This document shows, in pieces, positions 1 to 64,000 of a stretch of 64,000 nt of DNA (position 1 is the first letter of the stretch; each line of letters begins with the position of its first letter). The position numbers and the translations under genes are program-made. This DNA comes from an uncultured bacterium. Lineage in GTDB: Bacteria; Patescibacteriota; Minisyncoccia; Phycocordibacterales; PALSA-1337. Location: the NCBI GenBank assembly GCA_903839725.1, contig CAIMDG010000002.1, forward strand, positions 305,117 through 369,116. The letters are read 5' to 3'. The notes under the pieces are model-generated. The model ran no database searches and was not told where the DNA came from. It saw nothing but the letters and a program-made list of their open reading frames with translations.

Positions 1-129
1 TTGAATCAGATAGAGAAGGGAAGCAGGTCTGTTATTCACTTCTTACGTCACGATTCAATACCGATCTTAAAAATTTTATTTGTAGAAATAAGTTTAATAA
101 TAAGTAGTAGCTCAATAATTACAACAATT

Positions 130-459
130 ATGTCAAAAGTTATAAATATCAATGCAGATAAGTTTGAAAGTGAAGTAATACAATCCAAAGTTCCAGTTTT
201 GGTAGATTTTTGGGCACCTTGGTGCAGACCGTGCCAAATGATGGGACCAATTCTCGATGAAGTTGCAAAGGATCTTGGTGAAAAGGTTAAGGTTGTAAAA
301 GTAGATGTCGATGATCACAGCAATATAGCTTTAGCGCAGATGTTCCAGATCATGAGTATTCCAAGTATGAAGATATTTAAGAATAGTTCTGTAGTAGAAG
401 AATATGTTGGAATGAGGTCAAAGGAGCAGTTGGTGGAGGGACTTACAAAGAGTATGTAG
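130..459 (+). CDS. trxA: thioredoxin
   Basis: Thioredoxin-fold signature VLVDFWAPWCRPCQMMGP (CxxC, non-canonical WCRPC), about 110 aa. ORF-track frame trimmed to first ATG at 130. Confidence 0.8.
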   Translation: MSKVININADKFESEVIQSKVPVLVDFWAPWCRPCQMMGPILDEVAKDLGEKVKVVKVDVDDHSNIALAQMFQIMSIPSMKIFKNSSVVEEYVGMRSKEQLVEGLTKSM

Positions 460-617
460 TTATAATAACGTTTTGATAGGCACCCAGATAATGAATAAAA
501 GGTTAGAAGGAACTCATTTGACATGTTAATATTTTCATGATAACGTCGCACAAGGCCAGCATACGAGTGTGTTTGGTCTTTGCAATAAAAAATAGTTAAC
601 AAAACAACGGAGTATTT

Positions 618-989
618 ATGAGCGATGTTGGAAAATTATTTGCGGTCAATCCCGTGCCATTCAAGCAACCATTTCTGGTTTTGCAGATGACGCCCACTCG
701 GACTACCGAAGGCGAGTGGATGGTGGATGTGGGCGGTAAAATAAATATGTATCTTACGCCACGTAAAGATACACCACCAAAGTCTGAAGTTTCTGATCTA
801 GTGTTGGAAACCACACCTCTTCTGAAGGAGCTGTGTCGTGAGCTGAAGCGGCAAGGTTATCCAGTCTATGCCGTTCGGACATACAAAGGAAGCGGCGGGC
901 CGGGTTATATTTTGCGCCACGGAGCTTTCTTCAAACGCATGGAAGCGGGACGGGATGTTCCAGAACTTCCTACGTGGATGGATGAGTGA
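618..989 (+). CDS. hypothetical protein (locally GC-rich)
   Basis: 123-aa ORF, no recognisable motif. Codon composition is more GC-rich than neighbours. Confidence 0.45.
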   Translation: MSDVGKLFAVNPVPFKQPFLVLQMTPTRTTEGEWMVDVGGKINMYLTPRKDTPPKSEVSDLVLETTPLLKELCRELKRQGYPVYAVRTYKGSGGPGYILRHGAFFKRMEAGRDVPELPTWMDE

Positions 990-1012
990 TCTATTTCAAC
1001 GAAAGGTATAAT

Positions 1013-1422
1013 ATGTTAAATGGAGTAGAATTCATTACTTTGGAAACTCTTTTGCGTAGTCCTCGTCTTATTGGGGGGGGCAGATAGAAGTTCAGGAGCA
1101 CGATACAATTTATCGTGGCCCGATCAAGAAAATTGACCTGAAAGGTGCAGACGTCTATTTTGATCTCGAATGGTGTGGATATTACGATATCGCAACAGAT
1201 GAGTGGACTGCGGCAGACCGACCCACAACTGTAATTTTGCAGAAAAATGGTTTGCGGATCGCTTGCAGGAAGGACCATCTTCGCTATGTGATTACGTCCG
1301 AAACTGGCCAATTCATTGTCGCCACCATTGATGTTCGGGATGGTTACAAATTAGACCCGAGCGAAGTCACTGACCTTGATCTCAACAACCTACCGAAACC
1401 CGAGGTTGTGACGCTCCCCTAA
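1013..1422 (+). pseudogene. hypothetical gene interrupted by frameshift at a G8 homopolymer (1073-1080)
   Basis: Frame 2 ORF from ATG 1013 stops at TAG 1085. Frame 1 is open from 1060 through 1422 (ORF-track piece 1237..1422). The two frames are joined by a 1-nt slip in GGGGGGGG. Confidence 0.45.
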
Positions 1423-1446
1423 GCCGAACAATCGTCTACGACAGTA

Positions 1447-1476
1447 AGCCCGCGGTACAACCGTCGGGCTTTTTTA
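1447..1476 (+). terminator. rho-independent terminator
   Basis: AGCCCGcggtacaaccgtCGGGCT hairpin followed by TTTTTTATTT. Confidence 0.6.
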
Positions 1477-1536
1477 TTTGAACAAATATTATTAACAATA
1501 AATCCACTCCAGCAGATTATTTGGTATACTTTCTAC

Positions 1537-1737
1537 ATGAAAAAGAATATTGGAACCATAGATAGGATAGTTCGAGTACTTATTGGCCTCGCATGTTTTA
1601 TTGGCGCATATGTTGTGGTCGGCGTCGTATTCAAGGTAATTTTGTTATTGATCGGTATTTTTGCTATGTATGAGGCTTTAGTAGGGTGGTGTGCTTTCTA
1701 CATGCTCATCGGTCGGAACACCTGTCCGATAGAATAA
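1537..1737 (+). CDS. DUF2892-family small membrane protein (YgaP-like TM domain)
   Basis: 66 aa. GTIDRIVRVLIG...two TM helices...GWCAFYMLIG..C pattern typical of DUF2892. Confidence 0.55.
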   Translation: MKKNIGTIDRIVRVLIGLACFIGAYVVVGVVFKVILLLIGIFAMYEALVGWCAFYMLIGRNTCPIE

Positions 1738-1761
1738 TTTCTTAAATCTAAATTACGTATT

Positions 1762-3240
1762 ATGAAAAAAGTCGCAATTATCGGTGCTGGTCCTGGAGGT
1801 TTGTCAGCCGCAATGATTCTTGCGCATAAGGGGTTTGATGTTTCAGTTTACGAATCCAAATCTCATATTGGTGGTAGAAATTCAGCTCTCAAAGTAGGGG
1901 ACTTCACTTTCGAACTTGGACCAACGTTTGTCATGCTCCCAAAAGCTTTTGAGGAAGCTTTTGCGTTGGCTGGTAGAGACATGAAAAAATACGTCGAACT
2001 CAAGGAGTTGTCAGAAATGTATCGACTTCACTATTCTGATGGAAGAAATTTCCATGTGTATTTTGATAAGCAAAAAATCGAACAAGAAATTGTGAGACTA
2101 TTTCCTGATGATGTGGGGGCGTACGCACGATTTATGGCTACTCAAAAGATAAAGTTTGACCGACTCTATAAGTGTCTTACGGTTCCATATATGAGACCTT
2201 ACAATTATTTACGCCTAAAATTGTTGAAAGCACTCTCGACGATGGATATTGGTAGGAGTGTTCATGATGTTCTTTCAAAATATTTCAAAAATGAAGATTT
2301 GAAAATCGCGATGAGTTTCCAAGCAAAATACCTCGGCATGTCACCATGGGATTGTCCGGGGGCTTTTACGATACTTTCATATATTGAGCACCAGTTCGGC
2401 ATATATCACCCAATGGGTGGGGTACATAAGATTTGTGAGGCTATGCAGAAAGTTGCCGTTGAAGATGGAGCAAAGATTTTCTTGAATAGTCACGTGAAGA
2501 AAATATTGAGTGCAGACGGCGTTGCTACAGGTATAGAGCTTGCTGACGGAACGGTTGTAGAAACGGATCATATCATTATGAACACCGACTTTGCTCACGG
2601 CATGCTCAATCTCTTTGCGCCAGAGGAACGTGGCAAATATACAGAAAAGAAATTGAATACGATGAAATATTCCTGTTCTACCTTTATGTTGTATCTCGGT
2701 TTGGACAAGACGTATGATATGCCTCACCACAATATCTTTTTCAGTGCTGATTACAAGAAAAACGTCGATCAAATATTCAAGGACAAAATAGTGCCAGAAG
2801 ATCCTTCTTTCTACATTCAGAATGCTTCGGTAACTGATCCAACTTTGGCACCAGCAGGTAAATCAGCTATCTATGTACTTGTACCAGCACCAAATCTTTC
2901 CGGTGCGTATATTGACTGGGAAGTTGAGAAAAAAGTTCTGAGAGACAAGGTGATCGCTCTCATCAAAGAACGAACAGAAATGAAAGATATAGAGGCCCAT
3001 ATTGAAGTTGAAAGAGTTATCACACCAGCAGAGTGGGAAAGTGGCATGTATGTTCACAATGGGGCAGTGTTCAATCTTGCGCATTCGCTTGATCAGATGC
3101 TCTACCTGCGTCCACACAATAGGCTCAATGGTTACAAGAATGTATATCTAGTTGGTGGAGGAACTCACCCCGGAAGTGGTTTGCCAACTATTGTAGAGTC
3201 GGGAAGAATTGCTGCGAATCTTATTGAAAATATAGTTTAA
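1762..3240 (+). CDS. phytoene desaturase (CrtI)-family FAD-dependent oxidoreductase
   Basis: N-terminal dinucleotide fold VAIIGAGPGGLSAA..YES. C-terminal GGGTHPGSGLPTIVESGRIAA typical of the CrtI family. 492 aa. Confidence 0.7.
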   Translation: MKKVAIIGAGPGGLSAAMILAHKGFDVSVYESKSHIGGRNSALKVGDFTFELGPTFVMLPKAFEEAFALAGRDMKKYVELKELSEMYRLHYSDGRNFHVYFDKQKIEQEIVRLFPDDVGAYARFMATQKIKFDRLYKCLTVPYMRPYNYLRLKLLKALSTMDIGRSVHDVLSKYFKNEDLKIAMSFQAKYLGMSPWDCPGAFTILSYIEHQFGIYHPMGGVHKICEAMQKVAVEDGAKIFLNSHVKKILSADGVATGIELADGTVVETDHIIMNTDFAHGMLNLFAPEERGKYTEKKLNTMKYSCSTFMLYLGLDKTYDMPHHNIFFSADYKKNVDQIFKDKIVPEDPSFYIQNASVTDPTLAPAGKSAIYVLVPAPNLSGAYIDWEVEKKVLRDKVIALIKERTEMKDIEAHIEVERVITPAEWESGMYVHNGAVFNLAHSLDQMLYLRPHNRLNGYKNVYLVGGGTHPGSGLPTIVESGRIAANLIENIV

Positions 3241-3253
3241 GTTAATTTTGTTG

Positions 3254-4012
3254 TCAGAAGAACAATAAAATCAACGCCAAAAGTAGAAGTCCAACATCAA
3301 CTCGTCTACGAACCTTTATAACAAGTGTATCTTTCTTGATATACAGTAGCCCCCATACTATAAACACTGAGCCGATTAATGTTAGGGGAGTAATTTCTAT
3401 AGCTAAAATACAACCGATAATAAGTGATGCAGCTGATGCAATACGAGCAAAAGTATCGCCGAGAATTATTGGTGTTGTCTTTTTATAACCAGTATCAACT
3501 GATGTGTCAGCAATGTCGTGTAGCGTTTCTCGGCCAAAGATTATTAAAGCGGTAGTGACGAATGGAATCAGAACGGTATCTATGTGTGCACCAAGCGTCA
3601 AAGGTATAAGTATCGGACTTGCTGATGTCACAGTAACAAGAGTTACAGATAAGAGTGGTACTCTGCGTGCTTCAGAATACAAAGCTCCAATGAGTGCCAT
3701 ACCAAGTAACAATAATCCCGTTGCCAATTGTTGAAACAAAAGTGTTGTAATCAATGCGCAACATATAACCCAGAACAATAGTAACCATGAAATGTACAAT
3801 TTTGGATTACTACTAGCAAAACTTTTACCTTTTCCTATGTCGTGTGATCTATCACGCCAATCATTTTGAAGCATCGTAACTGCAATTACAAAGAAAAGAG
3901 TTGTGAGGATCAAAGCATGTACAGATATACCAGAATGCTTAAATCCGATAATACCAAGTATTACAATGAGTATACATTCTGGTAAGCGGATAGATTGCAG
4001 TAAACCAATCAT
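3254..4012 (-). CDS. UbiA-family aromatic/isoprenoid prenyltransferase
   Basis: Polytopic membrane protein with NDWRDRSHD (NDxxDxxxD) and a second Asp-rich motif HDIADTSVD. Convergent with and 14 bp from the CrtI-like gene. Confidence 0.65.
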   Translation of the reverse strand: MIGLLQSIRLPECILIVILGIIGFKHSGISVHALILTTLFFVIAVTMLQNDWRDRSHDIGKGKSFASSNPKLYISWLLLFWVICCALITTLLFQQLATGLLLLGMALIGALYSEARRVPLLSVTLVTVTSASPILIPLTLGAHIDTVLIPFVTTALIIFGRETLHDIADTSVDTGYKKTTPIILGDTFARIASAASLIIGCILAIEITPLTLIGSVFIVWGLLYIKKDTLVIKVRRRVDVGLLLLALILLFF

Positions 4013-4115
4013 GTGTTATTTATAACATAATTTGGGATATGTGCAGTTTTTTCAGAATATTTTTTTGTTTTTATCAAAGTCTTGATGCAGTGTAGTGTTT
4101 GACTTTATATAATAT

Positions 4116-4814
4116 TTGTGGTATCCATTTATTAGTGAGAAGAGTTTTTCTCTTAGGCAGTCACTGGCCTATCAAAATATTCAGTCGTTCTCTGAAATAT
4201 ACTTTATGAAAATTAAAGAAATTGGTTTTGTTGCTGTTCGGAAGTCGTCGGTGTATGCGGGCAGTATGATCTATCGCCACACATTCCTTGCAGATGGTTT
4301 TGAACTCAAAGATAATGCGTTTACTGCTGTTCATTTAACTGAACAAGCCATGGGGGACCTCCTCGGAGGGTCAGTCATTCTTAGTTGCAAGACTCAAGAA
4401 GTCGGCGGACCTTCGCAGCTCATTATTCGTGAAGCCTTGGTTATTTTCACGCTTGAAATTAGTCACGACCCTGTTCAAGGACCCGCGGAAGATCCGTTAA
4501 AGTTTGCAGGAACAAGTCTATCGGAGTGCCTGAAAGAGTTGTCGTTGAATACCGAAGGCATTCAAATTGAAGCAAGAGAATGGGACCAGCTGATTTCCTT
4601 TGAATCCTCAATCATGGCCACTGAGATACTCAGTAAATTGAGAGAGAATGATAATCGGCCGACTCAAGGAGATGAACTCGTCATTCTTGCTGGACATATT
4701 ACGAGGTTAAACAAAAAACTCAAAAAAGCAGGATTTCTGTTCGAGATTCGATCTATTGAACCAGGAAAGAAGGGGATGTGGTCTCAACGATTCAGATTGG
4801 TTCGGACAGTATGA
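4116..4814 (+). CDS. hypothetical protein (probable start ATG 4207, MKIKEIGF...)
   Basis: Long ORF with no motif recognised. TGA stop. Terminator-like hairpin at 4838-4872. Confidence 0.45.
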   Translation: MWYPFISEKSFSLRQSLAYQNIQSFSEIYFMKIKEIGFVAVRKSSVYAGSMIYRHTFLADGFELKDNAFTAVHLTEQAMGDLLGGSVILSCKTQEVGGPSQLIIREALVIFTLEISHDPVQGPAEDPLKFAGTSLSECLKELSLNTEGIQIEAREWDQLISFESSIMATEILSKLRENDNRPTQGDELVILAGHITRLNKKLKKAGFLFEIRSIEPGKKGMWSQRFRLVRTV

Positions 4815-4931
4815 ATATCGATTTGTTGGTCAGTTTGCAAGCTCGAGGAACAATCCTCGGGCTTTTATATTTATTAAAATCTTGCAAAAGAATGAGGAAA
4901 GCGTATAGTTTTTGAAAAGGAGAACCTTACC

Positions 4932-5252
4932 ATGAATGAAGACACCATACTGGAGGACTCAGCGAGTTTTCTCGAACACATTTTAAAGTTTTATGGTCCA
5001 AAGCGATGCTACGAGGTCGCGGTTGATATTTTCAACTCGCCGTCAATTATCACAAAGAAGGTTTTTATGGATTATATCCTCAAGGATTATCCAAGTCTCA
5101 AAGAGGAAATCGAGACAGAGCTTGCTAGTCAAGAATTGCCGCTTACCGATGTATGTGCCATGGAATTGCTCCACATGGTCATGAGGCGTCACTCCCGACC
5201 AGTGTATTGTGGCCCATTCACGTCCACGATTAGTATTGAGGATGTTATATAG
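4932..5252 (+). CDS. hypothetical protein
   Basis: 106-aa ORF followed by strong terminator CACCACCcttcaaaaGGTGGTG-T7 at 5282-5318. Confidence 0.45.
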   Translation: MNEDTILEDSASFLEHILKFYGPKRCYEVAVDIFNSPSIITKKVFMDYILKDYPSLKEEIETELASQELPLTDVCAMELLHMVMRRHSRPVYCGPFTSTISIEDVI

Positions 5253-5441
5253 CATCACTTCATTATAGATGATGAATAACTTACGTATCACACACCACCC
5301 TTCAAAAGGTGGTGCTGTTTTTTGAACTGATGATTTAATTATCTGCTGAATTACAACGAAACGAAAAGAAGGTCATATTGTTGAATTACATAATCCTGAT
5401 CTGATCTTTAAATTGTGAAAATTGTTGAGGTGACTTCCTGT

Positions 5442-5458
5442 TTCTAACCTGATATGAT
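5442..5458 (+). promoter_or_regulatory. extended -10 promoter motif (TTCTAACCTGATATGAT); start codon 7 nt downstream, leaderless-type
   Basis: One of five or six copies of the ATTCtaAcCTGATATAcT motif. ATG of the SDR gene is at 5465. Confidence 0.5.
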
Positions 5459-5464
5459 TTTTAT

Positions 5465-6190
5465 ATGTTCAAAAATAAAGTCGCTCTTATAACAGGAGGA
5501 TCAAGTGGAATAGGAAAAGCCACGGCTATTATGTTTGCTGAGAACGGGGCAGATATCGTCATTACCTATAATAGTAATAAGAGCGGGGCAGAGGAGGTCG
5601 CTGCTGAGATTCAAAAGATAGGACGAAAGGTGTACGTCATCCAAGCGGATCTTTGTCAGGAAAAAGATGCAGAGGATGTTGTACTCTCTGCTGTTAAAGA
5701 ATTTGGAAAGATTGATATTTTGGTAAATAATGCAGGACGCTATGTTGATGGCGATGAATGGAATGGTGTGTCAGAAATCTGGATGAAGTCTCTTCGCCAA
5801 AATCTTTTATTGATGATGAATATTTCGAAATATGTTATTCCTGTTTTCAAAAAACAAAATAGTGGAGTCATGGTGAATGTCGCATCAAGACATGGCATCA
5901 AAGGGCACAGTGATGCTGTTTCTTATTCTGCAGCCAAAGCCGGGGTCATCAACTTAACAGGGGCATATTCAGATTTGCTCCAGCCATTTGGTCGCGCAAA
6001 CTCTGTCTCCCCATCAGCAACAAGAGCGGGTTACTGGCTCATTGCCCCAAAGGAAGAATTGGAACAAACGCTAGCTGATCGGCCAAATCATAAGTTGGTT
6101 GAACCAGAAACTGTGGCAAAAAAGATAGTCTATCTAGCTTCTGATGAGGCGAAGGATATCACTGGGCAGAATTTTCCGGTTACGGAATAA
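5465..6190 (+). CDS. SDR-family oxidoreductase (3-oxoacyl-ACP reductase-like)
   Basis: ALITGGSSGIGKA (TGxxxGIG), NNAG, YSAAK catalytic Tyr-Lys. Confidence 0.85.
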   Translation: MFKNKVALITGGSSGIGKATAIMFAENGADIVITYNSNKSGAEEVAAEIQKIGRKVYVIQADLCQEKDAEDVVLSAVKEFGKIDILVNNAGRYVDGDEWNGVSEIWMKSLRQNLLLMMNISKYVIPVFKKQNSGVMVNVASRHGIKGHSDAVSYSAAKAGVINLTGAYSDLLQPFGRANSVSPSATRAGYWLIAPKEELEQTLADRPNHKLVEPETVAKKIVYLASDEAKDITGQNFPVTE

Positions 6191-6306
6191 TCTTAGTAAA
6201 AGGTGCATAAAGGATAAGGTGAAGCATATGTTTGACATAATATACATATTATGATACGGTTTTTTATAGCAAACTATTAACAACAAAATAATATCCGCTC
6301 TGAAGA

Positions 6307-7131
6307 GTGGATTTAGAAGGGAATCAAGTGAAGAAACAGAAGAAAAAACATGCTCATCCTTTACGGACAGCTCTCATTATGGTGGTTATGGTTATCGGAA
6401 CAGTTTTATGGTTCAAATCGTCAAAAAATCCCGACATTATCGAACACTCCCATCAGGAACTCGAGGCGAGATATGATTATATTTTGCATCATGTTGTTCA
6501 GACAAATGTGCACCCATTGCTTAGGGCAGTGCATTTTAGTATCGGGAAGAACTTTGCGGCTTGTGGCACGATGATTTTGAAAAAAGATGGCACAGAGGCA
6601 TATATCGTTACAGCCAATCATTTGTTCTCGGAAACTCAACCTGGCTCCGATTATTATGATTACCATGTGCTGGGCACGAATGGTTTTACAACCAATGGTC
6701 ATATTTCTCGAGTCGTCCTTGATAGTTTTCGGAGTTCATCGTCAGTTGAAAGTATTCAGGATATTGCCACCTGTTACCCCGGTGAGGCGAATCTCATATC
6801 ACGCACCTCCAAGGTTATTGTTTCCGCCGAAAACCCTACTGGTCACACATTCACTGTAAATAAAACTCCTCCGTTTGAGGTAATTTCACTTACAACAGGG
6901 GAGCATCTTCAGATCGTTGGCGAGATTGTTAACACTGAGGGTAACGTCTTCTTTGCCATGTTGTATGAAAGTGTGAACGGCGAAAGTGGTAGTGGATTCT
7001 GGGATGGGGGTAATAGACTCCTTATTCTTTCAGGTAATATCACGATAAGCCCACAGACTCGGCGTGAACTTGGTATTCCTGACAAGTTTACATATATAAC
7101 AACGTGCAGCGCCGTCTCGATTCAATTTTGA
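6307..7131 (+). CDS. membrane-anchored divergent trypsin-like serine protease (putative)
   Basis: N-terminal TM helix. TANH (His), DIATC and GESGSGFW (Ser, cf. GDSGGP) in the order expected for the S1 fold. Weak. Confidence 0.35.
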   Translation: MDLEGNQVKKQKKKHAHPLRTALIMVVMVIGTVLWFKSSKNPDIIEHSHQELEARYDYILHHVVQTNVHPLLRAVHFSIGKNFAACGTMILKKDGTEAYIVTANHLFSETQPGSDYYDYHVLGTNGFTTNGHISRVVLDSFRSSSSVESIQDIATCYPGEANLISRTSKVIVSAENPTGHTFTVNKTPPFEVISLTTGEHLQIVGEIVNTEGNVFFAMLYESVNGESGSGFWDGGNRLLILSGNITISPQTRRELGIPDKFTYITTCSAVSIQF

Positions 7132-7590
7132 GTATCCGTAGTTTAGTCCATAAGCCCGTCGCAACTTGCGACGGGTCTTTATTTTTTAATTAGGTATAAT
7201 ATGAGTATTAATTAATCTCACAATATGGAAAACATAGAGACATCTATAATTGACGGTTCACACGAAGTAGGACGTGGACAAGATACCATTCCGGAATCTC
7301 AGGACTTTGAATACACACGTTCACCGTCGAAGTCTGAACATTTGAGTCCTTGGATTAAACCGATAGTAGCGTGCCTTGGTATTCCTGATGAATTTAGGTA
7401 GTTTCCGGGTGATGAACAGGTTGCCTTCGGTATTGGTGCCAGTAATGGGCGTTTACATGATGTTGATTATTATGGAGACCCTGCGGATCATGAGAAGCAA
7501 AATTTCAAAAATAATGGTCGAGGTTCATATGTTATATCATCAGTTGATGCACTCGATAAGTTTTCAAAAGAATTTAGAGATTGTACTGGG

Positions 7591-8055
7591 TTGGTTGTGG
7601 CTGGTAGACAAAAAAATGGTGAAGATATTTCATTCCTGAGTCACGAGGACCCGGTATTTTTTCTTGAAGATAAGAATAATACAAACTTATTTATACGCGA
7701 CCTCAGAGAGAGACTTATGGAAATAAAAAGAAATTCCACAGCAGGGACAATTGATGCGGTGATTTTTGGAGGTAATTATATTAGAAGCTCTTTCGGAGAT
7801 GAGTATATGAAAAATTACTTATTATCAATCAAATTGTTGTCTGCTGAAATTACCAATGTATTAGGATTTGAACCTGTAGTTATGACAGGCCCCAAATTAA
7901 TTGGTGGAAGGGATAATGTATTTTATGATAATAAAAACAGAAGGCTATATATAGAGAGACCAGAAGTTGGAGATCAATCATCCCAAAGTTATTTTCCAAA
8001 AGACTTAAATAATCAAAAGGATACCTGGAAAAGTGATTTTAGGGATAGATTTTAG
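7591..8055 (+). CDS. hypothetical protein (frame open from 7402; upstream in-frame ORF 7225..7398 separated only by TAG 7399-7401)
   Basis: ORF-track start is TTG at 7591. Frame 1 has no stop between 7402 and 8055. ATG 7225 opens the same frame 58 codons before a single TAG. Confidence 0.4.
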   Translation: MVVAGRQKNGEDISFLSHEDPVFFLEDKNNTNLFIRDLRERLMEIKRNSTAGTIDAVIFGGNYIRSSFGDEYMKNYLLSIKLLSAEITNVLGFEPVVMTGPKLIGGRDNVFYDNKNRRLYIERPEVGDQSSQSYFPKDLNNQKDTWKSDFRDRF

Positions 8056-8083
8056 TACATCACATATATAGTGGGGTACTTCG

Positions 8084-8102
8084 ATTCTCAACCTGATATA
8101 CT
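8084..8102 (+). promoter_or_regulatory. extended -10 promoter motif (ATTCTCAACCTGATATACT), ATG 7 nt downstream
   Basis: Copy of the recurring motif. pip start at 8109. Confidence 0.5.
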
Positions 8103-8108
8103 TCTTGT

Positions 8109-9050
8109 ATGAAAAAAGTTACACATATTAATACATCAGGTTTTCTTCAGGTGGATGGACACAGTATCTACTATGAGGATTGGGGTAATCCACAAGCAAC
8201 TCCTATCTTATTTTTTCATGGCGGTCCTGGTGGTGGTTGTGATGAAAAACAGAAACTTTTGTATGACCCCAAGAAACAACGTGTTATTTTTCATGATCAA
8301 CGTGGTAGCGGTAGAAGTACTCCATTTGCAAGTATTGTGAAAAATACAACTCAAGACTTGATCGCTGATGCAGAGCGCATTCTCGATATATTGGGAATAG
8401 ATACTGTTATGGTGACAGGTGGATCATGGGGATCTGCACTTTCACTTTTTTACGCTATTGCACATCCAGAAAGAGTTACAAAAATCTTGATAGGAGGTGT
8501 ATTCTTGGCACGACAATTTGAAATTGATTTCGTGAATGATGGGAGGTTGCAAGCGTTCTTTCCGGCGGAATGGAAACGATTTGTTTCTCTTGTTCCTGTA
8601 GAGCATCGAAATGGCGGGAATGAGATTATGAAATATTATGCAGACAAAATAGCATCTACTGATACAGTGGAGGCTCAAAAATATGCCGATGAATGGACAC
8701 TCTGGGAGATGACTCTGTGTTCAATCAACTATGATCCAAAAAAATTGGAAGAGGGTATCATGGGTGACAAGAATAATATTGCGATTGCTGTCATTGAGAC
8801 ACATTATTTCTTGAACAAATGTTTTGTTCCTGAAAATTATATTATCGATAACATTCACAAGATCAAACATATACCATGCATGATAGTTCAGGGTCGTTTC
8901 GATATGTGTACGCCACCTATTTCATCGTATGACCTTGCACAGGCATATGGTGGCAGATTGACCCTACGATGGGCCAATGGGGGACATATGACGACAGATG
9001 CGGATCTTGGGGCTCGTTTGGATACGGCGATCAAGGAGTTTCTAGTGTAA
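8109..9050 (+). CDS. pip: proline iminopeptidase (S33 alpha/beta hydrolase)
   Basis: FFHGGPGGG near the N-terminus and GGSWGSALSLFYA nucleophile elbow. 313 aa. Confidence 0.8.
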   Translation: MKKVTHINTSGFLQVDGHSIYYEDWGNPQATPILFFHGGPGGGCDEKQKLLYDPKKQRVIFHDQRGSGRSTPFASIVKNTTQDLIADAERILDILGIDTVMVTGGSWGSALSLFYAIAHPERVTKILIGGVFLARQFEIDFVNDGRLQAFFPAEWKRFVSLVPVEHRNGGNEIMKYYADKIASTDTVEAQKYADEWTLWEMTLCSINYDPKKLEEGIMGDKNNIAIAVIETHYFLNKCFVPENYIIDNIHKIKHIPCMIVQGRFDMCTPPISSYDLAQAYGGRLTLRWANGGHMTTDADLGARLDTAIKEFLV

Positions 9051-9184
9051 TGAATACCTGTAGTATACTTATCTATATGACAAGCTTAGAAGTATACCTT
9101 GTTGAAGCAGGTGCAAGACCTACTTCAATGGACGGGGGGGGTATTATAAAGTGAGACCTAGATTCTAATAGCGTAATTATTGAT

Positions 9185-9490
9185 ATGGAAAAAATACCGG
9201 AAAATAACTTCTTCGATTCAAGTACAAGAGAATTTCTCAAAAAGTATGGTCTACAAAAGATTCAGTATAGTTTTTTTGATAAGTTTAGATTTATCATTAC
9301 TGCTGGACTTGGTCTTATATCAGCTCTTGCGTGGGATGAAACACTCAGGGCAATTTTCAATGACTGGTTTCCTGAGATGAGTCATGGATTGAGTAGCCTA
9401 TTGTATGCGACGAGCTTAACAATTCTCGCAACTATCGTTGGTCTGGTGCTTGGTCTTATTTCCAAGAAATCAAAAAATAAGAAAGACTAG
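9185..9490 (+). CDS. small membrane protein (hypothetical)
   Basis: 101 aa with two TM helices. A G8 tract lies 45-50 nt upstream (9134-9141). Confidence 0.45.
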   Translation: MEKIPENNFFDSSTREFLKKYGLQKIQYSFFDKFRFIITAGLGLISALAWDETLRAIFNDWFPEMSHGLSSLLYATSLTILATIVGLVLGLISKKSKNKKD

Positions 9491-10470
9491 AAGTGGTCTC
9501 GTGCACGTACACCACTTTTTTCCATTATTTCAGTCACATCAGCACTCTCTGCTTTATTGAATTGATTGGTGAGCTTCTTTTCTCGGATTGAATGAGCGTC
9601 AAATTCAAGAGTTCCAGGGGTATCATAGAATGTATCCCATTCACGTGAAAAACTTGTACCATGAGTGACGGCATTCAACGCCGCTTCTCCGATATTGGCG
9701 ATAGCTGTTGTATATGAAGCAAGAGGGGATTGTTTGAATTGTTCAGCGTGACTAGCTTCGGCAAGAAATTGACTGTACATCCTCAAACCCAAATCTTCAG
9801 GTGCAAGGTAAATAGTATTATTGACACTATTGTAGTGTTCACGATGTTTCTCTTTGCTGAGCGTTAGTAGTAGTGAATCCTCAGGTTTTTGCCATCGTAT
9901 ATAGGGACTACCACATGCCTTTTCTGTTTTCCAGAGTTCTTCATGGATATGCTTCATAAATATTGGATTTTCAATTACCCAATTTTTGACGTAATTGTAT
10001 TTGTGTCGTAACTGGGAATCTTTTGGAAGTGTGGAAATATAATATTCTATTTGTTTCGTATCCCATTGATTGATTCCTTGCGGCGATGTTATTTTCTTTT
10101 TTTCACACCATTCTGTGATGATATATCGAGCAATATACGCCTTTTCACTTTCAGTAAAAGACTCTTTGCCTGAAAGGGTATTTAAAATATGTTCCGTCTC
10201 TTTGTCGTTGTGACTCCACTTAGAATCTTCTTCAGTTTTGGAAGTTTTATCACGGAATTCATACGCATGATGCATCGCACATGCGGCAATTGTTGCGGCC
10301 ACAGCAATCTGGAGAGATTTGAATAGTTTTTTCCAGGTGGCTGGAGTAACTTCTTTTTCCTGTGTTTGTGGAGTTATATCTAGATTGATAGCCGATTCGA
10401 AATTGGCTACAGTACGTCGTTCCACTGATTGCGGTGTTTCAGGAATTGCTTCGAATGATGATTTTTCCAT
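9487..10470 (-). CDS. single-pass membrane protein, candidate anti-sigma factor by position
   Basis: About 50-aa cytoplasmic N-terminus, TM helix LQIAVAATIAACAM, about 250-aa extracytoplasmic part. Last gene of the sigma-factor operon. Confidence 0.3.
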   Translation of the reverse strand: MEKSSFEAIPETPQSVERRTVANFESAINLDITPQTQEKEVTPATWKKLFKSLQIAVAATIAACAMHHAYEFRDKTSKTEEDSKWSHNDKETEHILNTLSGKESFTESEKAYIARYIITEWCEKKKITSPQGINQWDTKQIEYYISTLPKDSQLRHKYNYVKNWVIENPIFMKHIHEELWKTEKACGSPYIRWQKPEDSLLLTLSKEKHREHYNSVNNTIYLAPEDLGLRMYSQFLAEASHAEQFKQSPLASYTTAIANIGEAALNAVTHGTSFSREWDTFYDTPGTLEFDAHSIREKKLTNQFNKAESADVTEIMEKSGVRARDHF

Positions 10471-10502
10471 ACAAGCAATTATAGCAATATTGTGTGGTTT
10501 TG

Positions 10503-10640
10503 TTAGCTTCGAATCAATCGTACGAGTATCATAATTACTGCAATAACAATAAGGATATGAATAAACCCACCAATAGTGTATGACGTTACGATACCGAGTA
10601 ACCAGAGAACTATAAGTATGATTGCGATTGTTGTTAACAT
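10503..10640 (-). CDS. 45-aa membrane protein (lmo0937-like small protein family)
   Basis: MLTTIAIILIVLWLLGIVTSYTIGGFIHILIVIAVIMILVRLIRS. Below the ORF-track size cut-off. Sits between sigma and anti-sigma-like genes. Confidence 0.45.
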   Translation of the reverse strand: MLTTIAIILIVLWLLGIVTSYTIGGFIHILIVIAVIMILVRLIRS

Positions 10641-10663
10641 ATATGTGTATTAGTTTTTAATAA

Positions 10664-11242
10664 TTATGCAAGACGATACAATAGTTTGAGCTTTTCGAGA
10701 CCTCTGTGCACCTGCACAGCCATCGTATTTTTTGTTTGTCCGGTAATGAGGGACATTTCTCGTAGAGTGAGATCTTGAACATATCTCATCTTCATGACTT
10801 TTCGATATACTTCAGGAAGTTTTTGAATTAAAAGGATTGCAACTTTTCCATCAAGAGTATTGAATAACCTTTCTGAATCATCAACACTTGGCTCAAACCC
10901 ACTTTCGAGAAGGGTATCAAGTGATGTCATTTTATTCTTTCTTTTACGGTATTCATCTATGATGAGGTGATTGAGGAATGCCTTCATGGTATTTATTTTT
11001 CCACCTTTAACTAAATACACCCATGTCTTTATGAAAGTCTCTTGCACCATATCTTCGCCGAGCATATGGTCATCTAACTTAAAGAAGGCATGCGCATTGA
11101 GGCCTTTTTCGTAGTCGTGGTGTGCCACGGTTAGTATTGCTTGTCTTTCAGTTTTTAATTGGAGAGTGCTCATATATGTCACACACCTGCAGTGTTCGAC
11201 AATCTGAGTAGGTTGGTAGCAGGTGACACTATATATGTTCAA
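10664..11242 (-). CDS. ECF-type sigma-70 family RNA polymerase sigma factor (probable start at Met 11173)
   Basis: Region-2-like ETFIKTWVYL and region-4 HTH MRYVQDLTLREMSLITGQTKNTMAVQVHRGLEKLK. Confidence 0.7.
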   Translation of the reverse strand: MNIYSVTCYQPTQIVEHCRCVTYMSTLQLKTERQAILTVAHHDYEKGLNAHAFFKLDDHMLGEDMVQETFIKTWVYLVKGGKINTMKAFLNHLIIDEYRKRKNKMTSLDTLLESGFEPSVDDSERLFNTLDGKVAILLIQKLPEVYRKVMKMRYVQDLTLREMSLITGQTKNTMAVQVHRGLEKLKLLYRLA

Positions 11243-11434
11243 GATGTAGACGGATCATCTACTACTTTTGTTGTGCGTCATATACAAACATACGGCCAAC
11301 TAGACGTTGCTCCTGAAATTTTTTATTCAAGTGATGGTAAAGCTCACCTCAATCTCATAACATGCGGTGGTCTGTGGAATAAAGTTACCAAAAGATATCC
11401 AGATAGGATTGTGGTATTCACGGATAAGATATAA
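11159..11434 (+). pseudogene. sortase-like C-terminal fragment
   Basis: VAGDTIYV...TFVV...LNLITCGG...KRYPDRIVVF matches the sortase beta6-beta8 catalytic Cys (TLxTC) and Arg region. The N-terminal half with TM anchor is missing. The 5' end overlaps the sigma gene on the other strand. Confidence 0.4.
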
Positions 11435-11479
11435 TTTGAGCATTCGATATCTTCTCAAAAATTGATATACTCTGTATAC

Positions 11480-11914
11480 ATGAAAAATTTTCAAAGAGGA
11501 TTCGTGAGTTTATTTTTAACAGCGATAGTTGGCACCATGTTTTCGGTCGTATTGATTTCATTAGACACCGCACGCTCAAAAGGGCAGGATGCCCGGATAC
11601 GAGCAAATCTGAGTTCTTTGAGACCTTCAGCAGAGATGTATTACGACAAGAATAAGATGAATTACTCCGTGGCTCATTCGTGTGATGAAGGTATGTTCGC
11701 AAATGATACAAATTTTGTAGCGTTCATTACTGACTTAAAGACCAAGACAAAAACGAATCTTACTTGTTTTGCTGAGGCATCAACATATGCTGTTTCCGCA
11801 TCTCTGAGTACTCCAGGAGAATATGTGTGCGTAGATAGTACGGGGTTTGTAGGTGCAGGTGTAGCTACAGACGAAAATTCAAAAACTTTTTGTAAATCTA
11901 ATTTAACAAATTAA
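11480..11914 (+). CDS. type IV pilin-like protein
   Basis: MKNFQRGFVSLFLTAIVG hydrophobic N-terminal helix, then ARSKGQDARIRANLSSLRPSAEMYYDKN, the pattern of Gram-positive/CPR-type pilins. Lacks the canonical Glu5. Confidence 0.45.
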   Translation: MKNFQRGFVSLFLTAIVGTMFSVVLISLDTARSKGQDARIRANLSSLRPSAEMYYDKNKMNYSVAHSCDEGMFANDTNFVAFITDLKTKTKTNLTCFAEASTYAVSASLSTPGEYVCVDSTGFVGAGVATDENSKTFCKSNLTN

Positions 11915-12086
11915 ATTTTGTTTAGATTACGTTGTACACACATTGCATTCTCTGTGCATACTGTCATAATCAATACCAGTCAGAAATTATTTTTGTGCGC
12001 ACGCGCATGGTCGTCGAGGAAATAATTTTTTCTGTTTAAAAACATCTCACTATTTATATATGCAGTATGGTTTGCATATAACTCAC

Positions 12087-12179
12087 ATGAAAAAGAAAAT
12101 TGTAAAGAAGTCTCGCGTCACTAAAACAAAGAAAGCGGTAAAGAAGGTCAAGAAGGGTAAGGCGAAGAAATCTCGATAG
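12087..12179 (+). CDS. 30-aa lysine-rich basic peptide
   Basis: MKKKIVKKSRVTKTKKAVKKVKKGKAKKSR with a strong terminator immediately downstream. Not in the ORF track because of size. Confidence 0.3.
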   Translation: MKKKIVKKSRVTKTKKAVKKVKKGKAKKSR

Positions 12180-12182
12180 TTC

Positions 12183-12212
12183 AAAAAATCTCCCTTCGGG
12201 GAGATTTTTTAT
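12183..12212 (+). terminator. rho-independent terminator
   Basis: AAAAAATCTCCCttcgGGGAGATTTTTT. Confidence 0.7.
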
Positions 12213-12838
12213 GTTCTCAGTAAGGAGTATAGTTTCAATCCACTTATACAAATCAGTTGTATTACTATGTTTACGAGTATGAGACTTAGTGCAATAAGTC
12301 CAAGTTGTATCAATATGGGTGATTGTATGAAAAATGCGAGAATCACAATGATCCATACATTCTTGATATCCTGTATGGAGGGACCAATCATTGCTCCAAT
12401 GTTGAGGAATAGTATAACTACGACCCACATCTGCCATTCCCATGGTTTCATTTGAGTAAGAAGATCGAGTGGTCCTATGTATAAGTCACTCCATTGTCCA
12501 GTAAGTGTTGCTATTGAGAAGTGATCAGCGAGAAGAACGTGGTTAATAATATACAAAAAACAGAGTCCGCCAAAAATTGGCGCTGACGATATGAGGAAAT
12601 TTCCTATAAGGGGAAGCTTTGATTTACTGTGTAATACGTGAGGTTGTGAGGAAAATACACTGAATTCCTGTATGCGTGCTCCAGTGAGAATGCAGAGAAT
12701 AGCATGAGAACATTCGTGGACAAAAGCCCCGATGTAATACATGAAGTGAGTAAACTTATAATTCAAGTAACGCCAATTCAGCCAGTTACTTATATAACCA
12801 AAACTGACAACAAGGATGATGATCAGGCCAAAACTCAT
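12209..12838 (-). CDS. polytopic membrane protein with HExxH motif (putative intramembrane zinc metalloprotease)
   Basis: FVHECSHAILC inside a TM segment. 6-7 TM helices. Confidence 0.4.
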   Translation of the reverse strand: MSFGLIIILVVSFGYISNWLNWRYLNYKFTHFMYYIGAFVHECSHAILCILTGARIQEFSVFSSQPHVLHSKSKLPLIGNFLISSAPIFGGLCFLYIINHVLLADHFSIATLTGQWSDLYIGPLDLLTQMKPWEWQMWVVVILFLNIGAMIGPSIQDIKNVWIIVILAFFIQSPILIQLGLIALSLILVNIVIQLICISGLKLYSLLRT

Positions 12839-12886
12839 GTATCAGTAGAATATCATAAAAATATGAAACTATGTTAAAATACTGCC

Positions 12887-13225
12887 ATGGGAGAACAAGC
12901 AACATTGGTACTTATAATTATCGTAACAGGTATTGTTGCGATCTCCATCGGATATCTATATCTGTCTGCGAATATTTTTGTAAGTGCTCTCAAAAAACCA
13001 ATCAGACTCGTTTCACTCGGCATGTTCCTTATTGATCTAGGAGTGCTTCTTGTTGGTGTTGTCTCATATGAGACATATGAGGGAATGGATGTATCATTCC
13101 TCAATATTTCGTTATCTCAATATTTTTATATTCTTTATGTTGCGGGTTCTGTATTTGTGATTTTAGGTGCTCGCAAATTCTCGCATCGACCAGCTCAAAA
13201 TCAGCAACTGAGTTCTCAGTCATAG
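12887..13225 (+). CDS. membrane protein (hypothetical)
   Basis: 112 aa with three predicted TM helices. Confidence 0.4.
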   Translation: MGEQATLVLIIIVTGIVAISIGYLYLSANIFVSALKKPIRLVSLGMFLIDLGVLLVGVVSYETYEGMDVSFLNISLSQYFYILYVAGSVFVILGARKFSHRPAQNQQLSSQS

Positions 13226-13226
13226 T

Positions 13227-13670
13227 ATGAACATCTCTATTATTGCTGTTGGGAAAAATCGCAACTACATAAGCGAGGAAGCAGTGCTCGAATATTCGAC
13301 TCGTCTCCAACATTACACTTCTATCGAATGGGTTTTTATTCCTGGGTCAGACACAGAAGAAGAAGGGAGGTTGATCGTAAAAGCAATTCCTGAACAATCA
13401 TACGTTGTTCTCTTGGATGAAAAAGGAAGATCATTTTCATCACCTCAATTAGCTGATTTTATTCAGAAACGTTTGAATGAAAGTGTGAAGCGTCTCGTAT
13501 TTGTTATTGGGGGAGCGCATGGGTTTGATGAGAGAGTTATCAAAAGGGCCCAGTTTAGCTGGTCACTGTCATCTCTTACATTTCCACACGAATTGGTCAG
13601 GACTATTCTTGCAGAAGCACTCTACCGTGCCTTTACCATTATTCAGGGAGAAAAATATCATCACATATAG
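13227..13670 (+). CDS. rlmH: 23S rRNA (pseudouridine1915-N3)-methyltransferase RlmH (SPOUT)
   Basis: 147 aa. IIAVGK...LVFVIGGAHGF...LSSLTFPH, the YbeA/RlmH pattern. Confidence 0.8.
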   Translation: MNISIIAVGKNRNYISEEAVLEYSTRLQHYTSIEWVFIPGSDTEEEGRLIVKAIPEQSYVVLLDEKGRSFSSPQLADFIQKRLNESVKRLVFVIGGAHGFDERVIKRAQFSWSLSSLTFPHELVRTILAEALYRAFTIIQGEKYHHI

Positions 13671-13710
13671 CGTATCTCTATTAGATAGATGACCATGATA
13701 TAATATACAC

Positions 13711-14334
13711 ATGATCTCTATAAATACCCCCAATAATCTCGGAGTGAAGGTGTATCACTTCTTTCTATATCGTAGTATGTTGCCAGCACTTGTTTGTTTA
13801 TTTGCTGCTGGAGTACTTGCGGTTATGGGAAAATCCTTAAACAATTTGATTCTCGATATTCTATCTATGTTTGCGCCAGTCAATATACTGTCTCAGCAAC
13901 TCACCACAACTTTTGTTTCTAATAGTTTTTTTGCATTGATTGCTATAGCCATTATTATTGCAATGGTCGCTTTTACTAAGAGTACTTTGCAATACAGAAA
14001 TTTTTCGTTTACGCTCGAGGAATTCAATATCAAGATAAAACGAGGTGTTTTGTCGACCACTGAAATATCTGTACCGTATCGTCAACTTCAAGATGTGGTT
14101 ATTGCTCGAGATATCAACTATAAGATGTTTGGTCTTTCTCGTTTGGTTCTTAACACGTTGAAGGATGATGAGAGTGGTGACCACAAATCAAGCCAGATTG
14201 TTTTGGAACCGATTGACGCTATTCTTGCAGATGAAGCTCGTCAGATTCTTGAAAGTAAGATAGGTGTTCATGTTATTGAACGAACACGTGACATTCCTGT
14301 GCAGGGTAGCGTAAATCCGACACCTCACTTATAA
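13711..14334 (+). CDS. membrane protein with bacterial PH (YdbS/YdbT-like) domain
   Basis: Two TM helices then FTLEEFNIKIKRGVLSTTEISVPYRQLQDVVIARDINYKMFGLSRLVLNT. Confidence 0.5.
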   Translation: MISINTPNNLGVKVYHFFLYRSMLPALVCLFAAGVLAVMGKSLNNLILDILSMFAPVNILSQQLTTTFVSNSFFALIAIAIIIAMVAFTKSTLQYRNFSFTLEEFNIKIKRGVLSTTEISVPYRQLQDVVIARDINYKMFGLSRLVLNTLKDDESGDHKSSQIVLEPIDAILADEARQILESKIGVHVIERTRDIPVQGSVNPTPHL

Positions 14335-14344
14335 TAGGCACACT

Positions 14345-14995
14345 ATGAATATAAAAAGAATCATATTTTGGATAGCATTTATCGTTGTACTTGGACTTAT
14401 TGTATGGGGACTTATTGTGGCTATGAATAAGCCAGTTACCAAGCAACCCCGATTGGGCACACCTGCAGAGGTTGTTGCTACAGACCATGTCCGTGGTCCT
14501 GTAAATGCACCTGTTACCCTCATTGAGTATAGTGATTTTCAATGTCCTGCATGTAAGGCATATTACACAGTGGTTGAACAATTGTTTGCTTCCTCTACAA
14601 ATCTCCGTGTTGTGTATCGTAATTTTCCTCTCTATCCACTACCACACCCAAATTCAGTAATTGCTGCACAGGCTGCTGAGGCAGCTGGTAATCAAGGTAA
14701 GTTCTGGGAAATGCATGATCTCCTTTTCTCAAATCAGCTCACTTGGGCAGAACTTTCAAAAGAGAAGGCAATTGACACGTTCAAGGAGTATGCCACAACC
14801 TTGAAATTGGATATTTCAAAATACAATACTGATTTCAACAGTCTTGTAGTAAAAGCCAAGATAGAAGCAAGTCGCACAGAAGGAGAGAGTCTCGGTATCG
14901 GTGGAACGCCAACATTCTTCGTGAACGGTACAGCAATCGTTAGCCCCCAAGGATATGAACCATTTAAAAAAATTATTGACGAGGCCGCTCGCTAA
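14345..14995 (+). CDS. DsbA-family thiol:disulfide oxidoreductase (membrane-anchored)
   Basis: N-terminal TM helix. YSDFQCPACKAY CPxC motif in a thioredoxin fold. Confidence 0.8.
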   Translation: MNIKRIIFWIAFIVVLGLIVWGLIVAMNKPVTKQPRLGTPAEVVATDHVRGPVNAPVTLIEYSDFQCPACKAYYTVVEQLFASSTNLRVVYRNFPLYPLPHPNSVIAAQAAEAAGNQGKFWEMHDLLFSNQLTWAELSKEKAIDTFKEYATTLKLDISKYNTDFNSLVVKAKIEASRTEGESLGIGGTPTFFVNGTAIVSPQGYEPFKKIIDEAAR

Positions 14996-15440
14996 TGTCT
15001 CTACGGGCCTAGTGATAGCCGCACTGGTTGTTGCGCTACTCGGTTTTGCTGATGCCACATACCTAACAGTGGAACACTATCAGGGAGTAATACCTCCATG
15101 TACAACTGGAGGATGTGAAATTGTACTTACAAGTGCATTTTCTACAGTCATGGGTATTCCTGTTGCACTACTCGGCTCAATTTACTACCTTTTGATTTGT
15201 ATTGGTTTATTCGCGTATCTTGATACGAGGAAAACTGCAATATTGAGAACAACGATGTTTCTTCCTTGTCTCGGATTCATTGGTTCTCTCTGGTTCATAT
15301 ATCTTCAGGCATTTGTGATCAAGTCGTACTGTCAGTATTGTCTCGTGTCAGCGGGAATATCCACGCTCCTTACCATTGTTACCGTATTTATCATGATTAG
15401 ATATCATGATCGTCCAACATCATTCAATGAAAACATCTAA
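14955..15440 (+). CDS. vitamin K epoxide reductase (VKOR)-family protein, DsbB analogue
   Basis: Four TM helices with PPCTTGGCEIV and CQYC redox motifs. Overlaps the DsbA gene end. Confidence 0.7.
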   Translation: MNHLKKLLTRPLANVSTGLVIAALVVALLGFADATYLTVEHYQGVIPPCTTGGCEIVLTSAFSTVMGIPVALLGSIYYLLICIGLFAYLDTRKTAILRTTMFLPCLGFIGSLWFIYLQAFVIKSYCQYCLVSAGISTLLTIVTVFIMIRYHDRPTSFNENI

Positions 15441-16335
15441 TATTCAGATTACACAATCAAGTGAAGGCTATGAACTCATCGACTCTGGTGATGGTGAAAA
15501 ACTCGAGCGTTTTGGTGCAGTTGTACTTTCTCGACCAGATCCTCAGGCTTTATGGAAAAAAATGTTGCCTGAGAGTGAATGGAAAAAAGCACATGGTCAT
15601 TTTGGGAGAAGTGGTACACCTCTTCCAGGGAATGAAGAGCGGGGGAGTTGGACACTGAAGACCGATGTTCCAGCAAAATGGGAGATACCTTTTGGTGGGT
15701 TGAAACTATGGATCAAACCAACTGCATTCAAGCATACGGGTCTTTTTCCTGAGCAATCCAAGAATTGGGAGTGGATGGAGGGTAAAATTAAATCTCAAAA
15801 ATTACATCTTAAAAATGATGACATCGAAGTCCTCAACCTTTTTGGCTATACCGGTGGAGCATCACTCGCATGTGCGCAAGCTGGTGCGAAGGTTGTTCAT
15901 ATAGACAGTTCGAAAGCTGCCGTAAATTGGGCACGTGAAAATGCCGAGGCTTCAGGACTCAAGGATTTACCAATTCGTTGGATTATAGAAGATGCACGAT
16001 TGTTTGTTGAACGTGAAATAAAGCGAGGAAGGAAATATGATGCCATTCTCATGGATCCCCCAGCATTTGGTCATGGTCCAACTGCAGAATTGTGGAAAAT
16101 TGAAAATAACTTTTTGGAACTTATTGAAAATTGTATGAAATTGCTCAAAGATGCACCAGTATTCTTTTTGATCAATGGATATTCTGCCGGATATTCAGCA
16201 ATTGCGTATGAAAATAATTTACTTGAATTGAAAGAGAAGTATGGAGGTAGTATTGAAATAGGGGAGTTGGCTATCGAAGAAACCAAGAATAAGCGTTTGT
16301 TACCATCTGGTATTTTTGCAAGGTGGTCAGCTTAA
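15406..16335 (+). CDS. class I SAM-dependent (rRNA) methyltransferase, RlmI/RlmK-like
   Basis: LNLFGYTGGASLACAQAGAKVVHIDSS (motif I) and ILMDPPAFG (motif IV). Confidence 0.6.
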   Translation: MIVQHHSMKTSNIQITQSSEGYELIDSGDGEKLERFGAVVLSRPDPQALWKKMLPESEWKKAHGHFGRSGTPLPGNEERGSWTLKTDVPAKWEIPFGGLKLWIKPTAFKHTGLFPEQSKNWEWMEGKIKSQKLHLKNDDIEVLNLFGYTGGASLACAQAGAKVVHIDSSKAAVNWARENAEASGLKDLPIRWIIEDARLFVEREIKRGRKYDAILMDPPAFGHGPTAELWKIENNFLELIENCMKLLKDAPVFFLINGYSAGYSAIAYENNLLELKEKYGGSIEIGELAIEETKNKRLLPSGIFARWSA

Positions 16336-16351
16336 ATGCTATGCTCATCGT

Positions 16352-17188
16352 ATGTCAGCTACCCTTATAGACGGCCGAATTGTACGAGATATACGGATTG
16401 CAAACCTGAAAGAGCGTTTGGCGACATTGTCGTATATACCTACACTTGCGATTATTCAAGTTGGAGATAGGCCTGACTCAACAGCTTTTATTCGTGCCAA
16501 AAAGGCATTTGCGCTCAAGATTGGTTTCAAGGAAAATCACATTAAGGTTGATGAGGGTATTTCAGAGAAAGAGCTTATTGATATTGTGAAGAGTTGTAAT
16601 ATTGACCCTGCTATCCACGGCATCATTGTGCAACTACCATTACCATTGCACATAGAACGAGATGCAATCATTGACGCCATCGATCCGCGCAAAGATGCTG
16701 ATGGACTTACTGCTATCAATACCAAGCGTTGGCTTGAAGGTAGGGAAGATGCTGTTATGCCTGCAACAGCTCGAGGTATTAGAGAATTATTTCGCTATTA
16801 CAATATCGATTTGTTCGGTAAGCCGGTAACGGTCGTTGGTAGATCGATGCTCGTAGGTAAACCTATTGCTGCAATGTGCTTGAATGAGAATGCGACCGTA
16901 ACTGTCTGTCACAGTAAAACTCCACATTTGGTAGAAGAAACAACAAAAGCTGATATTTTGATTGTTGCTACAGGTAGGCCCGGACTCATTCAGGCCAAAC
17001 ACGTAAAGAGAGGTGCAGTTGTTATAGACGTAGGTATTACTCGTACAGCTGAGAATATATTGACAGGGGATGTTGATTTTGATTCTGTAAAAGATGTTGC
17101 TGGTGCGATATCTCCAGTACCTGGAGGTGTTGGACCGATGACTGTGTGTGCATTGTTTGAGAATCTTATTGATTTGTGTAAGCAATAA
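16352..17188 (+). CDS. folD: bifunctional methylenetetrahydrofolate dehydrogenase/cyclohydrolase
   Basis: ATLIDGR...VQLPLP...DGL...VVGRSMLVGKP...PGGVGPMTV. ORF-track frame 16316 trimmed to ATG 16352. Confidence 0.85.
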   Translation: MSATLIDGRIVRDIRIANLKERLATLSYIPTLAIIQVGDRPDSTAFIRAKKAFALKIGFKENHIKVDEGISEKELIDIVKSCNIDPAIHGIIVQLPLPLHIERDAIIDAIDPRKDADGLTAINTKRWLEGREDAVMPATARGIRELFRYYNIDLFGKPVTVVGRSMLVGKPIAAMCLNENATVTVCHSKTPHLVEETTKADILIVATGRPGLIQAKHVKRGAVVIDVGITRTAENILTGDVDFDSVKDVAGAISPVPGGVGPMTVCALFENLIDLCKQ

Positions 17189-17196
17189 TTTATTGT

Positions 17197-17499
17197 ATGA
17201 AGAATATAGAACAACAGCCATTTGATCCTATTGCACATGACAATGAGGTTCGTGCACAATTTGAGGAATACAACAAAAAAGAGCAGGAAAAATTAGCAAA
17301 GATTCAACGCATGTTTGCACTTGCAAGAGATGTCGGTTCGGACATGGCGGTAGTCGAGCAATTAAGAGAAATGCGATTTGAAACATGGCAAGATGCTCTT
17401 GATTTCAAGGCATTCTGTGAAGAGAATGATCTTCCTGTGAAACTTGTTGAACCACCTACGTGGGATAAGGATCAAATATACAGAGTATTTCCTGTATAA
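17197..17499 (+). CDS. hypothetical protein
   Basis: 100-aa acidic ORF with no motif. Confidence 0.4.
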   Translation: MKNIEQQPFDPIAHDNEVRAQFEEYNKKEQEKLAKIQRMFALARDVGSDMAVVEQLREMRFETWQDALDFKAFCEENDLPVKLVEPPTWDKDQIYRVFPV

Positions 17500-17555
17500 G
17501 TGTAATGTTTATCTGGTATACTTGAAGTGTTACTAATTAGTAATCTATTTTTATT

Positions 17556-18344
17556 ATGAATCAAAAAATTTGGAACATAGGTGCAGGAGTGGGAATACTC
17601 ATCATTGTGTTCCTTGCAATTATCTCTATCAAGGAAATAAAATCTATCGCATATGTTGGAAAGAGTGAACAAATCATAAACACTATTACTGTTTCAGGTA
17701 AGGCTGAGACAACCAAGAAGCCCAATATTGCAACATTCTCTTTCACGGTTACTGAAAATGCAAAAACAGTCACTGAGGCTCAAAGTAGTTCTGCAAAGAA
17801 AGTTGATGCTGCATTAAAAATGCTAAGTACATCAGGTATTGCCCAGAAAGATATAAAGACACTCTCATACAACATAAGTCCACATTATGAGTATCAGGCA
17901 GGTCTATGTTCAGGTCGCCCAAGTGTTTGTCGTCCAGGAAAGTCTGTATTGACTGGATATGATGTCAGTCAGTCAGTTCAGGTCAAGGTTCGTGATTTGA
18001 CCAAAGCAGGTACAATCTTTGGTTCTATTGGTGCACTTGGTATTCAGGACGTGAATAATCTCAGTTTCTCAATCGACAATATTGATGGAATTAAGGATCA
18101 GATTCGTGCGCAGGCCATCGTTGATGCCAAGGGCAATGCTGAGGTTCTCGCAAAACAACTCGGAGTCACTTTGGTACGTGTGAATAGTTTTTATGATTCG
18201 AGCGATCAGGGAAGCCCTATCGCATATGGTATGGGTGGTGGAGATATGATGAGTACAAAAGTTGCGTCTGTTGTGGCCCCATCTATTCCAGCAGGGGAGA
18301 ATAAGATAGTAAGTACGGTGAATATCACATACGAGATCAAGTAA
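17556..18344 (+). CDS. SIMPL (DUF541) domain protein
   Basis: N-terminal TM/signal, then the SIMPL pattern TVSGKAE...TFSFTV... Terminator 18365-18390. Confidence 0.55.
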   Translation: MNQKIWNIGAGVGILIIVFLAIISIKEIKSIAYVGKSEQIINTITVSGKAETTKKPNIATFSFTVTENAKTVTEAQSSSAKKVDAALKMLSTSGIAQKDIKTLSYNISPHYEYQAGLCSGRPSVCRPGKSVLTGYDVSQSVQVKVRDLTKAGTIFGSIGALGIQDVNNLSFSIDNIDGIKDQIRAQAIVDAKGNAEVLAKQLGVTLVRVNSFYDSSDQGSPIAYGMGGGDMMSTKVASVVAPSIPAGENKIVSTVNITYEIK

Positions 18345-18500
18345 ATATATAGAAAGAGAAACAAAAAACCGCTGTATGCGGTTTTTTGTTATTGAGCTAA
18401 CGTATAACTTACGTAAGTTGGAACATGATATTGCAATGTTACGAGCAACATAAAAACCCGATCTCATACGAGAGTCGGGCTGTCCGCAGGGTAGTGCAGG

Positions 18501-19079
18501 CTAACGAGTTGCTGGACGCAAGAAAAATCTTTCGATTTCAAGATCAGCTTTGACGTTCGCTCGATAATTTTCCATCGTAGTGGCTCGAGAACCTGCTGAT
18601 TTCGAAAGAAAAGCATTACGGGAATCGTGGTAGGCCTTCAAGAATGCCTCATCTGAAAACCACGGGTAATACTTTGTCAAAACCTGAGCAGCATTGTAGC
18701 CACGTCGGGTTAGAAAGATTCGTGCATTCATGAGGATTTGTTTCCGCAAAAACTGGCCGGTTTGGTCATTGGGCACTTTAACAATAAGCTTGTGGTCAGT
18801 TTCCTCCTCCGCCACCTCATAGTTGACCTTACCGTATACCATTTTTGAGTGCCGAACAAAGATGGCTTGTAGTCTTTTGTCGTCTGAAAAAATTTTACGT
18901 TGTTTCTTCGTGAGGATGCCGACGAGAAAAAATATACGCGCAACACAGTCAACAGTTGTCCATGTGCCAAAATCAATTTCCTCTACTTGTTCATCCGTGA
19001 CCTTTGACCGAAAAAATATGCTCAGAATAAAAAGGTCAAAAAACACATCTGGTGTAATTGCCATTCCTTTGGGTAACAT
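18501..19079 (-). CDS. hypothetical protein
   Basis: 192 aa with no secure motif. Apparently co-oriented with the NDT-like gene upstream. Confidence 0.4.
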   Translation of the reverse strand: MLPKGMAITPDVFFDLFILSIFFRSKVTDEQVEEIDFGTWTTVDCVARIFFLVGILTKKQRKIFSDDKRLQAIFVRHSKMVYGKVNYEVAEEETDHKLIVKVPNDQTGQFLRKQILMNARIFLTRRGYNAAQVLTKYYPWFSDEAFLKAYHDSRNAFLSKSAGSRATTMENYRANVKADLEIERFFLRPATR

Positions 19080-19186
19080 TGTTCCTTTCCTGAAATTCTT
19101 TTTCTTGCGTTATTGCAAGTTTACAAAGAATCTAAAATTTAGAATAAAATAACACCATAATATAAAAATGTCAAGTTGATGATGTG

Positions 19187-19597
19187 TTACAATTCAAACA
19201 CTGGTACTCCTGCAGCCTTACAATATTCAATTTCACTCCTTGTTCCTGCAGATTTCTCCCAATCGGGGAGGAGGTGACACGAGGTAATTTTTCCTGATTG
19301 TATGAGGGGCTTATAAAATACTTCGAATTTTGTTTTATAGTCAAAGGGTGCTTCACCGAGGACGTGATCGGTAATAGGGAGCTGGTTGAAGACCTTGAGA
19401 CCCTTCTTTTCAAGTTTGTCCTGAGCTTGTTCAAATAGTTTGAAGTTCTCTTCGGCAGGTCGAATAATGAACATTGGTCCCAGAACCATCGCCGCTCCTC
19501 CTTCTGGTATTGTTTCGAGGGCTCGTTTGAGTAAGTTACTATAGAAATCTTTTGTTTCTTCAGCTGTCCATTCACGCTTTGTTTTGATAGTTTCCAT
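19187..19597 (-). CDS. nucleoside 2-deoxyribosyltransferase-like (DUF4406-like) protein
   Basis: FIIRP...SAGTRSEIEYCKAAGVPV matches the NDT-fold G(S/T)xxE(I/L)GxAxAxGxPV motif. Confidence 0.4.
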   Translation of the reverse strand: METIKTKREWTAEETKDFYSNLLKRALETIPEGGAAMVLGPMFIIRPAEENFKLFEQAQDKLEKKGLKVFNQLPITDHVLGEAPFDYKTKFEVFYKPLIQSGKITSCHLLPDWEKSAGTRSEIEYCKAAGVPVFEL

Positions 19598-19669
19598 TGT
19601 GTCTTATATTTTAATTTAAAAAAGAAGTATTGTCACATGAGGCCTTTGTTGAGCCTCCTATATTCTCGA

Positions 19670-19699
19670 TTGACTTATAGATTCTAACCTGATATTATA
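19670..19699 (+). promoter_or_regulatory. sigma70-type promoter (TTGACT-18-TGATATTAT) for secE-nusG-rplK
   Basis: Consensus -35 and extended -10. Shares the ATTCTAACCTGATAT core with other promoters in the window. Confidence 0.55.
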
Positions 19700-19740
19700 G
19701 TTCCTGTAACTCCCCACAGGAGTTTTTTAATACAAAACCT

Positions 19741-19917
19741 ATGAGATTCACACAATACGTCAAAGATACACGCACCGAATTGACTCACGTCAACTGGCCT
19801 ACTCGCGAACAAACTATCAACTTCACTCTACTCGTTATCGGAGTTTCAGTGGCCACATCAGTATTACTTGGTTTGTCAGATTTCGTATTCTCAAAGCTTC
19901 TCACTCTTCTCTTCTAA
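19741..19917 (+). CDS. secE: preprotein translocase subunit SecE
   Basis: 58 aa, MRFTQYVKDTRTELTHVNWPTREQTINFTLLVIGVSVA..., single TM. Conserved position immediately upstream of nusG. Missed by the ORF track because of size. Confidence 0.65.
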   Translation: MRFTQYVKDTRTELTHVNWPTREQTINFTLLVIGVSVATSVLLGLSDFVFSKLLTLLF

Positions 19918-19937
19918 CCAATTAACTTTTATTTATT

Positions 19938-20483
19938 ATGACTAAACAACACACCACAGGTGAGCGTTCATGGTATGCCATTCATACCTATGCAGGCTAT
20001 GAAAATGCTGTTGCACGCAATTTGAAGCAACGTATTGAGTCTCTCGGCATGGAGGGTAAGATTTTCAATGTTATTGTGCCCACCGAAAAGAAGATCAAGG
20101 TCAAAGCAGGCAAGCGCGTTGAAGAGGAGGAGAAGATCTATCCTGGATATGTGCTCGTTGAAATGATTGTGACCGATGATTCATGGTATGTTGTTCGCAA
20201 CACTCCACGCGTTACCGGTTTCGTTGGTGCAGGAGTTTCCCCAGTCCCACTCGATGCAAAGGAAGTTGAATCACTCTTTGCTCGAATGAACAAGGGTAAC
20301 ACCGAACACACGATTGACCTTGGAATAGGGGATCTGGTCAAGGTGGCCGATGGTCCATTCAAGGACTTCGAGGGTAAGGTTTCAGAGGTTGATACACAGC
20401 GCGGTAAAGTAAAAGTCCTTGTCTCAATGTTCGGTCGTGAGACACCAGTAGAACTCGATTTTCTGCAGGTGAAGAAAGTGTAG
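19938..20483 (+). CDS. nusG: transcription termination/antitermination factor NusG
   Basis: WYAIHTYAGYENAV (NGN domain) and C-terminal KOW GDLVKVADGPFKDFEGKV. Confidence 0.9.
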   Translation: MTKQHTTGERSWYAIHTYAGYENAVARNLKQRIESLGMEGKIFNVIVPTEKKIKVKAGKRVEEEEKIYPGYVLVEMIVTDDSWYVVRNTPRVTGFVGAGVSPVPLDAKEVESLFARMNKGNTEHTIDLGIGDLVKVADGPFKDFEGKVSEVDTQRGKVKVLVSMFGRETPVELDFLQVKKV

Positions 20484-20488
20484 TGTCT

Positions 20489-20584
20489 CGATGCAAATAC
20501 GCAAATGTATGCGAATGACACGAATACATCGCACAGCTTCTTGGATTTATTCGCGTCATTCGTGTTCATTCGTAATTTGCATCG
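20489..20584. repeat. iteron-built palindromic element, copy A (between nusG and rplK)
   Basis: Arms GATGCAAATACGCAAATGTATGCGAATGACaCGAATA / TATTCGCGTCATTCGtgtTCATTcGtAATTTGCATCG around a variable centre. Each arm is made of tandem NNGCRAAT octamers. Copies also at 54351-54457 and 61309-61415. Confidence 0.7.
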
Positions 20585-20626
20585 GCACCTTGTATAAACC
20601 ATTAAGTTAGTATAATATCCATTATC

Positions 20627-21049
20627 ATGGCAAAAAAGATTGTAAAACAAGTAAAAGTTATCGCCCCTGCCGGAAAGGCAACCCCAGCTCCACCACTCGG
20701 TCCTACACTCGGTCAGGCCGGTGTTAACATTGGTGATTTCACCAAGAAGTTCAATGAAGCTACAAAGAACATGATGGGAGACATGATCCCTGTTCTTATT
20801 ACCGTCTATGAAGATCGTTCATATGATTTCGTACTCAAGACTCCTCCAACATCAAGTTTGATATTGAAGGCACTTAAGCTCGAAAAGGGTTCAGGTAAGC
20901 CAAATACTAACAAGGTTGGTACTCTCAACAAGGCTCAGCTCAAAGATATCGCAGAGAAGAAGATGCCTGACTTGAATGCTAACGATGTTGAAGCTGCAAT
21001 GAAAGTTGTTGCTGGTACAGCACGTCAGATGGGAGTAGATGTGAAGTAA
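20627..21049 (+). CDS. rplK: 50S ribosomal protein L11
   Basis: [47 protein letters not shown]. Confidence 0.92.
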
Positions 21050-21082
21050 TCTTAAATTTCAAATTTTAAATCTCAAAAATAA
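21050..21082 (+). repeat. A-rich AAATyTCAAA repeat, intergenic copy
   Basis: TCTTAAATTTCAAATTTTAAATCTCAAAAAT directly after the rplK stop. Same family as the four in-frame copies in ileS. Confidence 0.55.
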
Positions 21083-21106
21083 CACCGGAGACGGTGTTAT
21101 TTTTAT
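21083..21106 (+). terminator. rho-independent terminator after rplK
   Basis: AACACCGgagaCGGTGTT followed by ATTTTTAT. Confidence 0.65.
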
Positions 21107-21122
21107 GCGCTAAGAGTATTTA

Positions 21123-21362
21123 CTAGTACATCATTCTCGCAATTGCAATAATTGCGATAATTATCCAGACAATATTGAGGACACCAGATTGGTAATCTTT
21201 TTTATAAAATGAACCAATGACGATTCCTAGAGCACCTGAAATATTGAGGAATTGATACCAGATATTGGTGGTTTGTAATACAGAAAAACTTATCAATGCA
21301 TATGCAATCACTATGGCGATGACTCCATACCATTCATATATTTCTATTATTTTTGTTTTCAT
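21123..21362 (-). CDS. small membrane protein (hypothetical)
   Basis: 79 aa with two or three TM helices. Confidence 0.4.
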   Translation of the reverse strand: MKTKIIEIYEWYGVIAIVIAYALISFSVLQTTNIWYQFLNISGALGIVIGSFYKKDYQSGVLNIVWIIIAIIAIARMMY

Positions 21363-21380
21363 GTTTTATATTGTAACAGA

Positions 21381-21497
21381 GTAAGCACATACTACACAGA
21401 CTTTTAGGGACGCGGATATTTTTTTGCTGAAAAATTCCTAGTGCTCGCCTCAGTCAGGCTCGCAGTGTCCCTAAAAGTCTGTGTAGTATGTGCTTAC
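21381..21497. repeat. perfect 31-bp inverted repeat with 55-nt spacer
   Basis: GTAAGCACATACTACACAGACTTTTAGGGAC at 21381-21411 and its exact reverse complement at 21467-21497. Sits at the 3' end of the DHFR-like gene. Confidence 0.8.
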
Positions 21498-22006
21498 TTA
21501 ATAACCTTATATTCAACAAGCAATGTTCCACTCTCTGTTTTTTCTAGATTCACGAGTTCTAACTTATAGTCCAAAGTCTCTTTGAATAATCGGATACCAT
21601 TACCGAAGAGGGTAGGTTCGATAGTGAGGTACAAACTATCTACGAGTCCTGATTTCATGAACATAGTATAGATCTGAGAACCACCACAAATGGCTACTTC
21701 TTTAAAACCGCGAGTTTCTAATTCCTGGATAAGTTCAGTAGGTTCCTTGGTTGTCGTCTCAACACTTTCTGGCATATCTGGGAGTCTTTCAGGGGAGTAT
21801 ATGATATTGAGTCGATCCTTGAGTGCTCTACCACCGAATGTTTTCCACGTATTCTGGCCAGTAACTATAACTCCTGCACGTTTGGTCAGTTCCACGAAGC
21901 GCTTCTTGTCTTCTTTGCTCGTCCAGACCGTCGAAGGTGCCGAAGAATCTCTGGCGATGAAGCCGTCTACTGATAATGCTGCGATAATGAAGATTTTTAT
22001 ATTCAT
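21494..22006 (-). CDS. dihydrofolate reductase-family protein (RibD C-terminal domain type)
   Basis: MNIKIFIIAALSVDGFIA...GVIVTGQNTW...YLTIEP. ORF-track frame extends to 22081. Likely start is Met at 22006. Confidence 0.6.
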   Translation of the reverse strand: MNIKIFIIAALSVDGFIARDSSAPSTVWTSKEDKKRFVELTKRAGVIVTGQNTWKTFGGRALKDRLNIIYSPERLPDMPESVETTTKEPTELIQELETRGFKEVAICGGSQIYTMFMKSGLVDSLYLTIEPTLFGNGIRLFKETLDYKLELVNLEKTESGTLLVEYKVIK

Positions 22007-22054
22007 GTCAATATTGTACCATGTGTTTAATTGTGATAGTTTTAATGGACTATT

Positions 22055-22687
22055 ATGACAAGCAAAGGATTCACTACTCAAGGAGGTATATTTTCTTTCG
22101 GTTCAAATTTCGAAGACCGTTTTATTCCTGATTATAAGCGTCTCAAGAAAATCTCTGATCACTGCAAAGGTCTTGGACTCAAGGTTGTGTTGACTCAGGG
22201 TACATACGACATGGTTCACATTGGTCATGCTCGTTATTTCGAAGAAGCAAAAAAGCATGGTGACATCTTGGTTGTTGGAGTTGATAGTGACAAGAAGGTC
22301 CGTGACCGCAAAGGTCCAGATCGCCCCATCGTTCCTCAGAATGAGCGTTTGGAAATGGTAACTCATCTTCGTTCAGTAGATATTGTGACTCTCAAGGAGC
22401 ACAATATGCCTCAATGGCACCTGATTAAGTCCGTATCTCCAGATGTTCTCATTGTTACAAGAGAGACGGTTGATAAATATGGCAAAGAAAAGATGAAGGC
22501 TATGAAGAAATTCTGTGGACAAATAAAAATTCTCGAACCTCAGGCAGTCACCTCAACAAGTGCAAAGATCCGTCTTCTTCAAATAAAGATTGCAAAGAAG
22601 TTCGAAAGTGCACTTGCACCTAAGTTGGCGAATATGATGAATGAAGTATTGAGTCAGTCTGGACCAAAACATAAAAAATTAAAATAA
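22055..22687 (+). CDS. cytidylyltransferase-family nucleotidyltransferase (HxGH)
   Basis: GTYDMVHIGHARYFEEAKKHGDILVVGVDSD resembles the TagD/RfaE-II/RibL-type (H/T)xGH nucleotidyltransferase motif. Confidence 0.55.
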   Translation: MTSKGFTTQGGIFSFGSNFEDRFIPDYKRLKKISDHCKGLGLKVVLTQGTYDMVHIGHARYFEEAKKHGDILVVGVDSDKKVRDRKGPDRPIVPQNERLEMVTHLRSVDIVTLKEHNMPQWHLIKSVSPDVLIVTRETVDKYGKEKMKAMKKFCGQIKILEPQAVTSTSAKIRLLQIKIAKKFESALAPKLANMMNEVLSQSGPKHKKLK

Positions 22688-22688
22688 C

Positions 22689-23546
22689 ATGAAGCCTTCT
22701 GGCGCAAAAATAATTGTTGCCTATGTACCGGTATTACATGAAGGTTACATACGTTTTTTTAGTTCCCATACAGACGCCCAAAGACTTTTCTTATTGGGTC
22801 CAGAAATTATCAAAGATTTCAAGCCTCTTGTAAAAGATATACGGGCAATTTCGCCAGAGCTCATAAAAACAGCGATAGGTTCGTTGGGTTATTTCAAAGA
22901 AATTATTGTTACTAGTGCTTCAGAATTGGGGTCACTTAATGACAATGCTACACAGATTGTTATGCCAGATGAAGATGTTATGCATGAATTGCAAGCGAAG
23001 TATTTTCCTGAGGCAACAGTTACGTATCACTCGACTTTTCTTCGTTGGGATAAGCACAAATCTTTTGAACAAAAAGCAGTGGAAGCCGATCAACTGATTT
23101 CTAGCGCTGAATTTGATAAGAAAATGATAGGAGCCCTCAAGGACGAAGCGCAGAAGAGTAGTGACTTTTGGAGACAAATCGGTGCTGCGGTCATCAAGGA
23201 TGGAAAAGTTATTATGCAGGTACACAATTCGGCTGTTCCTGATGAACATATCCATTATACCGAGGGCGATCCGCGTTCAGATTTCAGCAAAGGAGTTAAT
23301 GTTGATTTCTCATTATTTTTCCATTGTGAGGCACAGCTTGTTGCACGAGCTGCCAAAGAGGGGGTCTCTCTCCAAGGTGCTGAGATGTACGTGACTACAT
23401 TCCCGTGTCCGACATGTGCAAAACTTGTAGCGTATTCTGGTATTAAAAAGATGTACTATGCTGATGGATATGGTGTTCTCGACGGGGAACGTGTACTCAA
23501 AAGTCAGGGAGTTGAGATTGTTTTTGTAAAGACTGATTCAAATTAA
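22689..23546 (+). CDS. CMP/dCMP deaminase-family protein with about 140-aa N-terminal extension
   Basis: HCEAQ and PCPTCA zinc-binding motifs of the cytidine/deoxycytidylate deaminase fold in the C-terminal half. Confidence 0.65.
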   Translation: MKPSGAKIIVAYVPVLHEGYIRFFSSHTDAQRLFLLGPEIIKDFKPLVKDIRAISPELIKTAIGSLGYFKEIIVTSASELGSLNDNATQIVMPDEDVMHELQAKYFPEATVTYHSTFLRWDKHKSFEQKAVEADQLISSAEFDKKMIGALKDEAQKSSDFWRQIGAAVIKDGKVIMQVHNSAVPDEHIHYTEGDPRSDFSKGVNVDFSLFFHCEAQLVARAAKEGVSLQGAEMYVTTFPCPTCAKLVAYSGIKKMYYADGYGVLDGERVLKSQGVEIVFVKTDSN

Positions 23547-23560
23547 GTGCAAAATAAAAA

Positions 23561-23590
23561 GCGGTTGCGCAGGGCAACCGCTTGATTTTT
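23561..23590. terminator. bidirectional rho-independent terminator
   Basis: AAAAAGCGGTTGCgcagGGCAACCGCTTGATTTTT between convergent genes. Confidence 0.65.
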
Positions 23591-23601
23591 GTGCGTGTCA
23601 T

Positions 23602-24201
23602 TCAAGACATGCGATCCTGGATGAGGGCCTGTTCTTCAAGGGGAAGAGCCTCAAATGGCGTGCCCGTCCGGATTTTTTCGTAAATGATGGCACGAGCCAC
23701 ACCAATAGCTTCTTCAGCCGGTGTCTTGCAGAAGGGTGATTCGACGCGGCCGGTTCCGTCAGGCACCATCATGTGAATGTGGAGATGGCGAATCGTTCCC
23801 GATGACATGGTCGCATCACCGTCACGCGAGAGAATACCACGGTAAGTGAAGTTGAACATCACGGGCAGTATATTCATGGCTACCCAGTATTCCAGTTGTT
23901 CCGCAGTCGTTAATTCCCGACTGTCCATCACGTGGCGTAACGGGATCAGCAGAAAATGGAGACGCGTAAATTTTTCTGGAGGACTGCAGTATTGGACCCG
24001 CCAATACTTCAATGAAGGAATTTCAACTGGCGTATTATATGTCCAATCGGGATTGCACAAAGCACAACGACCTGCCAATGCATCTTCAACAGCCTTGCAA
24101 TGCTGGCTGTATTTTCTGGACCGAGCGATGCACGCAAGCGTTACCGAATCGGTTATTCCTGGAATGATGAGAACACTGTTCTCTAACATGGTATGAAGCA
24201 C
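23602..24201 (-). CDS. HIT-superfamily protein (histidine triad)
   Basis: IRHLHIHMMVPDG (HxHxHxx) plus upstream Cys pair RCALCN. Confidence 0.55.
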   Translation of the reverse strand: MLHTMLENSVLIIPGITDSVTLACIARSRKYSQHCKAVEDALAGRCALCNPDWTYNTPVEIPSLKYWRVQYCSPPEKFTRLHFLLIPLRHVMDSRELTTAEQLEYWVAMNILPVMFNFTYRGILSRDGDATMSSGTIRHLHIHMMVPDGTGRVESPFCKTPAEEAIGVARAIIYEKIRTGTPFEALPLEEQALIQDRMS

Positions 24202-24302
24202 AAAGAGCCTTTCTTTTTTGGAGGACGTGATTGTCCATAGGTGAGTCTAGTCGCGCTTTGTGAACATGTCAACAGGCATGTTCAAGACTAAACAATATCT
24301 CC

Positions 24303-24779
24303 TTATTTACCGCCGGTATAGTTTTTGGGTTGACCTATCTTTACCTTGAATGATTCTGTCTCACTGAGAGCATCCAAATCAGGCTCTATCATGTGTGCGT
24401 GTATGTGAAGCACCGTACTCCCGTAATTTCCTTTCTCGGGATTACTGCCAAAACGAATAATAACACCACCGCCTATTATATTTCTTGCAATAGATATTTC
24501 TTTGAAAAGAGTCAGAAGTTCTGCGGCTGCTTCAGGTTCAAGTTCGTTGATGTGTTCGATGTGAGTCTTGTGGATAGCAAGTAACTGATGTTTTATTTTG
24601 GCATATGGCCATTGATTGTCTGTAATCAACCAGTATTTTCCTTCTTTGAGGATAGGATTTTTGTGATATTTCTCAAGATTTTCAGTACAAAATGGACAAT
24701 GGCCATTTTGCTGTATCTCTTTCATGACACGTTGCTGCTCTTCACTTCTCGTATTAACCATGTTTATGAATTTGCTCAT
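24303..24779 (-). CDS. HIT-superfamily protein with CPFC zinc motif (GalT/Ap4A-phosphorylase-like)
   Basis: GHCPFCTE ... VLHIHAHMIEPD. Confidence 0.55.
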   Translation of the reverse strand: MSKFINMVNTRSEEQQRVMKEIQQNGHCPFCTENLEKYHKNPILKEGKYWLITDNQWPYAKIKHQLLAIHKTHIEHINELEPEAAAELLTLFKEISIARNIIGGGVIIRFGSNPEKGNYGSTVLHIHAHMIEPDLDALSETESFKVKIGQPKNYTGGK

Positions 24780-24788
24780 GAAGGTGCA

Positions 24789-25700
24789 TTATATCGCAAC
24801 AGGGATACCTTTGATACCTGGGTGTGGGTTGTAGTCAGAAAGTGTAAAGTCGTCTTTTCTAAATTCAAAGAGATCTTTCTTGTCTGGATTGATCGTCATT
24901 GTTGGTAATGCGCGTGGTTCACGGCGAAGCATCTCTTCGACGGCCGGAACCTGATCTATATAGATGTGTGCATCAGAAAATGTGTGTATATATTCATACG
25001 CTTCTGTACCAGTAGCTGCTGCAATCGCCATAAGGAGAGCGGCATACTGAACCATGTTTGCGGGTACGCCAACAGGAACGTCCGCTGATCTCTGTATCAT
25101 GTGAAGTGTGAGCTTGTTATTCAATATTCTCAAGTGGATCCAACCGTGACAAGGTGCGACAACTACTTTTTGTTGTTTTCCAGTACCACGTATTGTGTAT
25201 TGAGGTATCCACGGAGTAATGAAATGTGTTCGGAGATGAGGAAATTCTTTCATCTGTTCAACAATATTTTTGAATTGGTTGTAGGTAGATCCTTCAGCAG
25301 TAGGGAAGTCATGAAAGGCTGCTCCGTATGAACCAGGTCCGAGATCTCCCGTTTCTAGCCCTCTCTTTTTACATTTTACTTCGGTGCCCCATGGAGCCCA
25401 CCATGAACATCCGAATTCCTCGAGCTTGTCGAGGGTACGTGCTCCATTCACGAAGGCAAGAATTTCTGCTATAGCTTGTTGCCAAATAGTTACTTTGAGC
25501 ATCTCTGATACCTTGGGAGCCATGTTGCGCTCGGTAATCATAGGGAATCCATTTTCTAATTTGAAATGGATCGAGCCCGGCCCCATGAGTGTTATTGCAT
25601 CGACTTCTTGTTGTGTATTGGTACGCACTCCTTCTTTGAGGATGCGGGCGAGTAAATCTCGGTACTGAGTATCTGGTGTTCTTTGTGTGTATGGTTTCAT
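24789..25700 (-). CDS. thyA: thymidylate synthase
   Basis: APCHGWIHL (catalytic Cys), QRSADVPVGVPANMVQYAALL (dUMP-binding Asn retained), C-terminal NPHPGIKGIPVAI. Confidence 0.92.
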   Translation of the reverse strand: MKPYTQRTPDTQYRDLLARILKEGVRTNTQQEVDAITLMGPGSIHFKLENGFPMITERNMAPKVSEMLKVTIWQQAIAEILAFVNGARTLDKLEEFGCSWWAPWGTEVKCKKRGLETGDLGPGSYGAAFHDFPTAEGSTYNQFKNIVEQMKEFPHLRTHFITPWIPQYTIRGTGKQQKVVVAPCHGWIHLRILNNKLTLHMIQRSADVPVGVPANMVQYAALLMAIAAATGTEAYEYIHTFSDAHIYIDQVPAVEEMLRREPRALPTMTINPDKKDLFEFRKDDFTLSDYNPHPGIKGIPVAI

Positions 25701-25780
25701 ACATGTATATTAGCTTATTTTTTTGTGTAGGTCAGCAGTGTCAGGATATTATTGTGTGGTATTATGAGACTATAAATTAT

Positions 25781-26203
25781 ATGAAGATTAATGTGAAAAA
25801 ACTTCATCCTGAAGCAAAATTGCCCGCATATGCTCATCCTGGTGATGCTGGTATGGATTTTTTTGCACTAGAAAAGACAACGATAGCCCCAAAAGAAAGA
25901 TTGATTGTAAAAACAGGAATTTCTATTGAGATACCTGAAGGATATGTTGGGTTGGTGTGGGATAAAAGTGGTATACCTCTAAAATATGGATTAAAAACTA
26001 TTGGTGGTGTGATTGATGCAGGATATCGTGGGGAAGTTGGGATCGGTCTTTTGAATACCAGTGATCAAGAATATATATTTGAAGCAGGTCATAAGATTGC
26101 CCAAATGCTCATCCAGAAAGTTGAACAAGTTGAATTGATTGAAGTTGCTGAACTTACCGAAACACAACGTGGTACAGGGGGATTTGGTAGTACAGGGAAG
26201 TAG
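25781..26203 (+). CDS. dut: dUTP diphosphatase
   Basis: AHPGDAGMDFFA, GLVWDKSG, ...RGTGGFGSTGK motif 5. ORF-track frame trimmed to ATG 25781. Confidence 0.85.
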   Translation: MKINVKKLHPEAKLPAYAHPGDAGMDFFALEKTTIAPKERLIVKTGISIEIPEGYVGLVWDKSGIPLKYGLKTIGGVIDAGYRGEVGIGLLNTSDQEYIFEAGHKIAQMLIQKVEQVELIEVAELTETQRGTGGFGSTGK

Positions 26204-26208
26204 TAATA

Positions 26209-26730
26209 TTGATAGCAGGCCGACCTCCTCGGCGCATAACTTACCGTAGTGCGCCGAGGATGGGTAGGGCAGTCCAGGCCGTGCTCGCCCTCCAGCGATC
26301 AGCGCCCGCAGGCGACGGAGGTAAGTTATGCGCGCGAGGAGGTCTTGAGTATGTTGACAGAATAAATTCAAAGGAGTACATTATGGCCTGCGGGATAAAT
26401 CGACAAAGAAATTACTATCATTGTCGGAAACACATAGTTGCGAGCACACTACGAGCATTCACATGCTGCGTGGTATCAGGGCAGGAAATGCCCTCGGTTA
26501 CTGAGGTGTCCATGTGTGTCCAGTCATTACTGGTTCGCAAATTGGGCATTCGAAGTTTCCTATCACTGACCAGACGTCACTTAACGTTCTTGCTTCGGAG
26601 GTTTACCTCCAACACCGTTATTCGCTGACAGGTCAGTGCTAATTTTCTCCGTGAAAGCGGGGATTGCTAAGGAAACCATAGGAAAGGGGCGTCGCACATG
26701 GCTGTGCGACGCCCTGATTTTTTTATGTTG
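26209..26730 (+). ncRNA. GC-rich ORF-free island: 24-bp-stem GC-rich hairpin (26222-26344) plus promoter-to-terminator unit (26354-26726), candidate structured RNA, identity unassigned
   Basis: Sharp GC rise in an AT-rich genome. All three + frames open, no minus-strand ORFs. TTGACA-17-TACATT at 26354-26382. Terminator GGGCGTCGCACAtggcTGTGCGACGCCC plus T7 at 26687-26726. Confidence 0.3.
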
Positions 26731-26870
26731 TACAGACTGGTTTTTGTTTTTGACGGTGATACTATGTGTACATGCTCGTCAATTATATGTTTAGTACATG
26801 GTCTAGTTTTATATAGTTTTTATATACGATATGCAGATGTTCTGTATGATTATTTCTAATTTTTAATCCC

Positions 26871-28064
26871 ATGAAAGATACTCAAATAAAAAAACTTATT
26901 GAAACAGAAAAGAAACGCCAGAAAAAAGTTATCAATCTGATTGCTTCAGAAAATTATGTTTCAAAAGATGTGCTCGAAGCTCTTGGTTCTGAACTTACGA
27001 ATAAGTATGCAGAAGGGTATCCTGGCAAGCGTTATTACGGAGGTAATGAAATTATTGATAAGATTGAATCTCTTTGTATTGAACGTGCACTCAAGTTATT
27101 CAAGCTTTCTCCACAGGAATGGCATGTGAATGCCCAGGCGCTTTCTGGCTCACCAGCAAACTTGGCTGTGTATACGGCACTTATTCCTCAAGGAGGAAAA
27201 ATTATGGGTATGTCTCTCGATCAGGGAGGTCACCTTACGCATGGTCACAAAGTTTCAGCTACAGGAAAATTCTGGTTACAAGTTCCATATGGTGTCGATA
27301 AGGACACTGAAGTCTTGAACTACAAACATCTTCACGATATTGCCATGAAGGAAAAGCCTGCAATTATCGTAGCGGGTTACACTGCATATCCACGTCGTAT
27401 CGATTGGGCAAAGCTTCGCGAAATTGCTACAGCCGCAGGAGCATTACTCATGGTTGATATGTCTCACATCTCTGGACTTGTTGCAGGTGGAGTATATCCA
27501 GCACCATTCCCATATGCGGATATTGTTACGACAACAACTCATAAGACACTTCGTGGACCTCGTTCAGCACTCATTTTTGCTCGTGTAGACGAACGTGATT
27601 TGGGTAAGAAGATAGATCGTGCTGTATTCCCTGGTCTTCAGGGTGGTCCTCATGAAAATCAAATTGCAGGAATTGCAATCACACTCAAAGAAGCAATGTC
27701 ACCAGCTTTCAAGAAATATGCGGCGCAGGTTGTGAAGAATGCTGCTGTGCTTGCAAGTGAACTCAATAATTATGGTTGGAAAATTATTTCAGGAGGGACA
27801 GATTCACATCTTGTCCTTGTTGATACATGGATGGGTGGGGCCAAGAATGAAAAGGGGGCAGGAGCAGTCACTGGTAAAGATGCATCTGATCGTCTCGAGA
27901 AGGCTGGTATTATTGTGAATAAAAATGCGATTCCATTTGATGCACGTCCACCGGCAGATCCATCAGGTATTCGTCTCGGTAGTGCCGCTGAAACAACTCG
28001 TGGTGCAAAAGAAAAAGATTTCAAAGCAATTGCAAAGAAAATCGACGCTATTTTGAGGAAGTAG
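26871..28064 (+). CDS. glyA: serine hydroxymethyltransferase
   Basis: NLIASENYVS..., PLP-lysine region VTTTTHKTLRGPR. 397 aa. Confidence 0.9.
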   Translation: MKDTQIKKLIETEKKRQKKVINLIASENYVSKDVLEALGSELTNKYAEGYPGKRYYGGNEIIDKIESLCIERALKLFKLSPQEWHVNAQALSGSPANLAVYTALIPQGGKIMGMSLDQGGHLTHGHKVSATGKFWLQVPYGVDKDTEVLNYKHLHDIAMKEKPAIIVAGYTAYPRRIDWAKLREIATAAGALLMVDMSHISGLVAGGVYPAPFPYADIVTTTTHKTLRGPRSALIFARVDERDLGKKIDRAVFPGLQGGPHENQIAGIAITLKEAMSPAFKKYAAQVVKNAAVLASELNNYGWKIISGGTDSHLVLVDTWMGGAKNEKGAGAVTGKDASDRLEKAGIIVNKNAIPFDARPPADPSGIRLGSAAETTRGAKEKDFKAIAKKIDAILRK

Positions 28065-28081
28065 ATATAGAGCTGGTGTTC

Positions 28082-28104
28082 TTGGATTCCGAATCTGATA
28101 TACT
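28082..28104 (+). promoter_or_regulatory. extended -10 promoter motif (GATTCCGAATCTGATATACT), ATG 7 nt downstream
   Basis: Copy of the recurring motif. Gene start 28111. Confidence 0.45.
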
Positions 28105-28110
28105 TTTGGT

Positions 28111-28797
28111 ATGTTAGTTTCTGTACATTACACGTATCTTCTCGCTTTGATACCTTTTGGAATCATTTGGATTCTTATTTTTCTCAAAAGAAAAGATCTT
28201 CGAAAGGAGATGTACACAATGAGTCTTATCATTGGTGTTTTGAGTGTAATCACTTCGTATTATTGGTGGACGGTAGATTGGTGGAAGCCTCTAACATTTA
28301 CAGGAACAAAAGTTGGTCTTGAAGATTTCTTGATGGGCTTTACGACGGGAGGTATTATGGCAAGCATATATGAAGTGATATTTAAACGAGGACTTTACAA
28401 AAGAAAATTGCATCACCATATAAGTGGGGGACTAACACTTCTATTCCTCCTTGCTCAAACAGTAATGTGGTTATTCTGGGGAGTTGGCCTTACGTCATTC
28501 TGGTCAGCGACTATTGCAATGATTATGGTCGCATTCATCATGATCTTTATTCGTAGAGATCTATTTTTGAGTGCTCTGTTGTCTGGGGTGCTCATGGCAA
28601 TTATTTCTTCTTTGTTCTATTACACGATTATCGTCATTTCTCCGGGCTGGATAGACCAGACATATCTTCATGGCCTAAGTGGTTTAAGACTTTTTGGTGT
28701 GCCTATTGAAGAATACGTCTTCTGGTTCTTGTCGGGAGTCATTTTCGGTCCTTTCTACGAATATTGGCAGGGTGAGAAATTCAAGAAATTGAAATAG
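28111..28797 (+). CDS. lycopene cyclase domain membrane protein (CrtYcd/CruF-like)
   Basis: Seven TM helices with the family's Pro-x-Glu-Glu motif in each half (VGLEDFLMGF, GVPIEEYVFWF). Confidence 0.45.
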   Translation: MLVSVHYTYLLALIPFGIIWILIFLKRKDLRKEMYTMSLIIGVLSVITSYYWWTVDWWKPLTFTGTKVGLEDFLMGFTTGGIMASIYEVIFKRGLYKRKLHHHISGGLTLLFLLAQTVMWLFWGVGLTSFWSATIAMIMVAFIMIFIRRDLFLSALLSGVLMAIISSLFYYTIIVISPGWIDQTYLHGLSGLRLFGVPIEEYVFWFLSGVIFGPFYEYWQGEKFKKLK

Positions 28798-28840
28798 TCT
28801 ATTTTAGTGATTTTCAGCCAATTTCTGCTACAATTGCTCC

Positions 28841-30589
28841 ATGAAAGAACAATTAGTCTCTTCACTCGAAAAAGCCCTTTCAACACTCGGTGTTGAGGCA
28901 AGTTTTGTGCGTCTTGAATATCCCGAGAATCCAGAACACGGTGACTATTCGAGCAATGTGGCAATGATGAATGCTAAGAAGCTCGGCGTGGCACCAAAGG
29001 TGCTTGCAGAAAAGATTGTTGCAGAATTTTCAAATAATAAACCTGATTTTATTGAATCGGTTAGCATTGCTGGTCCAGGATTTATCAATTTCAAATTGAC
29101 CACTTCTGCAGTTACTGCGAATACCTCATCTATCTTAAAACAAAAAGAAAATTTTGGTGTGCAAACTCTCGGTAAAGGTAAGACGATGCTTGTTGAATAT
29201 TCATCACCAAATATCGCAAAGCCTTTTACGGTCGGACATTTACGCTCAACTATTATCGGAGATTCAGTTGCGAACATTCTTGATATGCTCGGCTATACCG
29301 TTGTTCGTGACAATCATTTGGGTGATTGGGGGACACAATTTGGAAAATTGGTTGTTGCATTGGAAAAATGGGGAAGTATAGAGACGATCAAAAAGAGTAA
29401 AGAACCTATTAAAGACCTCGTTGAGTTGTATGTGAAATTCCACGATGAAGTTGAAGGTGCGCGTGAAGCGGGTGATGAAGTTACTGCAAATGATCTTGAA
29501 GAACAAGCACGTGGAGCATTTCAGACACTTGAATCAGATTTACTCAAAGGAAATATCAAGTCTGAATTAGTTTCGACATGGAAGACGTGCATCGAATTAT
29601 CGAAAAAAGAATTTGATATTGTATACAAAAAGCTTGGTGTGTCATTTGATCCAAAGAGGGGAGATACGGAACTTGGTGAAAGTTTTTATATTGATAAGTC
29701 ACAACCAGTTACGGAACAACTCAAAGCAAAGAACCTTTTGAAAGAAAGTGAAGGTGCACAAGTGGTTTTCTTTGAAGGGGAAAAATATCCTCCACTTATT
29801 GTCGAGAAGAGTAATGGTGCTTCTATTTACGCTACTCGCGATTTGGCGGCTGATTGGTATCGCAAGCAAATGTACGGCAAGAATGGAAATCTCACTATTG
29901 TGAATGAAGTTGGTTCAGAACAGACGTTATATTTCAGACAACTCTTTGAAACTGAGAAGATGTTGGGTTGGTTCAACGATGGTGAACGTGTGCATGTGTC
30001 TCATGGTTTGTACCGATTCAAGGATGGAAAAATGTCTACACGAAAGGGTAATGTCATCTGGCTCGATGATATCATCACCGAAGCTGAAACTCGTGCCGCA
30101 AAGATTAATGAACAAAGTGCTCATGATGTAGCGATTGCCGCTATCAAGTTCAATGATCTGAAGCGCGATTCTATTCAAGACATTGTGTTTGATTGGGATG
30201 AAATGATGAGTATGACAGGGGATTCGGGTCCATATCTTCAGTATTCATGTGTTCGCGCAGGAGCTGTCGTAGAAAAGGCTCGTGGACTCGGTATTGCAGG
30301 ATCACTTTCTGGTAAGAGACCAGAAGTTGCGGCACTCGAACAACTAGAGAGAAACCTCGTTCGATTCCCATACATGATTGCATTTGCTGGTGAATCATAT
30401 AAACCAAATATTATTGCAAATTATCTCATTACTACCGCAGCACTATTTAATGGTTTTTATGCTCAAACTATTATTGCTGATGCAGCGGATGAAACATCTG
30501 CCTACAAAGTCGCTGTTACCGAGGCGTTTGCCATTATTATGAAACAAGGTCTTCGCCTTCTTGGAATTACGATTCCAGAGAAGATGTAA
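28841..30589 (+). CDS. argS: arginine--tRNA ligase
   Basis: N-terminal Arg_tRNA_synt_N, SSPNIAKPFTVGHLRSTIIG (HIGH-class), DALR anticodon-binding domain. 582 aa. Confidence 0.92.
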   Translation: MKEQLVSSLEKALSTLGVEASFVRLEYPENPEHGDYSSNVAMMNAKKLGVAPKVLAEKIVAEFSNNKPDFIESVSIAGPGFINFKLTTSAVTANTSSILKQKENFGVQTLGKGKTMLVEYSSPNIAKPFTVGHLRSTIIGDSVANILDMLGYTVVRDNHLGDWGTQFGKLVVALEKWGSIETIKKSKEPIKDLVELYVKFHDEVEGAREAGDEVTANDLEEQARGAFQTLESDLLKGNIKSELVSTWKTCIELSKKEFDIVYKKLGVSFDPKRGDTELGESFYIDKSQPVTEQLKAKNLLKESEGAQVVFFEGEKYPPLIVEKSNGASIYATRDLAADWYRKQMYGKNGNLTIVNEVGSEQTLYFRQLFETEKMLGWFNDGERVHVSHGLYRFKDGKMSTRKGNVIWLDDIITEAETRAAKINEQSAHDVAIAAIKFNDLKRDSIQDIVFDWDEMMSMTGDSGPYLQYSCVRAGAVVEKARGLGIAGSLSGKRPEVAALEQLERNLVRFPYMIAFAGESYKPNIIANYLITTAALFNGFYAQTIIADAADETSAYKVAVTEAFAIIMKQGLRLLGITIPEKM

Positions 30590-30625
30590 ATTAGTAGAAT
30601 TGTCTACTGGGTAAGATTAATTTAT

Positions 30626-30988
30626 ATGAAAATATATATCTCACATGTAAAAGAATCCGATTTTCTTGATGGTCTTTATAAGCCTATAAAAGAATCAGAG
30701 TTATACAGTAAACATGAGTTCTTTTTTCCTCATGATTCAAATGAACTTGTAAATACTAAAGATATTATAAAAAACTCAGCACTTGTTATTGCTGAAGTTT
30801 CGCAACCAGCAACTGGTCAGGGTATTGAGCTCGGATGGGCAAATATACTTAATGTTCCAATTGTGTGCATATATAAAGATGGTTGCAAAATAGCAGGGTC
30901 ACTCAAATATATTTCTGATACATTTATTGTTTATTCAGATCAAACAGATTTGATTAAAAAACTTTCTGAGTATCTTAATAAGATTTAG
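30626..30988 (+). CDS. nucleoside 2-deoxyribosyltransferase-like protein
   Basis: MKIYISH...ATGQGIELGWANILNVPIVCIY fits the NDT-fold catalytic-Glu motif. Confidence 0.45.
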   Translation: MKIYISHVKESDFLDGLYKPIKESELYSKHEFFFPHDSNELVNTKDIIKNSALVIAEVSQPATGQGIELGWANILNVPIVCIYKDGCKIAGSLKYISDTFIVYSDQTDLIKKLSEYLNKI

Positions 30989-31031
30989 ACGCATTGAAAT
31001 AAGCCCTTAATTAGCGTAATCTGTATACATT

Positions 31032-34000
31032 ATGTCAGTAGAAATTCCAGACAAAAAACCAAAATCACCTAATGCGGAGCGTGAAGAACGTATTCTTTTG
31101 AGTTGGAAAGAAAAAGATATTTTCAATAAAACTCTAACTAAACCTGCACCCAAAGGGGAATTCGTTTTTTTTGAAGGTCCTCCAACTGCCAATGGTCGCC
31201 CCGGAATCCATCACCTCGAAGCGCGTGCATTCAAGGATGCAATACCTCGTTACAAAACGATGCAAGGTTTTTATGTGCGTCGCAAAGGAGGTTGGGATAC
31301 TCACGGTTTGCCCGTTGAACTCCAAGTAGAAAAAGAGCTTGGTCTCAAATCAAAAAAGGAAATCGAGAATTACGGTATCGCCGCATTCAATGATAAGTGT
31401 AAAGAAAGTGTTTGGAAATATGTCCATGAATGGGAAGACTTCACCAATCGCATGGGATACTGGGTTGATCTCAAGAATCCATACATCACCTATAAGTCTC
31501 AATATATTGAAGCAGTATGGAATGTCATCAAGACTGCAGATGATAAGAAGTTACTCTATAAAGACTACAAAGTAGTACCATGGTGTCCGCGTTGTGGAAC
31601 AGGATTATCTTCACATGAATTGGCACAAGGGTATGAAGAAGTAAAGGATTTGACGTTGTACGTTAAATTCAAAATTAAATCTCAAATTTCAAATCTCAAA
31701 AATGAAGCACAGGGAGATACATATTTTTTGGCATGGACAACAACACCGTGGACGCTTCCGGGAAATGTGGCATTGGCAGTAGGGAAGGATATTGAATATG
31801 TGAAGGTTAAAACAGGTGAATTACTTTCACCAGAAGCTTCTTCACCTAAAGGTGGTAAAGGTGTCGATATGGAAGCGGCATTTATTCGCGGTAATAATAA
31901 GGATGATATTTATTTAATTCTTGCAAAAGAGCGTTTGAGTGTACTCAAAGATGTTCAGCATGAAATTGTTGAAACAATAAAGGGCTCTGACCTTGTCGGA
32001 CTTTCCTATGAGCCACTATTCTCATTCTTGAAAGACAGCGTGACAGGGGAGCAGAAAGATAAACTTTCACATGCATTCAAAGTATATGCGGGTGATTTCG
32101 TCACCACAACCGACGGTACAGGTATTGTGCACATCGCCCCAATGTATGGACAAGACGATTTTGAGCTCGGTACAAAAAATAATTTGCCAAAATATCATCT
32201 CGTAAATGATGACGGCACGTTCAAAAAAGAATGTGGCTTTTTGGCTGGTAGATTCGTCAAAGAGAAAGATGCTAATGGTAAACCAACCTTGGATGTTGAT
32301 GTGGTTAATTATCTCAAAGAAAAAGGATTATTCTTTGCTCAAGAAAATTATAAGCATACATATCCTCATTGCTGGCGCTGTCATACACCACTTATCTATT
32401 TTGCACGTGATTCATGGTATATCCGCATGTCATCACTTCGAGATGAGCTCGTTAAACAAAATGAAGGTATTCATTGGGAACCTGAACATATCAAAGAAGG
32501 ACGTTTCGGTGAATGGCTCCGCGAAATCAAGGATTGGGCAATTTCACGTGAGCGTTATTGGGGAACACCATTGCCAATCTGGTCATGTGAAAAATGTCAT
32601 GCACGAAAAGTTGTTGGTTCAGTCGATGATCTCAAACGTCCTGCAAAGAATACGTATTATGTGATGAGACATGGTGAGTCGACAGGTAATATTGAAAGGG
32701 TTTTGAATAGTAGTATAACCGCGCAAGTTTCTCTTACTGATACTGGTAAAGAGCAAGTAAAAAAGTCCGCGCAAGCTTTGAGAAAGATATCATTTGACTA
32801 CATAATCGCTTCTCCTCTTGTGCGCACCCAAGAAACAGCACATATTGTAAAAAATGAACTCGGTCTTACTGATAGTCAGATGATTACGGATGAACGTCTA
32901 GTCGAACTCGGTCTTGGTCCATGGAATGGAAAACCTGTAGATGATTTTCTTGATGCGTATCCAGTCGCTAGTCGCTTTGAGAAGACTATTGAAGGTGTAG
33001 AATCGTATGTTGATCTCAAAAAACGCGTTGGCGGTTTTCTCTATGAGTGTGAGAAAAAATATGAGGGCAAAACTATTCTTATCGTTACTCATGGTTCTCC
33101 TGCTACATTACTTGTGGCTGTGACACAGGGAATGAATCATGAACAAACTATTTCCTACGAAGAAGAACATTTCCTCGGTAATGCTGAAGTTCGTCCTCTT
33201 CAATATACCGTTTTTCCACATAATACTGAGTATGAACTCGATCTCCACCGACCATTCATCGATGAGGTAACCTTTGCATGTTCGTGTGGAGGAGTAATGA
33301 AGCGTGCAAAAGAAGTTATGGACGTCTGGTTTGATTCTGGAGCTATGCCATTTGCGCAAGATCACGAGATGAAATCTCAAATCTCAAAAATCAAATCTCA
33401 AAACTTCTTTTCAAAATTATTCGGTAAGGAATCAAAGATGTTATATCCTGCCGATTTTATTTCAGAGGCAATTGACCAGACTCGTGGATGGTTCTATACA
33501 CTTCATGCTATTGGTGCAATCATGGGGAAGGGTAAGGCGTACAGGAATGTTATTTGTCTCGGACATATTCTCGATGCTGAGGGTAAGAAGATGTCCAAGT
33601 CTGTAGGTAATGTGGTGAATCCATGGGACATGATGGATCTTTACGGTGCTGATGCATTACGTTTTTGGATGTATTCGGTCAATCAGCCAGGTGACTCAAA
33701 GAATTTTGATCAAAAAACAGTTGATGAGGTGGTGAAGAAAGTATTTAACTTGGCTTCAAATGTTCTTTCGTTCTATAAGATGTACGAAGATACATCTCAA
33801 AAATCAAATCTCAAAAATCAAATCAAATCGCAAAACGTACTGGATCAATGGATCATCACACGATTGGATGAAGTTATTGAGACGGTCACAAAAGGACTTG
33901 ATGGGTATGTATTCTTGGAACCTACACGTACTATCCGTGATTTTATCGCTGATCTATCACAATGGTATCTTCGCCGTTCACGCGATAGATTCAAGGGTGA

Positions 34001-34619
34001 TGATGAAGCTGATAAACAAGCAGCACTAGAAACAACAAAGTATGTATTGATAACTTTGGCAAAAGTTATGGCACCATTCACACCGTTCTTTGCTGAATTT
34101 ATGTATACAGAAACTGGTGGTGAAAAGGAAAGTGTTCACCTCGAGGAGTGGCCAGAAGCAGGGAAGGTTGATGCGAAACTTATTGCCGACATGAATATTG
34201 TTCGAAGTCTTTCTTCGAAGGGTCTTGAGGCAAGAATGAAGGCAAAAATAAATGTGAGACAGCCACTCGCAAATCTTAAATCTCAAATTTCAAATCTCAA
34301 AGATTTAGCACCGGAACTTATTGATCTCATAAAGGATGAAGTAAATGTAAAAAATATCGTATTTGAAGGAGCACTTACAACTGAAGTCGAGTTGGATACA
34401 ACTATCACTCCAGAGCTCAAAGAAGAAGGTGATGTTCGTGAACTCATCCGTTCTATTCAAGATTTGAGAAAAGAAAAAGGTCTGTCTGTAGGAGATAAAG
34501 TATCTATTACTGTCCCAGAATCAAATCGTGCCTTGGTTGAAAAATATGGCCATGAAATCAAGAAGACAACAGGTCTCATCGATATCAAGGTCGGTGATAG
34601 CTTGAGTATCATCGCGTAA
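31032..34619 (+). CDS. ileS: isoleucine--tRNA ligase carrying an inserted histidine-phosphatase domain and four short in-frame repeat insertions
   Basis: Canonical IleRS blocks: PPTANGRPGIHH (HIGH), AWTTTPWTLPGN, WGTPLPIWSCEKCH, DLHRPFIDEV..CSCGG, DVWFDSG, QTRGWFYTL, KMSKSVGN. 1195 aa is about 150-250 aa longer than typical. Confidence 0.92.
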   Translation: MSVEIPDKKPKSPNAEREERILLSWKEKDIFNKTLTKPAPKGEFVFFEGPPTANGRPGIHHLEARAFKDAIPRYKTMQGFYVRRKGGWDTHGLPVELQVEKELGLKSKKEIENYGIAAFNDKCKESVWKYVHEWEDFTNRMGYWVDLKNPYITYKSQYIEAVWNVIKTADDKKLLYKDYKVVPWCPRCGTGLSSHELAQGYEEVKDLTLYVKFKIKSQISNLKNEAQGDTYFLAWTTTPWTLPGNVALAVGKDIEYVKVKTGELLSPEASSPKGGKGVDMEAAFIRGNNKDDIYLILAKERLSVLKDVQHEIVETIKGSDLVGLSYEPLFSFLKDSVTGEQKDKLSHAFKVYAGDFVTTTDGTGIVHIAPMYGQDDFELGTKNNLPKYHLVNDDGTFKKECGFLAGRFVKEKDANGKPTLDVDVVNYLKEKGLFFAQENYKHTYPHCWRCHTPLIYFARDSWYIRMSSLRDELVKQNEGIHWEPEHIKEGRFGEWLREIKDWAISRERYWGTPLPIWSCEKCHARKVVGSVDDLKRPAKNTYYVMRHGESTGNIERVLNSSITAQVSLTDTGKEQVKKSAQALRKISFDYIIASPLVRTQETAHIVKNELGLTDSQMITDERLVELGLGPWNGKPVDDFLDAYPVASRFEKTIEGVESYVDLKKRVGGFLYECEKKYEGKTILIVTHGSPATLLVAVTQGMNHEQTISYEEEHFLGNAEVRPLQYTVFPHNTEYELDLHRPFIDEVTFACSCGGVMKRAKEVMDVWFDSGAMPFAQDHEMKSQISKIKSQNFFSKLFGKESKMLYPADFISEAIDQTRGWFYTLHAIGAIMGKGKAYRNVICLGHILDAEGKKMSKSVGNVVNPWDMMDLYGADALRFWMYSVNQPGDSKNFDQKTVDEVVKKVFNLASNVLSFYKMYEDTSQKSNLKNQIKSQNVLDQWIITRLDEVIETVTKGLDGYVFLEPTRTIRDFIADLSQWYLRRSRDRFKGDDEADKQAALETTKYVLITLAKVMAPFTPFFAEFMYTETGGEKESVHLEEWPEAGKVDAKLIADMNIVRSLSSKGLEARMKAKINVRQPLANLKSQISNLKDLAPELIDLIKDEVNVKNIVFEGALTTEVELDTTITPELKEEGDVRELIRSIQDLRKEKGLSVGDKVSITVPESNRALVEKYGHEIKKTTGLIDIKVGDSLSIIA
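31677..31703 (+). repeat. in-frame A-rich repeat copy 1 in ileS (encodes KSQISNLKN)
   Basis: AAATCTCAAATTTCAAATCTCAAAAAT. Confidence 0.6.
32655..33239 (+). other. histidine phosphatase (phosphoglycerate-mutase superfamily, branch 1) domain embedded in IleRS
   Basis: YYVMRHGESTGN (RHG catalytic His), SPLVRTQETA, DERLVELGLGPWNG, ILIVTHGSP (second His). Flanked by IleRS residues ...DDLKRPAKNT and EYELDLHRPF... Confidence 0.75.
33372..33404 (+). repeat. in-frame A-rich repeat copy 2 in ileS (KSQISKIKSQN)
   Basis: AAATCTCAAATCTCAAAAATCAAATCTCAAAAC. Confidence 0.6.
33793..33836 (+). repeat. in-frame A-rich repeat copy 3 in ileS (SQKSNLKNQIKSQN)
   Basis: CATCTCAAAAATCAAATCTCAAAAATCAAATCAAATCGCAAAAC. 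Confidence 0.6.
34271..34302 (+). repeat. in-frame A-rich repeat copy 4 in ileS (NLKSQISNLKD)
   Basis: AAATCTTAAATCTCAAATTTCAAATCTCAAAG. Confidence 0.6.
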
Positions 34620-35243
34620 ATGCATCCGATTCATACAACTCCTGGTCTTATCATTCATTCACGTCCATATGGTGAAGCGGGGAAGTTGTTGTCGATATTT
34701 ACACGTGATTTTGGTCTTGTGCTCGCGAATGCACAAGGTATCCGACTAGAAAAATCAAAGTTGCGACCATTTATCCAAGATTATTCATTTGGTATTTTTT
34801 CGTTGGTAAAAGGAAAAGAGTTGTGGAGATTAACAAGCGCGCAGAGTGTCGCTACGAATCTACAAATAAATACGAATGCCATGCCTGCGCATGCAGGAAC
34901 AAATACATCGCAACCTCATCTAGAATTGTTTGCGCGACTCGCACTACTTCTCAAGAGACTGCTTCAAGGAGAAGAACCACATGCTGAACTATTTGATGTG
35001 ATTATGTTGTGTAAGGAATTTTTGCAGAACACCATTAATATATCTGATGAACAAGTAAAAACGCTTGAATCTTTGGTAGTTTTGCGCATGATGCATTCGC
35101 TCGGATACATAGGTAAGGATATATTACTGGATGAGCATATTCTCTCAAAAGTAATTTCACTTGAATTGATCGATCAGCTCACAGGGAAGCGCGTTGTCAT
35201 GAATCAGCATATAAATAAAGCTTTGAAGGAGTCACATTTGTAA
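34620..35243 (+). CDS. recO: DNA repair protein RecO
   Basis: N-terminal OB-fold pattern GLIIHSRPYGEAGKLLSIFTRDFGLV. Start overlaps ileS stop (TAAATG). Confidence 0.65.
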   Translation: MHPIHTTPGLIIHSRPYGEAGKLLSIFTRDFGLVLANAQGIRLEKSKLRPFIQDYSFGIFSLVKGKELWRLTSAQSVATNLQINTNAMPAHAGTNTSQPHLELFARLALLLKRLLQGEEPHAELFDVIMLCKEFLQNTINISDEQVKTLESLVVLRMMHSLGYIGKDILLDEHILSKVISLELIDQLTGKRVVMNQHINKALKESHL

Positions 35244-35255
35244 TTCTTGAAGCGA

Positions 35256-35369
35256 CTCATACACCCTGTGGTGCAAGAGACTCCGTGACGAGCAAATATA
35301 AGTGCCTGAAGAATTATATAATGAAACGATATCCCGCTGGGAAGTCTCTTGCACCACAGGGTGTATGAG
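35256..35369. repeat. perfect 27-bp inverted repeat with 60-nt spacer carrying a conserved 43-nt core
   Basis: CTCATACACCCTGTGGTGCAAGAGACT (35256-35282) and its exact reverse complement (35343-35369). Spacer core GTGCCTGAAGAATTATATAATGAAACGATATCCCGCTGGGAAG recurs at 53330-53371 with about 90% identity. Confidence 0.75.
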
Positions 35370-35409
35370 CCGCTTTCAAGGTTGACTGTTTCGTAGTAAA
35401 ATATAAGGG

Positions 35410-37347
35410 ATGTCATCAGATGATCGTAGTCGTATTGAAGAACTTAAAAAGTCACTGTATTCTCGTACAGCGCCTGATGTTCGTACGCGCCGCAAACTTC
35501 ATTTCTCAGACCAAGCCAATGAAGTCAAAAAAACATGGGGTGACACTGTTGATACCCCAGTAGAAGCACCTGCTCCTGGTCAACAATACGAAGGTCATTC
35601 AATGTCTTTTTTTACTAAAATACTTATTGGTTCGATTATATTTTGTGCCATTTCTGTTGGTATTGGCGCATATCTCTTTTTCAATGGGGCGAATCTTATT
35701 TCTGGAAATAATATAGAGATAACTATCAGTGGGCCAGTTTCTATTCCTGGTGGAGAGCCAGTATCATTCGATGTGAAGGCTGTAAATAAAAATAATATTG
35801 GACTTGAAGTTGTTGATATGACCGTTGATTTTCCAGAAGGAACTATTGACCCCAAGCATCCATCACAAGAATTAAAGACCTATAGTCAGCTTATTGGAGA
35901 TTTGGCTTCTGGAGGTACTGCGCATCAGAAAATTGAAGCAATTATATTTGGTGAAGAAAATATGCAGAAACAGATCAATGTGACTTTGACCTATCAAGTC
36001 AAAGGATCTTCAGCGCTGTTCACCAAGAAACAGTCATATGATGTTCTTATCAATTCATCACCAATCACTGCTAGTGTTTCAACATTGAGCGAAATAACAT
36101 CTGGGCAAGAGTTTGATATGAAAGTTGTGGTTAAATCAAATTCTCAGCAAATACTCAAAAATATTCTTTTGAAGGGAAGTTATCCTTTTGGATATACATT
36201 CATATCAGCAGATACACAACCACTTTCTGATAATGCGACATGGAAGATAGGGGATATACCATCAGGTGGAGAACGTACGATCACCATTCATGGCAAATTG
36301 GAGGGATCTGATGCCGATAATCGAATCTTTCACTTTGTTGTTGGTACACAAGGTTCAGGTGCTGCCAATGCTATGGGAACTCAATATGTGGCAACAGAAC
36401 AAAATATCACTATTCAGAAACCATTCGTTTCGTTGAATATATCCGTGAATAGTCAGTCGGGAATTGCGGATACTGTTGGACAATTCAATAAACCTCAGAA
36501 AGTAGATATTATGTGGACGAATAATCTTTCTGTGCCAATTTCAAATCTACAAATTATCGCTAAGCTCTCAGGTACCGCGTATGACAAGACAGCTGTACAA
36601 CCAGATGCTGGGTATTTCCGTTCTATTACTGATGATGTTGTGTGGAATCAACAGACAAATCCTGAACTTGAACTCGTAAATCCTGGTGATACAGGACACG
36701 TGCGATTGAATGTTGTTCCAAAAGATAGAAGTACTTCATCAAATCAAATTATAAATCCAATACTGACAGTCGTTGTGAGTGTACTTTCGGATCGTTCTCG
36801 GGAAAATAATGTTGCCGGTAATCTTTCTTCTGTTGCAACAAAAAACATCCGCCTACCAACAAAAACTTCTCTTACTGGTCGAATTGTACGTTCAGTAGGA
36901 CCATTCACGAATACAGGACCTATCCCACCAAAAGCGGAACAGCCAACAACATATACTGTTATATGGACGATCAATAATACCGTCAACGCAATTTCCAATA
37001 CTCAAGTTACTGCAACATTGCCCCCATATGTTACGTGGCTCGGTCAAGCTTCACCTACAACAGAACCTATTACCTTCGATCAAAATAGTGGACTTATAAC
37101 CTGGAATCCAGGATCTGTTCCTGCGTATGCCAACAATACAACACTTCGAAAAGAAGTAGCATTTCAGATTTCATTTTTACCAAATGTGAATCAAGTTAAC
37201 CAGTATCCCGTTTTGGTAAATCAGGTAGACCTCAAGGCGGTTGACGGGTTTACGGGTGTAAAATTGGAAAGTATTCAAGAAAGCCTCACAACTCGATTCA
37301 GTACAGATCCTACGTATAAATCAATTCAATCTGTGGTTGTAAAGTAG
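35410..37347 (+). CDS. large membrane-anchored extracytoplasmic protein (hypothetical)
   Basis: 645 aa. TM helix near residue 70, then a long beta-rich, T/S/N-rich domain. Confidence 0.5.
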   Translation: MSSDDRSRIEELKKSLYSRTAPDVRTRRKLHFSDQANEVKKTWGDTVDTPVEAPAPGQQYEGHSMSFFTKILIGSIIFCAISVGIGAYLFFNGANLISGNNIEITISGPVSIPGGEPVSFDVKAVNKNNIGLEVVDMTVDFPEGTIDPKHPSQELKTYSQLIGDLASGGTAHQKIEAIIFGEENMQKQINVTLTYQVKGSSALFTKKQSYDVLINSSPITASVSTLSEITSGQEFDMKVVVKSNSQQILKNILLKGSYPFGYTFISADTQPLSDNATWKIGDIPSGGERTITIHGKLEGSDADNRIFHFVVGTQGSGAANAMGTQYVATEQNITIQKPFVSLNISVNSQSGIADTVGQFNKPQKVDIMWTNNLSVPISNLQIIAKLSGTAYDKTAVQPDAGYFRSITDDVVWNQQTNPELELVNPGDTGHVRLNVVPKDRSTSSNQIINPILTVVVSVLSDRSRENNVAGNLSSVATKNIRLPTKTSLTGRIVRSVGPFTNTGPIPPKAEQPTTYTVIWTINNTVNAISNTQVTATLPPYVTWLGQASPTTEPITFDQNSGLITWNPGSVPAYANNTTLRKEVAFQISFLPNVNQVNQYPVLVNQVDLKAVDGFTGVKLESIQESLTTRFSTDPTYKSIQSVVVK

Positions 37348-37407
37348 ATATTGCGTGGGTATTATAGGAATATATCAAGGTATTTTTCTATTGCTAGGTA
37401 TAATAGC

Positions 37408-37435
37408 TTGACAAATCTACTATAGGTGCTATGGT
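37408..37435 (+). promoter_or_regulatory. sigma70-type promoter TTGACA-16-TATGGT driving the GC-rich RNA locus
   Basis: Consensus -35 hexamer. A second TATAAT lies at 37399. Confidence 0.4.
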
Positions 37436-37444
37436 TATTTTATG

Positions 37445-37947
37445 GCAGGGCACTCTTGACACCCCCTTCCGGTGTTCCTGCCGTTTTGAAAGCAGAAAAG
37501 TCGCCGTTTGGACGGTCCCACGGGTTCTGAAGCAGTCTCGTTGCTGTCTGCGCAGATACTACGTCGGTCCGCCCTTCATGGCGTTGCGAGTCCGGACAAA
37601 TCCACTGGATCATCCGGTTGTTCCATCTTCCTTGTTGTTCTGGTGAAAATCAGATGGGGAGGTGGACACAATTTCCGTCTCGGTTCTCATTGTGAAAGTC
37701 ACACGCACTCATACGTGGCAATTGCAATGAGGCCGAGGCGACCAATTTGTTCTTTACATACTTTGCGCGGGGACACTTTGCTCAGGTGTCTGTCGCTGCA
37801 TCAGTTCCCACGAACACGTGTATGCGCTCGATTCGTTCACATCGCTGCGTTGGCCACATTGTGTTTGTGGGAGCCCCTTTTGTTCAGACAACATTGTTGT
37901 TTGATACCCCCCCCCGTCGTTACCAAACGATGGGGTGTTTTTTATCT
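37445..37947 (+). ncRNA. GC-rich structured non-coding RNA candidate (about 500 nt), identity unassigned (possibly a reduced RNase P RNA or another large structured RNA)
   Basis: Abrupt GC-rich island with all three + frames open and none on the minus strand. Own promoter. Ends in CCCCGTCGTTaccaAACGATGGGG plus T6 terminator (37905-37947) containing a C9 tract. Possible P4-like GAAAAGUCGCCG (37496) ... GGCGAC (37737) pairing and GGUGAAAA (37646), but the P15 and other universal RNase P motifs were not found. Confidence 0.4.
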
Positions 37948-38002
37948 AGTAATTTACGCATGACAGGTTTTCATTTTTGAGGAACTTTCCGATTTTAAGC
38001 TT

Positions 38003-39400
38003 TTGATATACAATGCCTTTATGTCAAAAGCACCAGAAACAATGGAATTACTCATCTCCCTCGCCAAGCGCAGGGGTTTTATATATCAAGGTTCAGAAAT
38101 ATACGGTGGTCTCGCAGGCACATGGGACTACGGTCCACTTGGTGTAACGCTCAAGAATAATGTGAGAAAGATATGGTGGAAGCGTTTCGTCGATGATCGT
38201 GATGATATGTACGGCATTGATGCAGCTATTCTCATGAACCAACGCACATGGGAAGCTACTGGTCACGTAGCTAGTTTTGCTGACCCTCTTGTTGAAGATG
38301 TTAAAACCAAGAAGCGTTTTCGTGCGGATCATCTTCTCGAAGATGCAGGCATTGATACAAAAGGTCTTACGGTAGCCAAGATGAATGACCTCATCAAAGA
38401 GAAAAAAATCAAGAGTCCAGACGGTAACACTGTTGGTGATATACGTCAGTTCAATATGATGTTCAAAACGCACGTCGGTGCAAATGAAGATGCAGGATCA
38501 ATTTCATATCTTCGTCCAGAAACAGCACAAGGTATGTTTGTGAACTTCAAAAACATCATGGATTCATTCCATCCAAAGCTTCCGTTCGGTATGGCACAGA
38601 TAGGTAAGGCTTTCCGAAATGAGATTGCTCCTCGCGATTTTCTATTCCGTGCGCGTGAATTCGAGCAGATGGAAATAGAATATATGGTTGATCCAAAGAA
38701 GTGGGCTGAAACCTTCGATCATTTCAGAGAACAGGTGATAGCTTTTACCAAGGATGTTGGTCTTACTCAGTCAAAGGTCCATGAATTGGAAATTGCTGAT
38801 GCAGATCGTGCTTTCTATTCAAAGCGTACAATTGATTTTGAATTTGATTTTCCTTTTGGTCGCAAAGAGTTGTATGGTCTCGCGTATCGTACGGATTATG
38901 ACTTGAAGCAACACTCTGAATTCAGTAAGGTTGATTTGTCATATTTTGATGAGGAAACAAAAGAGCGATTTGTTCCGCACTGCATTGAACCTTCATTCGG
39001 TCTAGATCGAACTGTTCTTGCAGTCCTCACTGACGCATATACTGAGGATGAACTTGGGGGAGAGAAGCGTGTATATCTCAAACTTGCACCGTCAGTAGCG
39101 CCATACAAGGTTGCAGTATTTCCACTGCTCAAGAACAAACCTCAACTCGTAGAGAAAGCTCGTGACATATTCAAGACTATCAAGAAAGTTATTCCTGAAG
39201 TTATTTTTGATGATAACGGCAATATTGGTAAGCGTTACCGCAGACAAGATGAAATTGGTACACCATTCTGTGTAACTGTTGATTTTGACACTATCGAGAA
39301 AAACTCTGGTGTTACTGTCAGAAATCGTGATACTGGAGCACAGGAGAGAGTTGAAGAGAAGGATTTGATTGAATTCTTAAAGAAATCTATTGGACAGTAG
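38003..39400 (+). CDS. glyQS: glycine--tRNA ligase (alpha2 homodimeric class II type)
   Basis: LAKRRGFIYQGSEIYGGLAGTWDYGPLG, FRNEIAPRDFLFRAREFEQMEIEY (motif 2), C-terminal anticodon-binding domain. 465 aa. Confidence 0.9.
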   Translation: MIYNAFMSKAPETMELLISLAKRRGFIYQGSEIYGGLAGTWDYGPLGVTLKNNVRKIWWKRFVDDRDDMYGIDAAILMNQRTWEATGHVASFADPLVEDVKTKKRFRADHLLEDAGIDTKGLTVAKMNDLIKEKKIKSPDGNTVGDIRQFNMMFKTHVGANEDAGSISYLRPETAQGMFVNFKNIMDSFHPKLPFGMAQIGKAFRNEIAPRDFLFRAREFEQMEIEYMVDPKKWAETFDHFREQVIAFTKDVGLTQSKVHELEIADADRAFYSKRTIDFEFDFPFGRKELYGLAYRTDYDLKQHSEFSKVDLSYFDEETKERFVPHCIEPSFGLDRTVLAVLTDAYTEDELGGEKRVYLKLAPSVAPYKVAVFPLLKNKPQLVEKARDIFKTIKKVIPEVIFDDNGNIGKRYRRQDEIGTPFCVTVDFDTIEKNSGVTVRNRDTGAQERVEEKDLIEFLKKSIGQ

Positions 39401-40034
39401 TATGAAAATAAAAAAACTCTCTCATTGTTGTATGGTTGTCGACGTCAATAAAAGAAAGATCCTCATTGACCCTGGATTTTATAGTATCGAACAGCATGAC
39501 AAGCTCGATAATATTGATATTGTGCTTATTACTCATGAGCATACTGATCATTTCCATATAGAATCACTCAAAGGTTTGATCAAGCGTATTCCAGACGTAA
39601 CCATCATTACCAATGATGCAGTAGGTGATATTCTTGCTCAACAGGGTATTACACACCACATCATGAAGCATGGTGATGTACTTGATACAAAAGATATTCA
39701 TATTGAAGCCTACGGTGAAAAGCATGCTTCGATGCATTCATCCATACCTCAATCATCGAATGTCGGATTCTTTTTAGAACACCGTTTCTTTTTCCCGGGA
39801 GACGCCTTCACTGATCCTTTGAAAGAAATAGATATTCTTGCGTTGCCAGTAGCTGGTCCGTGGATGAAACTTTCTGAAGCTATTGATTACGCTTTGAAGC
39901 TGAAGCCAAGAATGGCATTTCCTGTTCATGATGGAGTTCGTATTCCTACACAACATATTCTTCCTGAGAAGATTTTGGGGGCAAATGGTATTGAATTCGT
40001 GAAGTTGGAAGAGGGGGGAGTTGTAGAGGTTTAG
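39390..40034 (+). CDS. MBL-fold metallo-hydrolase
   Basis: LITHEHTDHFH (HxHxDH) and downstream His/Asp ligands. Confidence 0.75.
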   Translation: MDSSMKIKKLSHCCMVVDVNKRKILIDPGFYSIEQHDKLDNIDIVLITHEHTDHFHIESLKGLIKRIPDVTIITNDAVGDILAQQGITHHIMKHGDVLDTKDIHIEAYGEKHASMHSSIPQSSNVGFFLEHRFFFPGDAFTDPLKEIDILALPVAGPWMKLSEAIDYALKLKPRMAFPVHDGVRIPTQHILPEKILGANGIEFVKLEEGGVVEV

Positions 40035-40048
40035 ACTTATATCAAACT

Positions 40049-40411
40049 ATGAAAATCGAGAATTCTAAATCACTCGAATTGGCGAAACAATCTCTTAGAA
40101 AAGAAGTTGAGATAGTATTTGATAGGCCGTTAGGAAGTAAGCATCCTAAGCACGGATTTATTTATGAGGTTAATTACGGGTATCTTGAAGGAGTGAAGTC
40201 TCCTGATGGGGAAGACTTGGATGCGTACTATCTTGGAATCGATAAGCCGCTTAAAAAAGCCAAAGGTATAGTTCGTGCAGTAATTCATAGATTAGACAAT
40301 GATGACGATAAACTCGTTGTTACCCCTGAGGCTGTTATGTTGTCTGATATTGAAATTGAAGAGGCTGTTAATTTTCAAGAACAATGGTTTACACATGAAA
40401 TTGTAAGATGA
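40049..40411 (+). CDS. short inorganic-pyrophosphatase-like protein
   Basis: EVNYGY, SPDGEDLDAYYLG, IHRLDNDDDKLVV resemble the family I PPase Asp cluster. Only 120 aa. TGA stop. Confidence 0.35.
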   Translation: MKIENSKSLELAKQSLRKEVEIVFDRPLGSKHPKHGFIYEVNYGYLEGVKSPDGEDLDAYYLGIDKPLKKAKGIVRAVIHRLDNDDDKLVVTPEAVMLSDIEIEEAVNFQEQWFTHEIVR

Positions 40412-40463
40412 TGACAATTCTATTACGCATGACACAATACTCATTCTCTGTTACATTTATCCT

Positions 40464-41732
40464 ATGAATATCAAAAAAACCACTCTTCCCAATGGCTTGC
40501 GTCTTGTCACAGTTCCCATGGCCGACAATCCAGCAGTCACGGTTCTTGTCATGGTTGAAGCCGGTTCAAAATATGAGACAAAAGATACCAATGGACTTTC
40601 ACATTTCTTGGAACACATGGTTTTCAAAGGTACAACCAAGCGTCCAAAAGCTATAGAAATTTCTCGTGAACTTGATTCTATTGGTGCGCACTTCAATGCA
40701 TTTACTGGTCAAGAATATACTGGTTACTATGCCAAGGTTGCTTCAAATCGTTTCGACCAAGCACTCGATATTGTCTCAGATATGTATGTTGATCCTACGT
40801 TCAATCCTACTGAAGCTGAAAAGGAGAAGGGAGTTATTATTGAAGAATTGCGCATGTATCAAGACTTGCCTCAGCATCAGGTTCAGGATGTCTTGAATGA
40901 TCTCGTGCATGGAGATCAACCTGCAGGTTGGAAAATTATCGGTACAGAATCAAATGTGCGTTCATTTACTCGTGAACAACTTTTGAAATATAGATCAGAA
41001 CATTATGTTGCTTCGGCGACTATTGTTATTATTGCAGGATCATTCGATGAAACCACTATTGAGACACAAGTCAGTAACGCATTCTCGTCTATATCTACTG
41101 GTACTGCAAAAACAAAAGTTACCGTGAATGAGTCACAGTCAGTCCCGCAGTGTAAGACCTTGTTCAAAGAAACAGATCAGACGCATATTGCATTCGCGGT
41201 GCGAACATTTCCTATCCTCGACCCTCGAGCACCAGTTATGAGTGTACTCTCAACTCTTCTCGGAGGAAGTATGAGTTCACGTCTCTTTGCAAGAATGCGT
41301 GAGGAACTTGGTATTTGTTATTACATTCACGCATCACATAGTCCATCTACTGATCATGGTGAATTAACTATATCTGCCGGAGCTGATAATTCTCGAGTTG
41401 AAGAGGCTGTGAAGGGAATTATCAGCGAATGTATCCGTCTCAAAAATGAATTGGTGTCTGATGCAGAGCTCAAGAAAGTGAAAGATTATTTGGCGGGTAG
41501 TACACTACTCGGTCTTGAAACATCAGATGCACGTGCGGAATTCTGTGGATATCAAGAGATTTTGAAACATACCATCCAAAATCCTGTAGATTTGATTGCA
41601 AAAATTCAAGCAGTTACTGCTGACCAGATCCAGAAGTTAGCCAAAGAAGTATTTATTGATGCGGGTCTTAACATGGCAGCTGTAGGGAAGTATAAAGATA
41701 GTGAGATATTCAAGAATTTGCTCCATTTTTAG
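40464..41732 (+). CDS. M16-family (pitrilysin/insulinase-type) zinc peptidase
   Basis: GLSHFLEHMVFKGT (HxxEH inverted zinc motif), 422 aa with two domains. Confidence 0.8.
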   Translation: MNIKKTTLPNGLRLVTVPMADNPAVTVLVMVEAGSKYETKDTNGLSHFLEHMVFKGTTKRPKAIEISRELDSIGAHFNAFTGQEYTGYYAKVASNRFDQALDIVSDMYVDPTFNPTEAEKEKGVIIEELRMYQDLPQHQVQDVLNDLVHGDQPAGWKIIGTESNVRSFTREQLLKYRSEHYVASATIVIIAGSFDETTIETQVSNAFSSISTGTAKTKVTVNESQSVPQCKTLFKETDQTHIAFAVRTFPILDPRAPVMSVLSTLLGGSMSSRLFARMREELGICYYIHASHSPSTDHGELTISAGADNSRVEEAVKGIISECIRLKNELVSDAELKKVKDYLAGSTLLGLETSDARAEFCGYQEILKHTIQNPVDLIAKIQAVTADQIQKLAKEVFIDAGLNMAAVGKYKDSEIFKNLLHF

Positions 41733-41781
41733 AATCACGTTATTTCTTAGACCTGTTCCATAATCGTGTTATAATGCCCTT

Positions 41782-42867
41782 ATGTCAGAATCTCCACGTA
41801 ATATATACATTAGTTTTAATACCGGCACCGTAATCAAGGTATTCGTTATCGCAATACTTATTGCTGTTCTGTATTACTTATTTGATATTGTCCTCGTATT
41901 GCTCGCTGCAATAGTTATTGCTTCAGCTATTGAGCCAATTGTTCGTCGTCTCAAGAGATATAAATTCCCACGTCTTCTTGCTGTGCTTATCGTATATATC
42001 GTAGTGGCTGCTATTCTCGCGGGAATATTCGTATTCTTCTTGCCAGTTGTTGCAAATGAAACCGTTAGTTTCATCCAGAATATACCACGTACGATATCGC
42101 TCGATGATTTGTGGAGTCCTATTCGTGATTTCGGATTCAATTTTGGCCCAACAACTTCATCAGCTGCGCTCTCGACTCATACGATTTCATTGTCTGAATT
42201 CGCAAATCAACTGCAGTCAGTGGTTACCGGAACAAGTGCTGGTGCAGTTCGTACGGCAAGTGTCTTCTTCGGAGGTTTCCTCTCATTCTTGCTCATTGTG
42301 GTTTTGTCGTTCTACCTCGCAGTGCAGGAAGAGGGAGTTGCTGACTTCTTGAGAATTATTACCCCAGTTACGAAACATGATTATATTATTGACCTCTGGA
42401 ATAGATCTCAGCGTAAAATTGGTTTCTGGCTTCAAGGTCAAGTTCTCCTTGGTGTTTTGATCGGTGTACTCGTATATCTCACCTTGTCAGTTATCGGTAT
42501 TCCGTATGCATTGCCGCTCGCATTATTTGCAGCAGTATTAGAAATTATTCCTGTGTTTGGTCCGATCATATCTTCTGTTCCTGCAATATTGGTTGCATTC
42601 AGTAGTGTCGGTGTCGGTACAGCACTCTTGCTTGTTGGTCTCTACATCATCATCTATCAGTTTGAAAGTCAGTTATTCTATCCATTGGTGGTCAAGAAGA
42701 TTGTCGGTATATCTCCGATCGTGGTTATTCTTGCGTTGGTTATTGGCGCGAAGCTTGCTGGTATTCTCGGTGCTATTATCGCCGTTCCACTTTCAGCAGC
42801 TCTCATGGAATATGTTCACGACATAGAAAAATCAAAGAAGGCTCAAAAGGACGAAATGACAGCGTAA
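41782..42867 (+). CDS. AI-2E family transporter (PerM/UPF0118)
   Basis: Eight TM helices, conserved EIIPVFGPII segment. Confidence 0.7.
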   Translation: MSESPRNIYISFNTGTVIKVFVIAILIAVLYYLFDIVLVLLAAIVIASAIEPIVRRLKRYKFPRLLAVLIVYIVVAAILAGIFVFFLPVVANETVSFIQNIPRTISLDDLWSPIRDFGFNFGPTTSSAALSTHTISLSEFANQLQSVVTGTSAGAVRTASVFFGGFLSFLLIVVLSFYLAVQEEGVADFLRIITPVTKHDYIIDLWNRSQRKIGFWLQGQVLLGVLIGVLVYLTLSVIGIPYALPLALFAAVLEIIPVFGPIISSVPAILVAFSSVGVGTALLLVGLYIIIYQFESQLFYPLVVKKIVGISPIVVILALVIGAKLAGILGAIIAVPLSAALMEYVHDIEKSKKAQKDEMTA

Positions 42868-42881
42868 TTACACATAGCCTC

Positions 42882-44318
42882 ATGAAACCTTTCTATATCA
42901 CGACGACTCTTCCGTATGTTAACGCTAAACCTCATATCGGTTTTGCTATGGAACTTATTCGTGCCGATGTGATCGCTCGTGCCAAGAAAATTAGTGGTCA
43001 GGAGGTATTTTTTAATACGGGTACTGACGAGCACGGCACCAAAATACATCGCAAAGCAAAAGAATTGAATATTGATACTCAGACATACGTTGATGGTGCC
43101 GCTCAGAAATTCAAGGATTTGATTTCGATGTTAGGTATTAGTCCAGATATCAATTTTATTCGCACAACTGACGTACATCATATTGTAGCTGCTCAGGCAT
43201 TTTGGCTCTTGGTAAAAAAGAATGGATTCATTTACAAGAAGAATTACTCTGTAAAGTATTGTGTTGGATGTGAGCTTGAAAAGACCGAATCAGAATTGGT
43301 TGAAGGACGTTGTCCATTGCACCCATTGACTGAACTTGAAATTATTCAAGAAGAAAATTATTTCTTTAAATTCAGTGAATTTCAAAAGCCACTTCTCGAA
43401 TTGTACAAGAATAATCCTGATTTTGTTTTTCCTCATTCTCGCTTGAATGAGATCCGTGCCTTCGTTGAGAGGGGACTTGAAGACTTTAGTATTTCTCGTT
43501 TGGCTACCAAGATGCCGTGGGGTGTTGCTGTTCCTGATGATGCAGATCATGTGATGTATGTGTGGTTCGATGCTCTGGTTGATTATATTTCAGCAATTGA
43601 TTGGCCTACTAAGCAGGATGTATTCAAGAAATGGTGGGTTGAAAGTGGAGGTGTGGTTCAATACTGTGGAAAGGATAATCTCCGTCAACAGGCTGCAATG
43701 TGGCAGGCAATGCTCATGGCTGCAGGTCTCACACCGTCAAAGGCTATTGTTGTTGACGGGTTCATTACAGGTGATGGTGGTATCAAAATGTCAAAGTCTC
43801 TTGGTAATACTATTGATCCAAAAGATTTGGTCAGTGAATACAGCGCTGATGCGGTTCGCTATTTCATGACCCGTGAATTGTCTCCATTTGAAGATAGTCC
43901 ATTCACGCCTGAGAAGTTCAAGGAAGCCTACAATGCAAATCTAGCCAATGGTATTGGTAATCTGACGTCACGTATCATGAAGATGGCTTCAACTCATATT
44001 TCTACACCAGTAAAAATATCAGCAAAACCATTTCCTGCAGAATATCATGCGTCTATAGAAGCTTATGATCTTCAGAAGGCGTCTGATGTTATTTGGAAAC
44101 ATATCACCGAACTCGATCAGCGTATTCAACAAGAGAAGCCATTTTCATTGGTCAAAGAGGATCTCGAAAAAGGAAAAGTGATCATCACCGAACTCGTTCA
44201 GGGTCTTTCGTGGGTTGCTGATATGCTCCGACCATTCATGCCGACAACATCTGAAGCTGTTCTTGCCTGTATCGCCAAGAATGAAATGCCAGCCACTCCG
44301 CTTTTCCTCAGAAAATAA
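42882..44318 (+). CDS. metG: methionine--tRNA ligase (minimal form)
   Basis: YITTTLPYVNAKPHIGFAMELIRADVIAR (HIGH-class), KMSKSLGN, zinc knuckle CVGCE...CPLH. Confidence 0.9.
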   Translation: MKPFYITTTLPYVNAKPHIGFAMELIRADVIARAKKISGQEVFFNTGTDEHGTKIHRKAKELNIDTQTYVDGAAQKFKDLISMLGISPDINFIRTTDVHHIVAAQAFWLLVKKNGFIYKKNYSVKYCVGCELEKTESELVEGRCPLHPLTELEIIQEENYFFKFSEFQKPLLELYKNNPDFVFPHSRLNEIRAFVERGLEDFSISRLATKMPWGVAVPDDADHVMYVWFDALVDYISAIDWPTKQDVFKKWWVESGGVVQYCGKDNLRQQAAMWQAMLMAAGLTPSKAIVVDGFITGDGGIKMSKSLGNTIDPKDLVSEYSADAVRYFMTRELSPFEDSPFTPEKFKEAYNANLANGIGNLTSRIMKMASTHISTPVKISAKPFPAEYHASIEAYDLQKASDVIWKHITELDQRIQQEKPFSLVKEDLEKGKVIITELVQGLSWVADMLRPFMPTTSEAVLACIAKNEMPATPLFLRK

Positions 44319-45155
44319 ATGAAGTACATAGATATACATGGTCATATCCAATTTGCCGCATATGACGCAGATCGGGATGCGGTCATTCAGCGTGCTCGAG
44401 ATGCGAGTGTTGGTATTATAAGTGTTGGTACTGATTTGGAATTATCTCGTAAAGCTATTCAACTCGCTGAACAGAATCAAGATATGTGGGCAATTGTAGG
44501 ACTTCATCCAGTCTATTGTGGTGAGTCTCACAATGATCCTCAAGAAACAGGGGACGAAGGTGATCATTCACGTCCTAAGCAAGAATTTAACTACGAAGCA
44601 TTTAAAAAACTTGCTGAGCATCCCAAGGTTGTTGCCATCGGTGAATGTGGTCTCGACTTTTTTCATTCACAGCCAGAAGATATTGCATTTCAACGTGAGG
44701 TATTTATTCAGCACATTAAACTCGCTAATGAAGTAGGGAAGCCCCTCATGCTTCATGTGAGAAATAGTAAAACCCTTACTGATCTCGGAAGTGCGTATCT
44801 CGAATCACTTAAGATTTTGAAAGAGCATGCCACGGTTAAAGCTAATTTCCACTTTTTTGCAGGCACACTTGAGGAAATGAAAGCTATTATTGATGCTGGG
44901 CATTATGTATCTTTCACTGGCGTTCTTTCTTTTGCAAAGAATTATGATGAATTGATCAAGACAGTTCCGATGAATCGAATTATGACTGAAACTGATTGTC
45001 CGTATGTTGCACCAGCTCCATATCGTGGAAAAAGGAATGAACCGAGTTATGTTACTGAAGTTGTGAAGGCTATTGCAAGAATTCGTGGGGAAGATGAGGA
45101 GGTTGTGGCGAAACAAGTGATGGAGAATGCGAGGGAGTTTTTTAAACTTGATTAG
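44319..45155 (+). CDS. tatD: TatD-family metal-dependent hydrolase
   Basis: YIDIHGH...AIGECGLDF...LMLHVRN...TETDCPYVAP. Terminator 45183-45208. Confidence 0.8.
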   Translation: MKYIDIHGHIQFAAYDADRDAVIQRARDASVGIISVGTDLELSRKAIQLAEQNQDMWAIVGLHPVYCGESHNDPQETGDEGDHSRPKQEFNYEAFKKLAEHPKVVAIGECGLDFFHSQPEDIAFQREVFIQHIKLANEVGKPLMLHVRNSKTLTDLGSAYLESLKILKEHATVKANFHFFAGTLEEMKAIIDAGHYVSFTGVLSFAKNYDELIKTVPMNRIMTETDCPYVAPAPYRGKRNEPSYVTEVVKAIARIRGEDEEVVAKQVMENAREFFKLD

Positions 45156-45339
45156 TAAATAGTATATGATCAGTGTGACTGTAAAAGCCCTAAGATAAGG
45201 GTTTTTATGTATATTGACATAAAGTACTATATTATGTTATAATACTCCTAAATCAGTTGAGGATGTCATTCTCCTCAAAATATAAACAATCGCCCATAAA
45301 CACTTGGGCACGAATGACGGATCGACAAGAGGATTGATT

Positions 45340-45690
45340 ATGAAGAATCTTTTAAAATGGATTATCGGAAACATCAGAATGGCTATTATTGTGATGTTGT
45401 TACTGGCTTGGCTGGTTGCCTTTCTTAAGATTGTGGTTGTGCCACTTTCGGGTCTGACGACGATGCTGTTTGTGTTGTTCTTTACCATCATGTCGTTTCA
45501 GGCAAGGTCGAGCGCAATATTTGCAACCGGCGGGTTGTTAATGTATCTCGCATCGTGGTTTGCTCTCGATGCGTATGGCCCATTTGTTGCATCATTTGTG
45601 TGCTCGATTGGCATATTCACGTGGTTTACCGGCTTCTACAAGACGGTTGTCGCAATACATAAAGCGGCAACGAGCCCTTCGGACATGTAA
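45340..45690 (+). CDS. small membrane protein (hypothetical)
   Basis: MKNLLKWIIGN... with three or four TM helices. ORF-track frame starts 45304. Confidence 0.4.
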   Translation: MKNLLKWIIGNIRMAIIVMLLLAWLVAFLKIVVVPLSGLTTMLFVLFFTIMSFQARSSAIFATGGLLMYLASWFALDAYGPFVASFVCSIGIFTWFTGFYKTVVAIHKAATSPSDM

Positions 45691-45800
45691 TCGCGGCCTC
45701 CGCAGAAATGACTTCCAAAGTCTCATCTGTGGGGGCCATTTCTTTTTATTGACATAATATTACGCATATTGTAGCCTTTTGTTTAAAGGAATAGTAACAA

Positions 45801-46187
45801 ATGAAAATACAAGATCCATTAGAAGCAATCCGTTTGGAATTGGAGGATGTCGCTTTCAAAAAGGCAAAAGCCGCAGGGCTCGCCACTGTCCGTGGTCAGG
45901 TTTGTTTGAATATCAAAATCAAACAGCAAGTATGTTCAACTCAAATTACTCCTGCGGAGTGGGAACGTCTTATTGGTCTGGATATTGGGCCCAAGGGGCG
46001 CAAGATGATCAAAGCCCTTCGGGATTCAAACAACCAACCTGTTAAGCTGTTCAGTTACTTCAAGGAATGGGAAGAAGTGGATACATTTTTGAATCATGTA
46101 AGATCATATAGCGCACCTCTCTACATCTCAACAAGTGACTCTTCGGTTGCGTGTGTCAAAAAAAGAATGGTCAGGACACGAGGTTGA
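45801..46187 (+). CDS. hypothetical protein
   Basis: 128-aa ORF. Terminator hairpin 46205-46250. Confidence 0.4.
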   Translation: MKIQDPLEAIRLELEDVAFKKAKAAGLATVRGQVCLNIKIKQQVCSTQITPAEWERLIGLDIGPKGRKMIKALRDSNNQPVKLFSYFKEWEEVDTFLNHVRSYSAPLYISTSDSSVACVKKRMVRTRG

Positions 46188-46280
46188 ACGGCACAAGCCT
46201 CGGTCAGACTGTAGATCTTATTCTACGGTCTTTTTTTATATAAAATCTTCACTCCATTTTTATTATTTTTTCATCAAATC

Positions 46281-46301
46281 TTCATTTCTACCTGATATAG
46301 T
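46281..46301 (+). promoter_or_regulatory. extended -10 promoter motif (TTCATTTCTACCTGATATAGT) for rpsF-ssb-rpsR
   Basis: Recurring motif. About 150-nt leader before rpsF. Confidence 0.45.
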
Positions 46302-46453
46302 AGCCTCACCTCTAACTCTTGCGGGAAGGGGACATTCATGGTAATCTCGTTCTACATTATAAGTAATCGCAGTAAGTCCCAAAAAGCCTTAAAAATAAGC
46401 CTATTGGGTCTCATTGGTTCATTCCACATGAGTCGCTGACTGCAAAACAAACT

Positions 46454-46957
46454 ATGAACGATATCATTAGTGATGACCGACAAGCGGTCTACGAGATAGG
46501 GTATCTCCTTGTTTCATCTGTGCCAGAAGAAAAAGTTTCTGCAGAGGTAGAAGCAGTGAGAGCTATTATTACCGGAGTAGGCTCTTCAGTTATTGCCGAA
46601 GAAGCACCTCACAAACAACAGCTCGCATATACTATGCGCAGAAAGACAGTTGCTGGATCATATGAGAAATATGACACAGCATACTTCGGTTGGATCAAAT
46701 TCGAAGTCGGGTCGGACAAGATCGAGGCTGTGAAGAAGGCAGTCGAGCTCCATCCTACAGTATTGCGTGCATTGCTCCTTTCGACAGTGCGTGAAAATAC
46801 ATATCTCGGCAAGCGTGCTCAGGCTATTGCAGCTGAATTCAACGCAAAGGAAATTATTCCAGATGCAGTTGTAGCAGATGCCAAGGAAGTTGTCGCCGCT
46901 CCCGCAACCATCGAAGAGATGGACAAGAGTATTGACGCAATGGTCAAAGAGGCATAG
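46454..46957 (+). CDS. rpsF: 30S ribosomal protein S6 (with terminal extensions)
   Basis: YEIGYLL...QQLAYTMRRK...GWIKFEV...PTVLRALLL matches the S6 fold pattern. Conserved rpsF-ssb-rpsR order. Confidence 0.7.
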   Translation: MNDIISDDRQAVYEIGYLLVSSVPEEKVSAEVEAVRAIITGVGSSVIAEEAPHKQQLAYTMRRKTVAGSYEKYDTAYFGWIKFEVGSDKIEAVKKAVELHPTVLRALLLSTVRENTYLGKRAQAIAAEFNAKEIIPDAVVADAKEVVAAPATIEEMDKSIDAMVKEA

Positions 46958-46960
46958 GAT

Positions 46961-47045
46961 TAAATTACAAATTAAAAATAACAAATCCAAAAATCAAGCA
47001 TCATAATATCAAAGATATGCAATTGTTTATTTTTGAGATTTGATA
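46961..47045. repeat. A-rich repeat family, forward copy then reverse-complement copy (rpsF-ssb intergenic)
   Basis: TAAATTACAAATTAAAAATAACAAATCCAAAAATCAAGC ... TTTTTGAGATTTGATATTTGAGTTTTGAATTTT. Confidence 0.45.
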
Positions 47046-47070
47046 TTTGAGTTTTGAATTTTATTACACT

Positions 47071-47523
47071 ATGTATCTCAACAAAGTCATTCTCATCGGT
47101 AACCTTACTCGCGATCCAGAACTCAAAGCTATTCCTTCGGGAACAAAAGTTTGTACCTTTAGTCTTGCTACCAACCGTGTCTACAAAGACAAAGATGGCA
47201 AGAAGCAGGAAATAGTCGAATATCACAATGTTGTTGTATTCGCACGTGTTGCAGAGCTCGTAGCTCAGTATCTTAAAAAAGGTTCACAGGCATATGTTGA
47301 AGGACGCCTTCAGACTCGTTCGTGGGAACAGAATGGAGAAAAGAAATATCGTACTGAGATTGTCGCTGAGACTGTTCAGTTCGGTAGTCGTCCAACAGGT
47401 GGAACATCTTCTTCACCAGCGAAAGCAGGGGACAAGCCTACTACAGGATCATCAGCACCAGCAGCTTCAGAATCTATTGAATATCCAACAGAAGAGATCA
47501 ATCCAGACGATATACCATTTTAA
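47071..47523 (+). CDS. ssb: single-stranded DNA-binding protein
   Basis: MYLNKVILIGNLTRDPELK...OB fold...acidic C-terminal tail DDIPF. Confidence 0.9.
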   Translation: MYLNKVILIGNLTRDPELKAIPSGTKVCTFSLATNRVYKDKDGKKQEIVEYHNVVVFARVAELVAQYLKKGSQAYVEGRLQTRSWEQNGEKKYRTEIVAETVQFGSRPTGGTSSSPAKAGDKPTTGSSAPAASESIEYPTEEINPDDIPF

Positions 47524-47541
47524 TTAATAATATTTACTATT

Positions 47542-47745
47542 ATGAAAAAACAGTGTTATTTTAGTCAGCAAAATATAAAGCACATCGATTATAAGGATAC
47601 AGAAATCCTCAAGAAATTTGTGAATCCTCACGGTCGTATGATTGCTCGCAAGCGTACAGGCATTTCTGCCAAGTACCAACGTCAGCTCGCTACTGCTATC
47701 AAGCGCGCACGATTCATGGGACTTCTTCCATTCGTTGCAAGATAG
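47542..47745 (+). CDS. rpsR: 30S ribosomal protein S18
   Basis: [50 protein letters not shown]. Confidence 0.88.
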
Positions 47746-47804
47746 TTTTGAACGTGTCATTCCCGCGCAGGCGGGAATCCAGAATCACCAACAGTAGATT
47801 CAAC

Positions 47805-47845
47805 ATTAGAAAAAACATAACCACCTAACTTAGGTGGTTATGTTT
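47805..47845. terminator. bidirectional rho-independent terminator
   Basis: AAAAAACATAACCACCTAAcTTAGGTGGTTATGTTTTTT between convergent rpsR and efp. Confidence 0.7.
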
Positions 47846-47908
47846 TTTCTATCTAGTTTTTACTTAATGAGACTCTGGATTCCGGCCTTCGCCGGAATGA
47901 CACACTGT

Positions 47909-48481
47909 TTACTTACCTACACGTTCGCGGTACTCACCAGTCTCAGTATTGATACGGATAACCTCACCTTCATTGATGAAGAGGGGAACACTGATGGTTG
48001 CACCAGTCTCCAAAACAACAGTCTTTTGACCACCTGTAGCGGTATCACCCTTCACATTTGGTGGAGCTTCTACAACCTTCAATTCTGCGGTAATAGGTAC
48101 TTTGAAGCCCATAGGCTGCTCTCGGAAGAGGAGCTGCTCTACGATCGTATTTGCCTTGAGAAAGCGTCCCTGAGGGCCTACCTGAGCTTCAGTAACCTTG
48201 AAACGCTTCGAAGGGTCTTCTGCCTCTGTAAACCACCATTCACCACGACTGGTATAGAGATATTTTACTTCACGAGATTCGATTTCAGCCTCTTCAACCT
48301 TTTCAGATACGTGGAATGAATATTCAGTCACTTTTCCTGTCATAAGGTTCTTCAATTTTGTAGCATTGACTGGTTTTCGCTGTTGCTTACGAAAGACGTG
48401 TGCAGATATGACTTCGTATGGTTGGCCATCGAGGACGATAAATTTCTTTTCGGTTACTTCACTGTATTCGAGGAGAGACAT
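47909..48481 (-). CDS. efp: elongation factor P
   Basis: KFIVLDGQPYEV...KPVNATKLKNLMTG...three OB-like domains. 190 aa. Confidence 0.9.
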   Translation of the reverse strand: MSLLEYSEVTEKKFIVLDGQPYEVISAHVFRKQQRKPVNATKLKNLMTGKVTEYSFHVSEKVEEAEIESREVKYLYTSRGEWWFTEAEDPSKRFKVTEAQVGPQGRFLKANTIVEQLLFREQPMGFKVPITAELKVVEAPPNVKGDTATGGQKTVVLETGATISVPLFINEGEVIRINTETGEYRERVGK

Positions 48482-48567
48482 AAGTAATATGGTTATTTTG
48501 TAAGTAGGGCTAGTCTAGCCGTTTTTGAGGTAAAAAGCAAAACCCCGCCGATGAGCAGGGTTTGTTG

Positions 48568-49098
48568 TTACAATTTGACGCACGCAACGTCGCGGTAGAA
48601 GTATTCTGGTTGCAATGCTTCTAGTTTTGGATACGCAGATTTACCCGTGAAGTAAATATATGGATACCAATTTAAAACATCTTGCAGTCTTGGATTTATT
48701 TCAGTTATCAAGCTGCCAATATATGTTACTGTGCCGTGAGTAGGGACAAGAATGTTATTTTCTGCCAGGAAGCAACTTTTTCTAAAAAGTCCCATCAGTC
48801 TTTTTAAGTTCTCCGTAGCAATTTCACGCAGTTTGAGTGCCTTCGCATTTTTTGCATGCGTGTAGATTTGTTCTTGTAATTTTTCAATGAGCTGAGAAGT
48901 CTTTTGAAGTTCGGTTAAACCGAGTGGATGAAATCCTTTTCGTCGTAGGTTGTCGAAGGCATCATCGTAACCAGGAAAAGGTTCGTATTCAATTCGAACA
49001 ACACATGTCTGGAAAGGGTCAAAATTACCAACTTCAGTAGAAAATATTTCTTGTCTCTCGGCTCCATCAATGTTGACTGTATTATTCGAAGTTTTCAT
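48568..49098 (-). CDS. hypothetical protein in the recX position
   Basis: 176 aa immediately downstream of recA. Sequence is not RecX-like. Confidence 0.4.
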   Translation of the reverse strand: MKTSNNTVNIDGAERQEIFSTEVGNFDPFQTCVVRIEYEPFPGYDDAFDNLRRKGFHPLGLTELQKTSQLIEKLQEQIYTHAKNAKALKLREIATENLKRLMGLFRKSCFLAENNILVPTHGTVTYIGSLITEINPRLQDVLNWYPYIYFTGKSAYPKLEALQPEYFYRDVACVKL

Positions 49099-49138
49099 AT
49101 CTGTTCTTATTTAATAGTATTAATAAGTACGTGTCAAT

Positions 49139-49175
49139 AAAAGCAAAACCCCGCCGATGAGGCGGGGAAATGCGG
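49139..49175 (-). terminator. rho-independent terminator (minus strand) after recA
   Basis: Minus-strand CCCCGCCtcatCGGCGGGG plus TTTTGCTTTT. The 23-nt AAAAGCAAAACCCCGCCGATGAG module is repeated at 48536. Confidence 0.55.
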
Positions 49176-49192
49176 GGGTTGAATTGTGTGGC

Positions 49193-50266
49193 CTATATCG
49201 CTTTTAACTTCTCTCTAATCTTCGCAAGAATCTCGTCTCTCACTGGGAGGTTTTCCTTCAAGAATTGTCTCGTCGCATCATAGCCACGACCCAACTTCAC
49301 CTCACCATATGAATATGAAGAACCTGACTTTGAAAGTAATTCCATCTTTTCACCAAGAGCGATGATTTCGCCTTCTTGAGAAATACCTTCGTTGTACATG
49401 AGGTCGAACTCTGTTTGCTTGAATGGGGCAGCGACCTTATTCTTGACGACTTTGACACGACAGCGACCACCCATGATCTCTTCACCTTTTTTGATCTGGG
49501 CAATACGACGGATATCAAGACGAACTGAGGCATAGAATTTGAGAGCCTTACCACCTGGGGTAGTCTCAGGATTGCCGAACATCACACCGATCTGCATACG
49601 GATCTGGTTGATGAAAATAACAACAGTCTTTGAACGTGCAACAATTGCAGTCAATTTGCGGAGTGCTTGTGACATGAGACGAGCTTGAGTTCCGACATGG
49701 TACGCACCCATGTCTCCCTCTATTTCAGCTTTCGGGGTGAGGGCAGCGACTGAGTCGATAACGACAACATCCATCTTGTTGGTACGAATAAGACTGTCGA
49801 CGATATCAAGTGCTTGTTCACCGTGGTCTGGTTGAGAAATAAGTAAATCATTTATTTTGACTCCAAGACGAGTTGCGTACTCTGGATCCATCGCATGTTC
49901 AGCATCAATGTATGCACACACACCACCGAGCTTCTGAGCTTCAGCGACGACGTGGAGGGCGAGAGTAGTCTTACCTGATGATTCAGGTCCAAATATTTCA
50001 ATAATACGACCACGAGGCATACCACCGATACCAAGTGCAGCATCGAGACCGATAGATCCGGTAGGGATAGCATTTACATTAACTTTAGGTTTTTCTCCGA
50101 GCTTCATGATCGAATCCTCACCGAACTTCGTACGAATTGCAGCAAGAGCATCTTTGATGCCTGTTTGGGAATGTGCACTGTTAGATTGTTTTGATGTTTC
50201 TGATTCTGTTTCAGTTAGAGCATCTTCTTCACTGACTTCTGGCTTTTTGTGTTTTTTGATTGCCAT
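49193..50266 (-). CDS. recA: recombinase RecA
   Basis: [36 protein letters not shown] (Walker A), [37 protein letters not shown]. Confidence 0.95.
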
Positions 50267-50345
50267 ATGTATATGGGTGATTAAGGCTTATAAGATTGGC
50301 AGACGCAGTACCAGTATACCAGAAATATATGGGTCAAGAGCAAAT

Positions 50346-50765
50346 TTATAGAGTTGAACTAGCAATAGTTGTCTTTTGAGTTGAAGTACTTATTTTGACA
50401 GGGAAATCAACACTACCCATGATGTGTAACACTGTCTCTACACTACGTCCGAACTGATCTTCTGCATGTAATGTGATGGTGTTTGAGCCAGGGAATACGG
50501 TTATTGTTTCCTTGAAATGAGCATCTTCGTCCATTGAAATAGGTTGACCATTTAATTTCAGTGCATTCACTCTGTCAGCACGTCCTTCGATACTTGTGAT
50601 GGAAGTTGAGACTGTAGAGTAATCCTGTGGTTGAAATATGGTTATAGAAGGTCCTCGAGTGTATTGAAGGGAACGGGATATTGCGTAGAGGACAATGATT
50701 AGTCCAACAACAAAAGCGATCCCTATTTTGATCAGTCGTAGTGAAGTTGTTCGGTTAAGTCCCAT
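50346..50765 (-). CDS. membrane-anchored hypothetical protein
   Basis: N-terminal TM helix and beta-rich ectodomain. Confidence 0.4.
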   Translation of the reverse strand: MGLNRTTSLRLIKIGIAFVVGLIIVLYAISRSLQYTRGPSITIFQPQDYSTVSTSITSIEGRADRVNALKLNGQPISMDEDAHFKETITVFPGSNTITLHAEDQFGRSVETVLHIMGSVDFPVKISTSTQKTTIASSTL

Positions 50766-50805
50766 AGTCTCAGTCTATAAAGTTAGTTACGTAAACACAA
50801 GGCGT

Positions 50806-50927
50806 GAATCATCGAAGGAGATGTGTACTCATTTTTTGCACAAGTTTGTAAACACTGCGGTACGCAATGTAATGTAAGTGTCTCTAAACTTGTATAGAAA
50901 ATGAGTACACATCTCCTTCGATGATTC
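50806..50927. repeat. perfect 30-bp inverted repeat with about 62-nt spacer
   Basis: GAATCATCGAAGGAGATGTGTACTCATTTT (50806-50835) and its exact reverse complement (50898-50927), at the 3' end of ftsK. Confidence 0.8.
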
Positions 50928-50954
50928 CGGTCACTAATATGTAGTAAGAATATT

Positions 50955-53228
50955 TTAGAGTTCAGACTCTTCCTGAACTGGTTCGCTCGGACCTTGCTGT
51001 TCTATTCCTGTACCAACACCACCGATGATGTCACGAGGCTTTGAACCATTTGCAGGACCGATGACACCATGACCTTCGAGTAAGTCCATAAGTTTTGCTG
51101 CACGAGAGTAGCCAATACCGAGTTTACGTTGCAAGAATGAGGTGGAAGCCTTGTTCGCTTCTATCACAGCTTCACGTGCTGGTTCATAGAGCTCATCTTC
51201 TTCATCGAGAGAGTCGCTACTATTCATCGCATCGAATGCTGCCATTGCGCCAGCTTCGGTAGGAGTGAGGTTGATTTCATTCATGATCTCATCTTTGTAT
51301 TCAGCCGCGAGATATTTCACAACGTCTTTCACTTCCTTTTCACTGATGTATGCAGATTGCAAACGCACAGGTTTTGACATTTCACCACCGAGGTAGAGCA
51401 TGTCTCCGGCTCCGAGAAGGTTTTCTGCACCTGGCTGATCGAGAATGGTACGAGAATCGATCTGTGATGATACTTGAAGAGCAACACGAGTAGGGATGTT
51501 TGCTTTGATAAGACCGGTAATAACATTCACACTCGGACGCTGAGTTGAGATGATGAGGTGAATACCGACGGCACGACTCATTTGAGCAAGACGAACGATA
51601 GCTGATTCCAATTCACGAGGATATGTCTGCATAATATCCGCCAATTCATCAATAACGATAACGATGTACGGCATTGTTTCAGGAAGCTTCACATCATCTG
51701 TTGGGCTGCCATCATTCTTCCATTTTTCAAGCGCTGGGGCCAAGATGTTCTTGTGATATGAATCAATATCACGAGCAGAATTCTGTTCGAGTATGTCATA
51801 ACGGCGACTCATCTCCTTGGCACCCCATTTGAGGGCAAGGATGGCCTTCTTGGGGTCAGTGATGACCGGTGTGAGCAGGTGAGGGGTTTTGTTGTAGAGT
51901 GTCAATTCAACACGCTTTGGGTCAATCATGATGAACTTAAGGTTCTCTGGGGAGTTGCGATACAAGAGAGAGGTAATGATGGCGTGAATGGTCACAGATT
52001 TTCCTGAACCAGTAGTACCGGCGATCAGCATGTGAGGAGCTTTGGCAAGATTGGCAAAATGAGCTTTTCCGGCGATGTCTTTTCCGAGAGAAGTGAGGAG
52101 TGGTTTTTCTGAACCCTGATAATCTTGTGAGGCAAGAAGGGTAGCGAGACCGACAGTAGTCTTTGAAGTGTTCGGTACTTCGATACCTACGAGTGACTTG
52201 CCAGGTATTGGAGCTTCGATACGAATAGGGTGAGCAGCGAGGGCAAGAGCAAGATTACTACTCAATCCGGTGATACGAGAAAGTTTAACTCCTTCAGCTG
52301 GTTTCAATGCATAACGAGTCACTGATGGACCAATCGATATCTCATCCATTTCAACGGTAACGCCGAAGTTTTGGAAAGTTCGTTTGATGATGTTTGCGTT
52401 GGCTTTGATATCTCCAGTTTCAGGTTTGCCACGATCCTTCTCAAGTAATGAAAGTGGGGGAGGGGTGAACGGTTTGAGATGAGGTACAACAACTGATGAT
52501 GCGAATGCACTTTCTTCAGCATCACTAAAATCAAGGGTGCCTTTTTTCTTTGCTTTTTCAGCTGCACGTTTCTTTTCTTCGGCAGCGACACGTTGTAGCT
52601 CGATCTGTTTTGCAGAGAGAGTCTCTGTTTCAGATGAAGCCATTCCCGCAACAGCTTTTTCGACTGCGGCTTCTTCGTATGCATCCATCTTTCCATCTTT
52701 AGCTTTAGGTATTTCTTTTTTGTCTTTCTTTAGTTTTTTCCAGATCGCAATATCGTCAAAAGTAAAATACAAATTGAACGTCATGATCACTGAGATGATG
52801 AGAAGTGCTACAAGGAGACATGTTGTCGCGGGAGTATCGAGCATCTTGATGAGAGGGACGGCGATCCATCGTCCAATAACTCCTCCTTCATTGTAGGAAG
52901 CGATGTGTATTGTGCCGAGACCAGCGATGAAGAAAAGTATTACACCGATAATTTTTGTTGCTTCAAGCTTCTTTTTAATTCCCTGCAAGAATGAGATACC
53001 GAGCATCAGGAAAACAACTGGTATAAGGAAATATCCGATACCAAATAATCGAGTAAAAAAGGTATATCCGTATGCCCCTATTGGTCCCGCTTTTCCGAAC
53101 GCAGCTAATAATGATAATAGTGTTAATAAAAATGAGAGAATTGCGAGAATTGCCTGAATCGTTTCATCGCGCATATTGTCCCAAAATCGCATTTTTTCTG
53201 TAATATCTAGATCTTTTTTCTTTGCCAT
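50955..53228 (-). CDS. ftsK: DNA translocase FtsK/SpoIIIE
   Basis: Four N-terminal TM helices, linker, motor domain with HMLIAGTTGSGKSV (Walker A), C-terminal gamma-domain winged helix. Confidence 0.9.
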   Translation of the reverse strand: MAKKKDLDITEKMRFWDNMRDETIQAILAILSFLLTLLSLLAAFGKAGPIGAYGYTFFTRLFGIGYFLIPVVFLMLGISFLQGIKKKLEATKIIGVILFFIAGLGTIHIASYNEGGVIGRWIAVPLIKMLDTPATTCLLVALLIISVIMTFNLYFTFDDIAIWKKLKKDKKEIPKAKDGKMDAYEEAAVEKAVAGMASSETETLSAKQIELQRVAAEEKKRAAEKAKKKGTLDFSDAEESAFASSVVVPHLKPFTPPPLSLLEKDRGKPETGDIKANANIIKRTFQNFGVTVEMDEISIGPSVTRYALKPAEGVKLSRITGLSSNLALALAAHPIRIEAPIPGKSLVGIEVPNTSKTTVGLATLLASQDYQGSEKPLLTSLGKDIAGKAHFANLAKAPHMLIAGTTGSGKSVTIHAIITSLLYRNSPENLKFIMIDPKRVELTLYNKTPHLLTPVITDPKKAILALKWGAKEMSRRYDILEQNSARDIDSYHKNILAPALEKWKNDGSPTDDVKLPETMPYIVIVIDELADIMQTYPRELESAIVRLAQMSRAVGIHLIISTQRPSVNVITGLIKANIPTRVALQVSSQIDSRTILDQPGAENLLGAGDMLYLGGEMSKPVRLQSAYISEKEVKDVVKYLAAEYKDEIMNEINLTPTEAGAMAAFDAMNSSDSLDEEDELYEPAREAVIEANKASTSFLQRKLGIGYSRAAKLMDLLEGHGVIGPANGSKPRDIIGGVGTGIEQQGPSEPVQEESEL

Positions 53229-53329
53229 TTATATATTATACAGCAAAGAGTGATTATAAATAAGAGCAATGTTTGAATCCGCCTCAGCAACACAGTCCTC
53301 ACCGAAACATCCGTTACGTTCTCGTATGA

Positions 53330-53371
53330 GTGCCTAAAGAATTAGATAATGAGACGATATCCCGCTGGGAG
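53330..53371. repeat. second copy of the conserved 43-nt core (GTGCCTAAAGAATTAGATAATGAGACGATATCCCGCTGGGAG)
   Basis: About 90% identical to 35302-35344. Lies in the divergent ftsK / 53552 promoter region. Confidence 0.6.
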
Positions 53372-53551
53372 TTGTTTCATCAGGGAGTGTATTGTGGAGG
53401 TGGTCCACACTCATGGCGTATTCGTAATAGCTTCTGCCACTTGATTCTTTATTCTATTGGACTATAATGGACACATTAGAGACAACATTAAGTCAGGTAT
53501 TTGTAAAAGACAATCAAAGACAAAGTTACTGATTCAAAAAGACAAAGTATT

Positions 53552-54331
53552 ATGGACAATAAAGACATACAAAATCCAAACTCATTCAATGATCCATTAA
53601 ACTGGAAATCACTAGGTTTTTTTAATGTCGAAGAGTATTTGATGTATGTGTTCAAAAAGACAGAGAAGATAACTTCTGCTCTCTATCTCGTCTCAGGCCT
53701 CCTCAAAGACGAAGAACCCCTCAAGTGGGAAATTCGTGATAAAGGTATCGATTTATTGTCTTCGTCTTTTATGGCATCGAGTGCAGTCCCTGGTGACAAG
53801 AATTCAGTTATTCAATCTCTCTTCACCGCGGCACTTGAAACACTTTCACTTCTCAATGTTGCTCGCATTTCTCACCTTATTTCTGACATGAACCATAACA
53901 TCTTGGTTCGTGAGATTGATCAAGTTGTAGTACTACTTAGAGATCGTCTCTCTGCCAATGCTGAGAGTGCGGGATATGTCCTTTCAGAAGGATTCTTTAA
54001 GACGCCAGATTTGTTCAGTAGTGGTTTCAAAAATCCTCAAGCAATCTCAAAGACAAATGTAGGAGATACGCATGGTCAGTCTGCTTCGTACAAGTCCGGT
54101 CACGCAAAGGTTTCTCAAGGACATGTTGATGTGCAAGTCAAAAAGACAAGTAGACAAGAAGCGATCGTGACAATCCTCAAAGGACAGTCGAATCTGACAA
54201 TCAAAGACTTCTCAAAAGTCATCAAAGACTGCAGTGAAAAGACCATTCAGCGTGAGTTGCTCGAATTGGTAGATAAGGGGGTTATCAAGAAGGAGGGGGA
54301 GAGGAGATGGAGTAGGTACTCTTTGAAGTAA
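53552..54331 (+). CDS. hypothetical protein with C-terminal winged-helix DNA-binding-like domain
   Basis: C-terminus TIKDFSKVIKDCSEKTIQRELLELVDKGVIKKEGERRWSRYSL is HTH-like. Confidence 0.4.
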   Translation: MDNKDIQNPNSFNDPLNWKSLGFFNVEEYLMYVFKKTEKITSALYLVSGLLKDEEPLKWEIRDKGIDLLSSSFMASSAVPGDKNSVIQSLFTAALETLSLLNVARISHLISDMNHNILVREIDQVVVLLRDRLSANAESAGYVLSEGFFKTPDLFSSGFKNPQAISKTNVGDTHGQSASYKSGHAKVSQGHVDVQVKKTSRQEAIVTILKGQSNLTIKDFSKVIKDCSEKTIQRELLELVDKGVIKKEGERRWSRYSLK

Positions 54332-54350
54332 GATTCGAGATATAAAGAAT

Positions 54351-54457
54351 CGATGCAAATCTGCAAATGATCGCGAATGACGCGAATGCGTCGCATCCTA
54401 CTCTAGATTCAAGTGAGTTTATTCGCGTCATTCGCATCCATTTGCGTATTTGCATCG
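54351..54457. repeat. iteron-built palindromic element, copy B
   Basis: CGATGCAAATCTGCAAATGATCGCGAATGACGCGAATG ... TTATTCGCGTCATTCGCATCCATTTGCGTATTTGCATCG. Confidence 0.7.
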
Positions 54458-54973
54458 CATATTTTGGGACTTCAATAAAAATAGGGTTTTTTCTTGACTT
54501 TTGACCCTAAATGGCTTAATATAGTCCTATTATCAATAGTAACTAAATAGAGCCATAATTTGCCTAAATCTCAGCATATTTGTGTTATCCACATGTCCTT
54601 TTGCCAGAGTGTGTAATTTCGCGTTATAATGCTTTGTATCGAGTGCGATTCTTGCCTACCCAGGTTCGAACTGCATTCGTCCCAGAGCAATAGTGCTTCG
54701 GGGAGTACGAACTTTGACAAATCAATAAAACGTCAAGTTCGATCGTTCATTATTGAATGATTGATTTCAGACATATTCGAAATATCTTTATTGATATGGA
54801 GATAGTTTGTTTTCAGTTTATCAATAATTTGTTTTGCCACAATATCTTGTATGTGCGTGTCGATACAACGTGCGTTCAAGGTGTGGAATTATTATTAGTA
54901 TTACAAAATTGCATTCATTCTCTATCTTTATTAGTAAACAGAGGACATGCATTAAATTACAAAAAAAATTCGT

Positions 54974-56752
54974 ATGAAAAAGATTTTTATCGCTTCAGGC
55001 GTTGCTCTCGTAGCTTTCGCTACAGTTGCTTCAGCAGCTACTTTCACAAGAAACCTTACAGTAGGTTCTTCAGGTGCTGATGTTACAGCTCTCCAGACAG
55101 CCCTCATCGCAGCTGGTGAATCAATCCCAGCAGGTGCTACAGGTTATTTCGGCTCACAGACACAAGCAGCAGTTAAGGCTTACCAAGTTGCTAAGGGTAT
55201 CGTAAATCCTGGTACAGGATTTGTTGGTCCTTTGACACTCGCCGTTTTGAACGGTGGTTCAGTTGCAACAGCTCCAGCAGGAGTATGTCCAACAGGATTC
55301 GTATGTACAGCAGTTGGTGGCGGAGCAGTTAACAACACAAATGGCGATGGCTCAATCACATTGAGTTCATCATCATATGTTTCATCAAGTCAGACATTGA
55401 AGAAGGGTGATATGGACAAGCCAATCATCTCAGCTACAGCACAAGCTACAGCTGGAAACGTTACAGTTTCTCGTTTCGATGTTCACTTTAACGCACGCCC
55501 ATGGTTGCTCTTCAGTGGCGTAACATTGAAGGATAGTACTGGAAAGGTTCTTGCTACAAAGCAACTTTCAAGTTTCTATGATGCTACAGAAGTTACTATT
55601 GGTCAGGATTACCTCGTCAGATTTGACAATGTCAACGCTGTCGTAACTCCAGGCACAATGACAACATTCGTAGTTACAGCAAACGTTCTCGCCGCAAGTG
55701 ACAAGATCACAGGCCAGACAGTTACTGTAAGTATCCCATCTGGTTCTATCAGAACAATCAACGGAAAGGGTTACACCGATTCTCTTGGTTACAACAGTGG
55801 AAACACAACTTCAGTTACTTTGTCTTCAACAGGTTCAGTAGGAGATCTTAATACTCGCATCAGTGCAAGTACACCAGATTCTCAGACATTCAACATCTCA
55901 ACATCAAACGTTACTACCGACCAAGTTCTCGGAGTATTCGATGTTAAGTTGCAAAATCAGTCTGGTATCCTCAACCAGTTGAGTATCAACATTGGCAACA
56001 GTGTTAGTGCAGCTACTTCAACTTTGTTCCAGAACGTACGTTTGTATGTTGATGGTACAGCAGTTGCAGGTGCTTACTCATTGGCAGCAGGTCAGCCTAC
56101 ATTCACAAACTTGAACATTCCTCTTACAGTAGATGTATGGAAGAGTTTGACAATCAAGGCCGATGTTCTTGCGAGAGCAACAGCTTTCTCAGCTTCATCA
56201 ACAATCATCGCTGATTCAGTTGTAGGTGTTGATAACAACTACAATACTATTACTTTGACAAATGCAAGTAATAGAACAGGTAACGATCTTACATATGTTC
56301 CAAACGCAGGTCTCTCGATCACAAACATCACACCAGCTAAGGGCAATGTAGTTACAGCTTCTAACTCAAGTGTATGGGGTGTTGCATATCCTTCTATCTC
56401 ATTCACAGTTGTGAATACAGGAAACAACCCTATCTACATCAGTAAGACTGCTGCTGTTGCAATTGCAACAACAACATCATCTGGTCCAAACGCTTCAACA
56501 ACAGTTTCATCTGTTACAGCTTCTGGTTCAGTTACTGGTGACACAACCGTTGCTTACATCGTTAACTCATCACGTACATTTACTTACAACTTCACAGTTG
56601 ATAACACAAATGGTACATCAGCAGCTAAGAAGATCTCTCTTACACAAATCAATTACGGCACAGGAGGTGCAGTTGATGGTACAGCAGCAGGTCAGACAGC
56701 AGAGTTGAACGTCAACTACGGTCTCACAAACGCATTCGTACAGATTCCATAA
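54974..56752 (+). CDS. secreted cell-surface protein: signal peptide, peptidoglycan-binding (PG_binding_1-like) domain, long Thr/Ser/Val-rich beta-repeat region
   Basis: MKKIFIASGVALVAFATVASA signal. GSSGADVTALQTAL...GYFGSQTQAAVKAYQ matches the PG-binding helical repeat. Codon usage is biased to GGT/GCT/ACA, suggesting high expression. Terminator 56800-56830. Confidence 0.55.
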   Translation: MKKIFIASGVALVAFATVASAATFTRNLTVGSSGADVTALQTALIAAGESIPAGATGYFGSQTQAAVKAYQVAKGIVNPGTGFVGPLTLAVLNGGSVATAPAGVCPTGFVCTAVGGGAVNNTNGDGSITLSSSSYVSSSQTLKKGDMDKPIISATAQATAGNVTVSRFDVHFNARPWLLFSGVTLKDSTGKVLATKQLSSFYDATEVTIGQDYLVRFDNVNAVVTPGTMTTFVVTANVLAASDKITGQTVTVSIPSGSIRTINGKGYTDSLGYNSGNTTSVTLSSTGSVGDLNTRISASTPDSQTFNISTSNVTTDQVLGVFDVKLQNQSGILNQLSINIGNSVSAATSTLFQNVRLYVDGTAVAGAYSLAAGQPTFTNLNIPLTVDVWKSLTIKADVLARATAFSASSTIIADSVVGVDNNYNTITLTNASNRTGNDLTYVPNAGLSITNITPAKGNVVTASNSSVWGVAYPSISFTVVNTGNNPIYISKTAAVAIATTTSSGPNASTTVSSVTASGSVTGDTTVAYIVNSSRTFTYNFTVDNTNGTSAAKKISLTQINYGTGGAVDGTAAGQTAELNVNYGLTNAFVQIP

Positions 56753-56877
56753 TAGTTGGAAACCTACGATATATAGTTCTAACCTTTGGTTAGTGTTATA
56801 TACAAAAGCCGCCGCAAGGCGGCTTTTGCGTTGGTTGAGTTTTGGTTAATACCTCATCGTGTCAGTAGATAACAAAT

Positions 56878-56918
56878 AAAAAACACCAGAAATCTCAGTT
56901 CTGGTGTTTTTTATTTGT
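56878..56918. terminator. bidirectional rho-independent terminator
   Basis: AAAAAACACCAGAAaTCTCAGTTCTGGTGTTTTTT. Confidence 0.65.
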
Positions 56919-56943
56919 GATAATAATGTGTCTTGTCGTTAGC

Positions 56944-57087
56944 GGCTCCGTATAATATTCAACGCTTTATCTTCTAATGTTGGACCATACTTTTGAACTA
57001 AATATATAGCAACAAACGTTCCGATGAGGATGGCTGTAAAACCGAGTACAAATTTGAAGAATGTTCTATCAAAGGGATTTACCATGT
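56944..57087 (-). CDS. 47-aa membrane peptide (hypothetical)
   Basis: MVNPFDRTFFKFVLGFTAILIGTFVAIYLVQKYGPTLEDKALNIIRS. Size below ORF-track cut-off. Confidence 0.25.
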
Positions 57088-57203
57088 GTGTATTATAGCA
57101 AATATTCTCATAAAAAAATTCATCAATATTTTATTCTTTTTTCACTGAATCTTCATTTCACTTTGATACGCTGAATTTATTATCAATCTAATGTAAATTC
57201 ATT

Positions 57204-60038
57204 ATGAAGTATGTACTAAAAGTGTGTGTAAAATTATCGATTATTATTTCAGCGTTGGTATGGGGGATTTCACATGTTGAAGCGTCTACAGTTGTGCCGA
57301 GTACGCCTATATTGAGCGGTGTAGAGTGGACCGCTTCGGGCAGTCCGTATATTATCGAAAAAAGTGTATACGTAGATCGAAGGGGTAGTCTGACTATCGG
57401 CCCTGGTGTTGAGGTGATGCTGGCGAGTTCGTCGTTGTCTGGAAGGATATATGATCGTCCCAATATATATGTAAACGGGTCTCTAACACTCAATGGAACT
57501 GCGGAGGCTCCAATTTCTATTCATGATGTAGCCGGTATCAATATTGATTTTGGATCACTGGATGCTAAGTACAGTGTTATGGATATGCCTTTGGGTGTAA
57601 ATGCGGTTTCTTCATGGATACATATTGCTTCAAGTACTGTTAAGAATGCTGAGCAGGGTGTTCAGGATATTAATAGTTATATTCAGATAACAAATTCACG
57701 GATAGAACATAATGGTATCGGTGTATATGCGATGCCTGTCGGAGGACCACCTCTGGCCGGGGATAGCAACTCAACTGAAGTTGGTGGTGTTGGAAATGCC
57801 TTTGAAAATAGTCCTATACTGCTGGCCTTGAATGGAACAAAAAATCCTGTTGGTGTTTTCATTTCGAGTTCTACACTAATTGATAATTCAGAGTACGCAA
57901 TCAAAAATGATGGAGCAAACACGGTGCATGCAACCTATAATTGGTGGGGGAGTTCCGATGGTCCAGTGACTGCCACTTCGAGTCTGTTGAATGGGCTTGT
58001 TGAATATGACCCTTGGATAAAGCATGAGAAAGCCTGTTGTTCTAGCGTGCTTTTCATTCCTGGAATTGAAGGTAGTCGTTTGTATTCCGTAACTCCTGCA
58101 CGAGGTACAACGGCTACAAGTACGCGCCGGGTATGGGAACCACACAATAACACTGATGTTGCAAAGTTGTACTTGAATAGTATGGGCTCAAGCACAGATA
58201 CTTCTATATATTCAGATGGACCTATTGATGTGGCATATGGACTTAAAAGTATATATGGTTCATTCATGAAATTTCTTGATACTCTCTCATCACGAAATAT
58301 CGTCACTGAATGGAAATCGTTTGGATATGATTGGAGAAAATCGATTCCAGACATAGTTGCAGGGAATGAGAAAAGAGCTACAACAACACAATCTTTGATC
58401 GGTCTTATTCAAACGATGGCCTCAAGTTCGAAGACTGGTCAGGTAACATTAGTCGCGCACAGTAATGGTGGTTTGGTGGCAAAATATCTCGTGAAAGTAC
58501 TTACGGACTTGGGCAAGAGTAATCTTATAGATTCTGTACTAGGAGTAGCGGTGCCCTATGTAGGTACACCTGAAGCGATTCCCGATCTACTTCATGGATA
58601 TAATCAATCAATTCTCAGTGGGTTAATTTTGAAAGATAGTACTGCACGTAGTCTGGCAGTGAATATGCCAAGCATATATTCGCTCCTACCGTCAGCGGCA
58701 TATTTTGCGAAGGTATTAAGTCCCTCAATTGCATTCGCAAGTACGACAACGACGGGAATAAATAATGGGAGTTATCCCAAGGAATTAAATTCTATTTCAG
58801 CACAAAATTCATTTATTGCAGACACAAATAATGTACGTAAAAATCCAGCAGCGTCAGATACGTCTGTGCCCATAAAAGGGAACCAATTACTTCTCGGTGC
58901 GGCCGGATTGCTCCATGGAATAATTGATTCATTTGTTTGGCCAGAATCTATATCTCACTGGTCAATTCTTGGATGGAATATTCCTACAATCAAAACAGTG
59001 TTCTATCAAAGTACTGATCGTTGCGCACTCGCTCTGGCACATAGAACATGCCCACCACGACTTCTGTACGGTGCTTCAACAACTGCAATGGGTGATGGTA
59101 CGGTCGTTGCACCAAGTGCAGCATATGATACGAGCTCAGTTGTCTCTATTGATTTGAATCGTGTCTCAAAGTTAGAAAATATGAATATTAGTCATGCAAA
59201 TATTCTTGAATCGTCGACAACTCAGAAACAAATAGAAGATATCATCACTCACAAACAGCCCAGTAACGGCCAGTCTTCTATTCCTGGAATTTCTTACGGT
59301 GAACCAGAATATACCAAGGAGCCAACATTTATCGTTGTTCATTCGCAAGGACTGGTCGGCTTGAATGTCTACGATTCGTCTGGTCATCATACCGGTGAAA
59401 TGCCTGTGCCCACTGAGGTGACTGATGATGTAGTAAAGGCGTACGAAGAGACTATTCCTGGAAGTCGATATGAACAACTGGGGGACCAGAATAGATCAAT
59501 ATATATTCCTGATATGAGCGGACGATATTCGATAGTTGCACAAGGTTCTGGCGTGGGTTCATTTGATCTCAGTATTGATCGTGTACAAGGGGACACCATC
59601 TTAGACACAACTCACTTTGATGCTATTCCCGTGACACCAACAACAGTTGCTTCAACTACTATTAGTACTGGTGATACTGGAGTGACTACTACATCATCTT
59701 TGGCATCGTCTACGACAGTACTCACTATCGATGTTTCTGGTGGCGGATCGAATGTGTTGGTAGTACCACCAAATGTACAACCAGATACAACAACGTATTT
59801 GGATATATTTAAGAAATATATTGATAGGATGGACAGTTCACATAAACATTCGAAAGATATTTACAGGAGGATAGAGCGTCTGCAGGAATTATGGAAGAAA
59901 GGTGGACGTATAGATATTCACAAAGGGAAAGAATACGCAGGAAATTGGATGCGTCATATAAGATCAGACAAAGGATTGTTAGAGAAAAAAGATCAAGTGA
60001 TTGACGATATTGATAGATTTATCAGTCAGTTTGAATAG
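57204..60038 (+). CDS. large secreted protein: right-handed beta-helix region followed by alpha/beta-hydrolase (lipase/PGAP1-like, GxSxG) domain
   Basis: Signal peptide. Repeated NxxxxN/HNGIGVYA beta-helix turns. VLFIPGIEGSRLY and LVAHSNGGLVAKYLV nucleophile elbow. Confidence 0.55.
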   Translation: MKYVLKVCVKLSIIISALVWGISHVEASTVVPSTPILSGVEWTASGSPYIIEKSVYVDRRGSLTIGPGVEVMLASSSLSGRIYDRPNIYVNGSLTLNGTAEAPISIHDVAGINIDFGSLDAKYSVMDMPLGVNAVSSWIHIASSTVKNAEQGVQDINSYIQITNSRIEHNGIGVYAMPVGGPPLAGDSNSTEVGGVGNAFENSPILLALNGTKNPVGVFISSSTLIDNSEYAIKNDGANTVHATYNWWGSSDGPVTATSSLLNGLVEYDPWIKHEKACCSSVLFIPGIEGSRLYSVTPARGTTATSTRRVWEPHNNTDVAKLYLNSMGSSTDTSIYSDGPIDVAYGLKSIYGSFMKFLDTLSSRNIVTEWKSFGYDWRKSIPDIVAGNEKRATTTQSLIGLIQTMASSSKTGQVTLVAHSNGGLVAKYLVKVLTDLGKSNLIDSVLGVAVPYVGTPEAIPDLLHGYNQSILSGLILKDSTARSLAVNMPSIYSLLPSAAYFAKVLSPSIAFASTTTTGINNGSYPKELNSISAQNSFIADTNNVRKNPAASDTSVPIKGNQLLLGAAGLLHGIIDSFVWPESISHWSILGWNIPTIKTVFYQSTDRCALALAHRTCPPRLLYGASTTAMGDGTVVAPSAAYDTSSVVSIDLNRVSKLENMNISHANILESSTTQKQIEDIITHKQPSNGQSSIPGISYGEPEYTKEPTFIVVHSQGLVGLNVYDSSGHHTGEMPVPTEVTDDVVKAYEETIPGSRYEQLGDQNRSIYIPDMSGRYSIVAQGSGVGSFDLSIDRVQGDTILDTTHFDAIPVTPTTVASTTISTGDTGVTTTSSLASSTTVLTIDVSGGGSNVLVVPPNVQPDTTTYLDIFKKYIDRMDSSHKHSKDIYRRIERLQELWKKGGRIDIHKGKEYAGNWMRHIRSDKGLLEKKDQVIDDIDRFISQFE

Positions 60039-60121
60039 AACGCTACGAATCTACGAATAACCTGCCTGCCCTGCATGCGCAGGCATGGCATGGCAGGCGT
60101 GAATACAACGGATAGGTATCC

Positions 60122-60160
60122 CAAACAAAAAACCGCCGAGATGGCGGTTTTTTGTTTGGG
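60122..60160. terminator. bidirectional rho-independent terminator
   Basis: CAAACAAAAAACCGCCgagaTGGCGGTTTTTTGTTTG, preceded by a GC-rich palindrome at 60060-60100. Confidence 0.7.
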
Positions 60161-60171
60161 GTGAAAGTGAA

Positions 60172-60564
60172 TTATTTGAACTCAACCTTTCCGCCTGCTG
60201 CTTCGATCTGCTTCTTCAAAGCTTCTGCATCTTCCTTCTTCATACCATCCTTGAGGAGAGTAGGAGCGGCATCAACGAGATCCTTTGCTTCCTTGAGACC
60301 AAGGGCAAGAACTTCCTTGACGATCTTGATAACAGCAATCTTTGTTGCACCTGATGATGCGAGGTGTACTGCAACAGTACTCTTCTCATCACCGGCTGCT
60401 GCTGCGGCTACTGGAGCGGCAACTGCTGTAGCTGCTGCTGAAACGCCGAATTTCTTCTCGAAGAGCTTAACGAGCTCATTCAAATCGAGGACCGACATAG
60501 TTTCAATCGCTTCAACGATTGATTTGAACTTTGCTGGAATTTCTACTGGTGTGTTATTTTCCAT
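60172..60564 (-). CDS. rplL: 50S ribosomal protein L7/L12
   Basis: [26 protein letters not shown], Ala-rich hinge, C-terminal [11 protein letters not shown]...GGKVEFK. Confidence 0.92.
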
Positions 60565-60583
60565 GTTTTTATAAATTAGTTAA

Positions 60584-61072
60584 TTATGCTTTCTTCTGTG
60601 CAATCTTATCGAGTGCGACAACCAATCCTTGGATAGGTGAGTTGATGACATTGACGAACATACCGTAGAGAGTTTGAACTGGAGGAATTGATGCGATAAC
60701 AGTCATTTCTTCTTTGTTCATGAACTTTCCTTCGAATACGCCGCCGACGATAGAAACCTGACCTTTGTATTTCTTTTCAAATTCGTACACGCCACGTGCA
60801 GGAGCAACGAGATCTACGCCATATGCGAGACCAAATTCTCCAACGAGAGCGGGTGCAGTACCTGTGTACTTCTTATTTGTTAATGCAATAGAGGTGAGGG
60901 TCTTCTTTGCAACGAAAAATCCAACCTTGTCTGCACGCAACTTGCGACGCATAACTGTTGAATCCGAAACCTTGAGTCCGTGGACGTTCACAAAGACGAG
61001 TGACTGAGCACCGCCCATGATCTTTTCCAATTTCTCAATGATCTCTTTTTTCTGAACTTTTGTTCGAGCCAT
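60584..61072 (-). CDS. rplJ: 50S ribosomal protein L10
   Basis: KKEIIEKLEKIMGGAQSLVFVNVHGLKVSDSTVMRRKLR. Confidence 0.9.
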   Translation of the reverse strand: MARTKVQKKEIIEKLEKIMGGAQSLVFVNVHGLKVSDSTVMRRKLRADKVGFFVAKKTLTSIALTNKKYTGTAPALVGEFGLAYGVDLVAPARGVYEFEKKYKGQVSIVGGVFEGKFMNKEEMTVIASIPPVQTLYGMFVNVINSPIQGLVVALDKIAQKKA

Positions 61073-61308
61073 ATGTTGTTAAATTACAAATTTCAAATAT
61101 CAATTTTCAAACCAGCATTTAGATGTGGTTTGTTTGAACATTGGAATTTGGTTTTTGATATTTCTAGTTGCCTTGGGCAACTGGTTCGACCTTTTATAGG
61201 CCTAATAGAGATGAATACCTCGGAAGGTCTTGTATCCTTATATAAGGATTGCCTTCTGTCTTAGAGCCTTGGGAACAATATTACATGAATTTTGATTAAA
61301 CGCAAATT

Positions 61309-61415
61309 GATGCAAATACGCGAATGTATGCGAATGACGCGAATAGAACGCACAGGAATCGAAAGTCGGATGCGACGTATTCGCGTCATTCGCATACATT
61401 TGCGTATTTACATCG
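61309..61415. repeat. iteron-built palindromic element, copy C (upstream of rplJ, divergent region)
   Basis: GATGCAAATACGCGAATGTATGCGAATGACGCGAATAG ... GTATTCGCGTCATTCGCATACATTTGCGTATTTACATCG. Confidence 0.7.
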
Positions 61416-61458
61416 CTATTTATTTGAAATAATTCTTTATAATGATAGACTACTTCCC

Positions 61459-62085
61459 ATGGACACTCTTACCGCATTATTTGGCAGCGAAACAAAAGTA
61501 AAATTGCTGCGATTATTTTTATTCAATCAAGGAACACCATTTCTCGTAAAAGAATTGGTAGAGAGAACGAAGTGCACATCAGGGTCGCTCAAGAAGGAAC
61601 TTTCTATGCTTGTAAAAGCTGATATCGTTCGTAAGAAAAATGTTTTAAAAGATATAGAGGTTATCAAGAACAAGAAAACAGTATTCAAGAAGCTCAAGGG
61701 GCCGGGTTTTATCTTGAACGACAAATTCCCGTATCTTGATTCGATCAAGAATCTTTTAACTGTTGCAAGTCTGAACGCCGATGATTCTTTGGCAAAGCGC
61801 TTCACCAATGCTGGTCGCGTGAAGTTATTCTTGGCAGCTGGTGTATTTATTCAGAACTGGGATTCACGCGTCGATCTTCTTATTGTCGGCGAAGAACTCA
61901 ATCTTCCTAAAATCGAATCAGTCATCAAGACTATCGAATCTGAAATTGGGAAGGAGATCGCGTATTCTGCATTTGAGACACAAGACTTCGAATATCGTCT
62001 TGGCATACATGATAGGTTGGTGCGGGATATTCTTGATTATCCGCATATAACATTGATCGATAGATTGGGAGTTGAACCACAATAA
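61459..62085 (+). CDS. hypothetical protein (ORF-track N-terminus 61324-61458 runs through the palindromic element and is probably not translated)
   Basis: Start taken as MDTLTALFGSETKVKLLRLF... Confidence 0.4.
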   Translation: MDTLTALFGSETKVKLLRLFLFNQGTPFLVKELVERTKCTSGSLKKELSMLVKADIVRKKNVLKDIEVIKNKKTVFKKLKGPGFILNDKFPYLDSIKNLLTVASLNADDSLAKRFTNAGRVKLFLAAGVFIQNWDSRVDLLIVGEELNLPKIESVIKTIESEIGKEIAYSAFETQDFEYRLGIHDRLVRDILDYPHITLIDRLGVEPQ

Positions 62086-62212
62086 TACAACAGCGAGGTA
62101 TATCCTCGCTGTTTTCGTGTCAGTTGAGTATCCACAGCTATACTTTTGCTTATTATATTCATGCTATAATTAGAGGTATTACAAGAAATAATTAATAGTT
62201 AACGTATATATT

Positions 62213-62908
62213 ATGAATACAGATTTTGGATTACAGAACTTGAATGACACATTCACTAGTGCATTTCTAGAAATGTGGCATGGTGTTGCTCGCGTGCTTC
62301 CTGCAGTTGTTATGGCACTCATCATCTTCATCGTAGGATGGATTGTTGCTGCTCTTATTGCAAAGCTCGTCGAAAGTATCATCAAGGCTTTGAAGGTAGA
62401 TGCTGCTCTCAAGAGTGCAGGTCTCGAAGATGTCGTAAAGCGCGCTGGTCACAATTTGAACTCTGGCCTTTTCGTAGGTACATTGGTTAAGTGGTTTGTG
62501 ATCGTTGTATCTTTGATGATGTCATTTAATATTCTTGGTCTTGCTCAAGTCAATGACTTCCTCCGCCAAGTAGCAGATTTCCTTCCAAAGGTTATCTTCG
62601 CTGTTCTCGTACTCATGGTTACTGTTGTTGTTGCAAGTGCATTGCAGAAGATCGTTGTTGCAAGTGCTCGCGCAGCAAATGTTAAATCAGCAGAACTCAT
62701 CGGTCGCGCTGCAAAGTGGGCCGTATGGATATTTGCAATTATCGTTGTCTTGGATTATCTCATCATGCCAGGTTTCGCACAGGGCATACTCACACCAGTT
62801 ATCTTTGGTCTCGCTCTTGCCTTTGGCCTTTCATTTGGTCTCGGTGGTAAGGAAACAGCACAAAGAATTATCGAGAAGACAGCACATCACGTTCTTGAAA
62901 AGGAATAG
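62213..62908 (+). CDS. membrane protein (mechanosensitive-channel-like TM-helix repeat family)
   Basis: Four or five TM helices with repeated amphipathic LxxxAxxVxxA segments. Terminator 62932-62968. Confidence 0.4.
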   Translation: MNTDFGLQNLNDTFTSAFLEMWHGVARVLPAVVMALIIFIVGWIVAALIAKLVESIIKALKVDAALKSAGLEDVVKRAGHNLNSGLFVGTLVKWFVIVVSLMMSFNILGLAQVNDFLRQVADFLPKVIFAVLVLMVTVVVASALQKIVVASARAANVKSAELIGRAAKWAVWIFAIIVVLDYLIMPGFAQGILTPVIFGLALAFGLSFGLGGKETAQRIIEKTAHHVLEKE

Positions 62909-62983
62909 TAGTCTCGTCTTTCGTATGTAAACAAAAAACAACTCTATAATACGAGTTGTTTTTTGTTGGTACGCTAATGTTAA

Positions 62984-63121
62984 AATTCCAAATAACAAGC
63001 ACCAAATGACAAATAAATTACAAACTACAAATTTCAACTTCTAAACCTTGTTAAATGGGTTTGGAAATTATGATTTTTGTATTGGTTATTATTTGTCATT
63101 TGGTGCTTGTTATTTGGAATT
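62984..63121. repeat. perfect 33-bp inverted repeat with 72-nt spacer
   Basis: AATTCCAAATAACAAGCACCAAATGACAAATAA (62984-63016) and its exact reverse complement (63089-63121). Confidence 0.8.
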
Positions 63122-63166
63122 TCTTGTCCACAGACTATCCACATGTAAGATAATAATAGAAAGGTA

Positions 63167-63194
63167 TTGACTTCTTTTCACATATCCGTATACT
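63167..63194 (+). promoter_or_regulatory. sigma70-type promoter TTGACT-16-TATACT upstream of the 23S rRNA leader
   Basis: Consensus hexamers. A short hairpin plus T-run (GCCGCTcaatgaaGCGGTTTTTT, 63271-63296) lies about 75 nt downstream. Confidence 0.45.
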
Positions 63195-63579
63195 TATCCT
63201 CACTACCGAATGAATACAAGAAATACCCAATCACAGCGGCCATAGCCACACCCCGTCATTGGAGTGTTAAGCATGCCGCTCAATGAAGCGGTTTTTTCTT
63301 TTCAGAACGACAGAAACTTTGAAAACCACATATACTCAATCAAGTAAGGTTTGTGTGTGATGAGTAATTGCACACAAACAAAACGTACACGTCTCTCCGC
63401 CAACCGGCGGAAAGGGATGTGTACGTCATCCGCATTCGTTCGGGTCGAATGAATGCGGGCAGTTCATACGCTGTGAAGTGTATGAGCGAAGTAATGTAGG
63501 TATTTCTCGAAAGAGAAAATAGCATTCTGATGCAAATCAGAGTGCAAGAAAACAAAATGCGGTTTTTAAATTTCCTAAT

Positions 63580-64000
63580 AGGAAATTAAGGGCGTATGGT
63601 GGATGCCTTGGCTTCATGGAGGCGATGAAAGACGCGGCGTGGCGGCGATACGCTTCGGGGAGGTGCCGAGCAACCTTTGATCCGAAGATGTCTGAATGGG
63701 GAAACCCCACCGAGTAAAACTTGGTGATCTAACACTTGATGTTAGAAGCGTACCCTGGGAAGTAAAACATTTCAGTACCAGGTGGAAAATAAACAAATAT
63801 GCATTCCGTGAGTAGCGGCGAGCGAAAGCGGAGATAGTCTAAACTTATTGTAGCAATACAATGAGGGTTGCAAGGTAGAGACGTACCATTTATGGTAGAG
63901 AAGTTACAAATCTTTTTATTAATCGAATGAGTTGGAAAGCTCAGCCCCAGAAGGTGATAGCCCTGTAAGTGAAAATAAAAAGACTTCTTTGTTTCTATTC
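63580..64000 (+). rRNA. rrl: 23S ribosomal RNA, 5' portion (continues beyond window)
   Basis: GGTGGATGCCTTGGC, GGCGATGAAAGACGCGG, GAATGGGGAAACCCC, AGTAGCGGCGAGCGAAAGCGGAG align with the universally conserved 23S 5' domain I. Confidence 0.92.

Follow-up and report, generated by a model that had tools for sequence, protein, structure and literature searches.

The question raised by this locus is why one palindromic element of about 100 bp, built of short repeated units, should recur in the spacer ahead of rplK, in the spacer ahead of rplJ and upstream of a surface-protein gene in an uncultured member of the Patescibacteriota. The window analyzed here is the whole stretch of 64,000 nucleotides in which these copies lie. 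The original prediction, made from the letters of the window, had considered a binding array for a dimeric regulator of highly expressed genes, a MITE-like element, and a long transcribed hairpin acting as an attenuator. A search of the window for repeats recovered the three copies, 96-107 bp long, as direct and inverted repeat families, and both the palindromes and the placements given for them were confirmed, including the distance of about 500 bp between copy B and the surface-protein gene (Table 1).

Each arm consists of four (G/A)C(G/A)AAT units standing in inverted symmetry to those of the opposite arm, as had been described; however, they are not strict octamers, since the unit starts are spaced 8, 10, and 9 nt. 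The inner unit pair, CGAATGACRCGAAT, is the most conserved portion of the arm. The window contains four occurrences of GCRAATNNNGCRAAT, with 0.07 expected, and none of 100 shuffles reached four. The arm sequences first proposed hold as a consensus, but not for the right arm of copy A, which is degenerate (64% to the reference copy) and includes ACGAAT units. The centre of copy C contains a short inner palindrome, and this copy lies upstream of both of its neighbours, 44 nt from the ATG at 61459 and 237 nt from the rplJ start. A Pfam scan confirmed the identities of nusG, rplK, and rplJ and gave a weak DeoR HTH match for the ORF 53552-54331 that adjoins copy B; the ORF 61459-62085 beside copy C is wHTH-like, and the 130-aa ORF just 3' of rplJ, which fell outside the Pfam scan, is putatively rplL from its position and sequence. 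Moreover, because the arms are open in several frames, it is plausible that the ORFs reading through the element are artefacts, as had been suggested.

Table 1. Positions of the palindromic copies and of the second family of short-unit arrays in the window.
Feature	Positions	Strand	Parts	Setting
Copy A	20489-20584	.	left arm 20489-20526, centre 20527-20547, degenerate right arm 20548-20584	between nusG stop (20483) and rplK start (20627); begins 5 nt past the stop codon
Copy B	54351-54457	.	left arm 54351-54387, centre 54388-54419, right arm 54420-54457	begins 19 nt past the stop of wHTH ORF 53552-54331; surface-protein ATG 517 nt downstream
Copy C	61309-61415 (61300..61415 with extra unit)	.	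left arm 61309-61345, centre 61346-61377, right arm 61378-61415	divergent spacer, rplJ (start 61072, minus strand) vs ORF 61459-62085
Copy C, extra unit	61300-61307		ACGCAAAT	
(T/C)AAAT array	15784-15826			
(T/C)AAAT array	21048-21090			
(T/C)AAAT array	31671-31713			
(T/C)AAAT array	33371-33415			
(T/C)AAAT array	33786-33828			
(T/C)AAAT array	34263-34314			
(T/C)AAAT array	46961-47062		palindromic	rpsF/ssb spacer
(T/C)AAAT array	61079-61117			
(T/C)AAAT array	62983-63122		palindromic, 65-nt arms	just before 23S rRNA

The palindrome copies are lineage-specific insertions, the same sites being empty or otherwise filled in close relatives. Contigs with an identical NusG carry copy A, copy B is identical across five same-strain contigs, and no polymorphism was seen among the same-strain contigs obtained from several samples; thus, any mobility of the element must be slow. 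The original prediction, by its own terms, would be refuted if sister genomes lacked the element in their rplK and rplJ leaders, and the comparison with relatives does refute it in this way. From its NusG homologues, the organism falls within Candidatus Taylorbacteria, a lineage of Paceibacterota in the candidate phyla radiation (CPR). Four sister Taylorbacteria lineages (among L122-L128), with NusG proteins 87-96% identical, lack copy A in a nusG-rplK spacer of 18, 48, 9, and 90 nt (NusG 96%, 92%, 90%, and 87% identical, respectively), and a 20-kb stretch of one sister genome, L126, holds no arrays. Copy B is missing downstream of the homologue of the 53552 ORF in two relatives whose neighbouring proteins are 98% (L176) and 91% (L177) identical; in both, the site is occupied by an unrelated filler of about 150 nt, and the next 480 nt or so are almost identical. 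The copy C site of L157, a near-identical relative, is occupied by an element of four units that keeps the register but is only about 55% identical, beside an adjacent stretch of about 110 nt that is 100% identical to the window, which suggests either replacement or a very fast coordinated change. L157 has an additional copy between rplJ and rplL, where the spacer of the window is 19 nt, and comparison of the filled with the empty site leaves room for a duplication of 1-2 nt at most. Direct repeats in the flanks of 122 elements, taken as a sign of target-site duplication, did not rise above a displaced-flank control.

In addition, contrary to the original prediction, the palindrome does not stand in place of the rplJ leader, because the 100% identical block of about 110 nt, at about 61187-61296 (minus strand), lies as a separate unit between copy C and rplJ, while its surroundings diverge in L157. 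This block is a candidate rplJ leader RNA; it gave no Rfam match at E <= 1 and has modest fold support (z = -2.4). Elsewhere in the window, a stretch of about 480 nt that precedes the PG_binding surface-protein gene (54490-54973), with promoter-like sites at 54494-54522 and 54601-54630, is near-identical in L176, highly conserved in L177, and more conserved than the adjoining hypervariable 150 nt or so; it could represent either a small RNA or a long structured leader.

The element is not restricted to this genome. A scan of one genome per GTDB species with the core pattern CGAATGACRCGAAT-N10-40-ATTCGYGTCATTCG found the palindromic core in more than 118 contigs, several bins giving multiple loci, and its distribution over about a dozen bacterial phyla is wide but patchy. 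Among the matches listed are Acidobacteriota, Chloroflexota, Planctomycetota, Verrucomicrobiota, Bacteroidota (including Flavobacterium and Prevotella isolates), Gemmatimonadota, Desulfobacterota, Spirochaetota, and several CPR lineages, together with three archaeal bins assigned by their labels to Methanosarcinales. Isolates with the element include Singulisphaera GP187, Botrimarina Pla108, Flavobacterium agri, and Prevotella BV3P1. The listed matches share a common plan, in which tandem CACGAAT or GCGAAT units are followed by a short centre and by the mirrored units, and their outermost stem is variable yet still complementary. According to crude gene calls at the 118 listed loci, the spacers are tandem in 52 cases, convergent in 36, and divergent in 10, and the elements usually stand 10-100 nt from a stop codon, a bias that fits either tolerance at 3' ends or a role at the RNA level. 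All-against-all clustering of the ORFs around the same 118 loci revealed no recurrent neighbour family except for a small PDDEXK_3 cluster, and the largest cluster comprised six loci.

These observations bear on the proposal that the eight half-sites form an operator array, bound by a dimeric or multimeric host regulator, such as the wHTH proteins encoded beside copies B and C, and shared by ribosomal-protein and surface-protein genes. The symmetric, iteron-like layout with its 8-10-nt spacing and the two wHTH-like ORFs that adjoin copies B and C speak for such a function. However, the element is absent or replaced at the orthologous sites of sister genomes that keep the genes, no neighbouring gene family recurs to any extent around the 118 listed loci (six loci in the largest cluster), and the same arms flank nuclease genes in unrelated operons (gatC/gatA, rpe/tkt), as described below. 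The neighbouring wHTH proteins were rejected as regulators, given that the copies are absent in relatives retaining those genes. We therefore regard an operator as highly improbable; it requires, as does an attenuator, a conservation at the regulated genes that is absent in relatives.

The possibility of an RNA function was approached through folding. When folded as single strands, the three copies are predicted to form very stable hairpins (-44 to -65 kcal/mol, z = -6.5 to -10.5), with equal fold energy for both strands and no G-U asymmetry. The attenuator reading was not sustained: a terminator scan found no U-tract or terminator-like site at copies A, B, or C, none of the three combines a GC-rich hairpin with a following U-tract as intrinsic terminators and attenuators do, and the positions are not conserved in relatives. 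Promoter and terminator scans at the copies gave nothing beyond the shuffle expectation. In the broad palindrome family, T-runs tend to precede and A-runs to follow the palindrome. A search of Rfam, at gathering thresholds for the window and 18 loci and at E <= 10 for copy C, returned only generic miRNA-like hairpins, and the models of the L10 and L1 autoregulatory leaders did not match the element.

A host-serving, REP-like RNA hairpin, kept for the stabilization or processing of mRNA 3' ends or for the insulation of transcription units, with a merely historical link to the nuclease, would account for the stability of the fold, for the start of copies A and B within a few nucleotides of stop codons, and for the excess of tandem and convergent over divergent spacers, a positional bias that REPs equally show (PMC3733652). 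Nevertheless, copy C lies in a divergent spacer, no terminator-like site accompanies the copies, both strands fold alike, the copies are not kept at the orthologous sites of close relatives, and a short unit conserved across phyla is not needed for a generic hairpin; such a role seems unlikely.

The sole recurrent partner of the palindromes is a gene for a protein of about 125 aa that belongs to Pfam PF13366 (PDDEXK_3) and NCBIfam TIGR04256, the "GxxExxY protein". The gene lies within 8 kb of only 4-5 of the 118 listed loci and is lacking from the 64-kb window. However, in all 11 cassettes examined (L043, L116, L148, L160, L161, L164, L167, L129, L147, L063, and L101), it stands between inverted arrays of short units, which are of the CGAAT type in 10 of them. 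Each cassette arm is a tandem array of 2-5 units, which read (G/A)C(G/A/T)AAT in CPR bacteria and CACGAAT or GCGAAT in the other CGAAT-type cassettes. In L043 and L116, the PF13366 gene (E about 1e-40) sits exactly between inverted four-unit CGAAT arrays, and a gene-less palindrome with the same arms is found about 50 nt from the full cassette. The inverted-repeat score of the flanks ranged from 23 to 49 in 10 of the 11 cassettes and was 16 in L063, whose GCGAAT arrays were confirmed by eye; the mean over all sampled ORFs in the loci, GxxExxY genes included, was 12.8, and the top scores belonged almost exclusively to GxxExxY genes.

The link to the window itself comes from CPR relatives. The outer-arm pattern of the window, searched against metagenomes, was found at 31 CPR loci; some of these are full palindromes and others solo arms, and three of the contigs carry GxxExxY genes. 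In one of the cassettes of CPR bacteria, L148, the gene lies inside a perfect inverted repeat of 51/51 nt, AATGCGATGCAAATCCGCGAATGCATGCGAATGATGCGAATGGAATCGCAG, and each of the three window copies can be aligned with these arms from end to end of the arm, inner ATCGCA/TGCGAT motif included. For copy A, the similarity also covers the centre, ATCGCACAG...CTTGGATTT, which matches part of the 5' untranslated sequence of the L148 cassette. Four further CPR homologues, chosen from the results of a protein search, are flanked by ACTAAT/ACGAAT/GCAAAT arrays: one, in a Taylorbacteria bin (L160), is inserted between gatC and gatA with ACTAAT/ACGAAT arms, and the others occupy the rpe-tkt spacer, the gap separating tsaD from an epimerase gene, and a site ahead of ftsW. 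The CPR GxxExxY homologues are mostly found on short contigs, which we take as a signature of mobile DNA.

The arms often overlap the ends of ORFs, which gives rise to the N-terminal "NTN" and C-terminal "IRIIRI" tails of the GxxExxY family. Many GxxExxY domains form part of larger predicted proteins, 250-900 aa long, and in one locus (L156, 10161-10186) the frame of a DNA-polymerase-I-like ORF, identified by eye from its translation, runs through a solo GCRAAT arm (NNNANTRMYANDANM). It may be that coding sequence tolerates cassettes or arms, or that these lead to the fusion of gene calls. The arrays can also differ in their unit. In an Acidobacteria locus (L101, 2920-3440), the GxxExxY gene is flanked by inverted arrays of GCGGAG units, and the same genome also carries GCGAAT palindromes (L001, L034, L045), which hints at several specificity subfamilies within one genome. 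In a Verrucomicrobiales locus (L063, 100-1500), at least four GCGAAT palindromes, arranged head to tail and separated by conserved spacers of about 100 nt, follow the gene. Viral contigs were not matched by the DNA pattern and contained no confirmed GxxExxY relative, so that, as far as can be judged from these searches, the element is not obviously phage-borne.

The encoded protein is probably an active nuclease, since 53 CPR homologues and the distant seed sequences all share D77, E87, and K89 as well as the G-E-Y motif, and since a confident AlphaFold model (pLDDT 89) places it near PD-(D/E)XK folds. The nearest solved folds are Cas4, MGME1, the tRNA-splicing endonuclease (EndA), and the Holliday-junction resolvase Hjc, all of them of the PD-(D/E)XK type, at a weak level of similarity (best E 2e-3, TM about 0.4-0.5); no sequence match was found in the PDB. 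PADLOC and PHROGs gave only weak Cas4-like matches and matches of unknown function, and no transposase family matched the gene between the matching ends. A CPR-centred profile retrieved 5,558 clusters at 50% identity (E <= 1e-3). To our knowledge, no PD-(D/E)XK protein of such size acts alone as a transposase. In the one literature entry found, PDDEXK_3 is recorded as a family of unknown function, with mixed bacterial and archaeal clades that point to horizontal transfer (PMC3424549).

Very likely, then, the window copies are gene-less derivatives of this cassette and not regulators, because their arms share the architecture and a near-identical sequence with the arms that flank GxxExxY genes in related CPR contigs. 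With moderate confidence, we go further and consider the three palindromes to be non-autonomous, MITE- or REP-like copies of a selfish GxxExxY cassette that have been spread or retained through binding of their units by the nuclease. Alternatively, only full cassettes would insert, and the palindromes would be scars left after loss of the gene by recombination or slippage between the arms, without mobility in trans. In favour of this reading, copies A and C, like two other elements (L130, L149), keep pieces of the inner untranslated sequence of the cassette (ATCGCA.AG ... TGCGAT) in their centres, solo arms and half-elements are common (L134, L142, L146, L150, L156), and the window is devoid of the nuclease gene. 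However, empty copies far outnumber full ones, with 4-5 genes per 118 listed loci, near-identical empty copies adjoin the full one in L043 and L116, the L063 chain joins at least four elements, and it is more economical to assume that the short form was copied than that the gene was lost repeatedly and independently at each site; we thus find deletion scars a rather unlikely source of the copies.

Regarding the preferred reading, that of gene-less copies mobilized or maintained by the nuclease, the repeated units would be its binding sites, occupied cooperatively along each arm, probably by a multimeric enzyme. The nuclease would cut at or near the palindrome, possibly when this is extruded as a cruciform or hairpin, and the cleavage may drive the spread or the retention of full and empty copies, in parallel to the RAYT/REP systems. 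The window copies would be passengers without a dedicated regulatory role; when transcribed, they would form very stable hairpins from either strand and may have an incidental influence on how the nusG-rplK and neighbouring transcripts are processed or how stable they are. We infer transposition and do not describe it as observed, because target-site duplication did not exceed the control and no excision or insertion event was seen.

The closest parallel is offered by the REP/REPIN elements and their RAYT partners (REPtron), which are likewise dispersed, multi-copy, short intergenic palindromes with a tandem and convergent bias and an occasional location within genes, and in which a small nuclease gene lies between inverted copies of the repeat and is far outnumbered by gene-less doublets. 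However, the partner here is a PD-(D/E)XK protein (PF13366/TIGR04256) and not an IS200-like HUH/Y1 transposase, and the arms are arrays, 37-45 nt long, of a 5-7-nt unit at 8-10-nt spacing, whereas a REP is a single stem of 20-40 bp with a GTAG or CGTC tag (PMC3733652). No such tag stands beside a single 8-20-bp stem in the window elements. The CGTC-tagged REP families were also rejected as the identity of the element, since the published ones have 8-9-bp stems and 4-5-nt loops, in contrast to the multi-unit arms found here. The two systems differ in distribution as well, with REPs mainly in Proteobacteria and the present elements in CPR, Chloroflexota, Planctomycetota, Acidobacteriota, Bacteroidota, and Methanosarcinales.

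As for MITEs, the resemblance noted in the original prediction came close to the truth: the elements measure about 100 bp, have terminal inverted repeats and no coding capacity, are related to the ends of a longer gene-carrying element, and show insertion polymorphism between close relatives. Nevertheless, target-site duplication is absent, the parent carries a PD-(D/E)XK nuclease gene without DDE or any other recognized transposase, and the arms make up nearly the whole element. Membership in either class fails, because the enzyme is of the PD-(D/E)XK type and because the tag, the target-site duplication, and a recognized transposase are all missing.

Plasmid iterons, the heptads of the omega repressor, and the metboxes of MetJ are, like the present arms, direct and inverted arrays of short units, spaced by less than a helical turn, a layout that implies cooperative binding of many copies of a small protein. 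Judged from general knowledge of these arrays, the present elements differ in their dispersal and polymorphism, in having no fixed association with a regulated gene or replicon, and in having the nuclease as their sole recurrent partner. Small selfish or structure-specific nucleases are known among the free-standing and intron-borne PD-(D/E)XK homing endonucleases (such as I-Ssp6803I) and the minimal junction nucleases (Hjc, Cas4 core), but no intron or intein context is present here, and the flanking iteron palindrome is without counterpart among them. The TIGR arrays of TIGR-Tas were considered and rejected: their units are processed to 36-nt guide RNAs with two variable spacers of 8-12 nt and box C/D motifs and are accompanied by a Nop-domain Tas gene (PMC12045711), whereas the units here are constant, with a period of 8-10 nt, and no Nop-domain match was found among the subset of neighbouring ORFs scanned.

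In the searchable literature, neither the arm motifs nor GxxExxY, PDDEXK_3, PF13366, or TIGR04256 led to a description of the element, and the palindrome/GxxExxY cassette looks like an apparently undescribed mobile element. More tentatively, and with somewhat less than even confidence, GxxExxY nucleases could be the mobility enzymes of an undescribed class of mobile elements in bacteria and archaea, consisting of a cassette of about 0.5 kb with palindromic arrays of the recognition unit and of abundant gene-less palindromes, which would land in operons and in frame in genes, without target-site duplication and perhaps through cruciform cleavage. If true, this would assign a function to a family comprising several thousand 50%-identity clusters, and the REP/RAYT paradigm would be extended to a second nuclease superfamily. 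The orphan family PF13366/TIGR04256, with a nuclease between iterated-unit arms and many gene-less copies, would acquire a concrete, testable function, that of driving a selfish element. CPR genomes are very small and usually thought to be poor in mobile DNA; such elements would account for their hypervariable spacers and for breaks in their assemblies. For annotation, the elements are a source of false ORFs and of proteins extended at the N terminus, and they can pass for operators or leaders of ribosomal-protein genes, as in the present case.

The window also contains a second iteron family, made of (T/C)AAAT octamer units (TTAAATCTCAAATTTCAAATCTCAAAAAT), two copies of which are palindromic (Table 1). 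One copy abuts the rplK stop and another lies directly upstream of the rplJ start. Four copies are in frame inside the IleRS ORF 31032-34619, where they are translated as KSQISNLKN-like peptides; the first of these, the only one covered by the L126 sequence, is absent there. This IleRS has a His_Phos_1 domain inserted in its catalytic domain (aa 543-706), and the L126 homologue shows the same combination of Pfam domains. Other long intergenic inverted repeats, with arms of 33-61 nt that are 72-97% complementary and unrelated in sequence to the palindromes, are found at 21367-21511, 35250-35375, 47754-47903, and 50806-50927, and the loop of 35250-35375 shares a direct repeat of 61 nt (84%) with 53310-53370.

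Follow-up and report, generated by a model that had tools for sequence, protein, structure and literature searches.

The window (the whole 64,000-nt stretch of DNA that was analyzed) carries long inverted repeats (IRs) at the ends of a DHFR/RibD_C gene, recO, ftsK, and an MscS-like gene (Table 1). IR1, IR2, and IR3 each lie between co-directional genes 130–190 nt apart. These elements are intergenic, with lengths of 114–140 nt. All four IRs listed by the initial annotation exist, but that list was incomplete, and at least six further long hairpins were found in the same window. Names beginning with L denote the sequences with which the window was compared.

Table 1. Hairpin features of the window, with arms, inner structure, and neighboring genes
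Feature	Position	Strand	Exact arms (length; loop)	Structure	Location
IR1, R1-family hairpin element	21380..21498	+	21380-21411 / 21467-21498 (32 bp; 55 nt)	core 21412-21466, ~55 nt, double hairpin	overlaps TAA stop of DHFR/RibD_C gene, minus strand
IR2 hairpin element	35250..35375		35256-35282 / 35343-35369 (27 bp; 60 nt)	60-nt core 35283-35342; pairing reaches 35250-35375 if one mismatch is allowed	starts 12 nt past recO stop
IR3 long hairpin element	50806..50927		50806-50835 / 50898-50927 (30 bp; 62 nt)	outer 30 bp perfect, inner stem imperfect	ends 27 nt past ftsK stop, minus strand
IR4 long hairpin element	62983..63122		62983-63016 / 63089-63122 (34 bp; 72 nt)	outer stem 34 bp perfect; A/C-rich arms	starts 74 nt past stop of MscS-like gene, beyond canonical terminator 62930-62967
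Second IR2-type core copy	53275..53405			core 53310-53370, different degenerate stem	upstream of ftsK
Core-3 family hairpin	26222..26343	+		core CCGTAGTGCGCCGAGGATGGGTAG...CCAGCGATCAGCGCCCGCAGGCGACGG; ~23-bp stem, extra 24-nt apical hairpin	
Three-copy family, copy 1	20490..20586			arm GATGCAAATACGCGAATG...	between nusG and rplK
Three-copy family, copy 2	54344..54464			arms decayed	
Three-copy family, copy 3	61309..61414				upstream of rplJ
Inverted pair of small GTCATTCCCGCGCAGGCGGGAATCC hairpins	47754..47903				brackets EF-P terminator 47807-47851

Perfect inverted repeats at four gene ends

The four IRs have perfect stems of 32, 27, 30, and 34 bp and spacers of 55–72 nt, which confirms the repeats described in the initial annotation. 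Together, their stems comprise 123 base pairs with zero G-U pairs and zero mismatches. Pairing continues imperfectly inward in IR3, giving 42-nt arms with 39 matches, and in IR4, giving arms of ~65 nt. The longest exact inverted repeat in the shuffled window was 15 bp (20 shuffles), which upheld the claim that the IRs are beyond chance. Their predicted stability ranged from −65 to −77 kcal/mol, with fold energy z-scores of −10 to −14. Pairwise comparison detected no similarity among the arm sequences of the four IRs, as had also been noted. Flanking direct repeats of the kind left by target-site duplication were not seen at IR1–IR4. At another locus, L002:4711-4846, a hairpin is flanked by a possible AATT duplication; AATT is itself palindromic.

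An assembly artefact, which the initial annotation had named as a finding that would overturn it, was ruled out. Contigs assembled independently for several samples and projects carried the sequences of IR1–IR4 at 100% identity, with the same spacer orientation throughout. Inverted repeats around a short segment are the signature sought by inverton finders, and fold-back palindromes do occur in these assemblies. However, the genuine fold-back artefacts, L302:2692-2868 and L308:4516-4712, differ from IR1–IR4 in their 7-nt loops and in their position at a contig end or N gap; IR1–IR4 are internal, have 55–72-nt loops, and are reproducible. For phase-variable invertible segments, spacers of 55–72 bp are too short for site-specific inversion, only one segment orientation was present in the assemblies compared, and the core of the family to which IR1 belongs (R1, below) keeps a constant orientation relative to its asymmetric outer motifs. 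An origin as invertons or as fold-back artefacts is hardly credible. The 95-nt inverted duplication at L308:4516-4712 was also considered as live template switching and rejected, since it adjoins a run of Ns and is most likely an artefact.

All four IRs lie 0–75 nt downstream of a stop codon, and their extreme stability would suit a selected role at gene ends, as intrinsic terminators of exceptional length or as transcriptional insulators. Intrinsic terminators have a GC-rich stem of about 5–15 bp, a 3–8-nt loop, an immediate U-tract, and a fixed orientation to the upstream gene. The IRs resemble them as stable hairpins just 3′ of stop codons, but have 27–34-bp stems, 55–72-nt structured loops, and no U-tract after the stem, and their families occur in either orientation. 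A terminator scan returned zero sites at the stems of IR1–IR4. Canonical terminators of the ordinary A- and T-tract type were found separately, for example, at 47807-47851 and at 62930-62967, the latter directly upstream of IR4. The initial annotation was right that the IRs are not ordinary terminators. Its proposal of very long terminators or insulators found no support and is very improbable: three of the IRs separate closely spaced co-directional genes, family members are oriented at random and also occur inside rRNA and coding sequences (CDS), and relatives lack the hairpins.

No Rfam match was found at the gathering threshold for the window or the IR2 region, and at E ≤ 10 only spurious microRNA-like hairpins appeared. 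A hammerhead ribozyme read by eye in the IR2 core (CUGANGA...GAAA) was rejected because the essential G5 is replaced by A in the paralog. Exact 21–22-mers of the IR1, IR2, and IR3 arms had no match in IMG/VR, and the idea that the arms are phage-derived guide- or spacer-like sequences was dropped. Nothing specific to the candidate phyla radiation (CPR) emerged from a literature search on hairpins, MITEs, and palindromic repeats.

Conserved cores and variable closing stems

The spacer of IR1 holds hairpin A (GGAUAUUUUUUUGCUGAAAAAUUCC) and the GC-rich hairpin B. A covariance model of this family, R1, scored IR1 at 89.8 bits (E 1e-22) and recovered ~25 copies in at least 16 loci of distant Paceibacteria. 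Homologous cores with unrelated stems were found at L016, L037, L058, L043, L010, L075, L070, L082, L121, and other loci. L043 carried up to three copies within 16 kb, and genomes differed in having between zero and three copies per ~20 kb. Where the flanking genes were co-directional, eight copies were in sense and seven in antisense orientation to them. The R1 core is a conserved ~57-nt double hairpin, and its closing stem, which covaries, is different in every copy.

Both sides had changed in 12 of the 13 closing-stem pairs of R1, with G-U in 2 of 156 cells vs 19 other mismatches. Overall, 21 of 28 pairs were changed on both sides (0 of 500 shuffles reached the observed values), and the stem covariation was also above all slid controls. 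The L043 paralogs show 14 compensated pair differences and 6 one-sided differences, none via G-U. In hairpin A, 7 of 12 copies kept a G-U pair at a single position. Since G-U pairs are nearly absent, the covariation constraint need not act on RNA. Their near absence, together with the two-sided stem changes, fits a constraint or correction at the DNA level.

In the window genome itself, the 23S rRNA contains an R1 copy, inserted at the helix 25 tip and ~155 nt long. This copy is visibly decayed, and its arms are unrelated to those of IR1. At the same helix tip, L306 carries a different hairpin, with rRNA flanks 100% identical. Two further searches for R1 members were negative. A filter-free model search for IR2, IR3, and IR4 as divergent members gave generic hairpin scores only. 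The hairpin A motif, which is AT-rich, matched at least 120 viral contigs, and true R1 was recognized by the covariance model in 0 of the 80 contigs fetched.

The other IRs also have relatives. The IR2 core is 84% identical to 53310-53370, a paralog 18 kb away with different, degenerate arms. The inner ~75 nt of IR3 is homologous to another locus (L306/L307/L308:9073-9191; nhmmer E 5e-8), where the outer arms differ from those of IR3 with compensating changes. One relative each was found for IR2 and IR3. An 18-nt exact match of IR3 in L027 does not lie within a hairpin and was set aside as probable chance. The IR4 arms are built from A/C-rich units that recur every seven bases (AAATnnC). IR4 shows weak similarity to L178:12706-12816 and L309:8898-8992, and its arm matches a repeat within the L145 IleRS gene at 93% identity.

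Three further groups were found. Core-3 has copies at window position 26222, L174:240-347, L105:1794-1852, and L306:1088-1185, with cores ~95% identical and arms unrelated. The L174 copy belongs to the same genome as the window and has a perfect 29-bp stem. The arms of the three-copy family (20490/54344/61309) are mutually related, and they show decay alone with zero compensating changes. The hairpin pair at 47754-47903 has a homolog at L098:257-437. In L038, four copies of a family with conserved arms and TGAATTACGAAAC termini were seen, which resemble a classical MITE.

These relationships place the homology in spacers and inner stems, so the unrelated arms are no argument against copies of mobile elements, for which the initial annotation had taken them. 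Compensation occurs in R1 (L043) but not in the three-copy family, so a general correction mechanism is not demonstrated.

Whole hairpins are gained and lost at permissive sites

Close relatives were found by exact-protein look-ups, and scans of JGI metagenomes and GTDB gave nothing closer than about 68–73% protein identity. The whole IR2 hairpin is missing from the recO 3′ spacer of L302 and L305, where the downstream promoter region still aligns. IR4 is missing from the orthologous spacer of L306, which measures 73 nt vs 226 nt in the window. The nusG-rplK spacer of L002 is 17 nt, and the hairpin at 20490 is an insertion relative to it. Whole hairpins are therefore gained and lost as units at permissive sites, which comprise short spacers by stop codons, the 23S helix 25 tip, and in-frame positions inside proteins.

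The same slot is occupied by different families in related genomes. The IR4 slot of L309 holds a different A/C-rich hairpin. At the ftsK 3′ slot, IR3 is present in the window, L178 has no hairpin, and L180 and L181 carry a different one. The ftsK 5′ slot contains an IR2-type core in the window, the core-3 element 1088-1185 in L306, and a third hairpin kind in L178 and L309. Upstream of rplJ, the three-copy-family hairpin 61309 of the window corresponds to an IR3-type hairpin in L306. In L178, the EF-P 3′ slot is occupied by another inverted repeat, 12701-12821, which is perfect over 30 bp and differs from the hairpin pair of the window. Orthology of the outer arms between the window and L306 at the ftsK 5′ slot was suggestive by eye, was not significant (p 0.07–0.4), and was rejected; a similar impression was gained by eye for the outer arms of the window and L178 at this slot. 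A pile-up of SNPs in hairpins was hinted at in L306 vs L308 and in L180 vs L181.

In-frame hairpins with perfect arms were found in an L002 methyltransferase gene (25 bp), in L305 recO (33 bp), and in L014 ftsK. The L305 insertion shares its core family and reading frame with the L002 insertion. The in-frame copies are all from relatives, none from the window itself, and they may be placed in protein surface loops.

The initial annotation suggested a recurrent generating mechanism and proposed that orthologous regions be checked for arms copied from the flanking sequence. The empty sites, in L302 and L305 for IR2 and in L306 for IR4, contained no arm sequence, so the arms were not copied from a pre-existing flank. 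Similarity between the IR2 arms and the hairpin-free spacers of L302 and L305 was likewise insignificant (p 0.46–0.99), and a local origin of these arms was rejected. What survives of that suggestion is that stem complementarity is kept through two-sided changes. An origin in situ, in which template switching or quasipalindrome extension copies local sequence and no mobile element takes part, would agree with arms that are perfect and unrelated between loci, with the absence of G-U pairs (as expected of templated DNA synthesis), and with IRs that bracket a terminator as if outgrown from it (window 47754-47903 and L178:12701-12821). However, the spacers are homologous between loci and genomes and are thus not local sequence, and the lone apparent strain-specific inverted duplication is the probable artefact in L308. 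Together with the empty sites, these results make an in situ origin quite improbable.

Host-functional structured elements are a further alternative, in which the cores would be RNA or extruded-DNA binding sites for a conserved cellular protein and the stems would merely present the core. Possible roles include RNA processing or stability, RNase III substrates, nucleoid organization, and replication. The cores are more conserved than the flanking proteins (R1 ~90% and core-3 ~95% identical across genomes whose FtsK/IleRS proteins share 55–60%). This conservation exceeds the expectation for junk and hints at function. The stem covariation above all 500 shuffles and all slid controls, the G-U pair kept in hairpin A, and the repeated presence of a hairpin at the ftsK 3′, EF-P 3′, and rplJ upstream slots also argue for a host role. 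On the other hand, copy number differs between genomes, close relatives lack IR2 and IR4, and the cores that fill a given slot can be unrelated from genome to genome. Among the features of structured RNAs, covariation was found, but an Rfam match and a constant strand or context were not. The orientation is random to transcription, copies lie inside CDS and rRNA, and the stems lack the G-U pairs typical of RNA-level selection. Taken together, a host-functional origin appears unlikely.

Nature and significance of the hairpin elements

IR1–IR4 are probably copies of several families of small non-autonomous hairpin-forming repeat elements of Paceibacteria (Parcubacteria, CPR). Such an element would span about 100–160 nt, with a long closing stem around an inner part that is either a ~55–60-nt core of two small hairpins or a continued imperfect stem. 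Within a family, the inner part would be conserved, sometimes across very distant genomes, and the closing stem would vary while staying Watson–Crick paired. One genome holds perfect elements (IR1–IR4 and L174:240) alongside decayed ones (53275, the 20490/54344/61309 family, and the 23S copy). This age range suggests that IR1–IR4 are the youngest copies and that the older copies in the same genome have decayed. Stem complementarity may be set or restored at the DNA level by self-templated synthesis, palindrome correction, or selection on the hairpin. Movement could proceed via a trans-acting factor that recognizes the conserved core, and any host benefit, such as RNA 3′-end stabilization, would be secondary.

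Several observations count against a mobile nature. Target-site duplications are not evident at IR1–IR4, and candidates for a transposase or nuclease did not appear among the Pfam annotations for ~88 kb of the window's genome. Source copies with identical arms were not found in this part of the genome, nor was a parent insertion sequence or a RAYT-type gene seen. IR4 has weak relatives alone, and IR2 and IR3 are supported by their single relatives. The strong conservation of the cores, with its hint of function, also weighs against this reading. The conserved core and variable arms are also the reverse of a classical MITE. The hairpins do share with MITEs, foldback elements, and REP-BIME a short, non-coding, multi-copy, and palindromic form, gene-end sites, and a presence that varies between strains. 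Multiple dispersed short non-coding copies were found for R1, the IR2 core (two in the window), and the three-copy family. In MITEs, the terminal inverted repeats are the conserved part, recognized by the transposase, whereas in R1, IR2-type, and core-3 elements the terminal arms are the variable part, being unrelated between IR1 and the 23S copy, IR2 and 53275, and L174:240 and 26222. REPs are much shorter (20–40 nt).

On our best reading, the elements may be likened to Rickettsia palindromic elements (RPEs) and mitochondrial hairpin elements. RPEs are interspersed palindromic repeats of 100–150 bp in a reduced genome, form several families with lineage-specific proliferation, and occur both intergenically and in frame inside protein-coding genes (PMC1779305). 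The hairpins described here show similar behavior, with intergenic palindromes of 114–140 nt and, in relatives, in-frame copies in recO, ftsK, and a methyltransferase gene, and they also occupy an RNA gene. The likeness to RPEs, which belong to another phylum, is one of behavior and not of homology. RPE families are recognized over their whole length, whereas the present elements conserve the inner core and have closing stems that differ completely between copies yet remain perfectly paired. Homology to RPE families is unexpected across phyla.

Mitochondrial hairpin and double-hairpin elements invade intergenic regions, rRNA variable regions, and protein genes of compact genomes, remain in the transcript, and have no known adaptive function (PMC2800124). 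The R1 core, a double hairpin at a length-variable rRNA helix tip, recalls the double-hairpin elements of fungal mtDNA and the GC clusters of yeast. Those elements belong to organelle genomes, and no homology is implied. To our knowledge, a long perfect closing stem of 27–34 bp around a double hairpin is not part of the descriptions of mitochondrial elements.

A more far-reaching version, which we regard as doubtful, is that the hairpins are undescribed mobile cassettes specific to Patescibacteria. Their functional unit would be the ultra-conserved ~55–60-nt double-hairpin core, recognized by an enzyme acting in trans. Every new copy would start out with a long stem whose sequence is novel and perfectly complementary, produced either through self-templated (fold-back) synthesis or through correction directed by the hairpin. 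Helix tips such as 23S helix 25, gene-end slots, and protein surface loops would be the preferred sites at which such cassettes settle and displace one another.

Herein, the intergenic IRs, the rRNA helix-tip insertion, and the in-frame protein insertions are tied to the same kind of hairpin element. The unusual design, in which a conserved core is closed by a stem of free sequence but perfect pairing, raises the questions of what recognizes such a core and by what means complementarity of the arms is created or maintained. In practical terms, the hairpin elements break assemblies, as illustrated by L309, in which an N gap coincides exactly with the helix 25 site, and they seed spurious ORF calls. 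Automated annotation can mistake them for terminators, invertons, or sRNAs. CPR bacteria have tiny compact genomes with odd rRNA and protein insertions, and our results suggest that hairpin elements are a candidate source for part of these insertions. If they are merely selfish repeats, they would be a useful and unsurprising addition beside the Rickettsia palindromic and mitochondrial hairpin elements. If they are indeed Patescibacteria-specific cassettes, they would be a main source of the insertions that characterize the rRNAs and proteins of CPR bacteria.

Reality and placement of the inverted repeats

The initial annotation described four perfect inverted repeats with unrelated arms at gene ends. 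All four (IR1-IR4, listed in the table) were confirmed, with exact reverse-complement arms of 32, 27, 30, and 34 bp, arm-to-arm distances of 55, 60, 62, and 72 nt, respectively, and fold z-scores of -10 to -14. Their arms showed no resemblance to one another, and 4 of 4 repeats occupied short spacers adjoining stop codons. The longest exact inverted repeat in 20 window shuffles was 15 bp. The closest genomes were Paceibacteria/Parcubacteria MAGs (Candidatus Taylorbacteria, Paceibacterota) with FtsK identity of at most 73%. The window strain itself (>99.96% identical) has been assembled independently from many samples in at least three projects, and the repeats were identical in every independent contig covering them, ruling out an assembly artefact. 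Few SNPs separated these assemblies; one, at 60131, affects the terminator hairpin of rplL (60120-60160) within its stem. Long palindromes in two compared contigs, L302:2692-2868 (contig end, 85-nt arms) and L308:4516-4726 (beside Ns, 95-nt arms), are most likely fold-back artefacts; they differ from IR1-IR4, with loops of just 7 nt, and provide a useful negative control.

The proposal that the stems act as terminators was not upheld: they lack a U-tract and a terminator-like site, and ordinary terminators are present separately. The repeats matched no known RNA family. An inverton was rejected based on the short spacer and fixed orientation, and phage-derived guide sequences were rejected as exact 21-22-mers of the IR1, IR2, and IR3 arms had no match in viral contigs (IMG/VR). 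A small hairpin, GTCATTCCCGCGCAGGCGGGAATCC, recurs in distant Paceibacteria; in the window, two copies in opposite orientation flank the EF-P terminator. It may resemble the ATTCCC-N8-GGGAAT dRS3 repeat of Neisseria.

Positions and context of repeats, slots, and inserts (window coordinates unless a contig is named)
Feature	Position	Context
IR1	21380-21498	overlaps TAA of DHFR/RibD_C gene; next gene start 17 nt away, same (minus) strand
IR2	35250-35375	between recO and DUF11 gene
IR2-type second copy	53275-53405	
IR3	50806-50927	between ftsK and small gene preceding recA
IR4	62983-63122	between canonical terminator of MscS-like gene (62930-62967) and promoter of unlinked 23S rRNA gene
Promoter-like site	63167-63194	23S gene start 63576
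Three-copy family	20490-20586, 54344-54464, 61309-61414	
L038 four-copy element	L038:8081-8205, 9296-9401, 13759-13862, 16590-16693	
(AAATYWC)n, first four	21054-21077, 31677-31700, 33372-33388, 34271-34301	
(AAATYWC)n, further four	46962-46978, 47032-47048, 61081-61097, 63015-63031	
GTCATTCCCGCGCAGGCGGGAATCC pair	47754-47790, 47868-47903	around EF-P terminator
GTCATTCCCGCGCAGGCGGGAATCC, distant	L098:257-437, L043:15184-15255, L030:12206-12328, L305:15103-15149	
ftsK 3' slot		window IR3; L178 none; L180 another hairpin
ftsK 5' slot		window IR2-type core; L306 core-3; L178 third kind
EF-P 3' slot	L178:12701-12821	window and L178 hairpins differ
Slot upstream of rplJ		window and L306 hairpins differ
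Methyltransferase insert, window	15788-15826	33-nt seven-base-repeat-type segment
Methyltransferase insert, L002	L002:4711-4846	136-nt hairpin

Conserved cores within unrelated stems

The 55-nt spacer of IR1 was 89-95% identical to distant Paceibacteria sequences. A 12-copy alignment of this family gave a three-way junction, in which a long closing stem surrounds two hairpins, A (GGAUAUUUUUCUGCUGAAAAAUUCC) and B, the latter GC-rich. The covariance model of the family, R1, detected ~25 copies at no fewer than 16 loci, with up to three per 16 kb. The core was conserved. R1 closing stems were unrelated between genomes yet paired; in 12 of 13 closing-stem pairs both partners had changed, and none of 500 shuffles attained the observed covariation. 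An extra R1 copy was found just outside the window in the strain's own 23S rRNA, as a ~155-nt insertion at the helix 25 tip, antisense to the rRNA and with arms differing from those of IR1.

The IR2 spacer has a paralog at 53310-53370 (84% identity), enclosed by a different, degenerate stem. A 119-nt hairpin at another locus in the relative L306 (9073-9191) shares homology with the inner ~75 nt of IR3 (E 5e-8); its outer arms differ, with changes mirrored on both sides. A further family, core-3, has this same build even inside a single genome, at 26222-26343 and, 8 kb left of the window with perfect 29-bp arms, at L174:240-347; the two cores are ~95% identical and the arms unrelated. L105 and L306:1088-1185 likewise carry this core with unrelated arms. 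The main rival reading, in which the conserved cores serve a host function, appears unlikely to us.

Only weak relatives were found for IR4, whose arms consist of A/C-rich units repeating every seven bases. In the window, tandem (AAATYWC)n units of this length were strongly over-represented (12 matches vs 0.09 expected, 11 of 12 on the + strand); several lie in frame within an unusually long (1195 aa) IleRS gene and others directly 3' of stop codons. In distant L145, the IleRS gene contains a 31-nt unit, duplicated in direct orientation, that matches the IR4 arm at 93% identity. The relative L038 carries four ~95% identical hairpin elements with conserved TGAATTACGAAAC termini, and this motif also flanks an R1-type element in unrelated L121 (18608-18762), so terminal repeats may be common to several hairpin families.

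Gain, loss, and insertion into genes

Relatives for comparing orthologous sites (slots) were retrieved via RecA, RecO, and MscS homologues. The entire IR2 hairpin was absent from the recO 3' spacer in L302 (RecO 89% identical, spacer 83 nt) and L305 (41 nt), where the downstream promoter region still aligns. IR4 was absent in L306, which has 73 nt there vs 226 nt in the window. IR2 and IR4 are lineage-specific gains. Their arms are missing from the empty sites, which led us to reject a de novo origin by inverted duplication of the local DNA. The nusG-rplK hairpin at 20490 is also an insertion, relative to L002. Other slots held differing hairpins; the clearest case is the helix 25 tip, where the rRNA flanks of the window strain and L306 are 100% identical and the inserted hairpins wholly different. 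L309 has an assembly gap at this site. The 23S gene (63576-64000, continuing in L166:3223-6989 and followed by a 5S gene) is 3767 nt long vs a 2925-nt model, corresponding to ~840 nt of insertions. Within the 64-kb window, there is no 16S gene upstream of it and no tRNA gene.

Between the near-identical strains L306 and L308 (4800-11300), the only differences in 6.5 kb were five substitutions, all within hairpin L306:9073-9191; L180 and L181 differ just once in 12.9 kb, in a hairpin arm. Differences confined to hairpins could stem from hypermutability, from gene conversion, or from chimerism in the metagenome consensus. Downstream of the rRNA region, one strain of the L306 organism (L307:15532-18812) has a resolvase gene together with a diversity-generating retroelement (bAvd, RVT_1 genes); L306 has neither at this location.

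Hairpins with perfect arms also lie in frame within the L002 methyltransferase gene (25-bp arms), L305 recO (33-bp arms), and L014 ftsK. The inserts of L002 and L305 have a common core, and one and the same reading frame is used in both, giving SSPAGxAS. Two lineages, those of the window and L002, independently acquired an in-frame insertion at one shared codon position of the methyltransferase gene, which suggests an insertion hot spot.

Stem constraint, age, and comparison with known elements

G-U pairs and mismatches are both absent from the 123 stem pairs of IR1-IR4. The R1 closing stem has G-U in 2 of 156 cells vs 19 other mismatches, and three L043 paralogs showed 14 compensated pair differences, 6 one-sided, and none through G-U. 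Orientation relative to flanking genes was 8 sense and 7 antisense. Together, scarce G-U, compensated changes, and mixed orientation point to the DNA level as the place where complementarity is set, and away from RNA-level selection on one strand. A universal correction is not indicated: the window's own three-copy family shows one-sided decay only and the 53275 copy is strongly degenerate. Perfect through decayed copies coexist in one genome, and this range, with the gains of IR2 and IR4, makes young copies the simplest reading of the four perfect repeats.

Rickettsia palindromic elements (100-150 bp, several families) occur between genes and in frame within them (PMC1779305), and mitochondrial repetitive hairpin-forming or double-hairpin elements additionally invade variable rRNA segments and are retained in the transcripts (PMC2800124). 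The Paceibacteria hairpins match the behaviour of both; unlike either, they combine a conserved double-hairpin core with closing stems that are free yet perfectly paired. A classical MITE shows the reverse of this conserved-core, free-arm pattern. We found no description of such hairpin elements in the literature on the candidate phyla radiation.

The initial interpretation is partly borne out: it holds for the perfect, unrelated arms and finds no support for termination and local duplication. How the elements move and how their arms form is inferred. New copies, with perfect arms unrelated to those of visible family members, would derive from same-arm source copies in the genome beyond the part read, or their arms from self-templated synthesis. 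Our results suggest that IR1-IR4 probably belong to several families of non-autonomous, dispersed hairpin elements.

Follow-up and report, generated by a model that had tools for sequence, protein, structure and literature searches.

The CPR/Patescibacteria combine tiny genomes with a small number of known regulators, and to our knowledge their non-coding RNAs are almost entirely unexplored. In gamma-proteobacteria, 6S RNA (ssrS) is located upstream of the folate gene ygfA, and the locus described here, between dut and glyA in a 64 kb stretch of DNA (the window) from an uncultured Taylorbacteria-like bacterium, would resemble it as a gene of the stable-RNA type, with a promoter of sigma-70 consensus and a neighbour in one-carbon metabolism. 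With the ZTP (pfl) and THF riboswitches it shares a position 5' of glyA, a folate and thymidylate context and a terminator that separates RNA from gene. As a non-coding promoter-to-terminator unit ending in a Rho-independent terminator it also resembles the genes of trans-acting sRNAs, and as in these a conserved single-stranded, pyrimidine-rich segment, GCUAAUUUUCUCC, precedes the 3' hairpins. A further likeness is to the orphan non-coding RNAs (raiA motif RNA, OLE, ROOL and GOLLD), with which it has in common a GC-rich, ORF-free island (here in a genome of 40% GC), multiple helices with invariant blocks and covarying stems, a promoter and terminator of its own, and an unassigned role. A search of the literature returned no description of an RNA between dut and glyA.

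We consider it probable that this GC-rich island holds two unrelated features, a strain-specific hairpin at the 3' end of dut and a stand-alone gene for a structured non-coding RNA of about 335 nt. The original prediction had read the island as an independently transcribed structured RNA. This holds in that a conserved, structured, non-coding + strand element with a conserved promoter and terminator is present; the hairpin has to be excluded from it, no named family fits, and the option of a glyA leader is disfavoured.

Genes, promoter, terminator and hairpin at the locus

The window has a GC content of about 40%, and its glyA is 71–91% identical to glyA of MAGs labelled Candidatus Taylorbacteria, Paceibacterota or Patescibacteria. 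Both the RNA unit and the GC-rich hairpin lie between dut (25781–26203, + strand), the upstream neighbour encoding a dUTPase of 140 aa (Pfam PF00692, E = 9.5e-29), and glyA (26871–28064, + strand), the downstream neighbour encoding a serine hydroxymethyltransferase (SHMT) of 397 aa (PF00464). dut is likewise located upstream of the locus in the related genomes L086, L085, L001 and L089. The surrounding cluster encodes a cytidylyltransferase-like protein, dCMP deaminase, a HIT-like protein, thyA, dut and glyA, and the version found in relatives additionally has tmk, dcd and DHFR. It is a cluster for making dTMP, through dCMP deaminase, thyA, dut and glyA, with the three added genes contributing in the relatives. 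Two neighbours had been misread: the gene at 22689–23546 (+), taken for folD, encodes a protein with a dCMP or cytidine deaminase domain (PF00383), and a "first" GC-rich island, thought to be free of ORFs (23602–24201, minus strand), encodes the conserved HIT-like protein. Its frame of 199 aa includes an HLHIH histidine-triad-like motif and shows an identity of 88% in L086 and of 50–61% in L032, L064 and L054; it has no Pfam match and was left uncalled as a gene in L086.

Among 36 genes checked in the window, including those at 3254–4012 (-), 9487–10470 (-), 13711, 28841, 41782 and 50955–53228 (-), 35 lack any Shine-Dalgarno-like motif, and in many window genes a TGnTAnAAT extended -10 box ends 6–8 nt before the ATG. 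Together these observations suggest that the genome runs largely on leaderless mRNAs. Such Shine-Dalgarno-free mRNAs would leave little room for conventional regulation through the 5' UTR.

Several other features were recorded elsewhere in the window. The 23S rRNA gene starts at 63576 (63576–64000 within the window); the 2.5 kb ahead of it contain protein-like ORFs and no 16S gene, so that the rRNA genes seem to be unlinked, and the 64 kb hold no tRNA gene. Just upstream of the 23S rRNA gene (63120–63300, +) is a second small promoter-to-terminator unit, with TTGACT-16-TATACT at 63167–63194, an RNA of about 100 nt, a terminator at 63275–63292 followed by a T-run, and no Rfam match; TTGTCCACA and CTATCCACA, which are DnaA-box-like and in the opposite orientation, lie ahead of it. 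A palindromic repeat of about 100 nt with GATGCAAATACGCGAATG... arms is present in three copies (20489–20586, 54344–54464 and 61309–61416); the arms are 77–95% alike, each copy forms a long hairpin, and the whole looks like a dispersed repeat family. The repeat motif AAATCTCAAA/AAATTTCAAA (families D1 and D2) recurs between genes at many places, in either strand, at 15788, 21052, 31675, 33371–33404, 33790, 34263–34310, 47026–47061, 61079 and 63014.

The promoter of the predicted RNA, P1, consists of TTGACA (26354–26359), a 17-nt spacer and TACATT (26377–26382) on the + strand, exactly as originally predicted. The pattern TTGACW-N17-TASWTW has this one match in 64 kb, against 0.21 expected. In L086, L085 and L001 the -35 hexamer, the spacing and TA[CG]ATT are invariant and occur at the same position, and a conserved GGAG directly precedes the -10 hexamer. 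Transcription is predicted to start at about 26389–26391. At the other end lies an intrinsic terminator (26686–26724, +) with a GC-rich stem at 26686–26715, a UGGC loop and U7 at 26718–26724; the GC hairpin and T7 of the original description are real, with a stem of 13 bp and not 12 bp. The terminator is found in all four genomes that have the unit, with stems of 12–14 bp, U7–8 and changes of C-G to U-A. From P1, a full-consensus sigma-70-type promoter, the RNA would thus extend over about 335 nt (26390–26724, +), both ends being predicted from promoter and terminator, and the strong terminator would also insulate the separate glyA promoter further downstream. The island has a GC content of 0.47–0.56, compared with about 0.40 for the window, and once hairpin and terminator are removed, the RNA body still folds more stably than shuffled versions (z = -3.2).

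The GC-rich hairpin at the 3' end of dut (26222–26344, no strand assigned) is formed by inverted repeats I1 and I3 and appears in the MFE fold. Its 24-bp stem joins arms at 26222–26245 and 26320–26344, with one bulged base (G26334), around an interior of 74 nt with about 70% GC. The stem and its single bulge had been described correctly, the 3' arm starting at 26320 and not at 26319. An alternative local pairing of the 5' arm joins 26226–26236 with 26250–26260. The hairpin has no U-tract, lies upstream of the -35 hexamer of P1, and was found in three assemblies that are 100% identical (the window, L083 and L084). It is absent from L086, L085, L001 and L089: after dut, L086 has an 8-bp stem (GGTCGAGG/CCTCGACC), L085 a different one of about 20 bp and L089 another of 21 bp, and L001 has none. 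Because it precedes the promoter and no relative has it, the hairpin is not part of the RNA, and we regard it, on these comparisons, as a strain-specific feature separate from the RNA gene. Pieces of it, GGGTAGG and CCTCG...ATAACTT, reappear in the post-dut stems of relatives, and the comparison suggests a variable dut 3' hairpin elaborated in the window by inverted duplication. The segment 26222–26344 would then be an overgrown hairpin at the 3' end of dut, a stem of the terminator or stabiliser type. A perfect 9-nt complement, CCCGCAGGC/GCCUGCGGG, links the hairpin interior (26305–26313) with the extreme 5' end of the predicted RNA (26386–26394); any relevance would be limited to transcripts reading through from dut, and chance may account for it.

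Conservation and structure of the RNA

Covariance-model searches against Rfam, covering ZTP, THF, 6S, tmRNA, RNase P and SRP as the original prediction had advised, placed the RNA in no known family. At the gathering thresholds of Rfam 15, the sole match in the whole window was the start of the 23S rRNA; at E <= 10, none of these six families or any other relevant one matched within 26100–26900, and 27 related loci likewise gave nothing relevant. The suggested ZTP or THF riboswitch thus falls away (RF01750 and RF01831 unmatched by cmscan in the window and the homologous loci), as does a 6S-like RNA, since RF00013 remained unmatched at E <= 10 and the fold is a series of hairpins rather than a rod. 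For RNase P and SRP RNA, reading of the sequence also revealed no conserved P4 or domain IV motifs. ARAGORN found no tRNA or tmRNA gene in the window and RF00023 was unmatched, in agreement with the earlier remark that a tRNA-like end and a tmRNA tag frame are missing.

Homologues were sought among 80 glyA loci from GTDB species, in a metagenome scan and on the contigs of the closest glyA proteins. Of the GTDB-species loci only L001 (glyA 91%) has the unit. The metagenome scan yielded one contig, L082 (the same as L087), with a copy truncated at its 5' end, and the contigs of the closest glyA proteins added L085 and L086, the latter being the full version of L082. The unit is thus kept at the same position in three other genomes, whose glyA proteins are 91–96% identical in amino acid sequence, and the RNA is 87% (L086), 75% (L085) and 75% (L001) identical to that of the window; conservation in relatives, one of the checks proposed at the outset, is borne out. 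A covariance model of the core, R1, recovered exactly the window, L086, L085 and L001 among 90 sources, with no distant copies in these and a single match in the window. In the protein database only a handful of glyA clusters reach >=88% identity, so the clade itself is small.

Pairwise identity of the core is 82–91%, compared with 54–79% at third codon positions of dut and glyA, and a block of 31 nt is identical in the window, L086 and L001. This difference indicates that the promoter-to-terminator unit is under purifying selection. In L089, L002 and L094 the promoter and terminator are kept and the core of about 280 nt is missing, so that the core is dispensable in neighbouring species; in these three and in L006, about 60–70 nt separate promoter and terminator.

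MFE, centroid and consensus predictions give six serial helices, H1 to H6, followed by the terminator, all on the + strand. H1 (26401–26426) is a CGACAA/UUGUCG hairpin. H2 (26448–26474) lies within the 31-nt block identical in the window, L086 and L001, and in L085 changes a U.G pair to C-G and an A-U pair to G.U. H3 (26479–26493), GGGCA/UGCCC in the window, is GGAGC/GCUCC in L086, with three double-sided changes, and GGGGCA/UGCCCC in L001. H4 (26496–26560) is a long helix made irregular by internal loops of UU/UU and GA/GA, and its inner hairpin (H4b), CCAGU/ACUGG, appears as CCGGU/ACCGG in L086 and as CCGU/ACGG in L085. H5 (26564–26638) is a long helix with an invariant base, CACUGACC/GGUCAGUG, and a covarying apex found in four complementary versions (GGAGG/CCUCC, GGGG/CCCC, GGGAG/CUCCC and GGGGG/CCCCC). 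The conserved pyrimidine-rich linker GCUAAUUUUCUCC (26638–26662) leads into H6, whose CUCCG/CGGGG pairing also covaries, with CCCUC/GAGGG as the alternative version.

Checked helix by helix, every helix pairs fully in all four genomes. About ten double-sided compensatory changes, a count that rests on manual realignment, fall in H3, H4b, the H5 apex, H6 and the terminator. Of the cells in the consensus structure, 96% form standard pairs, compared with 34–43% when the partners are slid by 1–3 columns. A strict count by alignment column gives just three pairs changed on both sides, a number reached by 18 of 500 shuffles; this low count is partly explained by the misalignment of H3 of L086 by MAFFT. 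The proposed covariation check therefore came out consistent, not deep, in that helices are kept by compensatory changes in four genomes, and as these are four related sequences the depth is shallow and the support moderate. The + strand is taken as the RNA strand because on the opposite strand several of the conserved G.U pairs would turn into A.C. The comparison marks H2, H4 and H5 as the sequence-constrained core. At the level of comparative sequence analysis, then, the conserved non-coding sequence, the conserved and covarying helices, the conservation of promoter and terminator, and the strand are all established.

The island might also derive from a GC-rich element, mobile or foreign, that was inserted between dut and glyA, and be its remnant or its cargo without function for the host. 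The region is GC-richer than the genome, the core behaves as an indel of about 280 nt among close relatives, and short contigs end near the core. Against this, hairpin and core are single-copy in the window (for a 22-nt piece of the hairpin arm, no second copy was found at <=3 mismatches), no transposase, integrase or terminal repeats flank them, and collections of phages, plasmids and viruses gave no match: blastn against phages and plasmids returned nothing, and exact-pattern scans of viral contigs returned one chance 17-mer only (L081). As purifying selection and compensatory changes also speak against a functionless insert, we hold such an origin to be highly improbable.

Coding potential and relation to glyA

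A frame of 139 aa with a TTG start is open at 26209–26628, and an AGGAG stands 6 nt before ATG 26383, from which a frame of 81 aa could be read, so that a protein-coding gene was considered. Among 5.8 billion proteins the 139-aa frame matches only itself, in two short ENA contigs with 100% identity to the window, and it has no Pfam family, in line with its original description as a product of base composition. ATG 26383 is missing in L001 and L085, and in L086 the frame meets a stop after 34 codons. The homologues are separated by 1-nt indels, the longest + strand ORF across the unit in L001 is at most 41 aa, and a reading frame conserved across the unit was found in none of the homologues compared. 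Furthermore, ATG 26383 abuts the -10 hexamer and would therefore precede the start of the transcript. The AGGAG owes its conservation to the promoter and does not serve as a ribosome-binding site, because the genome hardly uses Shine-Dalgarno sequences (1 of 36 genes); the same count, 35 of 36 genes without one, undermines both this role and the idea that the CCUCC motifs act as anti-Shine-Dalgarno decoys. The chance of a protein-coding gene is in our view negligible, and the 139-aa ORF called at this locus in public assemblies is spurious.

The relation to glyA needs closer consideration. An extended -10 promoter of glyA's own, TGATACTAT (26757–26765, +), lies downstream of the terminator, and essentially all relatives, whether or not they have the RNA, show TGnTAnnAT/TGnTAnAAT ahead of glyA; in L001, L002 and L094 it stands 6–7 nt before the ATG, a leaderless distance. 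As a cis-acting leader or attenuator of glyA, the unit would respond to a ligand (folate or a nucleotide-cycle metabolite) or a protein that suppresses the terminator and lets the P1 transcript enter glyA. This would fit its place directly before glyA, and on glyA's strand, in each of the four genomes, the recurrence of a unit at this position in many lineages, the thymidylate and folate cluster around it (dCMP deaminase, thyA, dut and glyA) and the terminator between RNA and gene. In truncated folds, the 5' arm of the terminator pairs upstream with 6–12 kcal/mol. Yet before the 3' arm is made, the predicted partner of this 5' arm is a different segment in each genome, no antiterminator helix conserved among the four was found, and an antiterminator was accordingly rejected as a candidate. 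The linker between core and terminator is hypervariable in length and sequence, the short variants keep promoter and terminator without any sensor domain, and neither ZTP, THF nor another riboswitch is matched. The marks of a riboswitch or attenuator are thus missing, there being no conserved competing helix and glyA having a promoter of its own. Since that promoter lies past the terminator and no antiterminator is conserved, an independent RNA gene is favoured over the originally suggested cis-leader for glyA, which we consider unlikely; read-through into glyA could nevertheless have effects.

The features of the unit, a conserved promoter and terminator around a frame-free region with purifying selection and helix-preserving substitutions, are those of non-coding RNA genes in general. 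The RNA gene would give rise to a discrete, stable product that acts in trans, as a riboregulator or RNA–protein scaffold, and not in cis on glyA; H2, H4 and H5 may form its functional surface. As a counterpoint, the RNA is always located directly upstream of glyA, in the same orientation and within the thymidylate-cycle cluster, which a role in cis would predict likewise. The usual occlusion of ribosome-binding sites would be inapplicable, because the mRNAs of the host are mostly leaderless and without Shine-Dalgarno sequences. The 5' end of the thyA mRNA was examined as an antisense target: its complementarity of at least 12 bp was the best in the thymidylate-cycle cluster and second of 48 start regions scanned, and as it is not maintained in L086 and absent in L085 it was judged to be due to chance.

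The same position in other Paceibacteria and described RNAs

Many Paceibacteria have a GC-rich, ORF-free unit just upstream of the glyA promoter, with a strong terminator at its end. Their RNA bodies measure between 60 and about 450 nt, form several groups that are unrelated in sequence, and belong to no Rfam family. Further large ones (200 to about 450 nt) occur in L099 (3560–3930), L019, L009, L018, L011/L013/L021, L003/L005, L008 and L042; L099 and L019 have GCGCCAGRTYCCCGGGCTTATGGG in common, and L009 and L018 have CTCTAATGCA. In the group of L011, L013, L021 and L014 the body is unrelated to that of the window and is likewise conserved and structured. Most bodies share with the window a 3' layout of a long helix, an (A)AUUUYC linker, a C-rich/G-rich hairpin and the terminator. 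Homology of the bodies across lineages is not proven by these likenesses.

The units also share a promoter, in which one to four TGTGGATAAC-like (DnaA-box-like) repeats with a period of about 11 nt precede TTGACA, a 17-nt spacer and (GGnG)TAnnnT. This composite pattern was found in 12 of the 87 distinct glyA-upstream regions, and with 18 matches in the 1.57 Mb of all loci compared, both strands counted, it is nearly specific to the position upstream of glyA. A perfect or near-perfect DnaA-box-like TGTGGATAA(C) abuts the -35 hexamer, often as two to four copies at about 11-nt spacing in one orientation, in L001 (~2101), L003, L005, L006, L008, L023, L042, L085 (~3462) and L092/L094. The window and L086 have lost the DnaA-box-like sequence. 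A replication origin at the locus was considered and dismissed, GC skew being monotonic across the window and DnaA-box-like 9-mers not enriched window-wide.

As part of the preferred reading, the RNA would be a lineage-specific elaboration of an older Paceibacteria transcription unit upstream of glyA, whose promoter is flanked by DnaA-box-like sequences in most relatives; in these, DnaA-type control of the promoter may couple the RNA to replication and dNTP supply. On a broader and rather doubtful reading, the window would show the form taken in one lineage by an RNA gene that is ancient, evolves fast and has been located immediately upstream of glyA throughout Paceibacteria. Its promoter would be of the type found before the 23S rRNA gene of the window, flanked by one to four DnaA-box-like repeats, and the 3' layout of long helix, AUUUY linker, C-rich/G-rich hairpin and terminator would be common to its versions. 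Coupled to replication, such an RNA would regulate the thymidylate and one-carbon cycle, for instance by binding SHMT, ThyA, another enzyme of the cluster or DnaA. If true, an RNA locus before glyA with a DnaA-box promoter would link replication status to nucleotide supply, and the GC-rich intergenic island that recurs in Paceibacteria genomes would be accounted for.

The same data could be explained if only transcription mattered, that is, if a promoter–terminator cassette were selected (for instance to titrate DnaA or to insulate a promoter) around a body of largely free-drifting filler. The DnaA-box-like promoter and the terminator are indeed conserved across lineages, around bodies of about 60 to about 450 nt from unrelated sequence groups. 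However, the body in the clade of the window is under clear purifying selection with compensatory changes in its helices, the unrelated body of L011, L013 and L021 is likewise selected with its helices kept, and the window and L086 retain the RNA after losing the box. We therefore find a cassette with a meaningless body improbable, and return to the structured RNA gene as the preferred reading. Located in a dTMP and one-carbon cluster, this RNA of about 335 nt is a candidate for RNA-based regulation or for an RNA–protein complex.

Set beside the described systems, the RNA departs from each in a different way. Compared with 6S RNA, it is a series of hairpins and not a rod with a central bubble, RF00013 does not match it, and in relatives the RNAs at this position vary in length between 60 and about 450 nt. 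Its size is four to five times that of the ZTP and THF aptamers, neither of which it matches in Rfam; moreover, glyA here follows the terminator with its own promoter, and no terminator/antiterminator switch is conserved. Typical seed-type sRNAs are much shorter and less structured. The orphan RNAs raiA, OLE, ROOL and GOLLD differ from it in sequence and structure, none of these Rfam families being matched, and its distribution is far narrower, covering four species-level lineages with a core gained or lost among close relatives. We regard it as a real non-coding RNA candidate, previously undescribed and narrow in its distribution.

Follow-up and report, generated by a model that had tools for sequence, protein, structure and literature searches.

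A branch-1 histidine phosphatase nested in the type-2 isoleucyl-tRNA synthetase of Paceibacteria

In the 64-kb stretch of DNA analysed here (the window), an ileS gene lies between argS and a recO-like gene, and the isoleucyl-tRNA synthetase (IleRS) that it encodes hosts a second, nested domain. The host gene, its landmarks and its neighbours are as follows (residue numbers refer to the IleRS):

28841..30589, + strand: argS (ArgRS), conserved upstream neighbour of ileS (Pfam; synteny)
31032..34619, + strand: ileS, type-2 IleRS hosting the nested domain, 1195 aa (ORF; TIGR00392)
31203..31214, + strand: class I signature motif in swapped form, G58-I-H-H61 (GxHH, not HxGH; from sequence)
32586..32597, + strand: zinc knuckle, first half, C519-E-K-C522 (from sequence)
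32649..33218, + strand: nested histidine phosphatase (branch 1), aa 540-729, 190 aa (PF00300; alignment to 8c8w)
33279..33287, + strand: zinc knuckle, second half, C750-S-C752 (from sequence)
33588..33602, + strand: KMSKS loop of the IleRS, aa 853-857 (from sequence)
34620..35243, + strand: recO-like gene, conserved downstream neighbour and synteny marker (Pfam RecO_N)

The ileS reading frame is unbroken over its whole length, as the original prediction had it, and the class I landmarks claimed for it were located in the form of KMSKS and a swapped HIGH-type motif. The NCBIfam ileS model TIGR00392 scores 886.7 bits against an equivalog cut-off of 621.4, its match being broken in two stretches by the insert. 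Judged from its sequence, the enzyme is a type-2 IleRS (IleRS2). A PDB search with the 1195-aa protein is headed by PmIleRS2 (8c8w/8c8u; E=1.8e-231 for 8c8w) and T. thermophilus 1ile, the IleRS1 structure 1ffy is a far weaker match (E=3.5e-93), and Pfam DUF5915, which belongs to the type-2 C-terminal organisation, is found at the C-terminus. The models of the mupirocin-resistance variants MupA and MupB (NF000257 and NF000258) missed their cut-off, with 758 and 764 bits against 1900. Across 121 sequences of the IleRS family the GIHH form of the HIGH motif is present in 117, all four knuckle cysteines in 120, K853, M854 and K856 of KMSKS are invariant, and the catalytic core is 81-84% conserved. 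The GxHH swapped signature is a documented functional variant of IleRS2 (PMC10485003). Our comparison shows a host IleRS that retains all that aminoacylation and editing need; its full-length AF2 model has a mean pLDDT of 86.3 and a pTM of 0.78.

The nested domain is recognised by Pfam His_Phos_1 (PF00300) with E=1e-33 and 117.1 bits against a gathering threshold of 21.7, so that the profile check proposed along with the original prediction gave a significant match. All four motifs quoted there were recovered, namely YYVMRHGESTGN at aa 542-553, SPLVRTQETA at 594-603, DERLVELGLGPWNG at 620-633 and ILIVTHGSP at 682-690. The residues expected to form the active site are:

32667..32675, + strand: R546-H547-G548, phosphate-binding Arg and predicted nucleophilic His; R546 and H547 invariant
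32688..32690, + strand: N553, phosphate-pocket Asn; invariant
32811..32825, + strand: S594-P-L-V-R598, second phosphate-binding Arg; S594 and R598 invariant
32904..32906, + strand: E625, predicted general acid/base; invariant, pairs with the Glu of the PspA motif IEIDHG
33090..33092, + strand: H687, second catalytic His (THG); invariant

The boundaries follow from an alignment to 8c8w, in which query residues 539 and 730 pair with the adjacent chain residues 479 and 480; the insert therefore comprises aa 540-729, nt 32649-33218, and no host residue has been replaced. Of the range given earlier, 32655-33239, the domain itself stands and the end does not, since its last seven residues (HNTEYEL) are IleRS host sequence. 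The insertion point lies in the zinc-knuckle loop, between CxxC and CxC, in the connective-peptide region (CP2/CP3). A short linker at this position, stated to be canonical for IleRS, holds for IleRS2 in 8c8w as well as in insert-less relatives. PmIleRS2 (8C8U/8C8W; PMC10485003) shares with the query its family, domain order, zinc knuckle, KMSKS and GxHH, but described IleRS2 enzymes have nothing between residues 479 and 480 where the query has a 190-residue second enzyme. With KMSKS, the knuckle cysteines and the core conserved around it, the segment is indeed a true nested domain insertion within a functional-looking IleRS.

By PF00300 score, catalytic motif set and alpha/beta fold the insert is a member of the branch-1 histidine phosphatase superfamily. 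AF2 models the domain alone with a pLDDT of 95.2 and a pTM of 0.92; in the full-length context its pLDDT is 93-98, with 93-95 at both junctions. A Foldseek search with the domain model returned 321 PDB matches at E<=1e-3, and 50 of 50 among the matches listed belong to this superfamily, the leading ones all being phosphatases of about 200 aa. Among them is PspA 4ij5 (TM 0.79, rmsd 2.3-2.4 A, probability 1.00), and a PDB sequence search with the insert returns PspA, PhoE and CobC. With PspA (4IJ5), PhoE/YhfR (1H2E, 1EBB) and the alpha-ribazole phosphatase CobC (6E4B, 6NRU), and likewise with Rv2419c (4PZ9) and the riboflavin-pathway HFP (9MMH), the insert shares its fold (TM 0.72-0.80), a size near 200 aa and its catalytic set (RHG, Asn, second Arg, Glu, second His). 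By fold and sequence, the domain groups with such small broad-specificity metabolite phosphatases (PspA, PhoE, CobC, Rv2419c-like) and not with the phosphoglycerate mutases. In contrast to these free-standing enzymes with known small-molecule substrates, the insert is nested in an IleRS loop and stays under all NCBIfam equivalog cut-offs for such families.

The architecture is by no means unique to one genome but widespread across Paceibacteria. Related genomes were searched for an IleRS with the same insertion, and it was found both in the 120 closest database homologues, every one of which holds PF00133 together with PF00300, and in 80 species-representative genomes, where the junction-insert-junction stretch is contiguous. 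Across the 121 family sequences the insert measures 187-201 aa and its mean identity is 45%, and nonetheless the six catalytic residues R546, H547, N553, R598, E625 and H687 are invariant. Among the representatives, 119 of 171 domain copies carry the pattern RHGNREH, the remainder being mostly conservative variants or truncations. The invariant catalytic set and the confident predicted fold uphold the claim of a complete histidine phosphatase, from which we infer that the nested domain is catalytically competent. Thus the nested-enzyme form of this class Ia synthetase is confirmed as real and conserved.

The surroundings of ileS point to where the fusion may have come from. In the 80 loci the conserved surroundings of ileS are limited to argS, recO and the gene of a DUF11 surface protein, the recO-like neighbour being present in 68; no conserved kinase, toxin or metabolic partner gene was found near ileS in these loci, and neither a PADLOC defence family nor, within the 64-kb window, a second His_Phos-like ORF was detected. 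The closest free-standing homologues of the phosphatase are encoded immediately upstream of ileS in seven of eight sampled cases, and in six of those seven argS flanks the other side, giving the order argS-hisPhos-ileS-recO. These genes encode 189-196 aa. In the four loci whose contig spans the complete ileS, this gene is insert-less, encodes 931-984 aa and retains the knuckle with a short linker. The nested form would then be the fused counterpart of the two-gene arrangement of related lineages, probably old and lineage-wide, with nesting locking phosphatase and IleRS at 1:1. Given the adjacent-gene counterpart, phosphatase and IleRS therefore appear as long-standing partners in expression.

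The partnership also extends beyond a single loop and a single synthetase. Other IleRS lineages hold up to two phosphatase copies, placed among them in four loops (sites A, A', B and C), and the catalytic sets of the two-copy variants are intact; overall the insertion sites (A, A', B, C, D) vary by lineage. A neighbour-joining tree of the domain copies, built on about 170 columns, poorly resolves the insertion events at sites B and C. In 70 of 119 related valyl-tRNA synthetases (ValRS), from Gracilibacteria/Peregrinibacteria-labelled genomes, one to four His_Phos domains occur per protein, mostly at the loop homologous to the IleRS site, between WxISRQ...PVW and DxxDTWFSS. The domain kind and the loop correspond to those of the IleRS while the host is another synthetase; the ValRS copies form a separate group that is on average 27% identical to the IleRS copies. 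The phosphatase insertion recurs independently in ValRS. About one third of the ValRS copies are without the Glu or the second His, and catalysis is therefore not always kept in the ValRS family. Since other CPR lineages carry a domain of this kind at the homologous ValRS loop, the association with class Ia synthetases seems to be selected and not accidental. As a separate observation, a purely metabolic role offers no obvious account of the IleRS/ValRS specificity or of the two to four divergent copies in some proteins.

Taken as a whole, the reading we favour, and consider likely, is that of a housekeeping IleRS2 of a small-genome Paceibacteria/Parcubacteria (Taylorbacteria-like) bacterium with a nested, competent phosphatase of two-gene origin acting on a small phosphomonoester. 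A competent phosphatase nested in an IleRS would place two separate active sites, IleRS and branch-1 phosphatase, on one polypeptide. Hydrolysis of the phosphomonoester would proceed via a phospho-His547 intermediate, with the phosphate held by R546, R598, N553 and H687 and with E625 as the putative general acid. That the substrate is most likely a small phosphomonoester is the least certain step of this proposal.

It is possible, if rather unlikely, that the phosphatase of these CPR/Patescibacteria is instead a dedicated partner of IleRS and ValRS, working in cis at the acceptor end of the tRNA or on some other phosphorylated species linked to aminoacylation, such as a 3'-phosphate, a 2',3'-cyclic phosphate, a toxin-added (pyro)phosphate or a phosphorylated by-product of the charging reaction. 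A phosphate stripped from the CCA end would then leave tRNA-Ile chargeable. The partnership is confined to class Ia synthetases, recurring in Paceibacteria IleRS and Gracilibacteria/Peregrinibacteria-labelled ValRS at a homologous loop, and lasts both in nested form and as an adjacent gene; the insertion sits in the connective-peptide region bordering the catalytic core, and the junction pLDDT of 93-95 hints, in the model, at a fixed orientation. However, no RNA-end phosphatase is among the closest solved structures in the sequence and fold searches, the nearest being small-metabolite enzymes; insertion sites that differ by lineage argue against a single precise tRNA geometry, and the free-standing versions apparently function untethered. 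If true, such a dedicated partner would represent a third catalytic activity beside synthesis and editing, for example in repairing or detoxifying tRNA that has been 3'-phosphorylated or pyrophosphorylated, and would explain the repeated fixation of the phosphatase as an adjacent gene, in several loops and in two paralogous synthetases independently.

We regard as improbable that a cryptic phosphoglycerate mutase, or another missing step of central metabolism such as a phosphoserine phosphatase, is hidden inside ileS. The archaeal-type dPGM is the best-scoring NCBIfam model for the insert, PspA phosphoserine phosphatase is the best solved structure, and the window is without another His_Phos-like ORF. 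Yet the scores lie far under the cut-offs, for the dPGM models (NF038349 and TIGR01258: dPGM_arch 101.5 bits against 225, pgm_1 28.3 against 81.7) as for the other NCBIfam equivalogs CobC (87.3 against 162.9) and PspA (66.5 against 350). Mutase structures fit the model less fully than phosphatases do (Foldseek TMt ~0.6, rmsd 4-6 A). The dPGMs carry E-R-H-Y after the Glu and H-G-N after the second His; in our reading of the motifs these are replaced by E-L-G-L and H-G-S in the query. Two to four divergent copies per protein also fit poorly with a single glycolytic step.

Branch 1 counts protein phospho-His, Ser/Thr and Tyr phosphatases among its members, and some toxin kinases are known to phosphorylate aminoacyl-tRNA synthetases. 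A SixA-, PGAM5- or Sts-like protein phosphatase with a regulatory or protective role, e.g. one that frees the synthetase or another translation factor from an inhibitory phosphorylation, could build on both facts and on a weak SixA match, but is very improbable: this match (40.3 bits against 74.5) is below cut-off and confined to the N-terminal third of the domain, neither a kinase conserved in the 80 loci nor a PADLOC match was found, and the structural neighbours are metabolite phosphatases.

Hardly any credence is left for a tolerated structural or selfish passenger without catalytic role, for an assembly chimera or for an intein: the insert does change faster than the IleRS core, the occupied loops are permissive and in this genome also take short repeat-encoded peptides, and catalytic residues are gone from some ValRS copies, but the six residues are invariant in 121 IleRS and kept in nearly every domain of the multi-copy proteins, and insert length is held within narrow bounds. 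A chimera is excluded because more than 200 independent assemblies show the nested architecture and the GC content runs unbroken across both junctions (~0.40-0.41). The earlier rejection of an intein was likewise right, as no HINT/intein Pfam match exists and the fold is that of His_Phos; the insert starts N540-T-Y, and the "HN" at H730-N731 belongs to the host, which pairs with PmIleRS2 from H480 onwards.

No description of a phosphatase-in-IleRS architecture was found in full-text searches of the literature, which agrees with the original statement that none was known, and recent IleRS2 papers, a large phylogenetic study among them, make no mention of the insert. Partial precedents exist. 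An IleRS with an extra enzyme domain is curated as ileS_w_GNAT (NF040702, N-acetyltransferase domain-containing), but the added domain differs and the query, with 294.5 bits against 1999 and no acetyltransferase domain, is not a member; one relative (P0241) combines His_Phos and GNAT domains. The Rv2228c-type RNase H/acid phosphatase (NF005567) joins a CobC-like phosphatase to a nucleic-acid enzyme, and the insert matches model positions 182-336; that fusion, however, is end-to-end with RNase H and not nested in a synthetase loop, and the query reaches 78 bits against 326. A conceptual precedent for a nested hydrolytic domain is CP1, the editing domain of IleRS, ValRS and LeuRS, which as a whole is set into the connective peptide of their Rossmann/HUP fold. 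CP1 is universal, of ancient origin and takes aminoacyl-tRNA as its substrate; the phosphatase, in contrast, is restricted to certain lineages and adopts an unrelated fold, and its link to aminoacylation is a proposal only.

The adjacent-gene, nested, multi-copy and multi-site states form a natural series for domain insertion into essential enzymes, and the four permissive IleRS loops together with one further ValRS loop may be of use in protein engineering. Few enzymes have been studied as thoroughly as the aminoacyl-tRNA synthetases, yet here the catalytic body of IleRS houses a whole second enzyme, which is conserved over a large radiation of uncultivated bacteria and has its counterpart in ValRS. 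Coupling of the phosphatase to aminoacylation, if real, would add a new activity to translation quality control or tRNA repair. If metabolic, the phosphatase would be a hidden gene, missed or mis-assigned in CPR pathway reconstructions, and would bear on the reported "missing" phosphoglycerate mutase of Parcubacteria.

The ileS gene occupies one uninterrupted reading frame (31032..34619, + strand, 1195 aa), as the original prediction had stated. Its product matches the NCBIfam isoleucyl-tRNA synthetase model TIGR00392 with 886.7 bits (cut-off 621.4), in two separate stretches, and contains the Pfam domains tRNA-synt_1, Anticodon_1, DUF5915 and, at residues 543-706, the histidine phosphatase domain His_Phos_1 (PF00300). 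In an alignment of this query with its 120 best homologues (the 121-sequence family) KMSKS is invariant, the editing region is conserved and all four zinc-knuckle cysteines are present in 120 of 121 members; with these features intact the host IleRS appears fully functional. The class I HIGH motif has the swapped form GIHH (window 31203-31214, aa 58-61). The GIHH/GxHH form is found in 117/121 family members, and canonical HYGH in most related insert-less and multi-site IleRS proteins. The non-canonical GxHH signature has been tied to mupirocin hyper-resistance in IleRS2 (PMC10485003).

The phosphatase identity of the insert was borne out by the PF00300 profile, both in the full-protein context (E=3.8e-32) and for the excised segment (E=1e-33, 117 bits, cut-off 21.7), and each of the four motifs quoted in the original prediction was recovered from the query. 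Among sequences of solved structures the insert matched the phosphoserine phosphatase PspA (4IJ5, 2e-14), PhoE (1H2E) and CobC. In an alignment to 8c8w, the solved type-2 IleRS from Priestia megaterium, residues 539 and 730 of the query correspond to the adjacent chain residues 479 and 480; the 190-aa extra piece (aa 540-729, nt 32649-33218) is therefore a clean insertion that replaced no host residue. In the range first proposed, 32655-33239, the final seven residues are host sequence. The insert is flanked by C519-x-x-C522 and C750-x-C752, and the phosphatase is extruded out of the zinc-knuckle loop. As the HUP core comprises residues 40-168 and 513-632 in PmIleRS2 numbering (PMC10485003), the insertion site lies within the connective-peptide region (CP2 or CP3 by nomenclature). 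No break in GC content is seen at either junction.

Ten insert residues are invariant in the 121-sequence alignment (R546, H547, N553, G572, S594, R598, E625, E657, R665, H687). Judged by sequence, they represent the complete catalytic set of a branch-1 histidine phosphatase plus family-typical structural positions, and include both histidines of the original prediction (H547 and H687). Within this family the insert measures 187-201 aa, and its mean pairwise identity is 45%, against 49% in the C-terminal domain and 81-84% in the catalytic core; the insert drifts like a peripheral domain, with its active site frozen. An AlphaFold2 model of the query from the same alignment (mean pLDDT 86.3, pTM 0.78) predicts the insert best of all parts (pLDDT 93-98), both junction blocks also exceeding 93; modelled alone, the insert reaches pLDDT 95.2 and pTM 0.92. 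Foldseek places this model with compact phosphatases of ~200 aa, namely PspA (TM 0.79, rmsd 2.3-2.4 A), followed by PhoE, HFP 9MMH, Rv2419c, Rv3214 and CobC.

The same architecture recurs in related genomes. All 120 best homologues (58-77% identity), from assemblies of NCBI, JGI, ENA and Logan with contigs as long as 857 kb, contain synthetase and PF00300 domains; their sources call them no more than ‘class I tRNA ligase family protein’ or ‘isoleucyl-tRNA synthetase’ and label them Taylorbacteria, Paceibacterota, Parcubacteria or Patescibacteria. Among species-representative genomes, 388 matching stretches were found, and all 80 retained cover junction, insert and junction contiguously, among them Taylorbacteria, Nomurabacteria, Campbellbacteria, Minisyncoccia and one complete 876-kb chromosome. 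When the insert alone was searched against 1.84 billion cluster representatives, 96 of the best 150 proteins were IleRS-embedded copies or fragments thereof. This recurrence, in 120/120 homologues and 80/80 contiguous genome stretches, rules out an artefact or a one-off; that the insert is a passenger or an artefact has a practically negligible probability.

Certain IleRS proteins harbor two phosphatase domains. The host loops and site combinations, in query numbering, are:

Site A: after residue 539
Site A': after about 749-754, inside the second CxC
Site B: about 789-805
Site C: about 918-933
IleRS proteins P0144 and P0195: sites B and C, without A
IleRS protein P0197: sites A and C
IleRS protein P0186: sites A' and B
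IleRS protein P0162: sites A and A'

Copies inside one protein are just 25-35% identical, position-specific orthologues are 42-53% identical, and members of the P0144 cluster are found on contigs as long as 1.06 Mb, which argues that the multi-site architectures are old and stable. RH[G/A]-N-R-E/D-H is retained in nearly all copies. Another IleRS (P0241, 1066 aa, partial) contains an IS200-like Y1 transposase domain in the editing/CP1 region (aa 340-461), His_Phos_1 at site A and, further downstream, a GNAT acetyltransferase domain.

The ileS gene contains four in-frame occurrences of a heptamer-periodic motif, (AAATCTC/AAATTTC)x3 and then AAA, which encode KSQISNLK-like peptides; the motif is also present elsewhere in the window:

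31677-31700, in ileS, aa ~216
33372-33402, in ileS, aa ~781
33799-33822, in ileS, aa ~925
34271-34301, in ileS, aa ~1083
21047-21077, + strand, outside ileS
47032-47055, - strand, outside ileS
61081-61111, + strand, outside ileS

The window contains 17 overlapping matches (0.19 expected). The ileS sites are variable loops of the family; two of them (aa ~216 and ~781) are next to or inside segments of low pLDDT (223-226, 780-791), and two (~781 and ~925) coincide with loops B and C, at which other lineages carry phosphatase domains. The motif is nearly confined to this genome (of the relatives, only the closest, L001, has one copy) and may be a short dispersed repeat inserting in frame.

Four aaRS genes lie within 16 kb on one strand; they are listed with two further features of the window:

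28841-30589, ArgRS
31032-34619, IleRS
38003-39400, class II aaRS with HGTP anticodon domain
42882-44318, MetRS
57204-60038, + strand, 944-aa ORF whose sole family match is an LCAT-like (lecithin:cholesterol acyltransferase) alpha/beta-hydrolase region, aa 354-540
63576-64000, + strand, 5' end of a 23S rRNA gene running off the window (Rfam LSU_rRNA_bacteria, 272 bits)

The LCAT-like region is unusual for a small-genome bacterium. No tRNA genes were detected within the 64-kb window. The order argS-ileS-recO-DUF11 is conserved in most related loci.

The phosphatase also exists unfused beside ileS. Nearest among the free-standing homologues is P0150 (189 aa, 40% identity); a single nucleotide separates its gene from the insert-less ileS (931 aa) downstream of it, in a locus syntenic with the window (argS, hisPhos, ileS, recO, DUF11 surface protein, class II aaRS). 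Seven of eight sampled free-standing homologues lie directly upstream of an ileS, six of these with argS on the other side, and one has an unrelated context; truncated neighbour genes were confirmed by BLASTP. The adjacent ileS is insert-less in 4/4 cases with the full gene on the contig, its retained CxxC and CxC being joined by a short linker. Identity to the insert is 32-38% for the free phosphatases, and their IleRS are 35-47% identical to the query host part; this similar divergence fits a long co-inheritance of the pair. Insert-bearing hosts, of both HxGH and GxHH lineages, range down to 35-56% identity to the query, and certain site-A carriers are nearer to ‘adjacent-gene’ IleRS proteins than to the query, which indicates that nested and adjacent states are interleaved. 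In the window, the slot of the free-standing gene between argS and ileS holds a 120-aa ORF (30626-30988, + strand) with no Pfam match, no PADLOC match and no counterpart among the 80 related loci.

Valyl-tRNA synthetases provide a further case. P0123 is a ValRS by score (valS 411 bits vs ileS 199) and has four copies, one at a further site D, upstream of WxISRQ, and three in the site-A-equivalent loop. Among the matches listed, 70 of 119 related ValRS embed one to three His_Phos_1 copies each; this family is large (P0279-P0396), with contigs as long as 1.37 Mb that bear Gracilibacteria or Peregrinibacteria labels. The dominant site, which follows WxISRQ by about 28 residues and directly precedes DxxDTWFSS, is homologous to the site-A loop of IleRS. 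On average, ValRS copies are 27% identical to IleRS copies; IleRS copies are 33% identical both to one another and to the free-adjacent copies. The ValRS copies group separately. The full catalytic set is present in 51/83 ValRS copies, the remainder missing Glu and/or the second His. The ValRS domain was apparently acquired independently, in a paralogous enzyme but at the equivalent loop. P0383, a ValRS from Nomurabacteria, lacks a phosphatase domain, as do the ArgRS and MetRS of the window.

The component kinds are already known (IleRS2 with GxHH, PMC10485003; branch-1 histidine phosphatase), and the CP1 editing domain, NCBIfam ileS_w_GNAT and the Rv2228c RNase H/acid phosphatase fusion are precedents for extra enzyme domains. 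A complete phosphatase nested in the IleRS connective peptide, with adjacent-gene, multi-site and ValRS counterparts, is described in none of the papers that full-text searches retrieved, dedicated IleRS2 studies included, in line with the original prediction, which knew of no such IleRS. Since the sequences are public with precomputed Pfam hits, the architecture is unremarked rather than unseen.

Our analysis demonstrates, at the level of sequence, that an intact IleRS and an intact-looking histidine phosphatase share one polypeptide. The phosphatase would most likely be active and form a phospho-His547 intermediate, E625 serving as general acid, and its substrate would be a small phosphomonoester, because sequence and fold group with PspA-, PhoE-, CobC- and Rv2419c-type enzymes and the insert stays below every curated equivalog cut-off (NCBIfam). 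This leaves unexplained why the partner is specifically IleRS/ValRS and why some lineages carry 2-4 divergent copies. Action on the tRNA end or on an aminoacylation-linked substrate seems rather unlikely. A cryptic PGM or phosphoserine phosphatase is improbable. PGM is noted as apparently missing in shallow Parcubacteria clades (PMC7304191). Cofactor-dependent mutases fit the insert model less fully (TMt ~0.6, rmsd 4-6 A, Foldseek) than the compact phosphatases do. A protein phosphatase is very unlikely. For a small-phosphomonoester phosphatase, nesting would give obligatory 1:1 co-expression with an essential enzyme. Our results reveal the IleRS-phosphatase pairing as ancient and widespread, in fused and unfused forms.
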